NCBI GenBank assembly: GCA_965287045.1
Contig: CBDIYR020000004.1
Location: 4,588,001 to 4,652,000 of the forward strand
Source: Carcharhinus amblyrhynchos
Taxonomy: Eukaryota
DNA: 64,000 bases
Direction of reading: 5' to 3'
Shown one piece after another: positions 1-64,000 of this stretch. The translations under genes were made by a program, and so were the position numbers. How positions within the stretch are numbered: the stretch's first letter is position 1; each line of letters begins with the position of its first letter. Below the pieces are notes generated by a model that was not told the origin of the DNA, did not search any database, and saw nothing but the letters and a program-made list of their open reading frames with translations.

Positions 1-2845
1 CATGTCTGCACAGCATTACCCTGGGTCTTGGGATTTGTAGTCCAGTGACAATACCATTGCCAATACCTCCACTGCTCTCTACCTTTGTGCATGTCAATGT
101 GTTTATCCCAGTATATATCTGTATGTGTATTGACATGTGTATACATACAAATCAGTGTGTATATCTATATCTGTATAGAGGTATAACCGTAACTATGTAC
201 CTAAATGTAACTATGTCTGTACAGGGGTTAAAACTAATAGCAGCAAAACACTCAAACTCTGTCCCGTAACCTCCTGTCAGTGATCACTTTGTGATTGCCA
301 GATCCTGTGTTGTGTTTTGCTGCTATGGTGATGGATAAGTCTCTGCTGCTGAGAAGCATTGGGAGGAGTAGGAACTGCACAATGGACTACAGCCCGTATT
401 ATTGCAGCAAAGTAAATTTGTAAGTACCAATGAGCCAAAACCAGCACAGGAATACTGGAGATGGGAGAATGGAGGCAAGAGCAAGTCTTTAAATATATTT
501 TGTAAATCACATCTAGTGATAGATGAGGGTGGAAGAATCTCTCTGCTCCTTGAAACAACATCCACCACATTATACATTCACTTACAATTACACCTCATAT
601 CAACAGAGCAGGGTCCTTGGCTGAGGGGTGCCTCAGAATTTAATGCAAGGCAGAAGATATCATATGTTGCAATGGATTCAACCGCAATAGGTGAAAGAGG
701 GGGAGACAACATTTGGTGAAAATGTGCAATGAAACTTCAGTAACAGAAACCTTTCAAGATGTAGTTGAACAAGCAATGATAGACTGATCTGCTGCCGAGC
801 CAAAATGAGGGTAAAATCCAGGCTTTGCCCTTTGACCTTCTCCGAGTTGCCCTCAGACTAGCTCAAAAGCAACTGTATTCCATTGTTGCTCAGTGTTTAG
901 ATGATGTCAATGAGTGTTTGAATGGACACTGAGAAGACGGTGATGCGCTCTACCATCTCACATACAGTAAAGATACAGTAAAATTTGATACTGCAAATAA
1001 CCAGCAGCAATGGAATGGAAATAAAAATGTTTGCATATACGATCGAAAGTGGAAGTGGGTCACAACCAAGGCACAACACAGCTTTCCAGTACTTGCTCAT
1101 GATGGTCAACACGTTAGCTTGATGGGCCAACACTCCCATGGGCGTTCATCAGTTCTCAGCCAGACTGGTCACAAAACAATGACTTTCAGGTCTGCCCAAC
1201 CAGGTTCAGAAGTTAACCTGCCTGGGAAAGTTATCTGAAGTTGTCCATTTGCTTAGAATTGAGCTGTAGGCTCAGCTACCACCTCTAATAGCTGCAACTT
1301 CTCCACCCCCAGCACCCTCTCCACTAATAATTATGCTCAATGAGCATGGATGACCAACGAAGACCAATAAGATATAGCCAGACACTATGCCCCATGCCAA
1401 CCCTACTAAATTAGAAGGAATGGGAAAATGGATCCCTAATTCCAGTTCCTACACCAATTCTGATTGGCACTGGGCTGCACCAGAATTATCAACCATTCCC
1501 AAATGTGAACAATGGTTTCTGAACCAAAAGGATTTGGCATCACAGACTCTCCTCAAGTCTCTCCCAATACCATACCCTCCATTTTAAGATGGAATGTTGC
1601 AAGGAAGAGTGGGTTGGAGTAGTTCACAGCCTAAATGGAATTGCACTGGTGAAAATGGTGCAGTGGAACTTTCAGGAGAAGCCAACAGATCTGACATTGT
1701 CCTCCTCACCTGTTGCTGTTGGTCAGAAATTCCAACCAAAATTCTTCAGGCAGAGAGAGAGAGAGAGAGAGAGATCTTTAGGGAGAATCAGAGGGTGTGA
1801 TAACACTCTAGTAAATGTTGCAGAAATAAAAGCAGGTATAGGCTATTCAGTCCCTCAAGTCTTGCTTTTCTATGCAATTAGATCATAGCTGATCTTATAT
1901 TGGCCTCACTCCACTTTACTGTCTGTCCCCCATAACTCTTAACTCCCTCGTGGGATGGCTGAGAACAGGTGAAAACATACAAGGGGAGGCTGATGTTTCT
2001 CTCACCTTGGATGGTGCCCAATGGAAACACTAAGCCAGCAAGATAGAATGGCAAATTGCAAATCTGTCACAGGTCATACAAGTAAGACTTCTTAAGAGAG
2101 CACAACACAGTACAAACCATCAAAATTCATTTTTGTAGGCAAAAGAAAATTCAAGCCAGGCAACTACAACCATTTGGCAACAGACTAAAAGCTGACAAAC
2201 ATGCGATACAGACAGAAATCCAGCTTCAACACAACATCTTGGACACACTTTTTTGTGAAACTTTCAATCTAACAGGAGGCAAAGAAGTTAACACTTTGCT
2301 GGATTCCAGTTTCTTTTGAGGAAAAGCCACCTGCCCACTGTACTTCCACCCTCCCAACTCAAACTCCTCCATGAGACCTCTTGCCTCTCCAAAATCTCCA
2401 TTAGTTGAGAGCAAAGGCAGGCAGGGAGGTGGGCACACCTGTGACTCCATCGGCTGATGGGGAGGGAAGATCTGCTTGAGAGGTTAAGGTGGGTGAATTA
2501 TCATATATACCTCCAACCCTTTCCATCATCCCCACCAACCAATCTGGTCTGGTCTTGCTACGTTACACTTAATAGCCCGTGGGACCTGCCACTGAGGTGG
2601 TCACCATACACTTGGTCCAGACCGGATTACAAGGTCTCTTTTCTGGAACTATGCTTCAAGCTCCTTCTCTTTTTAAAGGACTGGTACCAAAAGAAAAATT
2701 TCCAAATTGAACTTGGTCCAACTGGGGGGGAGGGGAGGGGATATATTTCTGAATTCACCTGACTTAGGCAACCCACTTCATTTCAGTATTTCGTGAAATG
2801 TTTATCTCTGCAAAGGAACAGTCACAGATTAAAAACAAAATCATA

Positions 2846-2973
2846 GGGTGGAATTTTAGGGCCTCTGCTATTAGCAGTATTTTCTGATCATGCCGAAGTC
2901 AATGAACTTTTGAAAGGTTCACAACATTTTCTGTGACCTGTTCCCACCACCAGGGGGCTGTAGAATTCTACCC
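2846..2973. mobile_element. Short MITE-like element
   Basis: Terminal inverted repeats GGGTGGAATTTTAGGGCC ... GGCTGTAGAATTCTACCC. Confidence 0.6.
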
Positions 2974-5900
2974 ATGGAATCTGCAAAAGTGGAAACTTTA
3001 GGGAAAGATTTTGTATTCAATGTTTCCTATTTAGAGATTTGAATATTGAGGAGGCCTATTCTCAGTTGAGGCCTAGCTTTCTGAATGGAAAATTGTCTTC
3101 CTTGTTCACTATGTGAAACAATACAACGTGATGGGCTTAATTAGGAAGCTGCACTGTGCTGTGTGACAGCAACCAAAAGGTGCGGTCCTCTGGGATCCCT
3201 GGAAGAAAGGCCACTTGGTTGCAATGTCAATCTCTTTTGGTGACCCAGAGAAGGTCTTAGTGTGACTCCATATCAGCCTGGACTCAAGAGAGCTAGCATT
3301 TGCTGCTGTGACTCAAGTGGCATGCGCTGGCAAACCCTAAGACCAGGACTAACCTTTGGAGGTAATGAACCTTTGTTGCACAGTAAACTGAAAATTAATA
3401 ACATGACGTGGGACGTATGTGTGTGCTAACACGGTTGACATGTCAAGTGGCAAGGCATAGGTCACGTGGGGACATATTGGTTGAAACGACAAATGGACAT
3501 GCACACAGACACTCATACACGCACAGCGACAGACACAAAAAAAAAAGCCACACCACCTCACATCGACTTTGCAGACACGTGTGAAAAGATCTTCAGTGCA
3601 GTCCTTGTCTTAGTTCAAGACTCTCTGATGGAGTATCAGTCCAAGGGGCATCAGGGACCTTGCAGTAGTGCCTGTACCAAGTAAGATGGTGACCTCAGTT
3701 CTTAAGAGCTCTTCAAGTAAAGGCCCTCCACATTCCCCCTCCTCCAACCCCCAACAACCTGGCCCCTTATAGGCCTCTCCAAAGACACTTCTTCCAGTCC
3801 ATCAAGGCCTTTGAATCAAGATGTTTCCATCCATTGTACTTTTAATTTCAAAAACAATGTTTATTTGTTGGTGGAAAGGGGAGTGGGGCAAGGGTGAAAA
3901 GGCAAAACTGCAAGAGGTCTATGAGTACATTCGCTCGTGAAGATGTTGTGTAGATTTGATTTCTGACAGCTCTGAAATAGCTGGCCTGCTGGAGATGTGC
4001 AACAAAGTCCAATATCTGCCCATGTCTTCACCCTCCCTTACTGCCACCATCCCCCAAAACCACTGAATACAAATTATTGCAACCAATTTGAGAAGGCCTC
4101 CAATCCATTTCACATTCAGTCCTCTTTATTCCGCCATTGATGGGGGAAACAACAAACCGTGCAAAGAACCTCCAACGACTTGCACTGCAGCTCAACCTTA
4201 GGTGACCCATCGCTTAGATATTGGAACTTTTCACACATCTCTGCAGCCTTCAGATCTTCTGAAAGCCAGGGATACTGCAGCTTAAAAGATTTCTCCCTTT
4301 TCTTTGTCTCGTACCTTCTGGTTCGCTGCCCTCAAATGTCGGAGGAGGTACAGGCGGCGCAAGACACCGTTCCAGCCAGGGTTTTCTAGTCGCCTCCGAG
4401 TCGGTCAACAAGGCCCTCACGGCGCGACCATCTCCCCTGCCCCCTTCTGCATGTGAACGGAGCATTCTTTCCCCACACCCAGCTAACAATGTGCCACACA
4501 ATCAAAACCACCAGCCCGAGGTGTGACCCCACTTACCGGGTCCTGTGGCCAAACTTGAATGTAGATCCAGAATTAATTTTTATATAAATATATATATATA
4601 TACAATATATATATACTTTTTTTAAAAAAGAAGAATTAAATGCGATCGGTGTAATACCCTGTTTACCCTCCCCTTCCCGCGCACCCCTTTCCCCCCTCCC
4701 GAACTCCTCCCTCCCAAAAAAACCTGTCCAGCCAATTAGAGAACTCATTTTCCTGCCCAGGTTGCCTGCCAGAAGGACATCGCGGTCTAAACGCCGCCCT
4801 CAGTAGGTCCCGCGCCAACGGAAACCCGAGGCAGATCAACGTCAGACCAGCTGCTGCCCCCCTCCCCCTTCCAAGCTGTACTCGAAGCGGCGAGCCTGGC
4901 GACGAACGAGGCGGGGGTCTCCGCGGAACTTGGCCTCGATCCGGCTCGAAGCATAGTCCTTGGCGCGGTGAGGGCGAGGTGGGTGGGCAGCGGGTGGGGC
5001 TGGAAAACCATTTTGCTTTTTTTTGAAGGAATGCTCCATTGACTTCCAGAGGGGGGGTTGAAAAGTGTTAGGCAGGCGGATTAGAGAGAAGTGTGGGTTA
5101 GGCGAGGGCAGGGTTGGGGGGGGGGGGGAGGGTAGGAAAGAAGGCGTAAGAGAGTAAGAAAGGAGAAAAGAGGAAAGGCAGGAAGAGAAATAAAGAAATT
5201 TACATATGTATTTGCAATATTAGTACAATTTGTTGGCACAATTTCCATACCACAAAGGTATACCTCACAAAGCACGCACACATACAGACACATGTATATA
5301 TTGAATACATATGTAGATTATATAGATATATATCACAATCATTAAAGCAATAATGTTAGTTATTAGATGCTGCATTTCCAAAATGGTTGCTCAGCAAAGT
5401 TTTCTACAGCCTCTACAGTACAGATTACAATAGCCGCCTCCCCTCACACCAGGGAACAGTGATGACCATGACACTTGGCGAAGGATGGGGTTATCGAAAC
5501 CACTTGAACCTGACCGGGCTGAGGATAGGGCGCAGTGCCCATCTGATTGCCAAGCCCACCGTGCACCTCAACAAAGACAGGATCATCTGGACAGGACATG
5601 GAAGCCGGCCGCGCACCCTATCCGGCCACCCTCCCCGTTTTGGCTCCCGGCCGCTGTGAAGTGACCACCCCGGTGGGGCGCTGGTCAGGAAAGGCAGCCT
5701 GTAATTGTACCCTCAGCCATCGCCACCGCCACTTGTAGGTAATCCTACCGGGAGATCGGAGGCCCCGGTTGGTCACGTCTGCCCGTCTTGCGCCACTGTC
5801 GCACACCTTGGCCGTGGTAGCTCGTCTGCAGCCGCCCCATAACCGTCACCCAACTCCGCCTGTCTTGACCCCTTTTCCTGACCCGCCAAGAGAGACATTC

Positions 5901-6060
5901 TAGAAGGTTCTTTCTCCATTGACTCCCCCAACCGCCCATCCTTTTTCTTCCCCCAGTCATTTTATCATTTCCTCCAAGAAAGATGCGATGAATTCATCCA
6001 CTTGACATTGAAGGTAAGGGTGGGTAGGAGAGGGTAGGCGCCCTAACCCTGGAGAGCAGG

Positions 6061-6285
6061 TGGACAACCCCCATCCCGCAGCCCTTCCCCTGGGGCCATC
6101 TCGCGCGCCTAACTGTCCCCGCACGCGGTCAGTTTAAATCTCGTCCCGCCCCTCCCCCACTCGCGACCTATCAGATTCCGAGCCTGCCGCTCGGCAACCG
6201 ATGGCGTCAACAGAGGACGCAGCTCCGATTGGTGCAAAGGCGCGGACCGGCGCCCATGGAGGGAATTCTCACGATCGGCAGGTCC
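6061..6285 (+). promoter_or_regulatory. Left arm of inverted duplicated promoter module (RFX X1 / CRE-like X2 / NF-Y Y box)
   Basis: TTTAAA 6133, CCCGCCCC 6145, CTCGGCAACCGATG 6190-6203, TGGCGTCA 6202-6209, CCGATTGG 6225-6232. Reverse-complement match to 7079-7280. Confidence 0.75.
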
Positions 6286-6821
6286 ATCGACGGGCGCATG
6301 TGCGCCCTCACAGCGCGCGGTGGGGGGGGGGGGATCCAGAATGTTCTACCGAGAGCGAGCGGGCGGCCGCTTTGGAAGGCGTCGAATGGGGGAGTGCGGT
6401 TCAAGAAGCCCAGGTAGGGGAAAATCGGCTCTGAAAACCTGTCGTCCGTTGACCGCCCCCCTTTCACAGGATTCGTTAGCTGCTGGGGCGGAGTTATAGC
6501 AAGTGAGAATGGAGGGTTGGGCTGATAAATCGCGCTCGACGCCCGACCAGATACTGGACTACATTAACGTGGCGGCGTCTCTGACACCAAGTCAGGTTAA
6601 GCTTGAGCTTAGGCCTGTCAACAGACGCAGCGTTTTGTTTTCTATTTGGGAGACAGGCTCTTGTGATTCTCAGTGCCTTGGAGAACCTGGGTGTGAATTA
6701 TGGGCATTGGTTCCCACCAATTTCGCAATAAACCCTGTATAAATACCACGCAGGTTAATCTTTCAGGAAACAGGAGGGATGGAGTGTAAAATAGATGGTA
6801 GATCTGTTACCTAAGTTGTTA

Positions 6822-7078
6822 AAGTTTTATCTATTAGTCTGACAAGTAAGCTTACATTAACACTGCAGTGAAGTTACTGTGAAAATCCCCTCAGTTGCCA
6901 CACTGCGGCGCCTGTTCGGGTACACTGAGGGGGAATTTAGGATGGCCCAATACACCCTAACCAGCACGTCTTTCGGACTGTGGGAGGAAACCCACACAGA
7001 CATAGGGAGAACGTGCAGACTCCGCGCAGTGATGGAAACTGGCAATTGAACCCAGGTCCCTGACACCCTGAGGCAGCA
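6822..7078 (-). mobile_element. HE1/V-SINE (5'-clipped), abutting the right promoter arm
   Basis: Reverse complement of the SINE body (ggactgtgggaggaaac...gaacccaggtccctg...gaggcagcag). Confidence 0.88.
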
Positions 7079-7280
7079 GGGCCAGCCAATCGGGAGGGAG
7101 CGAGTTCGTGCCTTTGGACCAATCGGATCGCAGTCCGCTGGTGACGTCATCGGTTGCCGAGCGGCAGGTTCGGAATCTGATAGGTCGAGAGTGGGGGAGG
7201 GGCGGGGCGGGATTTAAATGACCGCGTCTTAGGCGGGCGAGGCGGCCCCAGGGGAGGGGCTGTGGGATCGGGGTTGTCCA
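7079..7280 (-). promoter_or_regulatory. Right arm of inverted duplicated promoter module
   Basis: CCAAT 7086 and 7119, perfect CRE TGACGTCA 7142-7149, X-box CATCGGTTGCCGAG 7148-7161, GGGGCGGGGC ~7199, TTTAAA 7213. Confidence 0.75.
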
Positions 7281-8551
7281 ATTTCTTCCCAGATGGCACT
7301 GGGACTGTACATAGACTGCAGTGGCTCATTGCCACCTTCTATTGGGCAGTTAGAGATGGGCAACAAGCATCCCACAAAGAAAACAGAGATTCAGCTCTTG
7401 GCTTCCAGTGAAGACAACTAATAAAACATGACCTGGTCAATGCCCAGTGACCACGGGTTAGATGTCAATCAGTGAAATACCGTGGAAGTGCAACTAAAGT
7501 AAAACAAACATAATTTGTGAATGGAGAGAGTTATCCTTCAAGAACAGGAGGCAGAAAGAGAATGTTATTTCAGGAATCAAACCCAGGTTTGAAAATGACG
7601 CGGCTCTGCACACACAGTTCCTGCACATTTGGATGTCAATTTACGATCTGTTCGTATTTATGTGCTTGAACAGGGTTTGGTTAGAAATGGTACGGGGTAA
7701 GGCAAATTTAACTTACCTTGCCTGTTCGGAACCAGTGGGATTGTATGCAATGCTATTTTTATCTCTTGCCTGAATTGACTTTATTAAAGTCAACAGATAG
7801 GTTGTAAAACTGACTTTCCACCTGAATCCATAGGATCCCTGCATGTGAGTTTGGGCATAATGATCCCCAATATTTCAGCAAGCTAAAATTCCATCTATCT
7901 CCTCCCTATTAGGACTACGTATGGAACAGATAGTGTTGATCCTCCCAAATGCGAAATCGGACAGATTTTGGCCTGAAAATTTCATTTTGGGAGCTAGTTG
8001 ATATGTGGTAAGTCTAGCATGTTTGGGAGAAACAGCTGATTTTTGAACTTCTGCAGTTCAACATTTTCCACCACAATTTTCTTCAAGCCATGACTGGGTC
8101 TTTTGTAGACTAGTTGATGGAGATTGCTGTGATCAGTAAACAGCTTCATTATATCATGTAATTATCAGTAATTCCTATGTTCCTAACACATTTCCATTGT
8201 GTCCTTTATATGTTGGGTGGTGTTTGCACGTATCTAGCCGTGTCATATTTTATAATAATTAAATCAAAACTATTCCTATTTCCTTTCCTGCCTTATTCTG
8301 TCTCCACCACCAAACGGCCCACCACCACCACTACTCTCTCCAGGCTCTCCTAATCCCCATTGTATTCAGAACATTTTGGTGTTTCATATTTGCCAGCTAA
8401 ATTTATCAGGAACTGCAGGGGCCTACCCATGTTCAGAATTCAAATTCATCTTCTCACCAAAATGCCTTAATCTCACTTTATCTGTGAAACACTTTCAAAG
8501 CCATTGATTAAAGCCACAGCTTACTTATTCCATAAATCCTGTTGCTTTGGT

Positions 8552-8855
8552 TTAAGTTTATTTCTTAGTGTCACAAAGACATTTACATTAACACTGCAAT
8601 GAAGTTACTCTGAAAATCCGCTAGTTGTCACACTCCTGTGCATGTTTGAGTACACTGAGGGAGAATTTAGCATAGCCAATGCACCTAACCAGCACAGTTT
8701 TTGGACTGTGGGAGGAAACTGGAGCATCTGGAGAAAACCCATGCAGACACAGACAGAATGTGCAGACTCCATACACATAGTGACCCAAGCCCTGGGTATT
8801 GAACCCAGGTCGCTGGTGCTGTGAGGCAGCACTGCTAACCACAGTGCTACCCTGC
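8552..8855 (-). mobile_element. HE1/V-SINE
   Basis: Full head (gtggttagcagtgctgcctcacagc), V-domain and tail shared with the 6822 and 35410 copies. Confidence 0.9.
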
Positions 8856-11274
8856 TGCTGGGTGGAGAAAACTCCCCCTTCCTGTTCTCAAATTTTAATC
8901 CAAATAGCCCACTAACCTCTCTACAATACAATCCTATCCCCTCAGACAATTTAATCCTCGCTGAATAATAGTGGTGGTTTTGTTTCTTTACAGTTCAGAT
9001 CAAATGAAATGAATCCCCATGCGCACACAAACTAATCACAATGAACTCATAACACTGGCTCCAAAAATAAAACCTCTCATCACAACAAAGTTCACTTGTT
9101 TGGCTGACTGCAAACAGTCCCCACAGTTCCCTAAATTCCATCAGTATAAAGGTGGTCCCAATACCTATGATTGACAGGTCTGTTCCTTGGAATCCACAAT
9201 CACCACTGCACAACAGAACCAGAAGAGATCTCTCACCAGGCACAGATAGGGATGACAGCAGAATAATGAGGGACATTTGGTAATATTAGCATACGCTCTA
9301 CTGCTTGGATAAAGTGAATTTCTCTTCTGAAATGCTGATTCATCAACAACAACTGCTTTCTGCGAAACCTGCTGCTTACTAGGGACATCATAATGATGGA
9401 ACAGAAACAGGTCCAAGAAAGTTTCTGGTGTAAATTGAAGGATGTCATACTTACACTCTGTGCTGCATCTCTTTAAAGTTTGCAGGAGGTGATTCTGAGT
9501 GGCAGGACAAACATTTATTTCCCAACCCTAGCGACATTGAAACAACTGGCTTGTTAGGCTACTGGAGTCATGAATCTGCCAAGACTGGGGAAAGACGAGC
9601 GGTTTCCTTCTCCAAAAGAAATATTGCAGCCTTTTCAGCATTGAAAGAAGTGACCTTACAGAGATATGTATTGGTTGTATTTGCATGATAATGATCCCAT
9701 TAATGCAAAGTCGTTTCACTTTGTAACAACAGTGCAAGGCCTAACTTGAACACAACCTCAACCTGGTTTCTGGCCCTGGCCCTAACCAAGTAAAATGATC
9801 TCTGGAGGAAGCAAATTTGTTCTCTTTTACATCAGAATCAGCCTGCTCATCTAAGTCCACTCCACACTTAGCAAATGGCTAGCAGAAAAAAAAATGGCCA
9901 TGATGGTTTTAGATTTGTAGTGTGAATGAGCTTCCCAAATGATTTTGCAAAAGCTACCACTACTTCAAACTAAAACTGTGAGAGTTAAGACAGGATGGTG
10001 GAGAGGGTTCCAGGCAAATTGTAGGTTGACACAGAGTGATCACCGCGTTGACTAAGCACTGGATCAGCTCTCTGCAATTGTTGAAGAAAGAGCTGGTGCT
10101 GTTAACAGGGGCACTAAAGGGTATTTCTGGAGAAATGGGCCTACTCCTTTAAGTTGCATATCTGTCTTGTTGATCTTTTTATTGACAGGTAATCATTCTC
10201 CTCCCTGCAGTACTCCTTTTTAACCAACTGATGGTGATATTGCTTTATATTGTCATAACGCTTAAGGCTGAAATCTGACGTTGCCTGAAGACATGCAATT
10301 GTGATCACAAATTAAGATTAAACAATTTGCTGCCCAAAATAAAACAATTTTTAGTATAAAAATGTGTCTGAGCTGATTTGGAGAGACTGAAAAAACTGTT
10401 AATTCACACCAAATAAGGCAAAAGAGGAGTACCATGGGCTGAAAGATACATTACTTTGGTGCTCAGTCTGACTTGGCAATACTGTTGTCGACTGTGGTTA
10501 AATATATTCCTGGAGGTTTCATCATATGACTTGCCCTCAAGCTCCAGCCATTCATCAGCCAACACACCCATCCTTGTGGAGTTCTACATTACAATGCCAA
10601 TTGGAAAGCAGAAAGACTCATCACCAAAACTAATAGCCAAAAAACGTTTCCTCTATCCCTCCCCCCTCACTGTTTTCAGTGATTTCATATCTGGTGTAGT
10701 GCAATTTAAAAAAAATCTTTTTTCATATTCCAACTAGTTTTCTCTAGGACTGCATGCAGCAGTGACTTGGTGATTGATCTTCAATTCCTTGAAGCTCCAG
10801 TCCAATTCTGGAGGTTTGGCAACCCTACTTTGGCAAATCAAGGATCATAGTTCTGGACTGGTGAACAGATTCATTTCTGATCTTGTTAAGATTGGAGGAT
10901 GTGGGAATCACAAGACCGTGTATCCCTCACAAATGAGAGTTCTGAGATTTTTCCCCCTCTGAAAATAATATGGGATGCATTTAAGGGGAATCTTGTGAAA
11001 TAGCGAAGGGATAAAGGAATAGAATGTGATAGGGTGACATGAAGGGATTCAAGTAGAGCTTAAACACCAGTTGGTGTGGTGTTGAAGATTCACTGTATTT
11101 TATTCAGTAATTTCTATATTTCAGCAGTAATTGCACTTCTAACGGTGCTTTAATTGGCTCTAACATATTTTGACACCTTCAGAGGCTTTGAAAGGTGCTA
11201 TGTCCAGTCATATTTTTTATTGTTACCAGTGTTGTGCATTCACTTCATGCATTCATGTAAAGGGTTGCTTGGAC

Positions 11275-12292
11275 CCTCCAGTGATCAGCGGTGTGCCTGA
11301 GGGATCGGTGCTAGGTCCATTGTTATTTGTCATTTATATTAATGATTTGGATGAGGATTTAGGAGGCATGGTTGGTAAGGTTGTAGATGTGACCAAGATT
11401 GGTGGCATTGTGGACAGTGAAGAAGGTTATCTAGGATTGCAACAGGATCTTGATCAATTTGGGCCACTGGGCTGATGAATGGCAGATGGAGTTTAATTAA
11501 GATAAATGTAAGGTGATGCATTTTGGTAGATCGAACCAGGGCAGGACTAACTTTGTTAATAGGGTGTTGGGGAGAGTTATAGATCAAAAGATCTAGGGGT
11601 ACAGGTTCATAGCTCCTTGAAAGTAAAGTTACAGGTGGACAGAGTGGTGAAGAAGGCGTTCTGCATGCCTGGTTTCATTGGTCAGAATATTGAACGCAGG
11701 AGTTGGGACATCTTGTTGAAGTTGTATGAGACATTGGTAAGGCCATCTTGGAATATTGTGTACAATTCTAGTCATCCTATTATAGAAAGGATATTATTAA
11801 ACTAGAAAGAGTGCAGAAAAGATTTACCAGGATGCTACCAGGACTTGATGTTTTGAGTTATAAGGAAAGGTTGGATAGACTGGGACTATTTTCCCTGGAG
11901 CATAGGAGACTTAGGGATGATCTTATAGAGGTCTATAAAATAATGAGGGCCATAGATAAGATAGTCACCATCTTTTCCCAAAGGTAGGGGAGTCTATAAC
12001 TAGGAGGCATAGGTTTAAGGTGAGGGGGGAGACGTACAAAAGGGTCCAGAGAGGCAATTCTTCCACACAGCGGGTGGTGAGTGTCTGGAACAAGCTGTCA
12101 GAGGTAGTAGTAGAGGCAGGTACAGTTTTGTTTTTTAAGAAGCATTTAGACAGTTACATGGGTAAAATGGATATAAAGGGATATGGGCCAAACGCAGGCA
12201 ATTGGGACTAGCTTAGCTGTTTTAAAAAAAGAATGGCATAGACAAGTTGGGCCGAAGAGCTTGGTTCCATTCTGTAAACTTCTATGACTCTT
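11275..12292 (+). mobile_element. CR1 LINE, 5'-truncated (RT C-terminal half plus 3' UTR)
   Basis: SGVPEGSVLGPLLFVIYINDLD...TKIGGIVDSEE...LQQDLD; ends tctatgactc. Confidence 0.93.
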
Positions 12293-12699
12293 TATTCATA
12301 TAAATGAGGCTCCAGTGGGCTCTGGGGTGGGTAAGTTACCAGCCAGAAGTGCATTAAGCCATTGTGCCATTGTGAGGATGGATCACTATTTCTTGTTGCT
12401 GTACTGTGATGATGGTACTGTTGGCCCTTCCATCATTCTTGTATATCGGTTGCTTATGAACTGTTGTTGTGGAAAGACTTTGAAGCGGCTCCTGACAGAT
12501 TGTTATAGGACTTGGAAATGGATGGCACAGGCATTGTGTTGGAAACAACATCTGTATTAATCACCTGATGTGTCATACAGAAGGCAGATTGTCAATCCAA
12601 TCCAAACACACTTCTGTCACCTGCACTTGTACTGAGTGTCAAACAATACATTGACACTGGCTGAGTTCCTACACATTCTTTGGTATCAATCACAAACCT

Positions 12700-13380
12700 T
12701 CTGTATTCCCATTAAACACTTCCAGGCCAGGTACTGCATGGATTTGATACAGAATAATGCTCCCTGTACACCTTCCCATTAAAAACTCCTAGGAGAGATA
12801 TGCCATTGGTTAGATATAGATTAAAGCTCCCTATGCACTGTCCCATCAAACATCCCAGGATAGTTAGAGCAAGGATTAGATATGGAAGGAAAGCTTCCTC
12901 TATTCTTCCTCACTGAAATCCAAGGGTAGGTACAGCATGGGTTAGATACAGATTAAAGCTCCCGATGCATTGTCCCATCAGACACAATGGGCATACATTA
13001 GATATAGAGGAATGCACCCTCTATGCTGTGCCATCAAACACTCCCAGGACAGGTACAGCACGGGGTTAAATATCGAATAAAGCTCCCTCTACATTGTCCC
13101 CATCAAACAATCCCCGGACAGATACAGCATGGGGTTAGATACAGAATAAAACTTGTCCAAATGTCCCATCGTACATGCCCAGAACAGGTACAGCAGAGAG
13201 TAGAGACAGCACAGGGTAGATACACTGTCTCTCTGCACTGTCCCCATTAAACATCCCCAGGACAGATACAGCATGGGGTTAGATTAAACTCTTACTACAC
13301 TATACTATCAAAATGCTTTCAAGTTAGGCATGGATTAAGTTAATTACAGACGAAAGCTCCCATTATACTTTTCCCAGCAC
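12700..13380 (+). repeat. ~67-bp tandem satellite-like array (~10 diverged units); shorter arrays at ~21175-21260, 33060-33230 (reverse), 44690-44860
   Basis: Unit approximately ctccctctacactgtccccatcaaacactcccaggacaggtacagcacggggttagatacagagtaaag. Confidence 0.85.
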
Positions 13381-14261
13381 AGTATTTTACCTGCAAAATG
13401 GCTACTTCATTCATTGTTTTAATTTGGCTCGTTAGCCATCCTCTGACAAAGAAAAGTCAGTTATTATTAATGATGTGGAGAGTGTGTCTCTAGACTGGTG
13501 CCGAATTGAAGCTGGAATGAAATTGTCCAAACTCATTTGATGTGTCAGGATTGTAGCCATGCTTCAACATGTTGTTAGAGCTAGCTTACAGCACCCTTAG
13601 ACGTTTGCTCTTGTACTCAAAGCAGAAAACTTCAGAAATAAACATGGACACCTGTGATGTGACTCTGTACTACCCAGTTTTGTACTGCTTCTTCAAACAT
13701 ACATTACACCGATTTTGAGCTGCCAGAAGTAGAAATCACTAAGAAATTCTTTGACATATTTGAATAACAATATGAAAAATATCAGTCTCAAATGGCACTA
13801 GACAGCACTAGCTCCTTCAATTAACATGATCTTGCCCAGCACTTCACAAAAATCCTCAGGTTAAAATTCACCCTTAAACTGGGGCAGAAAATTGACAATG
13901 GGGGCTGGACCACTCCTAATACAACGTGTCTAATTTATTTTTCGACTGACAGCCAGCCTGACCTGATCTGCGATCAGTTGAACTTCGGCTCCACTGGGTT
14001 GAAGGAACTGGTATGCTTGTAAAAATAATGTATAAAAGTGCTCATTATTTGATCAGTTCTTCAAAACGTTGTAAATTACAGCCATTAATGCTGAATGTAG
14101 AAACTCAGACAGGTTAGCGGAAACTGGATGCACTCTCAACATCTACACCCATTTAAATACCAGCAAACCATTTTGGACCAGCCATAGTATGAATGGGATA
14201 GTCATGACAAGACTTCTCCTTAACACCTGCACATCCCTAAACACAAACAAAATTACTTCAC

Positions 14262-14578
14262 TTAACCGCTTACTCCAATTCAGGGTTGCGAGGCAGAGTA
14301 TATCCTGACAGACGCTGGGCATTCGGCAGGGTACATTCAGGATGGGATGCCAGTCTATCACAGGGCGCACATTCACACAGACAAACTGGGGGACAACTTA
14401 CCATGTCCAATTCACCTAACTTGCACATCTTTGGACTGTGGGAGGAAACCGGAGCATCCTTTGAAAACCCACGCAGACATAGGGAGAATGTGCAAACTCC
14501 ATACAGACAAATACCCAAGCCAGAATTGAACCTGGGTCCCTGGAGCTGTGAGGCAGCAGTGCTAACCACTGCTCACGC
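14262..14578 (-). mobile_element. V-SINE with a different (L2-type) tail
   Basis: Same head and V-domain, but the tail reads ...gccctgtgatagactggcatcccatcc...accctgaattggagtaagcggttaag. Confidence 0.85.
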
Positions 14579-17500
14579 CCCCACCTCCCGTCCCCAAAAA
14601 CCCAACAGCCAATCAATTAGCTATCAAATCACAAAATGAAGAAAGCATCACTGATGCTGGTGTGTGTGGAACAGCAGCAAAACAGCAACCAGTCCTTTGA
14701 ACCAAATTGCTGTGTTAATAGGATACTTCAAAATCTACACTTACCTAAATACCAGCAAAGCACAAAGTCAATCATTTTGAATGAAAAAAAGAGTGAATAC
14801 ATAGACAGATGTTCAATTTTTCAACTTGCATCTATACTGAAAGACATTGCTTTTTTCAATAGGTTATGCTAGTTAGTTGATGTGAAATAGTTTTATTTTT
14901 CATCCGTAGAGGGAATTGTAAGTTGGCTGACAGGATATGGAACGGGACAGAAAAGATGAGTGTGATCTAGCTCAAAGTTGTCCATGATCTGAAATAATGC
15001 TTTGGTGGTACTGAACCTGAAAGAAAGGTAGGAATAGGATGACGGGATGAGGAGTAGGAAAAGTAATGAGCAAGTTTGGGATATTTCTGAACAATTTCTA
15101 CAAAAGTTGCACCCCTTCCTCAAAGCAGCTACAGTAATTTATACTGTTGCAGTTTTATCAGCCAAGCTGACTAATGTTTCATCTGTTTTCTCTAACTTTC
15201 TTTCATCTTCTGCTGTTGGTAGTCCTGACTTTTGGTGGGTGTGGTTTTCAAAGGAATCCTTCCCCCTACAAAAGCCTTGGTTGAGTGCAATCCTTTCATC
15301 AAAGGGCATCAACATAGAAGCATCATGGGGCTACCTGAGTAGGAACCCAGGGCTAATTTCTTCTTTCCACGGCACACTAAAACTAACTAGCATTCAGATC
15401 AGTACTTCAGCACAGACCAGGAATCATTCCTCAGGTTGGCCTGAGCCTGCTACTGTCCCAATAAAATTCTCGACCTTATGTTTAGATCCCTCTAGGGCCT
15501 TTTACCTACCTATCTTTGTAATATTGTTTAACTGATCAACTGTCAGAGACCTCAAACATCTCTGATTTGTAGTTCCCTTTTTGTTCCACTATCAGTGGCC
15601 TTACCTTCAACCAAACAGGTCCTAATATCAGGATTTCATCCCTAACTGTCTCTGCCTGTATCTCCTTCCTTTTCCTTTTCTGAAATATCTTCCTTGAAAC
15701 TAACTTTTTGACCAAGCTTTTAGTAACCCATTCTAATCTTGGTGTCACTCTGATCTGACTATGTTTTAGGACATTTGCCTACATTAAGTATGTTTTATAT
15801 GTATGCGCAAGATGTTGCTTATGTAACACCAGGCATCTCATGAACCAACAACCATTGGGAGCAGCTCAATAGGATCTGTGGCAAGTTAGAAAATCTCAGG
15901 ACTTTGCATTGACAGACATACTGAAGTACTTTGGAAGTTCAGTCTGCAGTAGTAAGAGCTGAAACACAGCGACTAATGAAAATTTTTTTGGGGGAAAAAC
16001 AAAGCACCACTTCAAACCACAAAGCAGGTACAAGAGAACCAGATCTTATCTGAATAGTCAAAAGAACTCAACTTCAAACATTCATTTTTTTTTAAAAGGT
16101 GACCCAACTTGGTATTATAGTTCCTGTCTCTCTCCTCCCTTCTTTCCGCCAAATCCAGGTCTCAGTTGTTCTCCCGTGTCACTCCTAAGTAAAGAATTAA
16201 CCTTGTTGTGCTTTCTAAACATCTGAAGGCTTGGCTCTTCACAGATTGAGAACTGCCTGTGATATTTTCGGGTGGAGCAAGTTCGGGATGGAATTTCCCT
16301 CTTTCCCCACCTTCTCCTATCCACACTACTCGCCTCCCCACCCTCCTCCTATCCAGACTTGTACATCTCCCCATCCCTGCCTATTTTCCTATTCCAATTT
16401 ACTCACTATTATCAAATTTGTGTCTGTTCTCAGTAGGTGCTCTTGCCCTAACCTTGCCTTTTATTGCCCTTCTGGAGCTATTTATCAGCATGTGAAGTAA
16501 TCTTAATCCTACTTTCAAATAGTTTAAACTGCTCAATATATTCAAGTAGTTGGGCGCCGTTGCTTGTGATTTGGCCGTACTCTGTTCAGTTGGTCATTTA
16601 TAATATCAAGTGGAAAGGGCTATCACCCAGTGCTGAGTCCGTGGACTTGTTTGAATTCTCTTCACCTTTGTACATGCAGGTTACTTCTCTTTGTTCCTGC
16701 ACAACTAAACTGCCATTGGATAATCTGCTATTGACAACTATCAGACATTGCCAGAGCACTGGAATCCATTTGGGGTACATTGCATTTGAAATCAGATTTT
16801 AGCAGAGAGAAATGAGCATATGGTGGCGGGTCTGGTTTGGTACCTAGTGGCAACTGTACCAACGTTTGGCCTACTCCAAAAAGGTCATTAGTGTAAACAG
16901 TGCGACAAACCTGAGTGTATGTTGGCAAAATCGCTGCACACCTTGTAGTAGTGAGCAGCCTCATGACCACTTAAAGAGTACATGCCCGCCCTTCATTCCC
17001 TTGTGCCAGCTAATACCCCACCCACCCAATTCACTTCAGAGGTGGGCAATCGCATAGAGGAATTAAACAAAAGAAAAACATGCATGTGAGGTTACCATTG
17101 GCCTCCTGGTTTTCCCACTTGTACATAACCAGGGCAGAACCCTGCCTAATTACTGTCAACTATTTCCCAGGTCAAACCTCATCTTCACAATCTCACAAGC
17201 TGCCTTTCCAAAACTGAGGACATTTAAGTGGGGGCCATCCCACTTCTGTCCTGGTCCCTCCCCACTGCACAAAAACATGCATGCCACTGAAAGTAGTGAA
17301 AATTTTTGCAATGGTGCCAGCCAATTTTCCCTGAACATTGCCAGCGCAGTTGCTCCCAGCCCATTTTAAGGGGTGGGTCGAATGCTGATTCTGAAAAAGA
17401 AAAAACATGGTATCTTAAGGAGGGATGGATAGTAGTAGGAACGTCCCTGCTGAATATTTATTAGAAACTGAAAGCTGTCCAATTATGACACGCATCATAG

Positions 17501-17660
17501 CAGGAGCCCCTTTGCTTATAGTTGGGGAGGCGGGGAGAAAATCTGCAGCAGTTTGTTCAGATGAGGTTTGACCGGAGCCGTCCTATCCCGACAAGACTGG
17601 TTTGCAGACGCTGCTCCCTCAGTGTCATTTGTTGATCTTTGAGGTGATGATTTTCTGTAC

Positions 17661-17748
17661 CTGAACGTCGATTATCCGCTGCTTGGCATCAATGGCCTCC
17701 TGCATGTTGGCGTGGTCTTTCCTCAACTCGTCTTCCACCACCATTAAC
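17661..17748 (-). CDS. SYNGAP1: SynGAP coding exon (exon 18 equivalent), coiled coil
   Basis: Read manually as (R)LMVVEDELRKDHANMQEAIDAKQRIIDVQ. Boundaries cccacag|G ... CAG|gtacag; 88 nt, phase 2 to 0. Confidence 0.93.
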
Positions 17749-18829
17749 CTGTGGGCAGAGGCAAAAGGCAACACAACTCAGCAATTGAGAGAAGGCTTGG
17801 GTGCTTGTGGAGGAGCCATTGACATTTACCCTCATTTTGTGTCCCTTCTTGTCAAATCACAAGTATATCCACAAAATCCCAGATTTTATAAGTTGCTGGT
17901 TAGGCCTCAGCTGAAGCCAATTCTAAGCTTCAGAATGCTGTGGTCTGAGAGAGAGTGCAGAAGTGATTCATTGGAACGGTATCAGAGACTTTTATTGTGT
18001 AGAGACCTAGACAAGGTCAAGCTGTTCTCCATATAGCATCAAAAGTTAAGGAGGGATTTAAGAAAGGTATTCATAATTGTGAAGTGTTTTGATAAGTTAG
18101 TAAGCAGAAACTATTTCTACTTTTCAGTAAGCAGAGGACATAGATTTAAGGTAAACTGGCAAAAGAGCTGGAGAGGTGCTGATGAGAATTTTTATGAAAT
18201 GAGTTTGCTATGATCTAAATACATTTTCCATAAGGAAAGCTGATACAATGGCTTTCAAAGGGAATTGGGTGTATATTTGAAACAAAGATAAAAGTGCTAT
18301 TGGGGGGTGGGGGTGTGGAGAGGGTGGAGGGCAGTAATTCCATTGGCATAATTCAGCTAGCTATGCTTTGCACCTTCTCTAAGGTCTTGGCAGCCCTCTG
18401 AAAGTGCTGTGTCCAGAATGAGAGACAGTACTACAGCTAAGGCCTCATAAGCTATTTGTAAAGTTTAAGGTCTTGATGCAGAGTAAAGGTCCATAATGCC
18501 AAGTTTGAAATAAACTTGAAATAGCCGAGATGACTGAATAGTTCGCAGTCAGGTCTCGGGTAAACTAAATGTAGAGTTCTAAACGATTGAAGACTAGAAA
18601 AATGAGACGACTGGTGAGAAGCTCTTGGTGCTGAGTTTCTGGGAAGAATAAGTTCAGAGTAGAAGACAGTGTAGTCAGCCCAGATCTCAACCATAAAGGT
18701 GCAAAGAGGAGGCATAATGAAGGACTGAATGGTCTACTCCTGTTCCTATATAATTACTTATATAACCAAATGGGCTTGTGTTCCGAAATGTATCTCAGCA
18801 TCTAACTCTTTACTAGTCTACAAGAGGTT

Positions 18830-19250
18830 AAGCAATGACTCAGTTAGTTGTACTTGCCTCAGGTTGTGAGTTCAAGACCTACTACAGAGACTTAAACAAA
18901 AAAAATGAAGGTTGCTGCTCCCTTCGTTGTTGGAGTGTCAGTTTAAAGTCTCACCCAAAAATCAAGACCTTTGTTGCCTTCCTAAGTGGAACTTAAAGAT
19001 TCCATGGCACTGTTTTAAAGATGAACAGGGAGCAGTTGTGCTTGGTCAATATTTATTCCTCAACCAGTATCATTAAAGTATAATCTGATCATACTGCTGT
19101 TGTGAGGAACTTGTGCACTAACTGATTTCCCCATTTCCTGCATTATAACAATGAATATGATATAATTCAAGTACTTAATTGATTGAGAAGCTACTGTAAA
19201 GTACTTTGGGACACCCTGAGGCAGCACAGAAATGCAAGTTTGTCTTTGTT
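18830..19250 (+). mobile_element. Ancient Deu-domain SINE (SacSINE1/AmnSINE-like); further copies ~19640-19890 -, 26355-26680 +, 28110-28540 -, 56130-56370 -, 63400-63480 -, 63740-63870 -
   Basis: Degenerate tRNA-like head, aaagat(c/t)ccatggcact core and tttgggac..cctgagg...aaatgcaagt tail recurring across the window. Confidence 0.65.
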
Positions 19251-20479
19251 AAACTCTACATTGTGCAGCCCAAAATTTATTTTTAGAATCTATTTGCAGT
19301 TACTTACAATTCAGAATTGTGAATGCCATCTGCCATTCAACTGCTTGAGTTGCTAAATATCTGTAGGCCTTGTTGAATGCTTTTCTTCCCTCACAACATC
19401 CTGTTTTCCCACGCAATTTGGCACAATCCACCAACATATGTTCTCCTTATATGATAGAATGGCTTTAAGAAGTGGTTTTGTAATACCCTAGGGCGCCTGG
19501 TTGCTGTGGTATCCAGCTCATTCCATATCATCAGAGCAACAGACAAATCATACTTGTGTGAAAGTCACATTACATATTATTATTTGTGGTTTGTAAAAAC
19601 CTGTAGAGGCTTAGTGATGTGCAAAAAAAAAATTAGCTCCACTCTTGGCCTAGGGGTACCTCAGAATGTTTTACTGCCAATTAAATACATTTGAAATATA
19701 GTCGCTGTTGTAATGTAGGAAACACAGCAGTTAATTTCCACACAGCAAAATTCCACAAACAGCAATCTGATAATGACCAGATAATCTGTTAGTTGTTGAT
19801 TGAGGAGTAAACATTAACTAGGATACAAGTAGGAAATTACCAGCTCCTCCTCACGATGTTGCCATACGATATTTTACTTCCACCTGAGAGTAGGGGTATC
19901 GTTGGTATAACTGCCGTCATGGTAGTTTGATGATTTGAATTCAATTTTTAAAAATTTGGAAATGAAAAGTTGGTATCAGTAAAAAAAAAGCTTTTGAAGC
20001 TGTTATATTGTTGTAAAACCTAACTAGTTCTCTTTAAGGAATGAAGCCCACTGTTCTTATCAGATCTACCCCATTTGTGACTCCAGCCCCACCTCTGAAT
20101 TGGCCATGTGAATTTTTTTTTTGAAAGTGAAAGAATGGCATAAAAAACTTATGTCCCAATTCCTGGACCTCTTCAAGCAACTCTTGGCTTCCAACAGGAA
20201 TCAATGCAATCTCCGTCAGGCATGGCAAGGTTGTTAACCGGGTTAACAGTGACATAAAGAATTGTTCTTGCATTTGTTTCCATGGCTTCAAAAGAATTTG
20301 TTGACTTGTATCAAGAATTGCTAGTTCTGAAAGTTCCTGACATCTGTTCCACAAATGGAGCCAGAGAGGCTAATGATTGATTACTGCCACAAACACAATC
20401 TGCCCTATGTTTCAGTGGCAAAATTCCATCATCCTCACACCCAACATTTAACTCAAGTAGAAGCAAAGTACTGTGGCTG

Positions 20480-21150
20480 CTGAAATCTGAAATAAACATT
20501 GAAAATGCAGGAAGCCCTCAGCAGGTCAGGCAGCATATTTGCAGAAAGAAACAGTTAATGGGGATGATTTTCCCAAAAAGTTTCAAAGTGTCACAGCAGC
20601 GTGAAAACGGGAGTCCTCCACGTTGGTCTTGTGCGCGAGCTTGGCACTGCAATTTTCCAGTGCTCTGTCACTTTCTTCAACGGCTGTGAAACCGCCTTCA
20701 TAATGCTCGGACATCATTGCACATGGCGCCCCGATCTCCTAGTGAACCAGGATACCTCCCATGATGCACTGCCCCTGGCACGTTTAGAGCACTGCCCGTC
20801 CACACCCCCAACCGCCCAGGAGCTTCCAAACTCCTCGGCGTGGCCATGGTTCCTGGTCCCCATTACTGCAAGGCAGTTATGATTCTCACTACCGTGATAT
20901 CTCGCCAGTGGGAAGCATATTCGGAATGGTGGAAGCAGCTGTGCTGAACTTAAGTAGATGTTAATGTAGTCAGTTCCTATGGGCAGGAACATAGCGTGTC
21001 AAGGCTCGTCACACTGATCAACCAGCACAGTGAACTGGTAAGATATTTCAGATTGATGATCTTTCATTAAGTTATCATCCTGAAACGTTAATTCCTTTTG
21101 TTCCACACATGCTGACAAGCCTGCTGAGTATTTTCAGCATTTTCTAATTT
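20480..21150. mobile_element. Penelope-like inverted termini (20480-20560 and 21045-21150) split by a CpG-rich ~480-bp insert
   Basis: aaatgcaggaagccctcagcaggtcaggcagcat pairs with atgctgacaagcctgctgagtattttcagcattt. The same terminus family occurs at 49474 and ~63885. Confidence 0.6.
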
Positions 21151-22879
21151 TTTTAATACTCAGGTTCAGATGTGGCATGAGTTAGACAAAGAGTAATTTA
21201 CCCTCTACACTGTCCCATCAAGCACCCAGGTACAGTGCAGGTTGGATACAAGCTTCCTCTGCACGATTTATGATGCTGAGACAGATTTAGGAGAAAATGT
21301 TTGTGCCAACAATGTGGTTAGATTAGAAATAAAACACAAATCCAATGTCAGAACCCATCTTGAGAATTAAAAGAAGCTTCTTGGTGGAAGATGTTGCATT
21401 CCCAGTAAATCCAGGCTGTGGTTCCAGCTTTACTCTGTAAGTCTAGAGTTAGCACAAAGTATGCGTACACTGTTTTGTGCATCATATCTGTTGTGTTTTT
21501 GACCTGGCATACTGACATCATCCAGACTACCGTGGAAGTGAATGTTGTGTTGCAAGCAGCCTTAAGTGTGATGAGAGCGTGGAACTTGCCATCACAGGGA
21601 GTGGTAGAGGTGAATAGTGTAGATCTGTTTAAGGGAAAGTTAGACGAGATGATGAAACTTGAGGGCTATGTTGATAGGGTTGGACGAGGAAGATCTGGAG
21701 AAAATTTGAGTGAAGCATAAATGCTTGAATTGGGCTGAATGGCTGTTTCTGTCCTGTATATTCAATGTAATGTCCCTTAGGAGGGTGTTGGGCAAAGACG
21801 GGATTGAACTCTGGCAGTGCCGCCTTTGGAGATTTTGGTAAGGATACACCATACCAACTTACTTACATCCTTGGGGTGTGGGTGTCACTGGCCATGCCAG
21901 TGTCCTAGATGACCTGAAGAAGGTGATGGTGTATCTCTTTATGTATCATTGCAGTTCATGTTGTACAGTCAAAGAGTTCTACATCACAGAAGGAGGTCCT
22001 TTGGCCCATCATGTCTGTGCCAGCCATCAAGCACCTATCTATTCTAATCACATTTTCTAGTACTTGGTGCGTAGTCTAATTTGCTTTGGCATTTTTGATG
22101 CTCATCGAAATGCTTCTTAAATTCTGCTTTCACGTCTGCCATCTTTTCAGATTCCCACTACCCTCTGGGTGAAAAAGTTTTTCCTTAACTTCCTTCTAAA
22201 TCTCCTGCCCCGACCTTAAATCTATACTCCCTAGTTATTGAACTCTGTATTGAGGGAAAAGTTTCTTTCTATTCACCCGATCTAAGTCCCTCATTATTTG
22301 GAAGCAAAGGTGCTCCAGGAAGCAAGTTTATTTTTTGTATGTGGTCAGTCCATTGCAGTGTCTTGCTAGGCCACTTTGGAAGCAGTTAAATTTCAAACAT
22401 ACTAGAGTCACATATGGTTCAGATTGGGTAAGAACTGTAAGTTAATCAATATTAGTGAACCAGTTAAACTTTTTAAACCAACTTTTTATTTGTAGATTGC
22501 TTTAAACTAATTTCACAGTAGAGGAAATTTGAACATATGTTCTCTGGATTATACGTCCAGCAATAAAACTATTACACACCATATCTGGCCTGTATAGAGT
22601 GCTGTGGGATCTGCACCCATCCAGACAACTGGGGAGTATTCCATTACACTGTAGGCAACGAGCAGGCTTTGGGAAATCAGACGGTGAGCCACTCATCACA
22701 ATGACCTGCTCTATTAGCCACAGCATTTATGTAGCTACTTCAGTTGAGTTGCTGGTCACTGCTAATAATCCTTGGATGTTGGTTAGTGAGGGGATTTGGC
22801 AATATTAATGCCATTAAGTGATACTGGACTTGAAGATTTCCTAACCAGAAAATTACTGAGTTGGCTGTTTGCTGTTTAC

Positions 22880-23097
22880 CTGTTGATAATGCCTTTGATC
22901 TGGTTGTCCTTCTCCTCCTGCTGCCGGCGCAGACGGGTCTCACTTTCATCCAGGCGTGTCTGGTATTCTCGAAGGATCTTCCCTGTTTGTTCCTCCTGTG
23001 ACATCAGCCGCCGCTCATACTCCTCCAGCTTGCGGTTAGACATCTGCAGCCGTTCCTTCAGGGAAAGAATCTCCTCCTCATACTGGGTCTGTTGCCC
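22880..23097 (-). CDS. SYNGAP1: SynGAP coding exon (exon 17 equivalent), coiled coil
   Basis: [72 protein letters not shown](R). Boundaries tttccgcag|GGG ... AG|gtaaac. The 5' boundary is ambiguous among three in-frame CAGs. Confidence 0.93.
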
Positions 23098-24111
23098 CTG
23101 CGGAAATGGATCACAGGGGGAATAAATGACACACAACTTGTCACAGAATGACATGGCGGGGGGTGTTGGTGCTAATGTTGGCACTCACCTTACTAGCATT
23201 TGTGATGTGCAAACTGATTTTTTAGGCAGGGAGCTTCCAAGAGCTGCAACTTTCATGGTTTGGCTGTGATCGTTTCTCAGGTGAGTTGGCAGGCTGCACC
23301 ATGGCAGCACAGCCCAAGTCTGAATGTGGTTGCTGGGTTCCCCATCACCCACTGTGACATCTCTTTTATGAGTTGCCATCCATGTCGGAAGGCTGAAGTA
23401 ATTGACAAGACATGCAGAACTCTTTTGTTCAGCCATATAAAAATGTTTCCCTTGTAAAATCTGACAAGCATAACAGGTCTGGGAGTAGCTTGGCCTAGAA
23501 ATCAGCTGATGTCGCCCTTTTTTATTCCTGTGTTAGAGTAAATAATCCAATATGGATGTAGATATAAAAATAGGCATGTGTTAAAACATAACTGAATATT
23601 GAGTCAGCAGGTGCAAGAATGTTCCTCCTGACCCCACACTAATGCTTTGGCCACATTGATCACTGCTCTCTCTGATCACTTCTGGTTTGCCCCCTCCCTC
23701 CCCAATTCATTTAGTTGCCTCCTGCTCGCTATCACCCATAGCCTCCCTCAATTTATTTTCATTTGTTTCACTTTCCTGTTCTTCCCTTCCTGATCCCTTC
23801 CTTCTCCATTGTTCCCATGGATAATCTTGTCCCGTCAGTTGCTTCCCTCATCCGATCACCCGCTTTGCCATTGCTCTCCTTGTCCAGTCTCTCCCCTCTC
23901 GATCTCCTCCTTGTTAATTGTCAACTTCTCCCTTTGCTTCTTGTATGACTTGCCTAACCTATTGGCGACATAGTGACCCCAAATTCAAGTTGTGAACACC
24001 CAGCTCATTGGTCTGATGTTCATGGTGGGCCTCAGGAAATTCATGATGGCCTGACAATTAATAGGTCTCCCCAACATTCTAACTTCCCAAAACACAAAAT
24101 TTCCTTGCCAA

Positions 24112-24585
24112 AGAGAGAGGGTGCAGAGGAGGTTTACCAGGATGTTGGCTGGTATGGAGGGGAGGTCCTATGAGGAGAGACTGAGGGATTTGAGGTTGTT
24201 TTCGTTAGAAAGAAGGCGGCTACGAGGGGACCTTATTGAAACATATAAGATGATTAGAGGTTTAGATAGGGTGGACAGTGATAGCCTTTTTCCTCGGATG
24301 GAGAAAGCTAGCACGAGGGGGTATAGCTTTAAATTAAGGGGTGGTAGTTATAGGACGGATGTCAGGGGTAGGTTCTTTACCCGGAGGGTGGTGAGGGATT
24401 GGAATGCCCTGCCTGCTGCAGTTGTAAATGCGCCTAGTTTGGGGGCGTTTAAGAGATCCGTGGATAGGTTTATGGATGGCAAGGGTTTGGTTTAGGTTAG
24501 AGGGTCATTGTTTTTTAACTGGTCGGCGCAACATCGTGGGCCGAAGGGCCTGTTCTGCGCTGTAATGTTCTATGTTCTATGTTCT
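24112..24585 (+). mobile_element. Young CR1 LINE 3' fragment
   Basis: Uninterrupted 124-aa ORF2 end (QRRFTRML...YEERL..LFSLERRRLRGDLIETYK); (TTCTATG)n tail ends ~20 nt from the exon-16 donor. Confidence 0.93.
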
Positions 24586-24604
24586 AATACAGACCCATTT
24601 TCAC

Positions 24605-24775
24605 CTTGTCAAGCCTGCTCTCATCCATTGACTTGGAGTATTCCCTTAGTTTGTACTCTTCCCGTTCCAGGTGCGAGCTTTCGATGTCTGCAGAAAGATG
24701 AGTCATGTTGGTCACCCACGCCACAGTGCGCTCTGAAGGGGTGACAGGGTGAAGAGTCGAGGGTGAATGGGAGGC
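24605..24775 (-). CDS. SYNGAP1: SynGAP coding exon (exon 16 equivalent)
   Basis: [57 protein letters not shown]. Boundaries ccctcag|GCC ... AAG|gtgaaa; 171 nt, phase 0 to 0. Confidence 0.95.
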
Positions 24776-25149
24776 CTGAGGGACAAAAGCAGATGGCATT
24801 GATGAAGCATCTTATATCACCTTAAAGGCCAAAATGGACGCTGACATGTTACAGAATGGAGTGGGAGAGACCTGATTCCACAGGAATCTCTGCAGTTTTT
24901 CCCCTTCATGGGGAATTCCATTGAGAGGGAAGGCGGAGGCTTCCTGTCTCCACTGGTAATGCCATGAGAAGAGGCAGGGCTAGCACGATGCAGACACCCA
25001 AACAGAAGCTCTGTCCACTTCTCCAGTGGGGGCAGTGCTGGGAAATTGCCAAGGTACTGTCCAAGCATGATCCTCTCCTCCCTGTGTGATGCACTCACCT
25101 GAGGTTGTCCCACTGGGTGCATGCTGTGGAAGGTCAATTGTAACTCATG

Positions 25150-25480
25150 ACAATATGGTGAATGGACAATTTGATTTATTATTGTTTCATGTATTGGGAT
25201 ACAGTGAAAAGTATTGTTTCTTGCGCACTTTACAGGTAAAGCATACCATTGATAGAGTACATAGGGCAGAAGGAAAGGAGTGGATGCAGAATACAGTGTT
25301 ACAGTCATAACTTGGGTGCAACTTAGTATAAGAGGTGTCTATTCAAAAGTCTGATGACAGCAGGGAACAGGCTGTTCTTGAGTTGGTTGGTACGTTCTCT
25401 CAGACTTTTGTATCTGTGTTTTTGTATTGTGACGGAAGAAGGTGTAAGAGAGAATGTCTGGCAAAAGGACGATCAGGTGT
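25150..25480 (-). mobile_element. LINE 3' tail fragment (L2/CR1-like)
   Basis: tttgatttattattgtttcatgtattgggatacagtgaaaagtattg...ctgttcttgagt, a typical reverse-oriented LINE end. Confidence 0.6.
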
Positions 25481-28400
25481 GAAGACTTGATATTTAGATT
25501 TGAATTTATTTTAATGCAGTTCCTGATGTCCGGAAGCCTGTTACATCACTGTTGAGTTGTGGGGACAATTGCAACAGGACGTATAACATGATGTGGACCT
25601 CTTGTGAGATTTTGCGTTCCCATCACCGTTCATGTCCAAGAAGAATGGGAGCACAAAATCCCAGCTTTTAAGTTATCTGTGTGTTGGGACCAGATCCTGG
25701 ATGAGAAAATAAAATGTGGTGAATGTCAGGATTCTGGTGACAGTTGCTGACTACGCCAGCATTTATTGCCCTTCCCTAATTGTCCTTGAGAAGGTGGTCG
25801 TGAGCTGCCTTCTTAAACCACTGCAGTTCCTGGGGTCTAGGAACAACCAGAGTGCTGTTAGGATGGGCATTCCAAGATTTTGACCTAGCTATAATGAAGG
25901 AACAGCTATATATTTTCAAGGTCAGGATGGTGAATGGTTTGAAGGAGAACTTCCAGATGGTGGTGTTCCCATGTGTCTACTACCTTTTTCCTTGTAGATG
26001 GTCACAGTCGTGGGTTTGGAATGTGCTGGTTTAAGGATGGTAATGATGGTACACAAGGCTGCCACTGTGCATCATTGGTGGAGGAAGTGAATGCTTCTCG
26101 ATGGTATGCCATGAGGCAGGCTGCTTTTGACGTTTAGCTTCTTGATGGTACTTAGTTTCTTGAATGTTGTTGGTATACTCCGAAGGGCAAGAAGATCCAG
26201 ATTTGAGATCATTTCCAACACTACAAATGGGTGGTGAGAATTTTTTTTTAACATGAGTTCTGACCTGGAATACCCTGTCTGAAAGGATGGTGAAAAGAGG
26301 TTTAGTAGTAACTTTCAAAAGGAATTGCAGAATTAGGGAAAAGTGTTCAGGCTCACTGGATACACACTCACCTCTGAGCAACAAACTTCTGGATTTAAGT
26401 TCTACTCCAAAGCCACCATAAAAATCTGGCTAACATTCCACTGCAGTATTGAGGGAGTGCTGCACCAACAATATTGCTGTCTTTTGGATGAGACATTAAA
26501 CTGAGGCCCCATCTCCTTGCTTGAGTGGATAGAAAAGATCCCATGTCACTAAAGGAAGAACAGTAGGTGACTTATCCCTGGTGACCTGACTTGACACTTC
26601 AAAATACTGGCTGTAAAATGCTTTGTGAATTCTGGTGGTTATGAAAAGCACACAATAGAGATAAGTCATTTTTCTTTCAAAGGAGCAGGCTGTGGCACCA
26701 AGTAAATACCTCCTTCAAAGGACATTATGGACAGGATTTGCTAAATGCCTGCCATCTGCAATGCAAGATTCCACACGCTGCAGGGCCATGATTCTGGTGG
26801 TGATGGTGGTGATGCTGCTGATAGCCTTGCAATCTTCAAACTGTGGACCTCCCACTGGACTACTTGTGTAGCTCAGAGGTTTCATCACGGCAGAAGAATC
26901 ACAGTCACAATACACAACAATTTAGTTGCTGACTTTGGCTTCAAGCTAGCTGGAGGACTTCATTCAAACATGTGTGATACGTAAAGTGAGAATTCTGACA
27001 GAAGATAGACTGAAACCAGAACATTTTGTGCCAAGTAAAATTTCCATTACTTTTCACCCATTAAAACAGGTTGCTGACTGACATGGTGAGTGCTAAATTG
27101 TCCCTGTAGTCTCAACCAGGAGCTGAACTGCCTCTTCTCAGCTGGGCTGACCATTATGCCACACCAAAGGAATACAAGCCATAGCCACTGAAATGAGTCC
27201 AGGAGACATCAATCATCTAGGGAGTGCAGAGAGGAATTGCCAGGTTTCTTGACTCTCCCTGGAGGCTCTGTGGTTCGTGCAGGTTGGGAGTGGCCTTGCC
27301 TGCTGGAAGATCAAGGGGTAATCTGATTGAGCTGTTAATAAGATTCAGTAAGGTAAATGCAGAGAACCTTTCCTCAGGTGGAGAAATCAAATGGGGGGGT
27401 GGGTGGTGGTGTATAATCTTCAGATTAGAGCTGTGTTATTTAAGGGCAAAGTCAGGATACAGTTTTTCAGCAAAGGACAGAAAAAAAATCTGAACTCTGA
27501 GGTAAATATAGAGAAGATGCTCCTACCGCTAGGAGAGTTTAAAACTGAGGGAGATAAATAACAAGATTTTAAATCCTCAATTTCTTAATAAGGAATTCAG
27601 AAGAAACATCTTTATCTGGAATGGGGAGAACATGAAATCAACTATTGCACAGAGTGACTGAAGTGATACACTTAAGAGGAAATTAGATAAGTCCAAGAGG
27701 GAGAAAGGAATAGAAGGAAATGCCATTAGGACTAGATGAAGTAGAGTGGGAGGAGGCTCACGTGGAATGTAAACACCAGACCTGTTGGTCTGAAAGGTGC
27801 ATTTCTGAGCTTTGCTATTCAATTCTGTGTAATGTGAAAAGTTGGATCAAGAAGGTCAGTTGGAGCTTTCAAGATTGAGACTGATCATTTTTTTTATTAA
27901 TTGAGATATGGACTGAAGGTGAATAAGTGGAGTTGAAGGAGAGGCTTGAAGTCCTCGGTGACCTTTTCACGTTCATGTGTAGTGTGAAGCATTAGATACC
28001 ACAACAGTGTGGGATGTTTAGGGTGGGCCAGCCACTGTCTGCCTGTCCAATATTTTTTGTTTGTTAGAAGGGTGAAGTGTCAGCTGGAAACATCACATTT
28101 AAAAGTGGGAAAAGCTTGAGTTTGTATTGCGCCCATCACAACTCCAGGACATCCCAAATAACTTCTTAGCTAATTTAGTACTTCTGAGATGTAGTCACTA
28201 TTGTAAACAACATGGAAACCACATTGCACATGGCAAGCTCTCACGATTAGCAATGAGATAATGATCCGATAAGCTGTTGCTTTTAATGATGTTACTTTGT
28301 CAGGATACCATGGGGAACCTCCCTGCTTTTCTTGAAAATAGTGTTATGAGATTTTTTGCATCCATCCAAGACGGCAAATGGAGATTCTAGTCAGTGTCTG

Positions 28401-28598
28401 GCTCAAGAGGTGGCACCTTGTACAGTGCAGCACACTCTCACTGTATTAGCCTAAAATGTCTGTTCAAGTTGGAATAGAACTTGAATGCACAACTTTTTGA
28501 CTAAGTTGAGAAGGCTATCTGCTGAGCAATAAGTGACAACAGCCAGAACATTGTTTTCAGATAAATAATATTGGGGATTGATCCCCTGGAAAGCCTAC

Positions 28599-29454
28599 CT
28601 GCTTGGTGATGCCTGATTTTGCAGCTGGAGCATCTGTTTTGGCCATGATTGACTGCTGGCGCACCTTGGGACCGTGTGTTGGCTCGGCAGGCGACTGCAA
28701 CAAGTTGGCACTAGGAGGTCGAGGTCGCTGGGCCGCGCTGACTGTCAGCTGCTGTGTTTTTCCTCGGACAAGGGGTGGAGGAGCAGGCGGCGGCTGGTCT
28801 ATCCTCCTCTGGGGACCGATGTTGGCCGGGGGTGCTGACAGCATGTGTTGAAGGTTGTCGGTCAGTGACAGCTGCCTGCGGCTAAACTCGCTGTTCTGCC
28901 GGGCGAACTCATCACTGTAGCTATGACTATGGAAGATCTGCTTGTTGGCAGAAAGATCCTCACTCTTGCTGTAACCATGGTAACCCAAGAGGCCAGCACC
29001 AGGCTCGGCGGGAGTCCGTAATGAGGCAGGCCCATCTGAGGTCATGTTGAATAGGGGGTTCTGAAAGGACAAGGGGACTCGCAACTGCCCATGCAATCCA
29101 TCCGTGGTGATACCCATTTGTCCTAACCGCAGACCTCCTGACACGCTTGACCCACTCCCCTGTGACAGTCGGCTAGGCCTGAGGCCTACTGTAGTTCCAA
29201 TCGAGGCCTGACTGCTATTTAGCATGTCCCCAACAGTCTGGAGGTTACTTATGCTGTTCATACTCCGGCTGTCCTGCAGGTCCATCATGGAGATACTCTT
29301 GTTCGTGGTCATCATTTTGGGGTCAGGTTCTGTGATATCAGAGCTGCTTGTGCAATATGCCGGGGAGGAACGTGCAAGTGGAGGCCTTGTCACATAAAAG
29401 ACATCCTTTCCCTTTTCCTTGGTCGGAGAAGGTAGCCTGGTCATATCGATTGAG
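28599..29454 (-). CDS. SYNGAP1: SynGAP large coding exon (exon 15 equivalent), disordered and phospho-regulated region
   Basis: [14 protein letters not shown]...[22 protein letters not shown]...[11 protein letters not shown]...GYSKSEDLS...SHSYSDEF...RRQLSL...IGPQR...QLTVSAAQ...RQQS...ITKQ, all SynGAP-diagnostic motifs. Boundaries ttacag|C ... CAG|gtaggc; 856 nt, phase 2 to 0. Confidence 0.96.
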
Positions 29455-29644
29455 CTGTAATTGAAGGAGAATGGTAGCACTAAATTATAAAGGAACAGGA
29501 AAACTTGTGTTCTATTTTTCCTGAATTTTCTGTCTAAGGGCCTCAAACCTGTGGAAAAATCAAGTACTCCTCTGTCATCCTACACTCCATCCTTACCCAA
29601 TGTCCTGTTGCTTACATCCTAACGTACAAGAAGAGCTGGCCTCT

Positions 29645-29977
29645 TGGGGCGACACAGTGGTTAGCACTGCTGCTTCACAGCTCCAGGGAGCCAGGTTCAA
29701 TTCCCGGCTAAGGTCACTGACTGTGTGGAGTTTGCACGTTCTCCCCATGTCTGCATGGCTTTTTCTGGGTGCTCCGGTTTTCCTCCCACTGTCCAAAGAC
29801 GTGCGCATTAGGTGCATTGACCATAGTAAATTGCCCCTTAGTGTCCTGGGATGTGTAGGTTAGAAGGATTAGCGGGATAAATATATGGAGGTGCAGGGAG
29901 AGGGCCTATATGGGATTGTTGTCAGTGCAGGCTCGATGGGCTTCTTTCTGCACTGTAGGGTTTCTGTGATTCTATGA
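29645..29977 (+). mobile_element. HE1/V-SINE
   Basis: cacagtggttagcactgctgc head, V-domain, CR1-type tail (gcactgtagggtttctgtgattctatg). Confidence 0.9.
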
Positions 29978-30370
29978 AGTTCCCTCAGCCGTCATGTCCT
30001 GTGCTTGCTGGACCTACTTTGACTTCTATTCCAGCAATGTCTTAATTCAGAATTCCCATTCGTGTGTTCCATCCGTAGTCTCACCTCTTCCCATCTTTTA
30101 ATTTTCTTCAGTTCTCCAAGAATTGACTTAGACCAAACAATCTTTAATTTACCATTGGTAACTATGCCTTCTAATCTGCTACACTTTTGAATATCCCACG
30201 AAACCTCACTACCCCTCTCACCTCCTTTAAGACTTTATCTCTTTTGACGAAGCTTTTGATTATGGGCCCTAATGTCTCCTTTGTTGACTCAGTGTCAGAT
30301 TTTAATGGATGACCTTTCTGTGAAGTATCTTGGGATGTGGAATGTCCTATCCTACCAAGTCAGTGCTTAC

Positions 30371-30443
30371 TTGTATTGCCTGCCAGGGAACCCACCATGA
30401 CGGTTGTCTTCAGTAGACTGCAACGTCTCGACGGCAGGAAGGG
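30371..30443 (-). CDS. SYNGAP1: Candidate 73-nt alternative exon at the exon-14 position
   Basis: tattttccag|CCC...TACAA|gtaagc. CpG-rich in an otherwise CpG-poor intron. Open in phase 1 to 2 as (A)LPAVETLQSTEDNRHGGFPGRQY(N). Confidence 0.5.
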
Positions 30444-31653
30444 CTGGAAAATACTACCGTGTGTTTATATCAAAAATGATATATTTATTGAAAAGGCTGA
30501 AATCACCATATAAGTTTCAAAGGCTGAACAACAGCATTTTAACAGTAGCATTTAAACTGGCAGAACTTTCACATAACGGTACCCTACAAATAATCAGCAA
30601 GGTGACCAGGTTGTCAAGAAGTAGTCACCTAGAGACAATCAATTAAAGATGAGTTTGAACATCGCTTGAACTATTCACAGGACATTCATGTATATTCAGC
30701 TTGGACTCAGTTACTTTGGACAGTGGCTAAGAAGGGAATTCCATTGGCCATAATCCAATAATTTTTAAACAATGGATCTGGAATCAGATTTCTGTGATCA
30801 TGTTTGGGTAACTGGAAGGTTTGTGAGAAGACATCATGTGATGAGCAAGTTAAACCTAATTTCCATTTTTAAGAAACTGCTTCCTTCCCAGCTGGTTGGA
30901 ATCAGAGCAGAAAGATCCAAAGTTGGCCCTCTCTCTCTCTCTAGCCATCTTGAAAGCTTGTGCCCTCCCTGTTTTCCAACCAACCACATTCTACAAGCAG
31001 CAACTTAAATTTTAACTCAGTAGCTGCTGACTCCAGAAGAAAAGACAGAAATTATCCATCAACATATTTCAATTGTTTCAGAATCCGAAAGATAATTGAA
31101 CCCAGTCTCAAGCTTTCCAAGTCATTAATCTGCTGGATCTATATATAATTGACATCGTTGGTCAGTTACTTAAACAGTTACTACCCTCCCACTTTGTAAC
31201 TTAAGTGCATTTCTGTTTGTGCAAACGTTTGAGTGCAGGTGAGTAAGAGAATTGGAGCGTTTTTTATTATTTTTATTTAGACTGGTTTTATGTATAAGAA
31301 ACACTAATCCCTTTTCTTTTAAAACATATAAGACCTGTCTGTGTGGGCACTTAAATAGTTAAAGACTCACTGAATTGGCAGTTGGATTCTTTAAAAAAAA
31401 CACTTTCTTTGCAGTAAGTTGAGAGCTATTTTACCACTTCTGGTATGATCGTAAGAAATGTTTTAAAGATTAATGTTAAAGATGCTATAAAAATGCAAGT
31501 TGTTGCTGTTGATATTGTTTCTATTTGCAACGTACTGCTTTGTAAAACTAAACCTGTAGTCTTCTAGCCTGTAATCTCAACTGACCTCAGTTTCCTTGCT
31601 AATTTTTTAAAAGCTTGATCCATGTCCTGCAGTATTGACTTTAAACCCTTTAC

Positions 31654-31658
31654 CTGAG
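31654..31658 (-). CDS. SYNGAP1: Candidate 5-nt microexon CTCAG (alternative)
   Basis: cctgctatttcttgctgaacag|CTCAG|gtaaag, with UGC motifs before the AG. Converts phase 2 to phase 1, exactly what the 30371-30443 candidate exon needs. Confidence 0.4.
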
Positions 31659-31914
31659 CTGTTCAGCAAGAAATAGCAGGATGCATTCATTACCAGAAAT
31701 GATAAACGTTTCTTTGAGAATAAGATTCAAATGTCATAACCATGGCTGCATCTTTGAGATACCTATAAAAGATGCAAACTTACCTTCCCCTATTTTAGCA
31801 CTCCCAATGTAAATGTCATCAGTTTCAAAAAGCCACGAATGTAATTTGTTACATCTAATTGGCAATGTTACTTGGCTGTGCTGCAAGGGTATTTTACAAC
31901 ACTGCAGTAGATAT

Positions 31915-33062
31915 TCTAGATAAGGGTGAAATATGGGGTGATGTATTTGGACTTTGGAAAGTTTTTGATAAAGTTCCATGTAAGAAATTATTGTGCAAAA
32001 TTCAAGCACGTGGAATTGAGGGTAAAGTATTGGCATGAATTGAGAATTGGTTAGCAGATGAGATAGAGAGTGGGAATAAATGTTTTTTATTCCGAAGTGG
32101 CAGGCAGTGACTAGTGGGGTCCCACAGGGCTCAGTGCTTGAGCCCCGACTATTTACCATTCATATGATTTGGATGAGGGAACCAGGAGTAATATTTCAAG
32201 GTGTGTAGATGGCTTAAAATGTGGTGGGAATGTGAGTTGTAAGGAGGATGTTAAGAGGCTTCAACATAATTTAGACAAGTTTGAATGAGTAGGCAAATAC
32301 ATGGCAGGTGCAGTATAACGTGGATTAATGTGCAATGAACTAGAGAAGGAAAAACAGAATGGCAAAGTATTATATAAATGACGATAGATTGGAAAATGTT
32401 GACATACAAAGGGACCTGGCTGTTCTGGTACACCAGTCACTGAGAGCAAGTATGTTTCAAACGCAAATGCTATGTTGCAAGAGGACTTGAGTTAAGGAGC
32501 AAGGATGTTTTACTGTGACTGTACAGGATCTTTGTGAGACCATACTCAGATAATTGTGTGGTCTCCTTATCTAAGAAAGGATATATTTGCAAGAAAGGAA
32601 GTGCAACAAAGGCTCCCCAGACTGATTACTGGAATGGCAGGATTGTCATATGAGGAAACATTATGTCGAATGGCCTGTATTCATTGCAGTTTAGAAGAAT
32701 GAGAGGGGATCGGTTTGAAATGTGCTGAACTGAGTGGATGCAGGAAGGTTGTATCCTCTGGCTGGAGGGTCAAGAATAAGAGATCACTGTCTCAGGATGC
32801 AGGGTAGGCCATTTAAGATGAGATGGGAAACTTCATTTACAGGATGGTGAATTTGGAATTTTCTATTACAAAAGGCTGGGAGATCAACTCACTGAGTATA
32901 TTTATGAAAGAAATAGATATCTAGACTCTCATGGTTTTACAGAGTATGGAAAGAGCGCTGGAGAATGGCGTTGAGAAAGAATATTAGCTATGATCATGTT
33001 GAATGGCTGAGCACGCTCAAAAGGCCCAATTGCATACATTGCTCCTATTTTCAATGTTTCTA
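31915..33062 (+). mobile_element. CR1 LINE fragment (degenerate)
   Basis: gtgactagtggggtcccacagggctcagtgcttgagccc (VTSGVPQGSVL) through a CR1 3' UTR. Confidence 0.88.
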
Positions 33063-33253
33063 ACCCATGCTGTACTTGCCAGGGAGTGTTTGATGGGGGT
33101 AGTATAGAGGGAGCTTTACTCTGTATCTAACCCCATGCTGTACCTGTCCTGGGCGTGTTTGATGGAGATAGTGTAGAGAGAGCTTTACTCTGTATCTAAT
33201 GTGTGCTGTACCTATCCTGGGAGTGTTTGCATGTCAAATTTGGGCCACCTCAC

Positions 33254-33435
33254 CTGTTCAGATCTTTAACAGTGTACTTCTGAAGATCAGATGAAATGCC
33301 TCTGTTGATGCTGGGCCCAGAAGTATAACGTTCCGCTATGTGGCTTGATTGTCGTTGTACATGCGATGGGTTTCTCAGTGCCGCGCTAATGTCATTGAGA
33401 AGGCGGGGGAGGGGACCCAGTTTCAGCACAGCTTC
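33254..33435 (-). CDS. SYNGAP1: SynGAP coding exon (exon 13 equivalent)
   Basis: [60 protein letters not shown](S). Boundaries ctttccag|GAA ... AACAG|gtgagg; 182 nt, phase 0 to 2. Confidence 0.95.
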
Positions 33436-33569
33436 CTGGAAAGGCATAGGAAAGGTATTTTTACCTAGGGAGAACCACATGCGCCAATTCACAATTGTTT
33501 TCAGTGTTTAAAACTCCTCTGTGTAGTTACAATGAAATGATGAAACCCAATGAATCCATTCACTTCACA

Positions 33570-34173
33570 TATAAGAACATAAGAAATGGGAGCAAGAGTA
33601 GGCCATCTAGCCCTTCGAGCCTGCCCCGCCATTCAGTAAGATCATGGCTGATCTGTCGTGGCTCAGTTCCACATTCCCGCCCTCTCCCCATAACCTCTAA
33701 TCCCCTCTCTTATCAAAAACCCATCAACCCGCTTCTTAAAAATATTTAGTGAGGTAGCCTCCACCACTTCAATAGGCAGAGAATTCCAGAGTACCTTTGA
33801 GTGAAGAAGTTCTTCCTCAACTCCGTTCTAAACCGCCCCCCCCCTTTATTTTGAGGCTGTGCCCCCTAGTCCTACTGTCCTTTCTGAGCGGGAAGAGTCT
33901 CTCCACCTCTATCCTATCCATCCCATTCATCATCTTATACGTCTCAATGAGATCTCCCCTCATTCTTCTAAACTCTAACGAGTACAAGCCTAGTTTATTC
34001 AGCCTCTCCTCATAGCTCAACCCCCTCAACTCTGGTACCAGCCTAGTTAGGAATAATGGTAGGAAGGACTATTACTTATGTGGCGAAAAACTGCAGGAGG
34101 TGACGGTGCAGAGGGACCTCGGGGTCCTTGTGCATGAGTCACAAAAACCCAGCCTGCAGGTGCAGCAGGTGGT
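33570..34173 (-). mobile_element. CR1 LINE 3' fragment (33570-34047, minus) with a directly adjoining inverted 5' segment (34048-34173, plus)
   Basis: Minus strand: RGLSYEERLNKLGLYSLEFRRMRGDLIETYK plus tail. Plus strand: RNNGRKDYYLCGEKLQEVTVQRDLGVLVHESQKPSLQVQQVV. Confidence 0.85.
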
Positions 34174-34697
34174 CAGCATTTGACTTTACTCCACATATCA
34201 AAATCCCAATGGACCCAAAAGCTTCCCATTCACTCCACAGAATCCAGTTGACAAAATAATTCTTCAATTTACAATAGAACCACAAATTCCCTAGTTGCAG
34301 TGCAGGATCCCACTTCTTATCATACATCATTTACTACTACACCCAACCATGTCCCTCCCATTCACTCCTACCAGGCAGATCTAACCACTACATATTGAAT
34401 GATATTGGGTCCAAATACTTCCCACCACAGAATCCAAAGGATTGAGCTAGTACATCCCCAGGAAAAGGATCACAATAAATCCAATTGCACACTCTTCAGC
34501 CTCCATAAATAATGATAATGGACACAAAAACTGGTATTCACTTTCTATATTTCAAATGCCAATGGATTGCAACACCTCTGAAATCACATAGGAGTACCCA
34601 AAGGAACTGACCAACTTCTTGCTGACCTCATCAGGCTCCACTTATTCATATGTTTGTGCTGATGCTGGCTGAGCAACTTTGTTTTTTAATGCTTTAC

Positions 34698-34899
34698 CTT
34701 GCTGAGCTGAGGCAACACCTCCCACAGGAGAGAGTGCAGCGTAGAGAGCTCTCGGCCCAAGTCAATGTAGCCCTCAAAGCTAGCTGCATTGGTGACCGTG
34801 TCTGGATTGGAGATCTCCATCAGAAACTGCTGCATGCTTCCCCACTCGAGCTCCAAAAATTCATTCATGAACGACATGTAGTCCTCCTTACTGCCGAAC
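34698..34899 (-). CDS. SYNGAP1: SynGAP coding exon (exon 12 equivalent)
   Basis: [67 protein letters not shown]. Boundaries attag|G ... AAG|gtaaag; 202 nt, phase 2 to 0. Confidence 0.96.
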
Positions 34900-35409
34900 C
34901 TAATCAGATGGAGGAGGAAGAAAAGCAGCACAATAGCAACACAGGCTACTTTAATTCATTTCTAATCTGTCTCCACAACAAATGAGAAACTTATATCACA
35001 CTTGTAAGTTTAGGTAAGGCAGGGAGAATGAGCATAGCAAGCATTCTGAAATATACTTATCCACACATCCACTCATTCCGTAATGGTTGTGTGAGGCTCT
35101 GAACGTTACAGAGAAGTAATGACCACTCTGTCAGTTCCAGGCACCACACTTTTAAGAAAAATATCAAGATCTTAGAGTAGACAGGAGATTTACAAGACAG
35201 AATTAAAGAATTCAGTTATGAAGAGAGTTTAGAAATGTTAGGATTGATCTCCTTAGAGTAGAAGACATTCAGGTAATTTCAATAGCGATATACTCAAATT
35301 CCTGAAAGATTTTCAAGAGTAAATTTTAAAAAAATGTTTAGCAGAAGGGTTAGTAGCCAGAAGGAACAGTGTAAGATTATTGAAAATAGGAAAGGAGTGC
35401 AAGAGAAAT

Positions 35410-35705
35410 AAGTTTGTTTATTTGTGTCACTAGTAGGCTTACATTAATACTGTAATGAAGTTACTGTGAAAATCTCCTAGTTGCCACACTCTGGCACCTA
35501 TTCAGGTGCACTGAGGGAGAATTCAGCATGGGAATTGCATCTAATCAGCATGTCTTTTGGAGTGACAGGAAACAGAGGCACCAGGAGGAAATCCACACAG
35601 ACACGGGGAGAACATGCAGACTCCCCACCGACAGTGACCCAAGCTGAGAATCAAACCTGGGCGTCTGGTGCTGTGAGGCAGCAGTGCTAACCACTGTGCC
35701 ACCAG
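35410..35705 (-). mobile_element. HE1/V-SINE inside a decayed CR1 fragment
   Basis: Reverse-complement SINE. Flanks ~35130-35400 and ~35710-35930 are degenerate CR1 3' sequence. Confidence 0.88.
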
Positions 35706-36634
35706 CAATGATTTATGTAGCAAGTAATTGTGATTTGGAATATACTGCTTGATGGAAGTTCAGTCAAAGAACTTTCAGAAGGGAGTGGGATAAATATTTG
35801 AAGGGGGAAGAAAATTGTCTTTGGAAAAGAATTGGGTGGAGGTGGTTGTGGGTACACCAATGGTACAACTCTTACAATTGTGAGAACAGATATGATGGAC
35901 CAATTAGCTGTATCTTTTGCTGTAATTTGTAACATTTTAAAATATATAATCTACATATTTGGAGTAATTCTGCAATGATTCTTTGACGTTTTGAATGCTA
36001 AGTAACCCTAATGATCACTCGTGAGGAATGTCTGAAGTGTAATAAACAAGCCCAGAAGCCTGCAGAATAACTGGTAACAGCTAACCACGACACTGAACAA
36101 ACCTGTCGACAGCAGAAACACATAATAACGTGGGCTCTACATTTCTTCTACGTCATTGAACTTAAAAAAGATACAACACACTGGAGCTGCAGTCAGGATC
36201 ACACATTTGCAAGCTCCCTGAAGAGATCTTGGTGCGTGTGTATTAGTACCTCATTTTCACATTCAGTACAGTTTTCAGTGTTTCCTAGTTATCAAACTTG
36301 TTAGAGAAGCCAAGGTAATATTACAATATCCAATAATATCTATACATAAGAGCAATATAAATATACAAGGTGCTTGATCATGCCAACAACATACAGGGTT
36401 GTTTTTGCAGCAAAACATACTGAAAATTAACCAAATATTTAGGAGGATAAAAACCTACCAGTTAATTAAAAACACACCCAGACCAGCATGAATTGCTACC
36501 ACTGATATACTTCCAGTAGGACTTCTTGAACAAGATCGCTACTAACACTTACCTCTCAAATCCCTTACACCAGTCTCACAGGCTACATTACCCATTGAAT
36601 GGGCTGTGGCTTCCACAGGTCTGGGAGAACTTAC

Positions 36635-36871
36635 TTGGTGAAGTTGGCCAGATTTTGAATGACTTTGGCTATAAGGGTTAAAGTTCGGGAGGTGCGGTCA
36701 TCTGGATACTCCTGCATCAGGTTGAAGAGGCTAGGAGACATGATCGCGGGGCAGAGGAAACGGAGAAACAAGGAGGCACTGATCAAACGGTCGGCTATGT
36801 CTTCTCTGCCACGCTCAGCACAGCGGTGCCTCCAGGAGGCAAAGACTTCCTTCAGCTCACGTGGAAAGACG
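36635..36871 (-). CDS. SYNGAP1: SynGAP coding exon (exon 11 equivalent), GAP domain FLR motif
   Basis: [78 protein letters not shown](K). Boundaries aaacag|C ... AA|gtaagt; 237 nt, phase 2 to 2. Confidence 0.96.
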
Positions 36872-37307
36872 CTGTTTAAAATAAAGAGAGCAGGGTAAGA
36901 AATGATCTGTCGCTTTAACTGGGGCAAAGGCACCGTGCAATCTGATTACATGGATTCCATTTCATTAATTACAGAGGGTTAACTATAAAACCACATGGGT
37001 CAATGTTCCCTCTAAGTCTTTTCAGCAAGTCTTTCTGGGCAGTAAGTTTGTATGAGGGGAATTCATTGCCTTAAGGTGTGCTGTAAACAGATTCAATAGC
37101 AGCTTGCAAGCTGGATAAATACTGGAATGAAAAAAGTACAGGGCTATGAGGAAAGCACAAGTGTGAGATTAAGTGATCAATCTTTTGATGAAGGCAGCTC
37201 TAGGTGCTGTCTGTTTCATTGTTTTTCTTCCAAGAAGGTAGTTTGAAAATAACCTGTCTGGTTTGGCATTGGATTTGGAAGGTCCCATTTTCTGTTTAAA
37301 CAAACAG

Positions 37308-37530
37308 TGGGTTTCCTCCAGGCGCTCCGGTTTCCTCCCACACCCCAAAGATGTGCTCTTAGGCTGATTGGTTTTACCAAATTGACACTATTCTCCCCTG
37401 AATCTGGCTAAGTCAGGGGTTCTATTTGTTGATACGCAGGGTAGAATAGGTGTAGGGTGATGCGGCGGCGCGGGCTTGTTGGGCCGAAGGGCCTGTTTCC
37501 CGTGCTGGGTTGTTCTTTGTTCTTTGTTCA
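37308..37530 (+). mobile_element. 5'-truncated V-SINE
   Basis: gggtttcctccaggcgctccggtttcctcccacac...gggccgaagggcctgtttcc...(ttctttg)n tail. Confidence 0.8.
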
Positions 37531-39158
37531 AAGTTACTTTGATCAGACTGATGATGGTTGGGAGTGGGTGGGGGGACCATAGGTGGCGGGGTTCCATTTG
37601 ACCTCAGCATTCTTGTTGGAGAATAAATGATCAGAATTACTTCCCCAATTGTTATTGAATGATAGCATATATGTGGATGCCAGAATGCTCTGAGGCAGCT
37701 ACTGTTGAATAACTTGCTAAAATTTCAACTCTCCAGGCAAGTACAAAAAGGACAAAGGACTGTTTTGTCAAAGGACTCGAATGTGGTTTACACTAATAGA
37801 GCTGTACCCTAAACGAACATTTGCTTTTTCAGAGATGGCTGAGAATTTGAAGAAGTCAATGGAAATACTTTTTTTGGTTCAATGAAATCAAAAACAGGCA
37901 CACACTGACCAACATGAACAAAACAAAATTTTACATTATTTGAAGTCACACTGTGTTTGCGCCTCAGTGTCACAGTTAAGCAAAATCAATAAGGGAGTCA
38001 TCTCAGTTTCAGTTAACTAAATTCTCACAGCTAACACGAATCAGCAGTGAGAATTCAGTGATACTGTTTTCCCTCTTTCACACTAGAGAAAAAGGGAAAC
38101 CCTGTCAACTTGACTGTTAGATTTGAACTCCCAACAATTAGTGGAAAGAAATTCGGGTAGATTATTAACTTGCTGTTCAGATGTAAAACTTTACATGGAA
38201 TGTAGCAGAGAAACGAGCCTTTGGCTCTCCTGTTCTGTGCCGAGGTTTACACACAAGCCTCTTCCCACCTCTTTATCTACCTGCATATTCTATTTGTTTT
38301 CCCCTTGTACCTATATGCCTTCCTTCCCTTTAAACATGTCCATGCTAATCACCTCAATAACTTGTGATATTACACATTTTAACCACTTGCTGGCTGAACA
38401 ATTCTTTACTGAATTTACTGTTGACTATCTTCTTTTATTTTCAATAGTTTTGGGCTCCTACATCTTCTCCACATTCACCCTATTGAACTCATTCATACTT
38501 GTAAAAATCTCCATTAGGTCAGGCCTTAGCTTTCTTTCAAGAGAGAAGAACTGCAGCCTATTCAATCTTTCTTAACAGTTGTAATCTTTCAGTTTTGGTC
38601 TCATTCTTCCAAGCATTGTGTTTGAATTCAGGTACCATTTATGCAAAGTTCCTAGTTTTGACTCCTATTAGTCAGCTTCGTCTCAGCCAGCAAATTGAAT
38701 CTGCCTTAGTATGTCATCAACAGCCAATCTCCTGATAAGAGCTTGTTTAATTTCCATGCCCTGATCCCTTCTCAGGACAGATGTTTGAAATACTTCACCC
38801 CTAAACAGAGAAGGAGCTCGTCGCTCTCTCCCTGGATTGTACTTCTGGAGTTAATGGACAATTCCATCACTTACTTCACTACCAGCCAGTCTCTTAGATT
38901 GTAGCATGGTTGTAACCTTTTTGACAAGGCTGGATTTGAACCAAAGCTCCAGAAGCGAAAAGAAACAATAATCCTCACCAAAGAAGGATCATTCCCTCTC
39001 GATTGGCTGGATTTGAACACTGGTCCACTGGGAATAAAAGATCTGTGTTCTTTTCTGTCCTATTGTCCTCTGACTTTAAGATCCCACAATTGCCTAGACA
39101 CTGCCTTTGACTTCAGTGGCACACTGCTTTCACATAGTCAAATTACACCAGCACTGAC

Positions 39159-39303
39159 CAATGGGAGTTGACGATCTTGCAAAGTGCCAATTCACAGCAC
39201 ATCCTCAGGTTAGCCTGGTGATCAGCCAAAGTGGAAAAGGTGCATTTAGCCGGGTCTACCTCGCAGTTCTCTTCAGATTCATAAAGTGCTCGGATAAACT
39301 CTC
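39159..39303 (-). CDS. SYNGAP1: SynGAP coding exon (exon 10 equivalent), GAP domain
   Basis: Not in the ORF track; read manually as (G)[47 protein letters not shown](C). Boundaries ttttcacag|GA ... TG|gtcagt; 145 nt, phase 1 to 2. Confidence 0.95.
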
Positions 39304-39399
39304 CTGTGAAAAAGATACAGTTACTCTTAGTTATTCTTTATTCCCTGGCACTTGTCATATCACTCACACAATTGCATTACGTTCCATCTCAAAACATGC

Positions 39400-39840
39400 C
39401 ACTCATCACACCATCCGACAGAACATCATGCACACCATCTAACCTTCCATCTCTTCCTGTCTCACACATGTTCCAACTCTCTCCCTTTCGCACACCAAAC
39501 ATCTCATCATACACCCCACCATCATATCACACATCCTTCCAACAACATATCATGCACACAGACCATTCAACATCACATACACATCATCTAGTGTTCCATC
39601 TCTCTCTCTCTCTCACACGCACACCAAACATCCCATTACACATACCAACATCATATCACACATTCTTCTAACAGCATATCTCACACACAGACCACCCAAC
39701 ATCACATACACACCAGCTAATGTTCCATCTCTCTTTCCCTCTCACACACACACACACCCCAAACATCCCATCATACACACAGACCATCCAACATCCAATC
39801 ACACATTCACACTATTACATTCCACCTCTCACACACCATC
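39400..39840. repeat. CA-rich minisatellite (~125-bp unit, 3-4 degenerate copies)
   Basis: Recurring caccaaacatcccat...catcatatcacacat...cacacagacca...aacatcacatacaca...tgttccatctctct. Confidence 0.75.
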
Positions 39841-40479
39841 TGAGACTCGCAGTGCAGCATCATAAAGGCCAAGTTTGAGTATGCAGCAGAGCAGCACAGA
39901 GGCTGAAAAAAGAGGGAAACAACCGGAAGGTAAGGCTTGCCGCAGAGCAGAATAAAAGACAAGGTTGAAAGTGAAGCAGATCAGCGCAAAGGGTCTGGTC
40001 TGGTGTAGAGCAAAATAATGGACGAGGCCTGGAACACAGCAGCATAAAGGGCTAGCCTAACTGAGTCAGTGAAATGGGAGGAAAAAGAATAGTTTAGTGG
40101 AGTCACAGCACAAGTCCATGGCGTAGGCAGACCTATACATATTTCATTTAATCAATCTATATAATTTAAGCTACATCAATTAACTAGAATTAAATTAAAC
40201 CAATGATAAAATACATACATTTCAACTTACATTTTATGCATTGTATATTAAATCATTCATCATAATTAGCATCACTGTAATTGATCAGGTATAGGTAGGA
40301 AAGCTTCCAATCTATTCAGTAAATTAAAATTCAATAAATAATGAGTTAAGTAAAACATTTGTTAACATCCTTATAAAATAGTGATGTCAGTGCAAGCTGA
40401 TTGGTGAGTCGCTAGTGACTATTGATTTTAATTGTTAAGTTTATATCTCTTAAATTAAGGAATAATCTAGTAAACAGAG

Positions 40480-41010
40480 ACGTGTTTGGGCACCTCAGTC
40501 CATTAGAATGTACATCCTGTTCTGTGTGAGAACTGAGTTGCACTTCTTGAGTCCTGACCAGCCACATGTGCTGTAGGAGCTTAAGCTTAGGATTTCAAAG
40601 CTGAAGGAAAAGCTATACCCACTGTGGTGCAACAGTGAGTCTAATTGGATACTACATTCTTAGATGTAGTCACACTAACAGTATGCAGACAAAGAAGGAC
40701 TGGATGACCACCAGTCAATCAGAACCAGGAAGGTAGTGCAGGACTCCCCTGACTGCATCTCACTCTCCAACTGATAATCAGTTCTGAATACTGGTGAGGG
40801 CGTTGTTTCATCTGGAGAGTGCAACTAAGTTAACTATGAACAGTGTCTCAGCTGTAAGGGGCAGGGGTAGAGGTGGAAGATCAGAAAAGCAATAATTTTG
40901 GGAGCAGAGAAGCATTTCTGTGGTAGCAGCTGTGACTAAGATGGTATATTATTCCCCTGATGCTGAGGTCCAGGGTGTCACTGAGCTGCTGCGTAATATC
41001 CTGGAAAGCA
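40480..41010 (+). mobile_element. CR1 LINE ORF1 remnant (zinc-finger/esterase type)
   Basis: Degenerate match to the CR1 ORF1 motif G.D..FCG....MVCCLPGA.VQDVTE.L.NIL (gagaagcatttctgtggtagc...cctgatgctgaggtccagggtgtcactgag). Confidence 0.65.
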
Positions 41011-41149
41011 GTTGAAGAGCAAGGAAAGAAACTAAAGTCCATGGGATCCAAAGGACTATGGCAAGTTGGATCTAAAATTGTCTCAGTGTTTTAAAATTAA
41101 CTAATGGGATGTTGGTATCACTGGCTAGGCCAGTATTTATTGCCCAACT

Positions 41150-42292
41150 GGTGAACGTGATTTATTTAGATTTCCAGAAGGTCTTTGACAAGGTGCTGCA
41201 TAGGAGACTATTAAATTAGTTAAGTACCCATAGTGTTAAGGGTAAGATCCTGACATGGATAGAGGATTGGCTGACTGGCAGGCAGAAAGTGGGGATAAAG
41301 GAGTCTTCTTCTGGGTGGCAGCTGGTGACTAATGGTGTGCCGTAGGGGTCAGTGCTGGAACCAATACACATTAACGATTTGGAGGAAGGAACTGAAAGCA
41401 CTGTTGCTAAGTTTGCATCTGATACAAAGATATGTAGAGGGACAGGTAGTATTGAGGAAGCAGGGGGACTGCAAAAAGACTTGGGCAGGTTAGAAGTGGC
41501 AGATGGAATACAATGTGGAAAAGTGTGAGGTTATTACTCTGGAAGGAGGACTGGAGGCATAGACTATTTTCTAAATGGGAAAATGCTTAGGAAGTCAGAA
41601 ACATAAAGAGACTTGAGAATCCTTGTTCAAAATTCTCTTAGTGTTCAGTCAGCAGTTCAGAATGTTAGCATTCGTATTGAGAGGGCTAGAATGCAAGAGC
41701 AGGGATGTACTTCTGAGGCTGTTTAAGGCTCTGGTTAGACCACATTTGAGTATTGTGAGCAGTTTTGGGCTCTGTCTCTAAGGATGGATATGCTGGCCTT
41801 GGAAAGGGTCGAGAGAAGGTTCACAAGAATGATCCCTGGACTGAAGAGCTTGTCGGATGAGGAATGGCTGAGGACTTGGTCTGTATTCGTTGGAGTTTAG
41901 AAAGATGGGGGGGGGGGGATCTTATTGAAGCTTACAGGATACTGCGAAGCCTGGATAGAGTGGATGTGGAGAGAATGTTTCCACTAGTTTGAAAGACTAG
42001 AACAAGAGGACACAATCTCAGGCTGAAGGGATGATCCTTTAAAACAGAGATGAGAACGAATTTCTTCAACCACAGAGTGGTGAATCTGTGCAACGCTTTG
42101 CCACAGAAGCAATGGAGGCCAGGTCATTGAGTGTCTTTATAAGAGAGATAGGTTCTTGATTAATAAGGGGATCAGTGGTTATGGGGAAAAGGCAGGAGAA
42201 TGGGAATGAGAAAAAAAATCAATCATGATTGAATGGTGGAGCAGACTCGATGGGCTGAGTGGCCTAATTCTGCTCCTATGTCTTGTGGTCTT
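41150..42292 (+). mobile_element. CR1 LINE RT region plus 3' UTR
   Basis: IYLDFQKVFDKV, VTNGVP.GSVL, KFASDTK; ends ctcctatgtcttgtggtctt. Confidence 0.9.
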
Positions 42293-42299
42293 AACCTTA

Positions 42300-42890
42300 A
42301 ACCCTAATGAGATGGAGGTGGTGAGCTGACTTTTTGAACTGCTGCAATCTCTGTGGCACCAGTTCACCCACAGTGCTGTTCAGGATGGAGTTCCAGGATT
42401 TCAATCCAGTGACAGTGAAGGAATGGTGATACATTTCTTAGTCAGGATGGTGAGTGACTGGAGGGAAACTTGCAGCTGGTAGTGTTCCCAGCCATCTGCT
42501 GCCCCTGTTATTCTAGATGGTACTGGTTGTGGGTTTGGAAGGTGCTGCCTAAGGAGCCTTGATGTGTTGTTGTAATGCACTTTATAGATGCTACAAACTG
42601 CTACCATTGTTCACCATTGGTGGAGGGAATGAATGTTTATGGAACGGGTGTTAATCAAGTGGGGTGCTTTGTCCTGAATGGTGTTGAGTTTCTTGAGTCT
42701 TGTTGAAGCTGCACTCATCCAAGCATGTGGAGAATATTCCATCACAATACTGATTTGTACCTTGTAGATGTTGGACAGGTTTTGGGGAGTCAGGAGTGAG
42801 TTACTTGCCACAGGATTTCTAGCCTCTGATCTGCTCTTGTAGCCACTGTTTATATGGTTGGTCCAGTTCATTTTCTGGTTGGTGATCAAT
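42300..42890 (-). mobile_element. Second LINE family (CR1/L2 superclade) 3' fragment; related pieces at ~21870-21965, 22505-22800, 25760-26190, 58130-58215, 60950-61575
   Basis: IYKVQI..VMEYSPHAWMSAASTRLKKLNTIQDKA; shared motif gagaaggtggtggtgagc...cttgaac..ctgcag. Confidence 0.8.
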
Positions 42891-42899
42891 GCTTATTGT

Positions 42900-43840
42900 A
42901 AATTATTGATTTTGTGAATGGAATTCTGTTTCTAGTGGGGTTCCACAGGGCTCAGTAATGGGTTCCTTGCTGTTGGTGACATATATCGATGCGAAATTTG
43001 CAGATGATTATGAAAACTGACCATGCAGTTGATTGTGAGAAAGAACAACGCTGGTCAGATAGCCAGAAAAGTGATGAATGGAGTTCAATTCAGAGAAGTG
43101 TGAGTTAATGTATTTGGGCAGGCTAACAAGGCAAAGGAATAATGGTGGGATTCTAAAAAGTAAAGGGGAAAAGTATAGTGTATATCTGTAGTCTCATGAA
43201 GATAGAAGGATCGGTGGACAAGATGATTAAGAAGACATGTGGGAGACTTCCTTCTATTGGTCAGGCCCTAGGGTGTAAGAATAGGGAGGTCACGCTAGAA
43301 CTGTACGTAAAAAGAACTAGTTCACCCACAGCTAGAGTACTGCATACAGTTTATCCGCAACTAGATTACTGCATAGTATTTTGATCACTGCATTGCAGGA
43401 AAGATTTGAACGCACTGGAGAGGGTAGAGATTTACAAGGACGTTGCCAAGAATTGAGAAATTTAACCTTGAGTGAAGATTGGATGAGCTGCGATTTTTTT
43501 TTTCCCCCTGTGATAGTGGAAGCCAAGAGGAGATTTAATTGTGATGGATGAAGTTTTGAAGGGCCTGTAGGTAATGAGTAGGAAGGACTAACCTCAACAC
43601 AGAAGTCATTAATCAGATGGCATAGATTTAAATTAATTGCCAAAAGGATTAGAGGGAAGTCAAGTCTCTGGTGCTTACTGCCTGGAAAAGTGAGAGGCAG
43701 AAACTCTCACTACATTTAAACATTTTGTGGATTTACACTTTTCAAGTGCAACTTACAGAACAAAAGTTGAAAATTGGAATTTGACTGGATAGCTGTTTTT
43801 CAGCCAACATGGATATGATTGGCCCAATGGTCTCCATTTG
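42900..43840 (+). mobile_element. Old CR1 LINE fragment
   Basis: ctagtggggttccacagggctcagt, aaatttgcagatgat and a degenerate ORF2 end. Confidence 0.75.
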
Positions 43841-45108
43841 TGCTGTAATTGTTTCAGTGTTTACCCAATCTTCCATCATTCACACCACACCACCCAATGT
43901 CTCATCACAGGCAAACACAAACCACTGAGAATACCTTCTCACACACAACCCAAATGCCATGTTACTTGTAATCTAGATTCCCAGCAATCACACCCTAAAC
44001 ATCTAATCATTTCCAAAAAACCCTATTACATCCTATCCTGAGCACCAGAACAATCAAATCTCAAGTCATTCCCAGAACTCTATTTCATGCCACCCAAACA
44101 TCAAGCACTCATACCCCAAGATAATCTCACTCAAACTACACAAATACTCCACACAATGTCACACACGTCAAAGCACCTGGACAGGCTAGCTCCAAACCCA
44201 CACACCTCACTGTCATTCAGACATCCAGATACGTTTCACATGCATGAATATCTCATGCACATTCAAACATGTCAATCTCAAACACCCCAAACACCATGCC
44301 ACACCCCATCTGATTAGCAATGGGGCCGAGGATAAGTGCAGATAGTGATGATGGAATGCTATGTGGACCATGAGCAACTGCAACCATGGAATGTCCTATC
44401 AAGGAAGGAAACCAGTCAAAGATTTAGAGCGTGGCTCACAAGGTAAACTTTATTTACCTTTGGGAGCGGGAAGAAAGAAAGGCAGTGGGTCTTCTGTTAG
44501 AGAAAATAATTGGGGTTGACTAATATTGAGCAGATAGCACATGATCTGTACAGACCTTGATAAGTTAAAGGGCTTTTTCCTGGAGCCGGTCACTACATTT
44601 TCAAGCTTTTCCTAATTACTGCCTCTTCTGTCAATGTCAACACTTCTGGACTGGTGAGAGACACACTACATCTCCCTACATAATGTTGCACCTATAATTT
44701 CCACAGAACAGGTTAAACAGTACATCTCCCCATACACTGTCCTATTTAACAATTTCCAAGTCTGGTAGATGATAGGTTGGACAGAGTATATCCCACTCTG
44801 CACTTTCCCATCTAGATCTGGTACAGAATGGGTTAGACACAGATCGCTTTACATTGTCCCACCATCTTAATTTCAACTGACATCATCAATTCTCCTGATT
44901 CTAATCCTCATATGAGTCAGCAATATGAACATATCAGTCCCTGCATGGTCTGTGCAGCTAGGTTCTCCCTGCTAAACTCATTTAAGGCTGACCCATTACC
45001 GAGAAGGGAGTCTCCACAGTGAAATTCATAGTACAGGAAAGTTTGGAAGATTTACTTAGCTTGTAATGATAGTCTGAAGGCTGAGTTCTGATTTCATTTA
45101 TAGCCAAT

Positions 45109-45929
45109 TGTTGCGAAGTTGGTGTTTGTAAAACTGTTTTTTAAAAAAGGTGGGTTTTTTTTCTGTGTTTAGACAGTTGAAAGGGATGCAAGTGCATGCA
45201 GTACACAGACTGAAACATTGTATTGAGAGGCCAGGCAGTGGTGTTGCCAAGACAACAGGCTGATTTTGAACTTTAATCAATCAATTTAAAATAGGCTGCT
45301 GTTATTCAAATGCCTATCAGATTTGAATGTGATGTTTTGGTATCCTGAGAACCAATCCTATTATGGGGATTTTGATATGTCATCAGGGGTATAAGAGACA
45401 GCAACTGCTCTCTGACACAGCTCACAGTTTTAGAAAGAGAGAGAGAGAGAGTCAAAGACAGCCAACCAGCAACTGCTTTCTGACATAGCAACTGTCTCTG
45501 CCACAACTAATACCTTTCAGCTCAGGGCCTCATCTAAATAGAAAAGGTATCAAAAGAAAGCCTCATCTCAATAGTGAAGACAGAAACTTCTGGAAGATAA
45601 AACCTGGTTGTACTTTTGAGAGTGACTAAAAAAATTGTTTTTTTGTTAATGAGAGGGAATTGAATTTATCTAAACAGCATTCCACTAGAATGACGTTTTA
45701 TTTTGTTTGTTAATAGTTTAGTTAACATGTTCACTGTTAGATAAGTAAATTGTCACTTGTTGATTTTACATAGTCTCAGGTAGTTATTTTGATTTAACCA
45801 CTAAAAGTTGCTGAAGAGCAGATTGTACTATTTCTCACAGATTTTTAACAAATTATAAAACGAGGTACTCCTCTTTGAGTGGTTAACTGTTTGTTCTCAG
45901 AAAGGGGAATCAACCTCCGCCTCATAACA
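45109..45929 (+). repeat. 5' LTR
   Basis: Starts TGTTGCG, ends CATAACA; direct repeat of 51513-52281. Confidence 0.92.
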
Positions 45930-45930
45930 G

Positions 45931-45957
45931 ATTGGGGCTCCTATCCTGGGTTTGAAC
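45931..45957 (+). other. Primer-binding site, tRNA-Pro-like (degenerate)
   Basis: ATTGGGGCTCCTATCCTGGGTTTGAAC lies directly after the 5' LTR and resembles the complement of the tRNA-Pro 3' end (TGGGGGCTCGTCCGGGATTTGAAC). Confidence 0.7.
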
Positions 45958-46302
45958 GGACCTAGATCTTTAAATAAACGTTAAATGAAAAGTGGAAGAT
46001 CTAACTGACAACAAGCCAATTAAATCAGAAATGGGGAAATGGCTCTTAACGTTGCTGAAGAGATTCTGGAGGTTGAAGATACTTCTAAATTTGCCAAGAA
46101 AGTTCAGAAAGACAGAAAAAGATGACACGTGTAGAATTGCCAAACACGCTAAAATTGGGTTTAACGAGGTTTACTAGGAAAGCTGAAATTGTAATGGAGA
46201 TAGCCAAACACATATGTATATCAGAGAAACAGTCAAGTGCAGGGGTGTTAGAAAAAAGTAAATTGCAAATGAAATGACTGGAGTTAGAAAGTGAACTTAA
46301 AA

Positions 46303-46464
46303 GGCATTCAAGAGGTGGCTAGATATTGAACTTGGGACGAATGGAATCAAAGGTTATGGGGAGACAGCAGGATTAGGCTACTGAGTTGGATGATCAGTCA
46401 TGATCGTGATGAACGGCAGAGCTGGCTTGAACGGTCTTCTGTTCCTATCTTCCATGTTTCTATG
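46303..46464 (+). mobile_element. CR1 LINE 3' tail nested in Gypsy gag
   Basis: Typical CR1 3' UTR (ggttatgggga...gatcagtcatgat...gaacggcagagc...tttctatg). Confidence 0.75.
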
Positions 46465-48197
46465 ATGGTGAGCAAGCTCAGCATTGCCAACTGCCTGGTA
46501 GGGATATATACAAATATGTCCAAACATTACCAAAATTTGATGAAAAGGATGCAGAAGCCTTTTTTGTTTCCTTTGAGAAATTGGCTACGGAGATGAAATG
46601 GTCAGAGGAGGTGTGAGTAATGTTAATTCGGACCAAGTTGATAGGCAGGGCTACAGAGGTGTTAGAGGAGGTGTCAAGAAACTAAAAAGAATATAGAAGG
46701 CTGTTTTGTGTGCTTACGAATTGGTACCAGAAGGATATAGACAACAGTTCAGAAATGTAAGGAAGGAATCAGCTCAGATATATATGAATTAAGAGAGAAT
46801 TTGGCAGAGCAACTTCAAGAGATGAATGAGAGCGTTAAAGATAGAAAAAAAAATATGAGGCTATTAGAGATATTATTCTGCTGGAGGAATTTAAAAACTC
46901 ACTTCCTGAAGTAGTAAGAACTCATGTTGAGGAGCAGAAAATCGAAACAGCGAGAAGAGCTGTAGAGATGGCAGATAAATACACGTTAGTGCATAAATTG
47001 AAATCTAGCTCTCGAAAGCAATTTCATTCCATAAGGTATAGAATTGGGAAAGAGGGAGATTGTTCAATGAAAAACAAAGTAGATCGCACTGGGAACATTT
47101 TACCACCTGTGAAAAAAGAAAGCTAAGAGGGTGGGAAAGAGGTGAAAGACCTCAGGTGTTTTCACTGTGATACAATGGGGCATAAAAAGAAACAGTGCTG
47201 GTGGCACAGAAAGAAAGAAAGGCACAGGGGAAAAGGATGTGGTTAAAGATGCTCAACCAGTGGGTTTAGTTAACACAGTGAAGGAAATCGCGAGAGAAGT
47301 CGAGGAGCTGAAAGAGAGTGCACGGCATAGGTAAGGGCTGGATAATAAGATAGCGCCCAAACTTTTCAAAGACTTCACCTATGTGGGTAAGGTGTACGCA
47401 GGTAGACCAGGAGGAGTAGGTAAAGAAGTTAAAATATCGAGAGATACGAGAGCTAGCCTGTCTCTAATAGATGAAGATATTTGTATTCCTTCTGAAATAT
47501 TGCCCGAGAGAGTGGTAATCTGTGAAATAAATGAAGAGAGGAACAGTGTTCCCTTGCGTAAAAAAAAGACTGGAAAGTCCAGTCAAGATTGGGGAAGTGA
47601 TAGTGGGAGTGACGGAAAACTTAGCTATTCCAGGAATACAGTTTATCCTTGCAAATGATTATAGCTTGATCACAAGCGGGAGTGATGACCATTGTTATGG
47701 AAAAGCCAAAAGAAAATCAGGCAACTGAGGAGTTGAAAGAAAAATACCCTGGAATTTTTCCGGACTTTGTGATGACAAGATGCCACAGCCGGAAGGAGTT
47801 GAGATAGTTAGCCAACATGCTGTTTGATGAGATGGTAAAGGAAAAACCAAAGCAGGTTGAGGATTAGGCAGAGGTGCTTAATTCTGAAAGATTAATGGAG
47901 TTACAACAGAAAGGTGAGATGATAAAGGGTTTATATCATAACGCCTATATGGAAAAGAAATCAGTGTGTATTCTAGAATGCTATTACCTTAAGGATAAAA
48001 CATTAAGGCAGAAATGGAGACCTTGGCAGGTTAGTGCAGATGAGAAATGGGCTTAAGTTCATCAGGTTGTGTTGCGAGTAGAATACAGACAGGACGTATT
48101 GCGGAAAGCATATAAATTACCTGTAGGAGGTCATCTAGGAATGAGGAAGCCTCAGGTTAAGATACAGAAGCATTTTTATTGGTTTGGATTACATAAA

Positions 48198-48519
48198 GGG
48201 TGACACAGTGGTTAGCACTGCTGCCTCACGGTGTCTGGGAACCTGGGTTCGATTCCCAGCTTGGGTCACTGTGTGGAGTTTGCACATTTTCTGTATGTCT
48301 GCATGGATTTACTCTGCGTGTTTCTGGTTTCCTCCCACAGTCCAAAGATGTGCGGGTTAGGAGGATTGGCCATGCTAAATTGCCCCTAAGTGTCAGGGGG
48401 ATTAGCATGGTAAATACATGGAGTTATGGGGATAGGGCCGAGGTGGGATTGTGGTCGGTGTAGACGTAATGGGCCGAGTTACCTCCTTCTGCACTGTAGA
48501 ATTCTCTAATTCTATTCTG
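48198..48519 (+). mobile_element. HE1/V-SINE nested in Gypsy integrase
   Basis: tRNA-like head, V-domain (tttcctcccacagtccaaagatgtgc) and CR1-like tail. TAAAGG on both flanks; removing the insert restores ...LHKGVVAFWRTYHTCQ. Confidence 0.9.
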
Positions 48520-49473
48520 TAAAGGTGTGGTTGCATTTTGGCGTACATATCATACATGTCAGATGGTAGGCAAGCCACAGGCAGTGATAAAGCCAGTGCC
48601 TTTGATGCCAATTCCTGCACTTGAAGAACCCATTACATGGGTTATAGATGATTGTGTAGGTTCCCTCCTAAAACCAAAAGTGGGAACCAGTATTTGCTAA
48701 CTGTAATGGAGGTGTCCACAAGGTTTTCAAAGGCAGTTACTTTATGGAGGCCAAAAAAAGGCTGTAGAGGACTTGCTTGCTTTCTTTACCCGTTATGGAT
48801 TATCCAGGGAGATTCATTCAGACCAAGGGTCCAATTTTATTGCCAAATTATTTAAGGAGGTTATGGATAGTTTAGGTATCAGACACTTTACATCGAGTGC
48901 AGATCATCCTGAATCCCAGGGAGCATTGTAAAGCTGGCAAAAGACCCTGAAGACCATGTTGAGGGCTTACTGCCAGGATTAGCCAACTGATTAGGATAAA
49001 GGTATCCCCTTTATATTACATGCTTTAGAGATGCTCCAAATTAATCGACTTTACTCCATTTGAATTGATATTCGGACATGAAATAAGAGGACCTTTAAAA
49101 TTAATTAAGGAAAAGATGGTAGGTCCAAAGTCAGATCTCACAGTTAGATTATGTATCTGAGGTGAGAGAAAGATTAAATAGTGTGGGTGAATTAGCTAGA
49201 CAACATTTGAAAGTGGCTCACCACCTAAAGAAATAAGAAACAGGTAAGAAATCTAAAATTTGTACATTTACCTGTGGGGATAAAGTATTGCTGCTATTAC
49301 CAGTGGTAGGAGAATCCTTCAAAGCAAGGTTTAGTGGTCCCTATCGGATTGAGAAGAAGTTGTCAGGTGAATTATCTGGTAAAGATGACAGATAGGAAAA
49401 AATGTATAGGGTATGTCATGTAAATATGCTAAAACAGTACAATGACACAGAAAGGGAACCTGAGAAACAGGTA

Positions 49474-49626
49474 CCAAAAGAGAAAATGCTGGAAAATCTC
49501 AGCAGGTCTGGCAGCATCTGTAAGAAGAGAAAAGAGCTGAATCTTGACTCAAAGTCATTTCTTTTCTCTCCTTACAGATGCTGCCAGCATCCAGATTCCA
49601 GCATCCACAGTAATTTGCTTTTATTA
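49474..49626. mobile_element. Short inverted-repeat insert with Penelope-like termini nested in Gypsy
   Basis: aaatgctggaaaatctcagcaggtctggcagcatctgtaag... is followed by its inverted counterpart. 14-bp direct flanks CTGAGAAACAGGTA at 49460-49473 and 49627-49640. Confidence 0.7.
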
Positions 49627-50336
49627 CTGAGAAACAGGTATTAGTTACTGCCACTCGGAGTGAGGAATCAAATCCAGATAATGTGGATTTTGATGTGCCT
49701 CAGAATAAATTGCGTAATGAAGAAATCCTTAAGGAATGGAATAGGATAATGAGCTGTCTGTCCTAGGAACAGAGAATTGAACTGAAAGACTTGTTACAAT
49801 GTTATGAGGACCAATGTACAAATAGAATGGGGAGGACTATTGATATAGTATGTGAGGTTGACATAGGGAATGCTGTTCCGATAAAACAACACCCCTATCT
49901 GCTTAATCCTCTCAAAGCAGCACAGGTTAGAAGGAAGTGGAAGCGATCTTACAAGAAGATATCATAGAGCCGAGTCAAAGTGAGTGGACTTCACCGATCG
50001 TGTTGGTCGCCAAACCTGATGGTACTCAATGATTCTGCGTAGATTATTGGAAGGTCAACGCTGTGACTAAACCTGATTCGTCTCCAATTACAAGGCTGGA
50101 GGATTGTGTGGAAAAGTAGAACAAGCTGCTTACATCACAAAGTTGGACTTACTTCATGGTTACTGGCAAGTACTTCTATCAGAGAGAGCAAAAGAAGTTT
50201 CTGCTTTTGTAACCCCAATGGGCTATATCAATTCAAAGTAATGCCCTTTGGGATGAAAAATGCACCAGCCACTTTTCAAAGGTTTATGAACAGAGTTGTT
50301 GTAGGACTGATTAATTGTGCTGTCTATATAGATGAC

Positions 50337-50668
50337 TTCCCGCTCTGAAAGGACAGCAGGACTAGAGGTCACAGCCTCAAGCTAAGGGGGGGGGGGTGCA
50401 GTTTAGAACGGAGTTGAGGAGGAACTTCTTCACTCAAAGGGTGGTGAATCTCTGGAATTCTCTGCCCGTTGAAGTGGTGGAGGCTACCTCGCTAAATATA
50501 TTTAAGACACTGGTAGATAGGTTTTTGGGAGGCAAGGGAATTAAGGGTTAGGGGGAGAAAGCGGGAAAGTGGAACTGAGCCATTTCAGATCAGCCATGAT
50601 CTTATTGAATGGGGGGGCAGGCTTGAAGGGCTAGATGGCCTACTCCTGCTCCTACTTATGTTCTTATG
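50337..50668 (+). mobile_element. Young CR1 LINE 3' fragment inserted just after the Gypsy YIDD motif
   Basis: CR1 ORF2 end plus tail (cttatgttcttatg). ATGACTT at both junctions; near-identical to the 33570-34047 copy. Confidence 0.88.
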
Positions 50669-51512
50669 ACTTAGTATTCTTTAGTCATTCATGGAAAGAT
50701 CACCTGGAACATTTGGCAGAGCTCTTTGAGAGACTGTGGGAGGCAAAGTTGGACATAAGCTTGGCAAAAACAGAATTTGCAAAGATAGAAGTGACATTCT
50801 TAGCGCACAACACTGGATACGGACAGATGACACCGAGAAACGTGAAGGTGAAGGCTATCGAGGAATTTTAAAGACCGTCATCAAAGAAGGAAGTGCTATG
50901 ATTTTTGGAATTGAGTGGATTCTACAGAAAATTCATACCAAACTTTAGTGGCATAGTGGCACCGTTAACGGACTTGTCAAAAAAGGCGTGAAATTTCAAT
51001 GGACAGAACGATGCCAGGAGGCATTTGAGAATTTGAAAGCAGTGTTAACCACCGCAGCTGTTTTAGCCACACCAAAATTTTTTGTAACACTAAAGTTGCC
51101 ATCGACACCAGCGCCATAGATGTTGGAGCTGTGTTGTTACAAGAGGATGATTGTGGAATAGGAAGGCCAATCAGTTATTCTTCAAAAAAATTCAATATCC
51201 ACCTGACAAAATATTCCACAATTGAAAAGGACTTGTTGAGTTTAGTAATGGCCTTAAACATTTTAATGTTTATGTTACAAAAAATGCATCAGAGACGATT
51301 GTGTATACTGATCACAAACCTTTGACGTTTCTGGAAAGATTTAAGGACAAGAATGCCAGACTATTTTGTTGGCGTCTTAGATTACAGACATTTAATTTAC
51401 AGATTGTACATGTTGCAGGTTGTGAAAATGTTATGGCAGATGCTTTATCACGAGTTTAAAAGAAAAAAAGAAGCCATCTTTTCATGATGGTTCTTTTTTC
51501 TTAAGGGGTAAA

Positions 51513-52281
51513 TGTTGCAAAGTTGGTGTTTGTCAAATTGTCTGTTTTTATAAAAAGGTGCTTTTTTTTGCTGTGCTTAGAAAGTTAAAAGGGATGTAGG
51601 TGCATACAGTTCACAGACTGAAACATTGTAGAGAGGCCAGGCAGTAGTGCTACCAAGACCACAGGCTGATTTTTGAATTTTAATCAATCAATTTAAAATA
51701 GGCTGCTGTTATTCAAATTTCTATCAGATTTGAATTTGATGTTTTGGTAACCTGAGAACCAGTCCTAATGTGGGGATGTTGATAAGTCATCAGGGGTATA
51801 AGAGCCAGCAACTTCTCTTTGCCACAGCTCACAGCCTTAGAAAGAGAGACAGCAACTGCTCTCTGACACAGCAACTGTCTCTGCCACAGCTAATACCTTT
51901 TAGCTCCAAGCCTCATCACGATAGTGAAGACAGAAAATTCTGGAAGATAAAACCTGGTTGTATTTTTGAGAGTGACTAAAAAAAATTCTAGCTTTTCGTT
52001 AATGAGAGGGAATTATATTTATCTAAACAGCATTCCATTAGAATGATGTTTTATTTGGTTTGTTAATAGTTTAGTTAATCTGTTTGCTGTTAGTTAGATA
52101 AATAAAGTGTTACTTGTTGATTTTAGAGTCTCAGATAGTTATTTTGATTTAACCACAAAGTTGCTGAAGAGCAGATCATACTATTTCTCACACACTTTTA
52201 ATAGATTATAAATCGAGGTACTCCTCGTTGAGTGGTTAAGTATTGGTTCTCAGAGATGGGATCAACCTCCCCTTCATAACA
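51513..52281 (+). repeat. 3' LTR
   Basis: Starts TGTTGCA after a purine-rich tract (TAAGGGGTAAA), ends CATAACA. Confidence 0.92.
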
Positions 52282-53036
52282 CAATTAATGAACTAAAACT
52301 TCACGTAGCTGACACAATCCTGCATTTTACATATTATTGTGGCAGACGGAAAACTTTGAAATAAGCTAAGATGGATCTTAAGAGGTGCAACGAGTTGGAC
52401 AGGGCAGCAAATGAAAAGAAAATGGAGGTAGTGAAGGGTTGATTCTATTTCTGGAATGGCCTGATTGGAATCTGAAATCTGTCCTGTCAATTTGATTTCT
52501 GTACACTTAACGGATAATAGTGGGAAATCCCCACTGAACAATAAAAAGTTTGCTTGAGCCTTGCTGCATTGTCAGAAGTACAGCAGAGCTGGACTTCCAA
52601 ACCCCCAGCTCACCAACCCCCAAAACCCTAGCATTTTGACATGGCAGATCAGTTAGTTGGATGCATAGGAGGGCAGGGAAGTGGGAGAATAGGATCCAGT
52701 AAAATAAGTGGGAATGGGATGAGGGAATAGAATAGGTCAGGTGTTTGGATTGAGGAGCTTAACTTTAAAAACGTTCTTTGCGGCTGCCTGATGTTCTTTT
52801 CTATGTCAGTACAGTAAATGCACTTAGTGCTGCTATAAACGACCTGCACCTCTAAGAATGGCAAAGTATTAGGAGGAATCGCTCCATCAGATTTGCCACT
52901 TTGAACGGTGTTGTGTCAGAGGGGCAGAGATCTGCAAGGAGTCTTCTGATAAGATTTCATCACACAAAGCAACAAAGAACAGCAGCTGACTGTTCAGCCC
53001 CTCAAAGCTGCCCTGTTATCAGCTGATTCATCCATA

Positions 53037-53320
53037 GGGCGCATGGTGGCACAGTGGTTAGCACTGCTGCCTCACTGCTCCAGGGACCTGGGTTTAATTC
53101 CAGCCTTGGGTGAGTGTGTTTGGAATTTGCACGTTCTCTCTGTTTTCTCCAGGTGTTTCACTTTCCTCCCAAAGTTGAAAGATATGCGGGTTAAGTTGAT
53201 TGGCATGCTAAATTGTCCCTTAGTATCAGGGGATTAGTAGGTTAATACATGGGATTGTTGTCAGTGGACACTTGATGGGCCGAGTGGCCTCCTTCTGTAC
53301 TGTAGGGATTCTATGATATA
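53037..53320 (+). mobile_element. HE1/V-SINE inside an antisense CR1 remnant
   Basis: gggcgcatggtggcacagtggttagcactgctgcctcac head through ctgtagggattctatga tail. Confidence 0.9.
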
Positions 53321-56300
53321 CTAACGCCATAATCTTACCCAACAAAAATCTATCGATCTCAGTTGCAATACCCATTTGACCTCCAGACTCAACTTCTCTT
53401 TTATGGGGAGAGGGCAAGACAGATTTGTGCTATCCTTTGTATGAAGAAATACTTCCAGACATTGGCCCAGAAAAGGTCTAGCTCTAATTTTAAGGTGCTG
53501 TTTACTTCCATCTACCCTTGCAACTCCTTTAACCACTTAAACACCTCGATTAGATTCATTTCTGGATCTTCTTTACTCGGGAATATATAACTAGACTATG
53601 CAGCCTGTCCTTGGTGTACTGTAATCTTTTTAATGCCAATATGGGAGTAGAAGGGTCCAAATGTTTTTACTGCTAGGACCATCTAGATGCATATAACCAA
53701 TGGATTCTGACACTCCCACAGTTTGTTCATTTTAAAAAAAGTGTTTCATCATGCTCAAAATTGGCCTCAAATTTTGGCAGGCATTCTCCCAACTCTTCAT
53801 GGTGAGATTGAACCCTAATCTCTGGAAATTGCTCCTCAAACCTCTCCTGCTGGCTACATTTATCTCTCTCTCTCTGTCCTCCAAGATCCCTAAGACCCAA
53901 GGCTTTTGGTCACTTAATGTCAAATTTTGTTTCATTAGGTTCAAGTGCTGTTGCTTGTTCTTTTATTGTGTTGAAGATGCTACTCAAATGAAATGTTGGG
54001 CATCAGAATTGAATCAGAAGGCAGAAAGACAGGGGTCATATCGAGCTCAACAGACATAATACAAAGCATAGGGTCAATATGAAGGTGGTGACCCTTGGAG
54101 GATTCAGTCATGGAATGCAGCTAGTCAGCCAGGCACAAACTGATTTCAGTTTTAGTTATTATTTTCATTAGCTAGTTTATTCATTTGTTGTATTGTTAAT
54201 AAAGTAATTTTAGTCAATATGATTTTGTTGTAAATGAAAACCAAGCCACTATTTTGGAGCAGGAGGAGGCCATTCAGTCCCTCAGTTAGATTGTGCCCAA
54301 CCTTTTTTCTAACTCATCCCTCCTTTGTTAGCTTCCTACCCCTTTGTATTGTCACGTGGCAAAATATCCATCAGTCTTAGTTTTGAATAGTTTAATTGTC
54401 CCTAGCATTCATAGTCTTGGAAGAGTGTATGTCAAAGATAATTCATTCAGGAATAGGAGGAAGTCAGTCAATCCCTCGAGTTTGTTTCACCATTCGATTT
54501 GTACCATAACTCCATCAACTTGGCTTGGCGCCATTACCCTATGGAAAACTATCAATGCTTCTTTCTTCAGTCTGGAATGGTCTGGTTTTCATGGCGAGAT
54601 GACACACTCTTGTTCCAATAGTCACTGGTGCAAGCTGGATTCAGAAAACTTAATTAACCAGTGGTATTCTGAGTTACCCTTAGCTGGCAAAGAGCTGTGT
54701 ATGGACCTTAAATTTGTTGCAGATCTACCCATGGTTACTTTCATCACTTGGTAGATGAAGGTGTTGGGAATGGGGGCAAGAATAGGGCAAATGAGGTCAT
54801 CCAATGGGCCATATCTAACCCAGGACTGCTGGTAATCCAGCTCACATCGCCCAGGATCTCAGTTCTATCTGCACTTATATGTCTTACTCGCTGGTGTATC
54901 CTGTTTTGAATTTGATGGGGCCAGAAGGTTTTGGGAAAGCGCTGTTCCGAGCGCTGTTGCCTCACTGATGGTTAGGTCCTAAATCAGAACACCAAGATTG
55001 GGTTAGTATGAGCAGCTTAAGATAAATGAAAGAAATGGAAACATGGATTTAAACTGGAAATGTGTCTTCACAGTACATATCAGAACAGAACCAAAAGGAG
55101 AACAAGGTTGTCACATTCCTGAGGTTTGGTAGACACAGCCTGTGGAGGGAAATACACTTTGACAGGCTGAATGGCCTTTTTGAAAAAAAGAACAAGAGAA
55201 AAAAAATGGCCATGCAGCTCTGGCTAGGAGAATTATTTAAAGAAATATTCTCTGAAAAAGATTCAAAAAGGTAAAGAATAAAAAAGGGGACCAAAAGTAG
55301 AACACAACATTGCTCCACTCCTCTGAGAGGATCCTCAGAAGTTGACCAATATAAACTGCTGAGGCAAACTGTTAAAGCAGCAAAAGGAACACCAGGGCAC
55401 CTAAAAGAGCACTGGGTATAATGGGTTGCCCCATTAACAAAGTCCTTAATTATTTTGTGCGTTATATTTTCTTTTGTCTAAATGAGAAGCAGATGCCTCA
55501 CAGCAGTCTGCCTCTTTGCAAAATGGCCGACAGGTCATCTTGCCTTTAGAATTTTTCAAATTAAACTAAAACCAGGACTTGTCGGTAATTTTGCCAAGTT
55601 GGTGAATGCCCTTTTTTTAATTGTGGAGTGACCAAATGCTATATGAATTCCCAAAGTCCAGTGCATCTGCAGTGGTTTCCACCGTCAACATTGCCTTGTT
55701 CAACGCTCAAATGTGCTGATGGATGATGCACAAGTATCTTGGGGGGTTTTTGAGAGGCACAAGGGCATCACCCAAAAGGCACACAGCTGCATACAAACGT
55801 GCACACCAAGAATTAAGACGTACAGACACACGCGCACAGGCTGTCCCATCAAATAATTCCAGACAAATCACTACAAGAGATATTGAGACTTGCAACTTGC
55901 GATCACGAGAGCAGAGCATTTCTGGCAGCGATTCCAACTAAGAACGGTGAAGCTTTCTATTTATCTTTCAATGGGGGAGAAAAACAAAAGGCAGAACTCC
56001 CAGCCAAAATAAATAATTGCACTTCCTCTCCAATCTTACACTCTCCCTCCTTTTGGGGTTCTTACCTCCTTTGCCACAAATTGGCTGCAGAACAAGGTCT
56101 CACAAACAATAATTCAATAATGAGTTGATTAAGCTGTTTGTTGAGGGAAAATCCCCCACTCTCTTTGAAACGGTGGCTGTGGAATATTTTAAATCTATTT
56201 GCAAGGGTCTCGATTCACCTTCTCATCCCTTCTGGCAGTGCAGTATTCTCTCCATATTGGACTGTGTCAGCCTGGATCTTGTGCTCAAGACTCTGTAGCA

Positions 56301-57559
56301 TGACTTGAACCTGTGAGCCTTCTAGACTGAGAAATGAGTGTGCTGTGGACTGAACCATGGCTGACTCCACATGCTTAGAGCCACTGCAGCAGTCCTACCA
56401 TGATATTGATTGAGATTTCAATATGGACTTGGGAATCAAATTGGGGCCTTCTGATCAAGCACCATATCAGCATATTGGGTGGTGATTGGCCATGGGGGCA
56501 TGAAAACATTCAGCGCTGCGAAGAAAGGTTTTTTTTCCTCAAATGACTGGAATCATCCATTGCTAGGGAATGGTACTATGGCTGCCTTCAATAAATCTTC
56601 CCCTTCTGCTCTCAGTTGGGGCAAATAATGTGTAGAAGAAGATCCTCTCAGGCAAAGAGGCTGTGGAAGGAGGGAGAGGGTGTTGGTAATGGTGGAGGGC
56701 GGAAGAAAAGGAAAACATCAAAATAAGCTCTGCTTAATCTTTATATTGGTTTGTGCGTCATTATCTTGTAGCTCAGAAGGCCATTCAGTCCATCATGGTT
56801 ATGCCAGCTCTTTGAAAGAGCTATGTGTACCCAAATACAAAAACATCATGACGCCAGGAGAATTATAAAGGCCAGGAGGCTCAAACTCCATTGGGTGTGG
56901 GATCTGAGATAGGTTACTGGGAAGAAGAGGCAGAAGATGAAGTTAGACCCATGCAGTGAACTGAAACTGCAATATTCATATTGTCAGTAGAGGGAGCTCT
57001 AATTGCCTTTTCACCCCCAACAAGAAAGAGTGGGAAAAGTTCAAAGGCATTGAACTATTGGAGGTGAACAACAGCCCTTCAAACTGCTCTGGTCTCGTTG
57101 ACATGCTACCATTCAGCACAGGCCATCATTACAAGACAAAATATTAACAATCCTAAACAATCCTTATGAGAAATGGAAACTGATTAACCCTTTGAGGCTT
57201 TACAACAACCTGTAGCCAGATCTTTGCATGAAAAATGGGAATGTGCCAAAGCATAGACAGGAGAAGGGTAGCTGCATCGTGATGGGCCTTAGGATCTGGT
57301 GCATAATTGTTGCATAGTTAGGAATACACTCTCAATTCCACATGAAAGCAGCCATTTTGAGTTCTGTGATTTCTATATATCACCATGATTTTTCTCCCCG
57401 ACTCTTAACAGTGTCCAGGAGGTTAACCTTTAATTAGTTGCTGTTTAAGGCCACCTTTGGTAATCCATTGTCTTCCTGTTCGCTAACAAATACAAGGAGC
57501 TTGTGAACTTCTTCGTCATTGTGACCAGCTGCCTTTGCTGTGTCTCCTCCTTCCACTAA

Positions 57560-59080
57560 TGCACTTGGTCAAACTTTTCCAAAAGCTACCTCTGTCTTCA
57601 ACCTGAGTTTGCATCTTTTTCTCATTTCTCTCCCATCACTCCTTCTTGCCCTCCATGAGTTCATCTTGTCCACAAGCCTCAGCTTTTATTTGCGACTAAA
57701 CTGCTGACCACTAAACGGTTCTCTCTAAAGATGTTCTTCTTCATCTTCAAATCTGCTGTAATCACCCCTCTCCTAAAGAAAAAGGCAACCTTTGACCTCC
57801 ACTGTCCCTGCAAACTTATACTCCACCTCCAATCTCCTTTTCCTCCCCGGAGTCTTTTACTTGGTGGTGTTTCCCAAATAAGTTCCCTCCTGTTCTGGAA
57901 CTCCCTCTAATCAGGTTTTTGTCTTAGTCCAAAAGTGGCTCTTATCAAAATCAGAAATTACTTCCTATGTGATGGTGACAAAAGATAAGCTTTCCCTCCT
58001 TGTCTTTCTCAACTTGTCTGTAGCCTTTGACACAGCTGACCAGATCATTATCTTTCAACACCTCTCCACTGTCCACACCTCGGCCCTTCTCATTTATCAA
58101 ATCGTAATCAGAGAATCACTTTTTAAAAAATTCATTCATGGGATGTGGGTGTTGCTGGCTATGCCAGCTTCCCTAATTACCTTCGAGATGATTGAACTGC
58201 TGCAGTGGCTTGCAATAGCTTCTTTTCCTGCTCCTGCACTGTTACCTCCGGATGTCTTCGGACAACAAATCATTGGTTCCCCCCACCACCCCTCCAATAT
58301 CTCATCTACATGCCACCCCTTGGTACATCAGGCACAGCATTGGTTGTGTGCTGGCAACAGTCAACCTCACCACCACTTCTCTCTATTTCTCTGCTGTTGC
58401 TAAATTATCAGACTGTTAGAAGTTATCAAATTATCAGAAATTACCTCCAATTAAATTCTGGGAAAAGTGAAACTTTTGCTTTCGGTCTCCAAACTCTATC
58501 CCCTAGCTACTGACTCCATCCTTTCCCTGGCAGTAGTCTCAAATGACACCAGTCAGTTTCCAATCTTGTCACATTTGACCTTGAGGTATGCCTCATACCA
58601 TCACTAAGACCTTCATAAAAATGCCTAAGTTTTTTCATCTCAGCTCATCTGCTGCTCAAGCTCTCAATCATACCTGTTATGTTTAGACTTAATGATTCCA
58701 ATGGACACCTTCATTAACCTGAGGCCATCCAACTCTATTGCCTGTGTGTGAACTTACACCAACTTTTGTTCCCCTATCACCCCTGTGCTTGCTGACCGAC
58801 ACTGGCTCCCAGTCAAGCAACACCCTGATTGTAACATAATCGTCCAGGGTTTCAAGATCCTCCATACTGTCACCTCTTCTAATTACCATAATCTCCTGCA
58901 GCACTCCGAGATATCCAAACTCCAGTAATTCTGACCTCCCAAACATCCCCGATTTTCATCTGTCACCACAGGTGACCATGCCTTCAGTTGTCTTAGGCCT
59001 GGAATTCCCTCTGCCTCTATACCTTGCTTTCCTCGTTTAAGACACTCCATAAAATCTAATACTTTGTCCAAACCTTTGTG
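57560..59080 (+). mobile_element. Old L2 LINE RT fragment
   Basis: Degenerate KSAVITPLLK, QSGF, LLVFLNLSVAFDT.D, NYLQLNSGKSE and L2-like 3' region. Confidence 0.75.
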
Positions 59081-60133
59081 TCATCCAGGGTGTAACAATT
59101 TGTAAAGGAATCTAACAATTTCTCATCCGGCAGCGGGGCGGGGGGGGAGGGGGGGGGGGGGGAGGTGGTGGTTTGTGTGCATTGGATTGTCATTAAGATT
59201 AAAATTGTTGATTTAGCAACAGCCAGGCAGTAACCCAAGTGACTGAACTATCAGAGAGATCCGAGCTTGCAAAACACCAGTCATTTGTTTTAAATTGAAA
59301 GGCACATTTGAGTTAAGCCATCATTCATCTGCCCAATTTAGCTCCTATGGAAAGGAGTGACTTTTCCTCTCATCACAATGGTGAATTTCATTGCTGCAAT
59401 GGGTGCCAAGCACTCAAAGGGTTAATGGTTAAAAAAAACGTACATGTGACATTAAAAGTGTTTTACTGAAGAGCAAGCACTGAAATTGACTTTTTTCTTG
59501 GCCCCAAAAAGAGAAGGCTGTGGATTTTGAGAAATACCATGACCATGGGAAACCTTTTGACATTTTCACAAAGAATGTGGCTCTGGAGCAAATGTCCGAG
59601 TGCACACTGTGAAGCTATTCTAATTGCTTCACAATATTCCAATAATAACTCCTCTTGCCCACCCCGCCTCAAAAAACAAAGGAAAGGAGGCAACAGTGGG
59701 GGGAAAAAAATAAAAACTACCTTTAAGTAAATGCAAACACCTCAAACATTACTGCAGTTGCTAGCGGTAATGGGCTCCACTGACAGGAGCAGTTAATGCA
59801 GCTCCCCAGCAAGAGCAGAAGACGAAAAAGTCTCTCTTCCTGTCCCAGTGAAGTGTCGGAAAACAAAAAGTCGCAGACGGATGTGAGAAAGTGAATCTGC
59901 TGGATTGAGGGCAATGACTCGAGCTGGCACCCCAGAAGAACAAAAATGTACATCAGTTTGATCCCTGCAGATCAAGTTCCCAACCCGAACCATGTCGGTG
60001 ATGAGAAAGCCTAACTGCTGGGCCAGCTGTTATGTTGCAGAAACCGAGAGGATGGAACCCAGAGCGAACTGACTGATCCATGGCCAAACAAGAGTGGCCC
60101 CAGCAGAGAAAGGCCCCAGCCCACCCACCATCC

Positions 60134-60160
<27 letters not shown>
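60134..60160. repeat. (CT)n microsatellite; also (GA)n ~1752-1773 and (TA)n ~4580-4615
   Basis: Direct inspection. Confidence 0.9.
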
Positions 60161-60164
<4 letters not shown>

Positions 60165-60500
60165 GGGTATGGGATACTTGGTGCTGAGAGATCTAATAGG
60201 AGAGAGGAAGGAGAAAGCGGGGGAGGGGGGAGGACAGAAGAGGAAAATGAGTGAGGAAGTGGGGGAGGAGAGAGAGGAAATGGACATGGATGTGAGAAAA
60301 AAATGATAGCGATCGAGTCAAAGGAAGAAGCAAGAATGATTGAATGAGAAAGTAAGATTGAGGGAGAAAGACGGGATGAGCAAGGGAGAAAACTAAACTA
60401 AATTAAGATACCTTTCAAAATGAATGTCAACAGTAAACAATGAATAAATAATCTTTACTCCTGTAACTCCCTTTTGCTGTAAACCAACACTTGTCCATGA

Positions 60501-60560
60501 AAAGGAATGAGGTTTCCCACAGGGCTAAAGGAATGAGGTTTCCCACAGGGCTTAAGGAAA
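60501..60560. repeat. 26-bp tandem duplication
   Basis: AAGGAATGAGGTTTCCCACAGGGCT occurs twice, plus a partial third copy. Confidence 0.85.
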
Positions 60561-62421
60561 GGTTTTATTGTCAGCCCAGCACACATTTCACAATTCCCAA
60601 ACTACCCTGTCCCACCAATTCCAGCGCCTCCCACACCTTGACATTGGGCCCTTTCAAGTAAAGCACATTTTAATTGTGATGGAGGTGAAATGGTTTTACC
60701 ACTGATTTTATATTTTCTTTAAAAAACAATTGAAGTACAGCGGAGCCTGACATGTAATCGGACCTTTTGATGTCAGATATCCACAGCATACGCCTGGGAC
60801 CTGCAACACCGCTCACTTCTCGGCCATTCCTGTGAATCTCCTCTTCCCGTGGATGAGCTTTAACTCCTATGGCTGTCCTCAAGCCCCCTTGCCCCAACTT
60901 CACTGATCCTTCTACCCAGGCCCCACTCCCCATTTCATTGCCACCTTTTATTTCATTTTGTGGGATGTGGGTTTCATTGGCTAGGCCAACATTTATTGCC
61001 CGTCACTAGTTTCCCTTGAGAAGGTTGTGGTGAGCCGCTTTCTTGAACAGCTGCAGTCCATGTGATGTAGATACACCCACAGTGCTGTCTGGGAGGGAGT
61101 TCTAGGATTTTGATCCAATGATGGTGAATTCCAAAATATTTCCATATCAGTGTAGTGAGTGGCTAGGAGGGCAATTTCCAGGTGGTGGTGTTCCCATGAA
61201 TCTCTGCCCTTGTCCTTCTAGATGGAAGTGGGTTTGGAAGGTGCTGCCTAATAAGTCTTAGGTGAGTCCCTGCAGTGCATCTTGTAGATGGTACACATGG
61301 CTGCCACTGTTCATCAGTAGTGGAAGGACTATATGTTTGTGGCTGGGGTGTCACTCAAGCAGATTGCTTTGTCCTGGACGGTGCCAAGCTTCTTGAGTAT
61401 TGGAGCTGCACTCATCGAGGCAAGTTTAGGGGATGCCATCAGACTCTAAATTTGTGCCTTGTAGATGATGAACAGGCTTTGGGGAGTTGGGGTGAGTTAT
61501 TTACTGTGAACTTTTCAGCCTTTGATCTGCTCTTGTAGCCACAGCATTTATGTAGCTAGTGCAATTCAGTTCCTGCCAACTGAGCCATTTTAAATCTGGA
61601 AGCTTTGGAAATGATTTAGAAGCTATCATGTTTCTGATCTATATAGATTGAATAGGTGGGATCCATCTTTGAGTAACCTGACACATGCTGGGGGAATAAG
61701 ACTGTAAAATGACAGAATGAGTGTGTGTTTGGATTAGAGTGGGGGGAACAAAATCAATTCAGGTCCCTGTTTTTGGAATTGCGGCTCAGCATGCATATGG
61801 TGCAAACATTGTGGCGGATGCTGTCTATTGTACAGTGGCTTGATGATGCTTACCCACTTGGTGTTATGGGTGGAGCACTGTTGTGTGATGCTGACTGTGG
61901 AACTGTAACTGCTGGGTGGATAGGTTGGGGGATGTCGGGGTGGAAAGTGAGGGGAAAAGCTTTTGCAAGAAGAAAATAATAAAATATGTATTGAAATGCA
62001 GTGGTCCTTTTAAATCCCATTTCACCGGGAGATGGAACTGGACTAAATGCATGGTTCTTTTAAAGAGTCTGCATAGGCATGAAGGATTTGACCTCCACCC
62101 TTTTCTACTAGATCTCCTTTCTCCAATCTACCCTCCCCACCTCTTCTTCTCAAAACTGATACAAGCCAAGAGGGAAGCAATTGTCATACATCCCCATCCC
62201 ACAACCCATGTGCTCCACCACTCTTATCCCCTTGCCCCTTTAGATTCCATACTGGCACTCCACACCCCCCCGCCACATCCCCTTTGCCAGGCTGGACACG
62301 ACGACTGGCGGACTCCGCTGCACTTCATGGCTAGAAGTGTAACACACCAACGTCAGATACAAACCCTGTGTTAATGGAGTGTCGGTAGCAGTGAGTGTAG
62401 CGGTCACGTACACCAACCTAC

Positions 62422-62566
62422 CAATTGCGTCCTTGAGGTATTTCTGACCAATCAACTTTAAGTACTCTTCAATCGCCTTGGTCGCCAGCGTGTTCTCGCG
62501 AAATATTAAATGCTCACGGTCAACAAAACGGTCAACTTCCGTCATCGCCATGTCAGAGAGGAAGTC
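62422..62566 (-). CDS. SYNGAP1: SynGAP-type RasGAP coding exon (mammalian exon 9 equivalent), GAP domain with arginine finger
   Basis: Translates [49 protein letters not shown]. Boundaries ctgacag|GAC ... ATTG|gtaggt; 145 nt, phase 0 to 1. Contains the FRENT arginine-finger motif; DMAMxEVDRF is SynGAP-like rather than DAB2IP-like. Confidence 0.95.
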
Positions 62567-62639
62567 CTGTCAGAGACAGAAGTGTTGCAAAAGGTTACGT
62601 TCATTTGCTGCCTAAACAGGAGTCCATTTGACTGAGCTG

Positions 62640-63180
62640 GTTTTTTGCAAAGGCCTCAATCAGTGCCAATCCCCCTGCTCTTTTCCTGCAGCTCTGTAAA
62701 TCCTTCCTTCCAAATATTTATCCAATTCCCTTGTGAAATTTCCTTTCAGACAGTTCATTCCAGATCGGACTCGCTGCATCAAAAGATCCCCTTCATCTCC
62801 ACTTTGACCCTTTTTTTGCCCATCTGTGTTATTGATCCTTCTGTCATTGGCAACAGTTTCACCATACCTATCTGTCGAGACCATTCATGATTTTGACTTC
62901 GTCCCTTAAATTTCTGTCCAGATAATTGAAGTCTGTCATCCCTGGTATCATTGCTGGAAATCTCCTTCCCACCCCTGTCAAAACCTCAACGTCTTTCCTG
63001 AAGTGCAGTGCCTGGAATTGGACACAATACTTTGGCTGGAGCCAAAAACCAGTAATTTATAAAAGTATGGCATAACCACCTTGCTTTTGTCCCTCCTTGA
63101 CTGATACACCCGAGAATCATTTGTGGCTTGTTCACAGCTTTCTCAACTACTTCTTCAAAGTTTAATTTTCACAACAACTC
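62640..63180 (-). mobile_element. Old CR1 LINE 3' fragment (similar remnants ~17870-18310 +, 21975-22300 -, 27200-27960 +, 38200-38600 -)
   Basis: Degenerate CR1 ORF2-end and 3' UTR motifs. Confidence 0.65.
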
Positions 63181-64000
63181 AACACAGTTTGATCTCAATA
63201 GGAAGAACTGCCATTCCAGTGCAGTGAAACCTTGCGGATGGATGACAAGCTCTTCCCTAGTGTGCAGCATTTCTTCGGATTTGTGCCAGATGGGGGAAGG
63301 TATCAACCGAAATGTCAGAATCCCAATCACTGAGCTAAAACAAATTACAAAGAAATCAGTATAGGTAAAATTTCTGTTTAACTGAGGTGGAAGAGAAATG
63401 CTTCCATTTATAGCGTAGCTATGGGACATCCTAAAATACCTTACAGTCAATGAAGCATTTTTGAAGTGTAGCCACTGCTGCAGTGCTTTATAATGCAATT
63501 CCCTGCCTCTGAGCCAGAAGTTCCTGCTTCATATCCCACACTTTGATGGCCACAGAAGATGTCATCCTAATGTGGCCAAACAGGTGGGTTGGCAGCCTGT
63601 AAATCCTTCCAATATGCTTGTGGCAGGTGGTCAGAGCGGGAAAATCTCCCGGTTCCCACTGCAGCACCTTGCCAAGCATGATCACAGACTAACGTGTAAG
63701 TTCATGGTAAGAAGATATGATACCTGAAAGAGAGAGAGAGAGACACTGCTGTAATGTAGAAAATACAGCAGACAACTGACACAGTGACGTCCCACAAAGA
63801 GCAATGTGATGACCAATGCAGAGAATTTGTGATTATAGTGTTGATAGTTAGGGATAAATATTGGCCATTACATCGCAAAGAGTTCAAATAAAAACAGAAG
63901 GTGCTGGAAAAACCCAACAGGTCTGGCAGAACCTGTGGAGAGAGAGTGAGTTTAGGTTTTGAGTGCAGAAGGATCCTCGACTTTGCACCATCTCTCTTAC

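Follow-up and report, generated by a model that had tools for sequence, protein, structure and literature searches.

In an intron of the shark SYNGAP1 gene, we found a pair of inverted, CpG-rich arms of about 200 bp. Each carries an RFX half-site, a full or near-full CRE and an inverted CCAAT box, in the order and at the spacing of the X1, X2 and Y boxes of MHC class II promoters. Going by motifs and base composition, we put at about 0.5 the probability that the pair represents a locally duplicated CpG-island promoter or enhancer for RFX, CREB/ATF, NF-Y and Sp1 that acts independently of CIITA, with each copy likely working. A duplicated RFX–CREB–NF-Y promoter was the alternative offered by the original prediction, and it provides the best reading of the pair.

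Inverted arms in a SYNGAP1 intron

We use "the window" for the whole 64-kb stretch of DNA that was analyzed. A blastn comparison of the window against itself pairs positions 6061-6255 in inverted orientation with 7280-7096 (82.6% identity over 195 columns including gaps, E 3e-51), and recovers no further match to either arm in the 64 kb. By local alignment, 164 of the 184 paired columns are identical (89%), with 12 additional gap columns; two indels, of 9 nt and 1 nt, both lie upstream of the motifs. Beyond a 13-nt indel, weak similarity persists as far as ~6285/7079 (13/17), and the similarity outward, to 6049/7292, is also weak. The left arm, the likely parent copy, spans 6061-6285 (core 6061-6255, weak extension to ~6285), reads its motifs on the plus strand and has CpG-rich surroundings; the right arm, the likely daughter copy, spans 7079-7280 on the minus strand (core 7096-7280). 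The reverse-complement arms of about 200 bp reported earlier are thus confirmed by the arm-to-arm alignment, with the weak likeness to ~6285/7079 forming the ends of the originally reported extents.

The minus-strand gene in the window is the elasmobranch SYNGAP1, with a long exon that is 97-99% identical to shark and ray proteins. The donor of its exon ending in IIDVQ (17661-17750, minus strand) opens the intron 17660-5043 that contains both arms. These lie 1.0 kb and 2.0 kb upstream of the acceptor at 5042 of an alternative last coding exon (4842-5042, minus strand), which encodes 66 aa (SMEHSF...GQQLV) followed by a stop. This exon is 77-95% identical to annotated SynGAP isoform tails and matches six isoforms of Scyliorhinus, Heterodontus, Chiloscyllium and Hypanus among the 15 of 116 cluster members listed. 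The SYNGAP1 identity proposed earlier therefore stands, and the placement is corrected: the arms are inside an intron of the gene, not beyond it. The window yielded no match to the other last exon, ERQL...NGEF, which occurs in shark relatives and bony vertebrates; hence, this exon is either missing or lies beyond the 5042 exon on its downstream side. Near the arms there is, as originally noted, no recognizable MHC exon: none of the 112 frames of at least 45 aa in 1-9000 reaches the Pfam cut-off (two weak matches fall far below it). Rfam and ARAGORN return no matches and no genes, respectively, in the window. A GGLGNQM look-alike at 5617-5447 has no Pfam match and was set aside.

Organization of the motifs

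In each arm, the GACCTA, X1, X2 and inverted CCAAT elements share one direction. On the plus strand of the left arm, an S-like GACCTA (6165-6170) precedes by 19 nt a 14-nt X1 with the RFX half-site (6190-6203). This is joined by X2, a near-CRE TGGCGTCA at 6202-6209 (both boxes compared by eye with the human X–Y table), and 18 nt after X2 by the inverted CCAAT of the Y box (6225-6232, ATTGG at 6228-6232). On the minus strand of the right arm, the corresponding elements are the S-like box (7186-7181), a 14-nt X1 (7161-7148), a full CRE TGACGTCA as X2 (7142-7149) and the Y box (7126-7119, ATTGG at 7123-7119). Apart from this right-arm CRE, the 64 kb contain no full TGACGTCA. The distance from the end of X1 to CCGATTGG is 21 nt in both arms. 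The X1–X2–Y order, this 21-nt distance and a GACCTA about 19 nt upstream of X1 had all been described from the first reading, and each was recovered, the last at exactly 19 nt in both arms.

Beyond the S-like box, both arms feature a GC box and a TTTAAA, which that first reading had overlooked, along with a second CCAAT in the right arm (7086-7090) located 33 nt inside the first. The left-arm GC box (6146-6151) and TTTAAA (6133-6138) form a minus-strand segment, 6133-6151, facing outward, which is the SYNGAP1 sense direction. The right arm has two GC boxes (7200-7210) and a TTTAAA (7213-7218). The GC boxes are probably Sp1 sites and the TTTAAA a putative TATA-like box. Read outward, an arm has the layout of a normal promoter, with the CCAAT 94, the CRE 71 and the GC box 13 nt before the start of the TTTAAA; read inward, it has the MHC layout. 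The inversion of the copies makes each layout point both ways.

Comparison with known X–Y modules

For the comparison with human modules we adopted the X–Y length convention of the table in PMC4381081; further published sources were PMC2278383, PMC4374748, PMC4889920, PMC7753138, PMC6155461, PMC7866136 and PMC8455134. By this convention, both arms have an X–Y length of 49, with 18 nt from X2 to ATTGG. PMC4381081 gives lengths of 48 for HLA-DRA, 47-49 for MHC-II promoters in the text (46 for HLA-DOB in the table) and 46-50 for CIITA-regulated genes, and the usual distance from X2 to ATTGG is published as 17-18 nt. Thus, both arms share the order and orientation of X1, X2 and Y and the X–Y spacing with the MHC class II W/S–X1–X2–Y module of the HLA-DRA type (served by RFX5/RFXAP/RFXANK, CREB, NF-Y and CIITA), and the arm X1 matches the HLA-DRA row of the table by eye at 10 of 14 bases. 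The original comparison with HLA-DRA, namely the same RFX/CREB/NF-Y order at a similar spacing, is upheld by these values (49 versus 48).

The arms differ from that module in several respects. The S box is published at about 16 nt before X, and NLRC5 requires its own S box at 16 bp, whereas GACCTA lies 19 nt (GACCT 20 nt) before X1 in the shark arms, an off-register gap of 3-4 nt given that S-box borders vary between papers. Further, the arms are CpG-rich, their CRE is full or near-full, the module is backed by a GC box and a TTTAAA, and they lie in a SYNGAP1 intron with no MHC exon near. With the NLRC5-bound SXY module of MHC class I and BTN3A genes, they share the X and Y boxes and, in relatives, MHC-linked B30.2 exons downstream, but the S-like box, at 19-20 nt, is not at the 16-bp position of the class I-type S box. 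By anatomy the arms resemble an RFX–CREB–NF-Y X–Y module, and by S spacing and position they would fall outside the MHC S–X–Y family.

Human promoters outside the MHC offer a different comparison. In its core, the right arm has 19 consecutive bases identical to the X box of the HAUS5 promoter, the closest human match by eye in the available table. HAUS5 (KIAA0841) has a CpG promoter that is bound by CIITA, and its expression was not reduced without CIITA in PMC4381081; an earlier study reported a reduction. It is without a proper Y box, which both shark arms have. The RFX half-site abuts a CRE in the human CpG promoters of HAUS5/KIAA0841, PSMD3, RAB4B, TRIM26, ZNF672, RFX5 and MYBPC2, as it does in the arms, and several of these also have no well-placed S box in the published rows. 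In contrast to these promoters, at which binding was measured, the arms are twofold, inverted and situated in a shark intron, with binding predicted from their sequence. All 12 occurrences of TGACGTCA in the available human X–Y table (in 11 rows) are non-HLA. Published accounts report X–Y motifs at 479 human CIITA sites, most of them non-MHC, with most genes outside antigen presentation not being CIITA-dependent. They also report 4975 human sites co-bound by RFX5, CREB1 and NF-YB, among which high-scoring, well-spaced X–Y boxes are rare and the best are mostly MHC-II. Strict and loose X–Y patterns were made by hand and by eye from the HLA rows after the arms had been seen. The strict pattern recovers the right arm only (1 match versus 0.04 expected) and misses the left; the loose one recovers both arms and three other places (5 matches versus 1.6 expected).

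The distal X–Y modules of the human class II region are inverted. Like the shark arms, human distal X–Y/XL enhancers are situated away from an annotated start site, and a review passage describes the distal class II elements as binding RFX and CIITA and acting as enhancers. They lie among class II genes, whereas the shark arms are megabases off by sawfish synteny.

Divergence of the arms and retention of CpGs

The X1, X2 and Y columns contain 2 mismatches in 30, against 15 in 93 for the remaining ungapped core (p = 0.16); the motif columns were thus not significantly spared relative to the rest of the arm. The spacer between X2 and Y has 6 mismatches in 15 nt, and an equally poor 15-nt stretch arises in 24% of 20000 permutations; the best 59-nt stretch of the arms, with 2 mismatches, is reached in 7% of 20000. 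The original prediction had emphasized that the spacing was kept though the spacer had diverged. Both the spacing and the mismatches are as described, but the permutations (24%) and the motif test do not point to selection. As conservation of the motifs does not significantly exceed that of the remaining sequence, the arms count as a single observation that was copied, not as two independent ones.

The base composition of the arms is that of CpG-island promoters (thresholds GC > 0.55, CpG o/e > 0.65), with a GC content of 0.65-0.67 and a CpG o/e of 1.07-1.10 versus 0.29 window-wide. An intragenic CpG-rich island, 5600-6600 (no strand assigned), surrounds the left arm, with a CpG o/e of 0.7-1.5 in 8 of 10 bins of 100 nt. 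The right arm has CpG-poor flanks and is separated from this island by ~500 nt of CpG-poor DNA. Its 185-nt core contains 19 CpG, a count reached by none of the 2821 segments of 185 nt in 7400-64000 (maximum 13). The two arms have in common 14 of 26 CpG sites versus 4 of 17 in two repeat pairs of equal 10% non-CpG divergence (p = 0.048), and show deamination-type changes at 3 of 26 versus 7 of 17 in the same pairs (p = 0.031), a comparison that involves just two small repeat pairs and that nearness to the island could explain. Over all 28 repeat pairs, which are not independent of each other, 13 of 158 CpG sites are shared. The kept CpGs would be a better sign of function than the motif columns: they suggest unmethylated, bound DNA, and we infer that both arms are unmethylated in the germ line.

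Origin of the duplication and a candidate mechanism

One third of the spacer between the arms is filled by a repeat (6818-7088, minus strand), which we take to be a SINE. Six more copies are found in the window by blastn, and all six retain the head that the copy adjoining the right arm lacks: in that copy, the inner end of the arm stands in place of the first ~10 nt. The junction bases resemble the left arm and the repeat head alike, and the outer ends of the pair show no target-site duplication. Since it interrupts the SINE head and is flanked by CpG-poor DNA, the right arm is likely the younger, daughter copy. A piece of 200-230 bases of the late-intron SYNGAP1 CpG island was thus copied in inverted orientation 0.8 kb away, probably by fold-back or template switch aided by the short likeness at the junction.

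In the duplicated promoter that we favor, RFX would occupy the half-site, CREB/ATF the CRE, NF-Y the CCAAT and Sp1 the GC box, and the bound factors would keep both copies open and unmethylated. The arms might then start or boost local transcripts within SYNGAP1, either sense or antisense, with sense products potentially reaching the 5042 exon or the RING-less B30.2 exons downstream. In a scan with a rough donor matrix, under whose cut-off 6 of 9 true donors also fall, the minus strand from the left arm to the 5042 exon had no strong donor, and plus-strand donors came out at 6013 and 6413; an antisense product is thus as open as a sense one.

Linkage to the MHC and the downstream B30.2 exons

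In the available sawfish gene table (PMC10751288), the gene order is CUTA, SYNGAP (10.19-10.66 Mb), ZBTB22-like and PHF1, and no nested or antisense gene is listed inside SYNGAP. At sawfish positions of at least 9.49 Mb in this table, the first MHC-Ib gene is seen at 12.29 Mb, 1.6 Mb from the SYNGAP 3' end, followed by B2M at 13.08 Mb (2.4 Mb) and class II at 16.69 Mb (6.0 Mb), with class Ia and PSMB9 past 17.1 Mb. Hence, of the MHC-linked region originally proposed, what stands is that SYNGAP1 is on the MHC chromosome of the sawfish. This linkage holds only at the level of the whole chromosome, and the evidence for it comes from a different species. The arms are intronic in SYNGAP1 and neither precede MHC or antigen-presentation genes nor lie in their midst, and the sawfish MHC genes seen are 1.6-6 Mb away.

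Relatives place exons for RING-less coiled-coil/PRY-SPRY (B30.2) proteins downstream of SYNGAP1. Among the 32 B30.2 models, 17, from three species, are fused to SynGAP, and 15, from 12 species, are stand-alone with first exons that are unrelated or missing; four whale-shark transcripts encode one common 323-aa B30.2 protein. In the window itself, 120 B30.2 relatives gave no real tblastn match, and no RING or B-box pattern occurs in its six frames. SynGAP–B30.2 fusion isoforms are annotated in Chiloscyllium, Stegostoma and Mobula, and sharks and rays have identical residues at the 13 positions before the first Met of the B30.2 tail, suggesting that the fusion is real and conserved. A literature search that covered few subscription papers found none on such a fusion.

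Alternative explanations

A locally duplicated promoter accounts for two copies in 64 kb, the kept CpGs, the HAUS5 likeness and the outward promoter layout; the motif test, the donor scan of the minus strand and the lack of a nested or antisense gene in sawfish SYNGAP argue against it. The first choice of the original prediction, a twin platform for CIITA/NLRC5 that serves MHC genes, is not supported. The S spacing is off, the site is intronic in SYNGAP1 and the MHC genes are megabases off in the sawfish; moreover, the published human CIITA X–Y sites are mostly non-MHC, and the full CRE occurs only at non-HLA sites of the human table. A broader version, in which one or both arms are CIITA/NLRC5-responsive X–Y sites that raise a nearby MHC-linked gene, most plausibly the downstream B30.2 exons, we consider possible but unlikely. 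That the best of the well-spaced human X–Y boxes are mostly MHC-II favors it over the duplicated promoter, and the X–Y length of 49 with 18 nt from X2 to ATTGG fits CIITA-regulated genes; many published CIITA sites have no S box. Human B30.2 genes of the MHC (TRIM26, BTN2A2, BTN3A) use X–Y modules, orthologs of CIITA and NLRC5 are published for sharks, the whale shark having both, and the stand-alone B30.2 models and the common whale-shark protein also speak for it. However, the B30.2 exons are outside the window, past its position 1, more than half of their models (17/32) are fused to SynGAP, the conserved 13 residues before the first Met fit translation from an upstream coding exon, and the sawfish MHC genes are distant. 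It is rather doubtful that CIITA or NLRC5 controls an MHC-linked, RING-less B30.2 gene, one also joined to SynGAP by splicing in a conserved fusion, through a twin X–Y enhanceosome site in shark SYNGAP1. If it did, cartilaginous fish would have their first described site of this kind, and enhanceosome control of B30.2 genes would date to the first jawed vertebrates.

It is likewise possible, if unlikely, that only the left arm (or neither) matters, the right arm being neutral, with its CpGs saved by the nearby unmethylated island or by conversion. Evenly spread divergence, motifs that are not significantly spared and a location on a repeat without an island of its own are all consistent with this, but such a neutral copy would have to retain 19 CpG, a perfect CRE, two GC boxes and two CCAAT boxes across a CpG-poor gap of ~500 nt. 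The arms might instead act in RNA, folding back in the SYNGAP1 pre-mRNA and shifting the choice of the 5042 acceptor or attracting editing. The predicted duplex (-349 kcal/mol, 187 pairs) would lie 1.0 kb upstream of that alternative acceptor, but three unremarkable inverted SINE pairs within SYNGAP1 reach -283 to -317, and a duplex leaves the transcription-factor motifs unexplained; we hold this to be improbable. Least credible is a non-autonomous DNA transposon of 1.2 kb with the arms as its terminal inverted repeats. The inverted arms do flank a spacer, but their outer ends are without a target-site duplication, neither they nor the unique spacer have a further copy in 64 kb, they are CpG-rich where the repeats of the window are eroded, and there is no coding remnant.

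As an ordinary duplicated promoter, the pair would matter little in itself. It presents, in a shark and away from MHC genes, an RFX–CRE–CCAAT layout with MHC-II spacing, in keeping with the view that the enhanceosome grammar is a general promoter layout that MHC genes also use. The arms further constitute a natural variant pair, with a full versus an imperfect CRE.

Wider searches and additional observations

No paper on shark X–Y modules or on the arm locus was found in the literature search, which covered few subscription papers. For 5400-7700, 23 sequencing runs from 11 studies were listed, none of them an RNA run; the overall shares of the segment amount to 0.50, 0.28 and 0.24-0.26 in runs of three organisms and to <0.2 in 12 rows. 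A metagenome scan with the 66-aa exon gave 596 pattern matches, none confirmed, and a homolog search with the same exon found 0 though matching proteins exist, and is thus uninformative. The 21-nt core had no match in viral contigs and one in metagenomes (L001, 70% GC, flanks 15/60 and 20/60), which was judged to be due to chance.

Several features of the host gene are recorded here in their own right. Six isoforms from sharks and rays end in GQQLV, as does no bony-vertebrate or chimaera tail among those examined (77 SynGAP-type proteins overall); the second codon of the 5042 exon is an in-frame ATG in all six relatives, making a 65-aa product possible. Read-through of the donor at 17660-17625 (minus strand) gives VQKIITSKINK and a stop, which resembles a chimaera isoform tail and, presumably, the intron-retaining SynGAP beta form. 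At 62354-62410 (minus strand), tblastn continues 18 residues beyond the usual exon end; the extension also occurs in elasmobranch models but not in the chimaera, lungfish and coelacanth matches. Beside the left arm, the GC-rich unique DNA of 5400-6013 might be an antisense exon: it has a long pyrimidine tract that ends in CAG near 5956 and, at 6013, a strong donor on the plus strand. Finally, 12706-13284 and 33055-33229 belong to a tandem-like repeat family with 8-9 overlapping self-matches by blastn.
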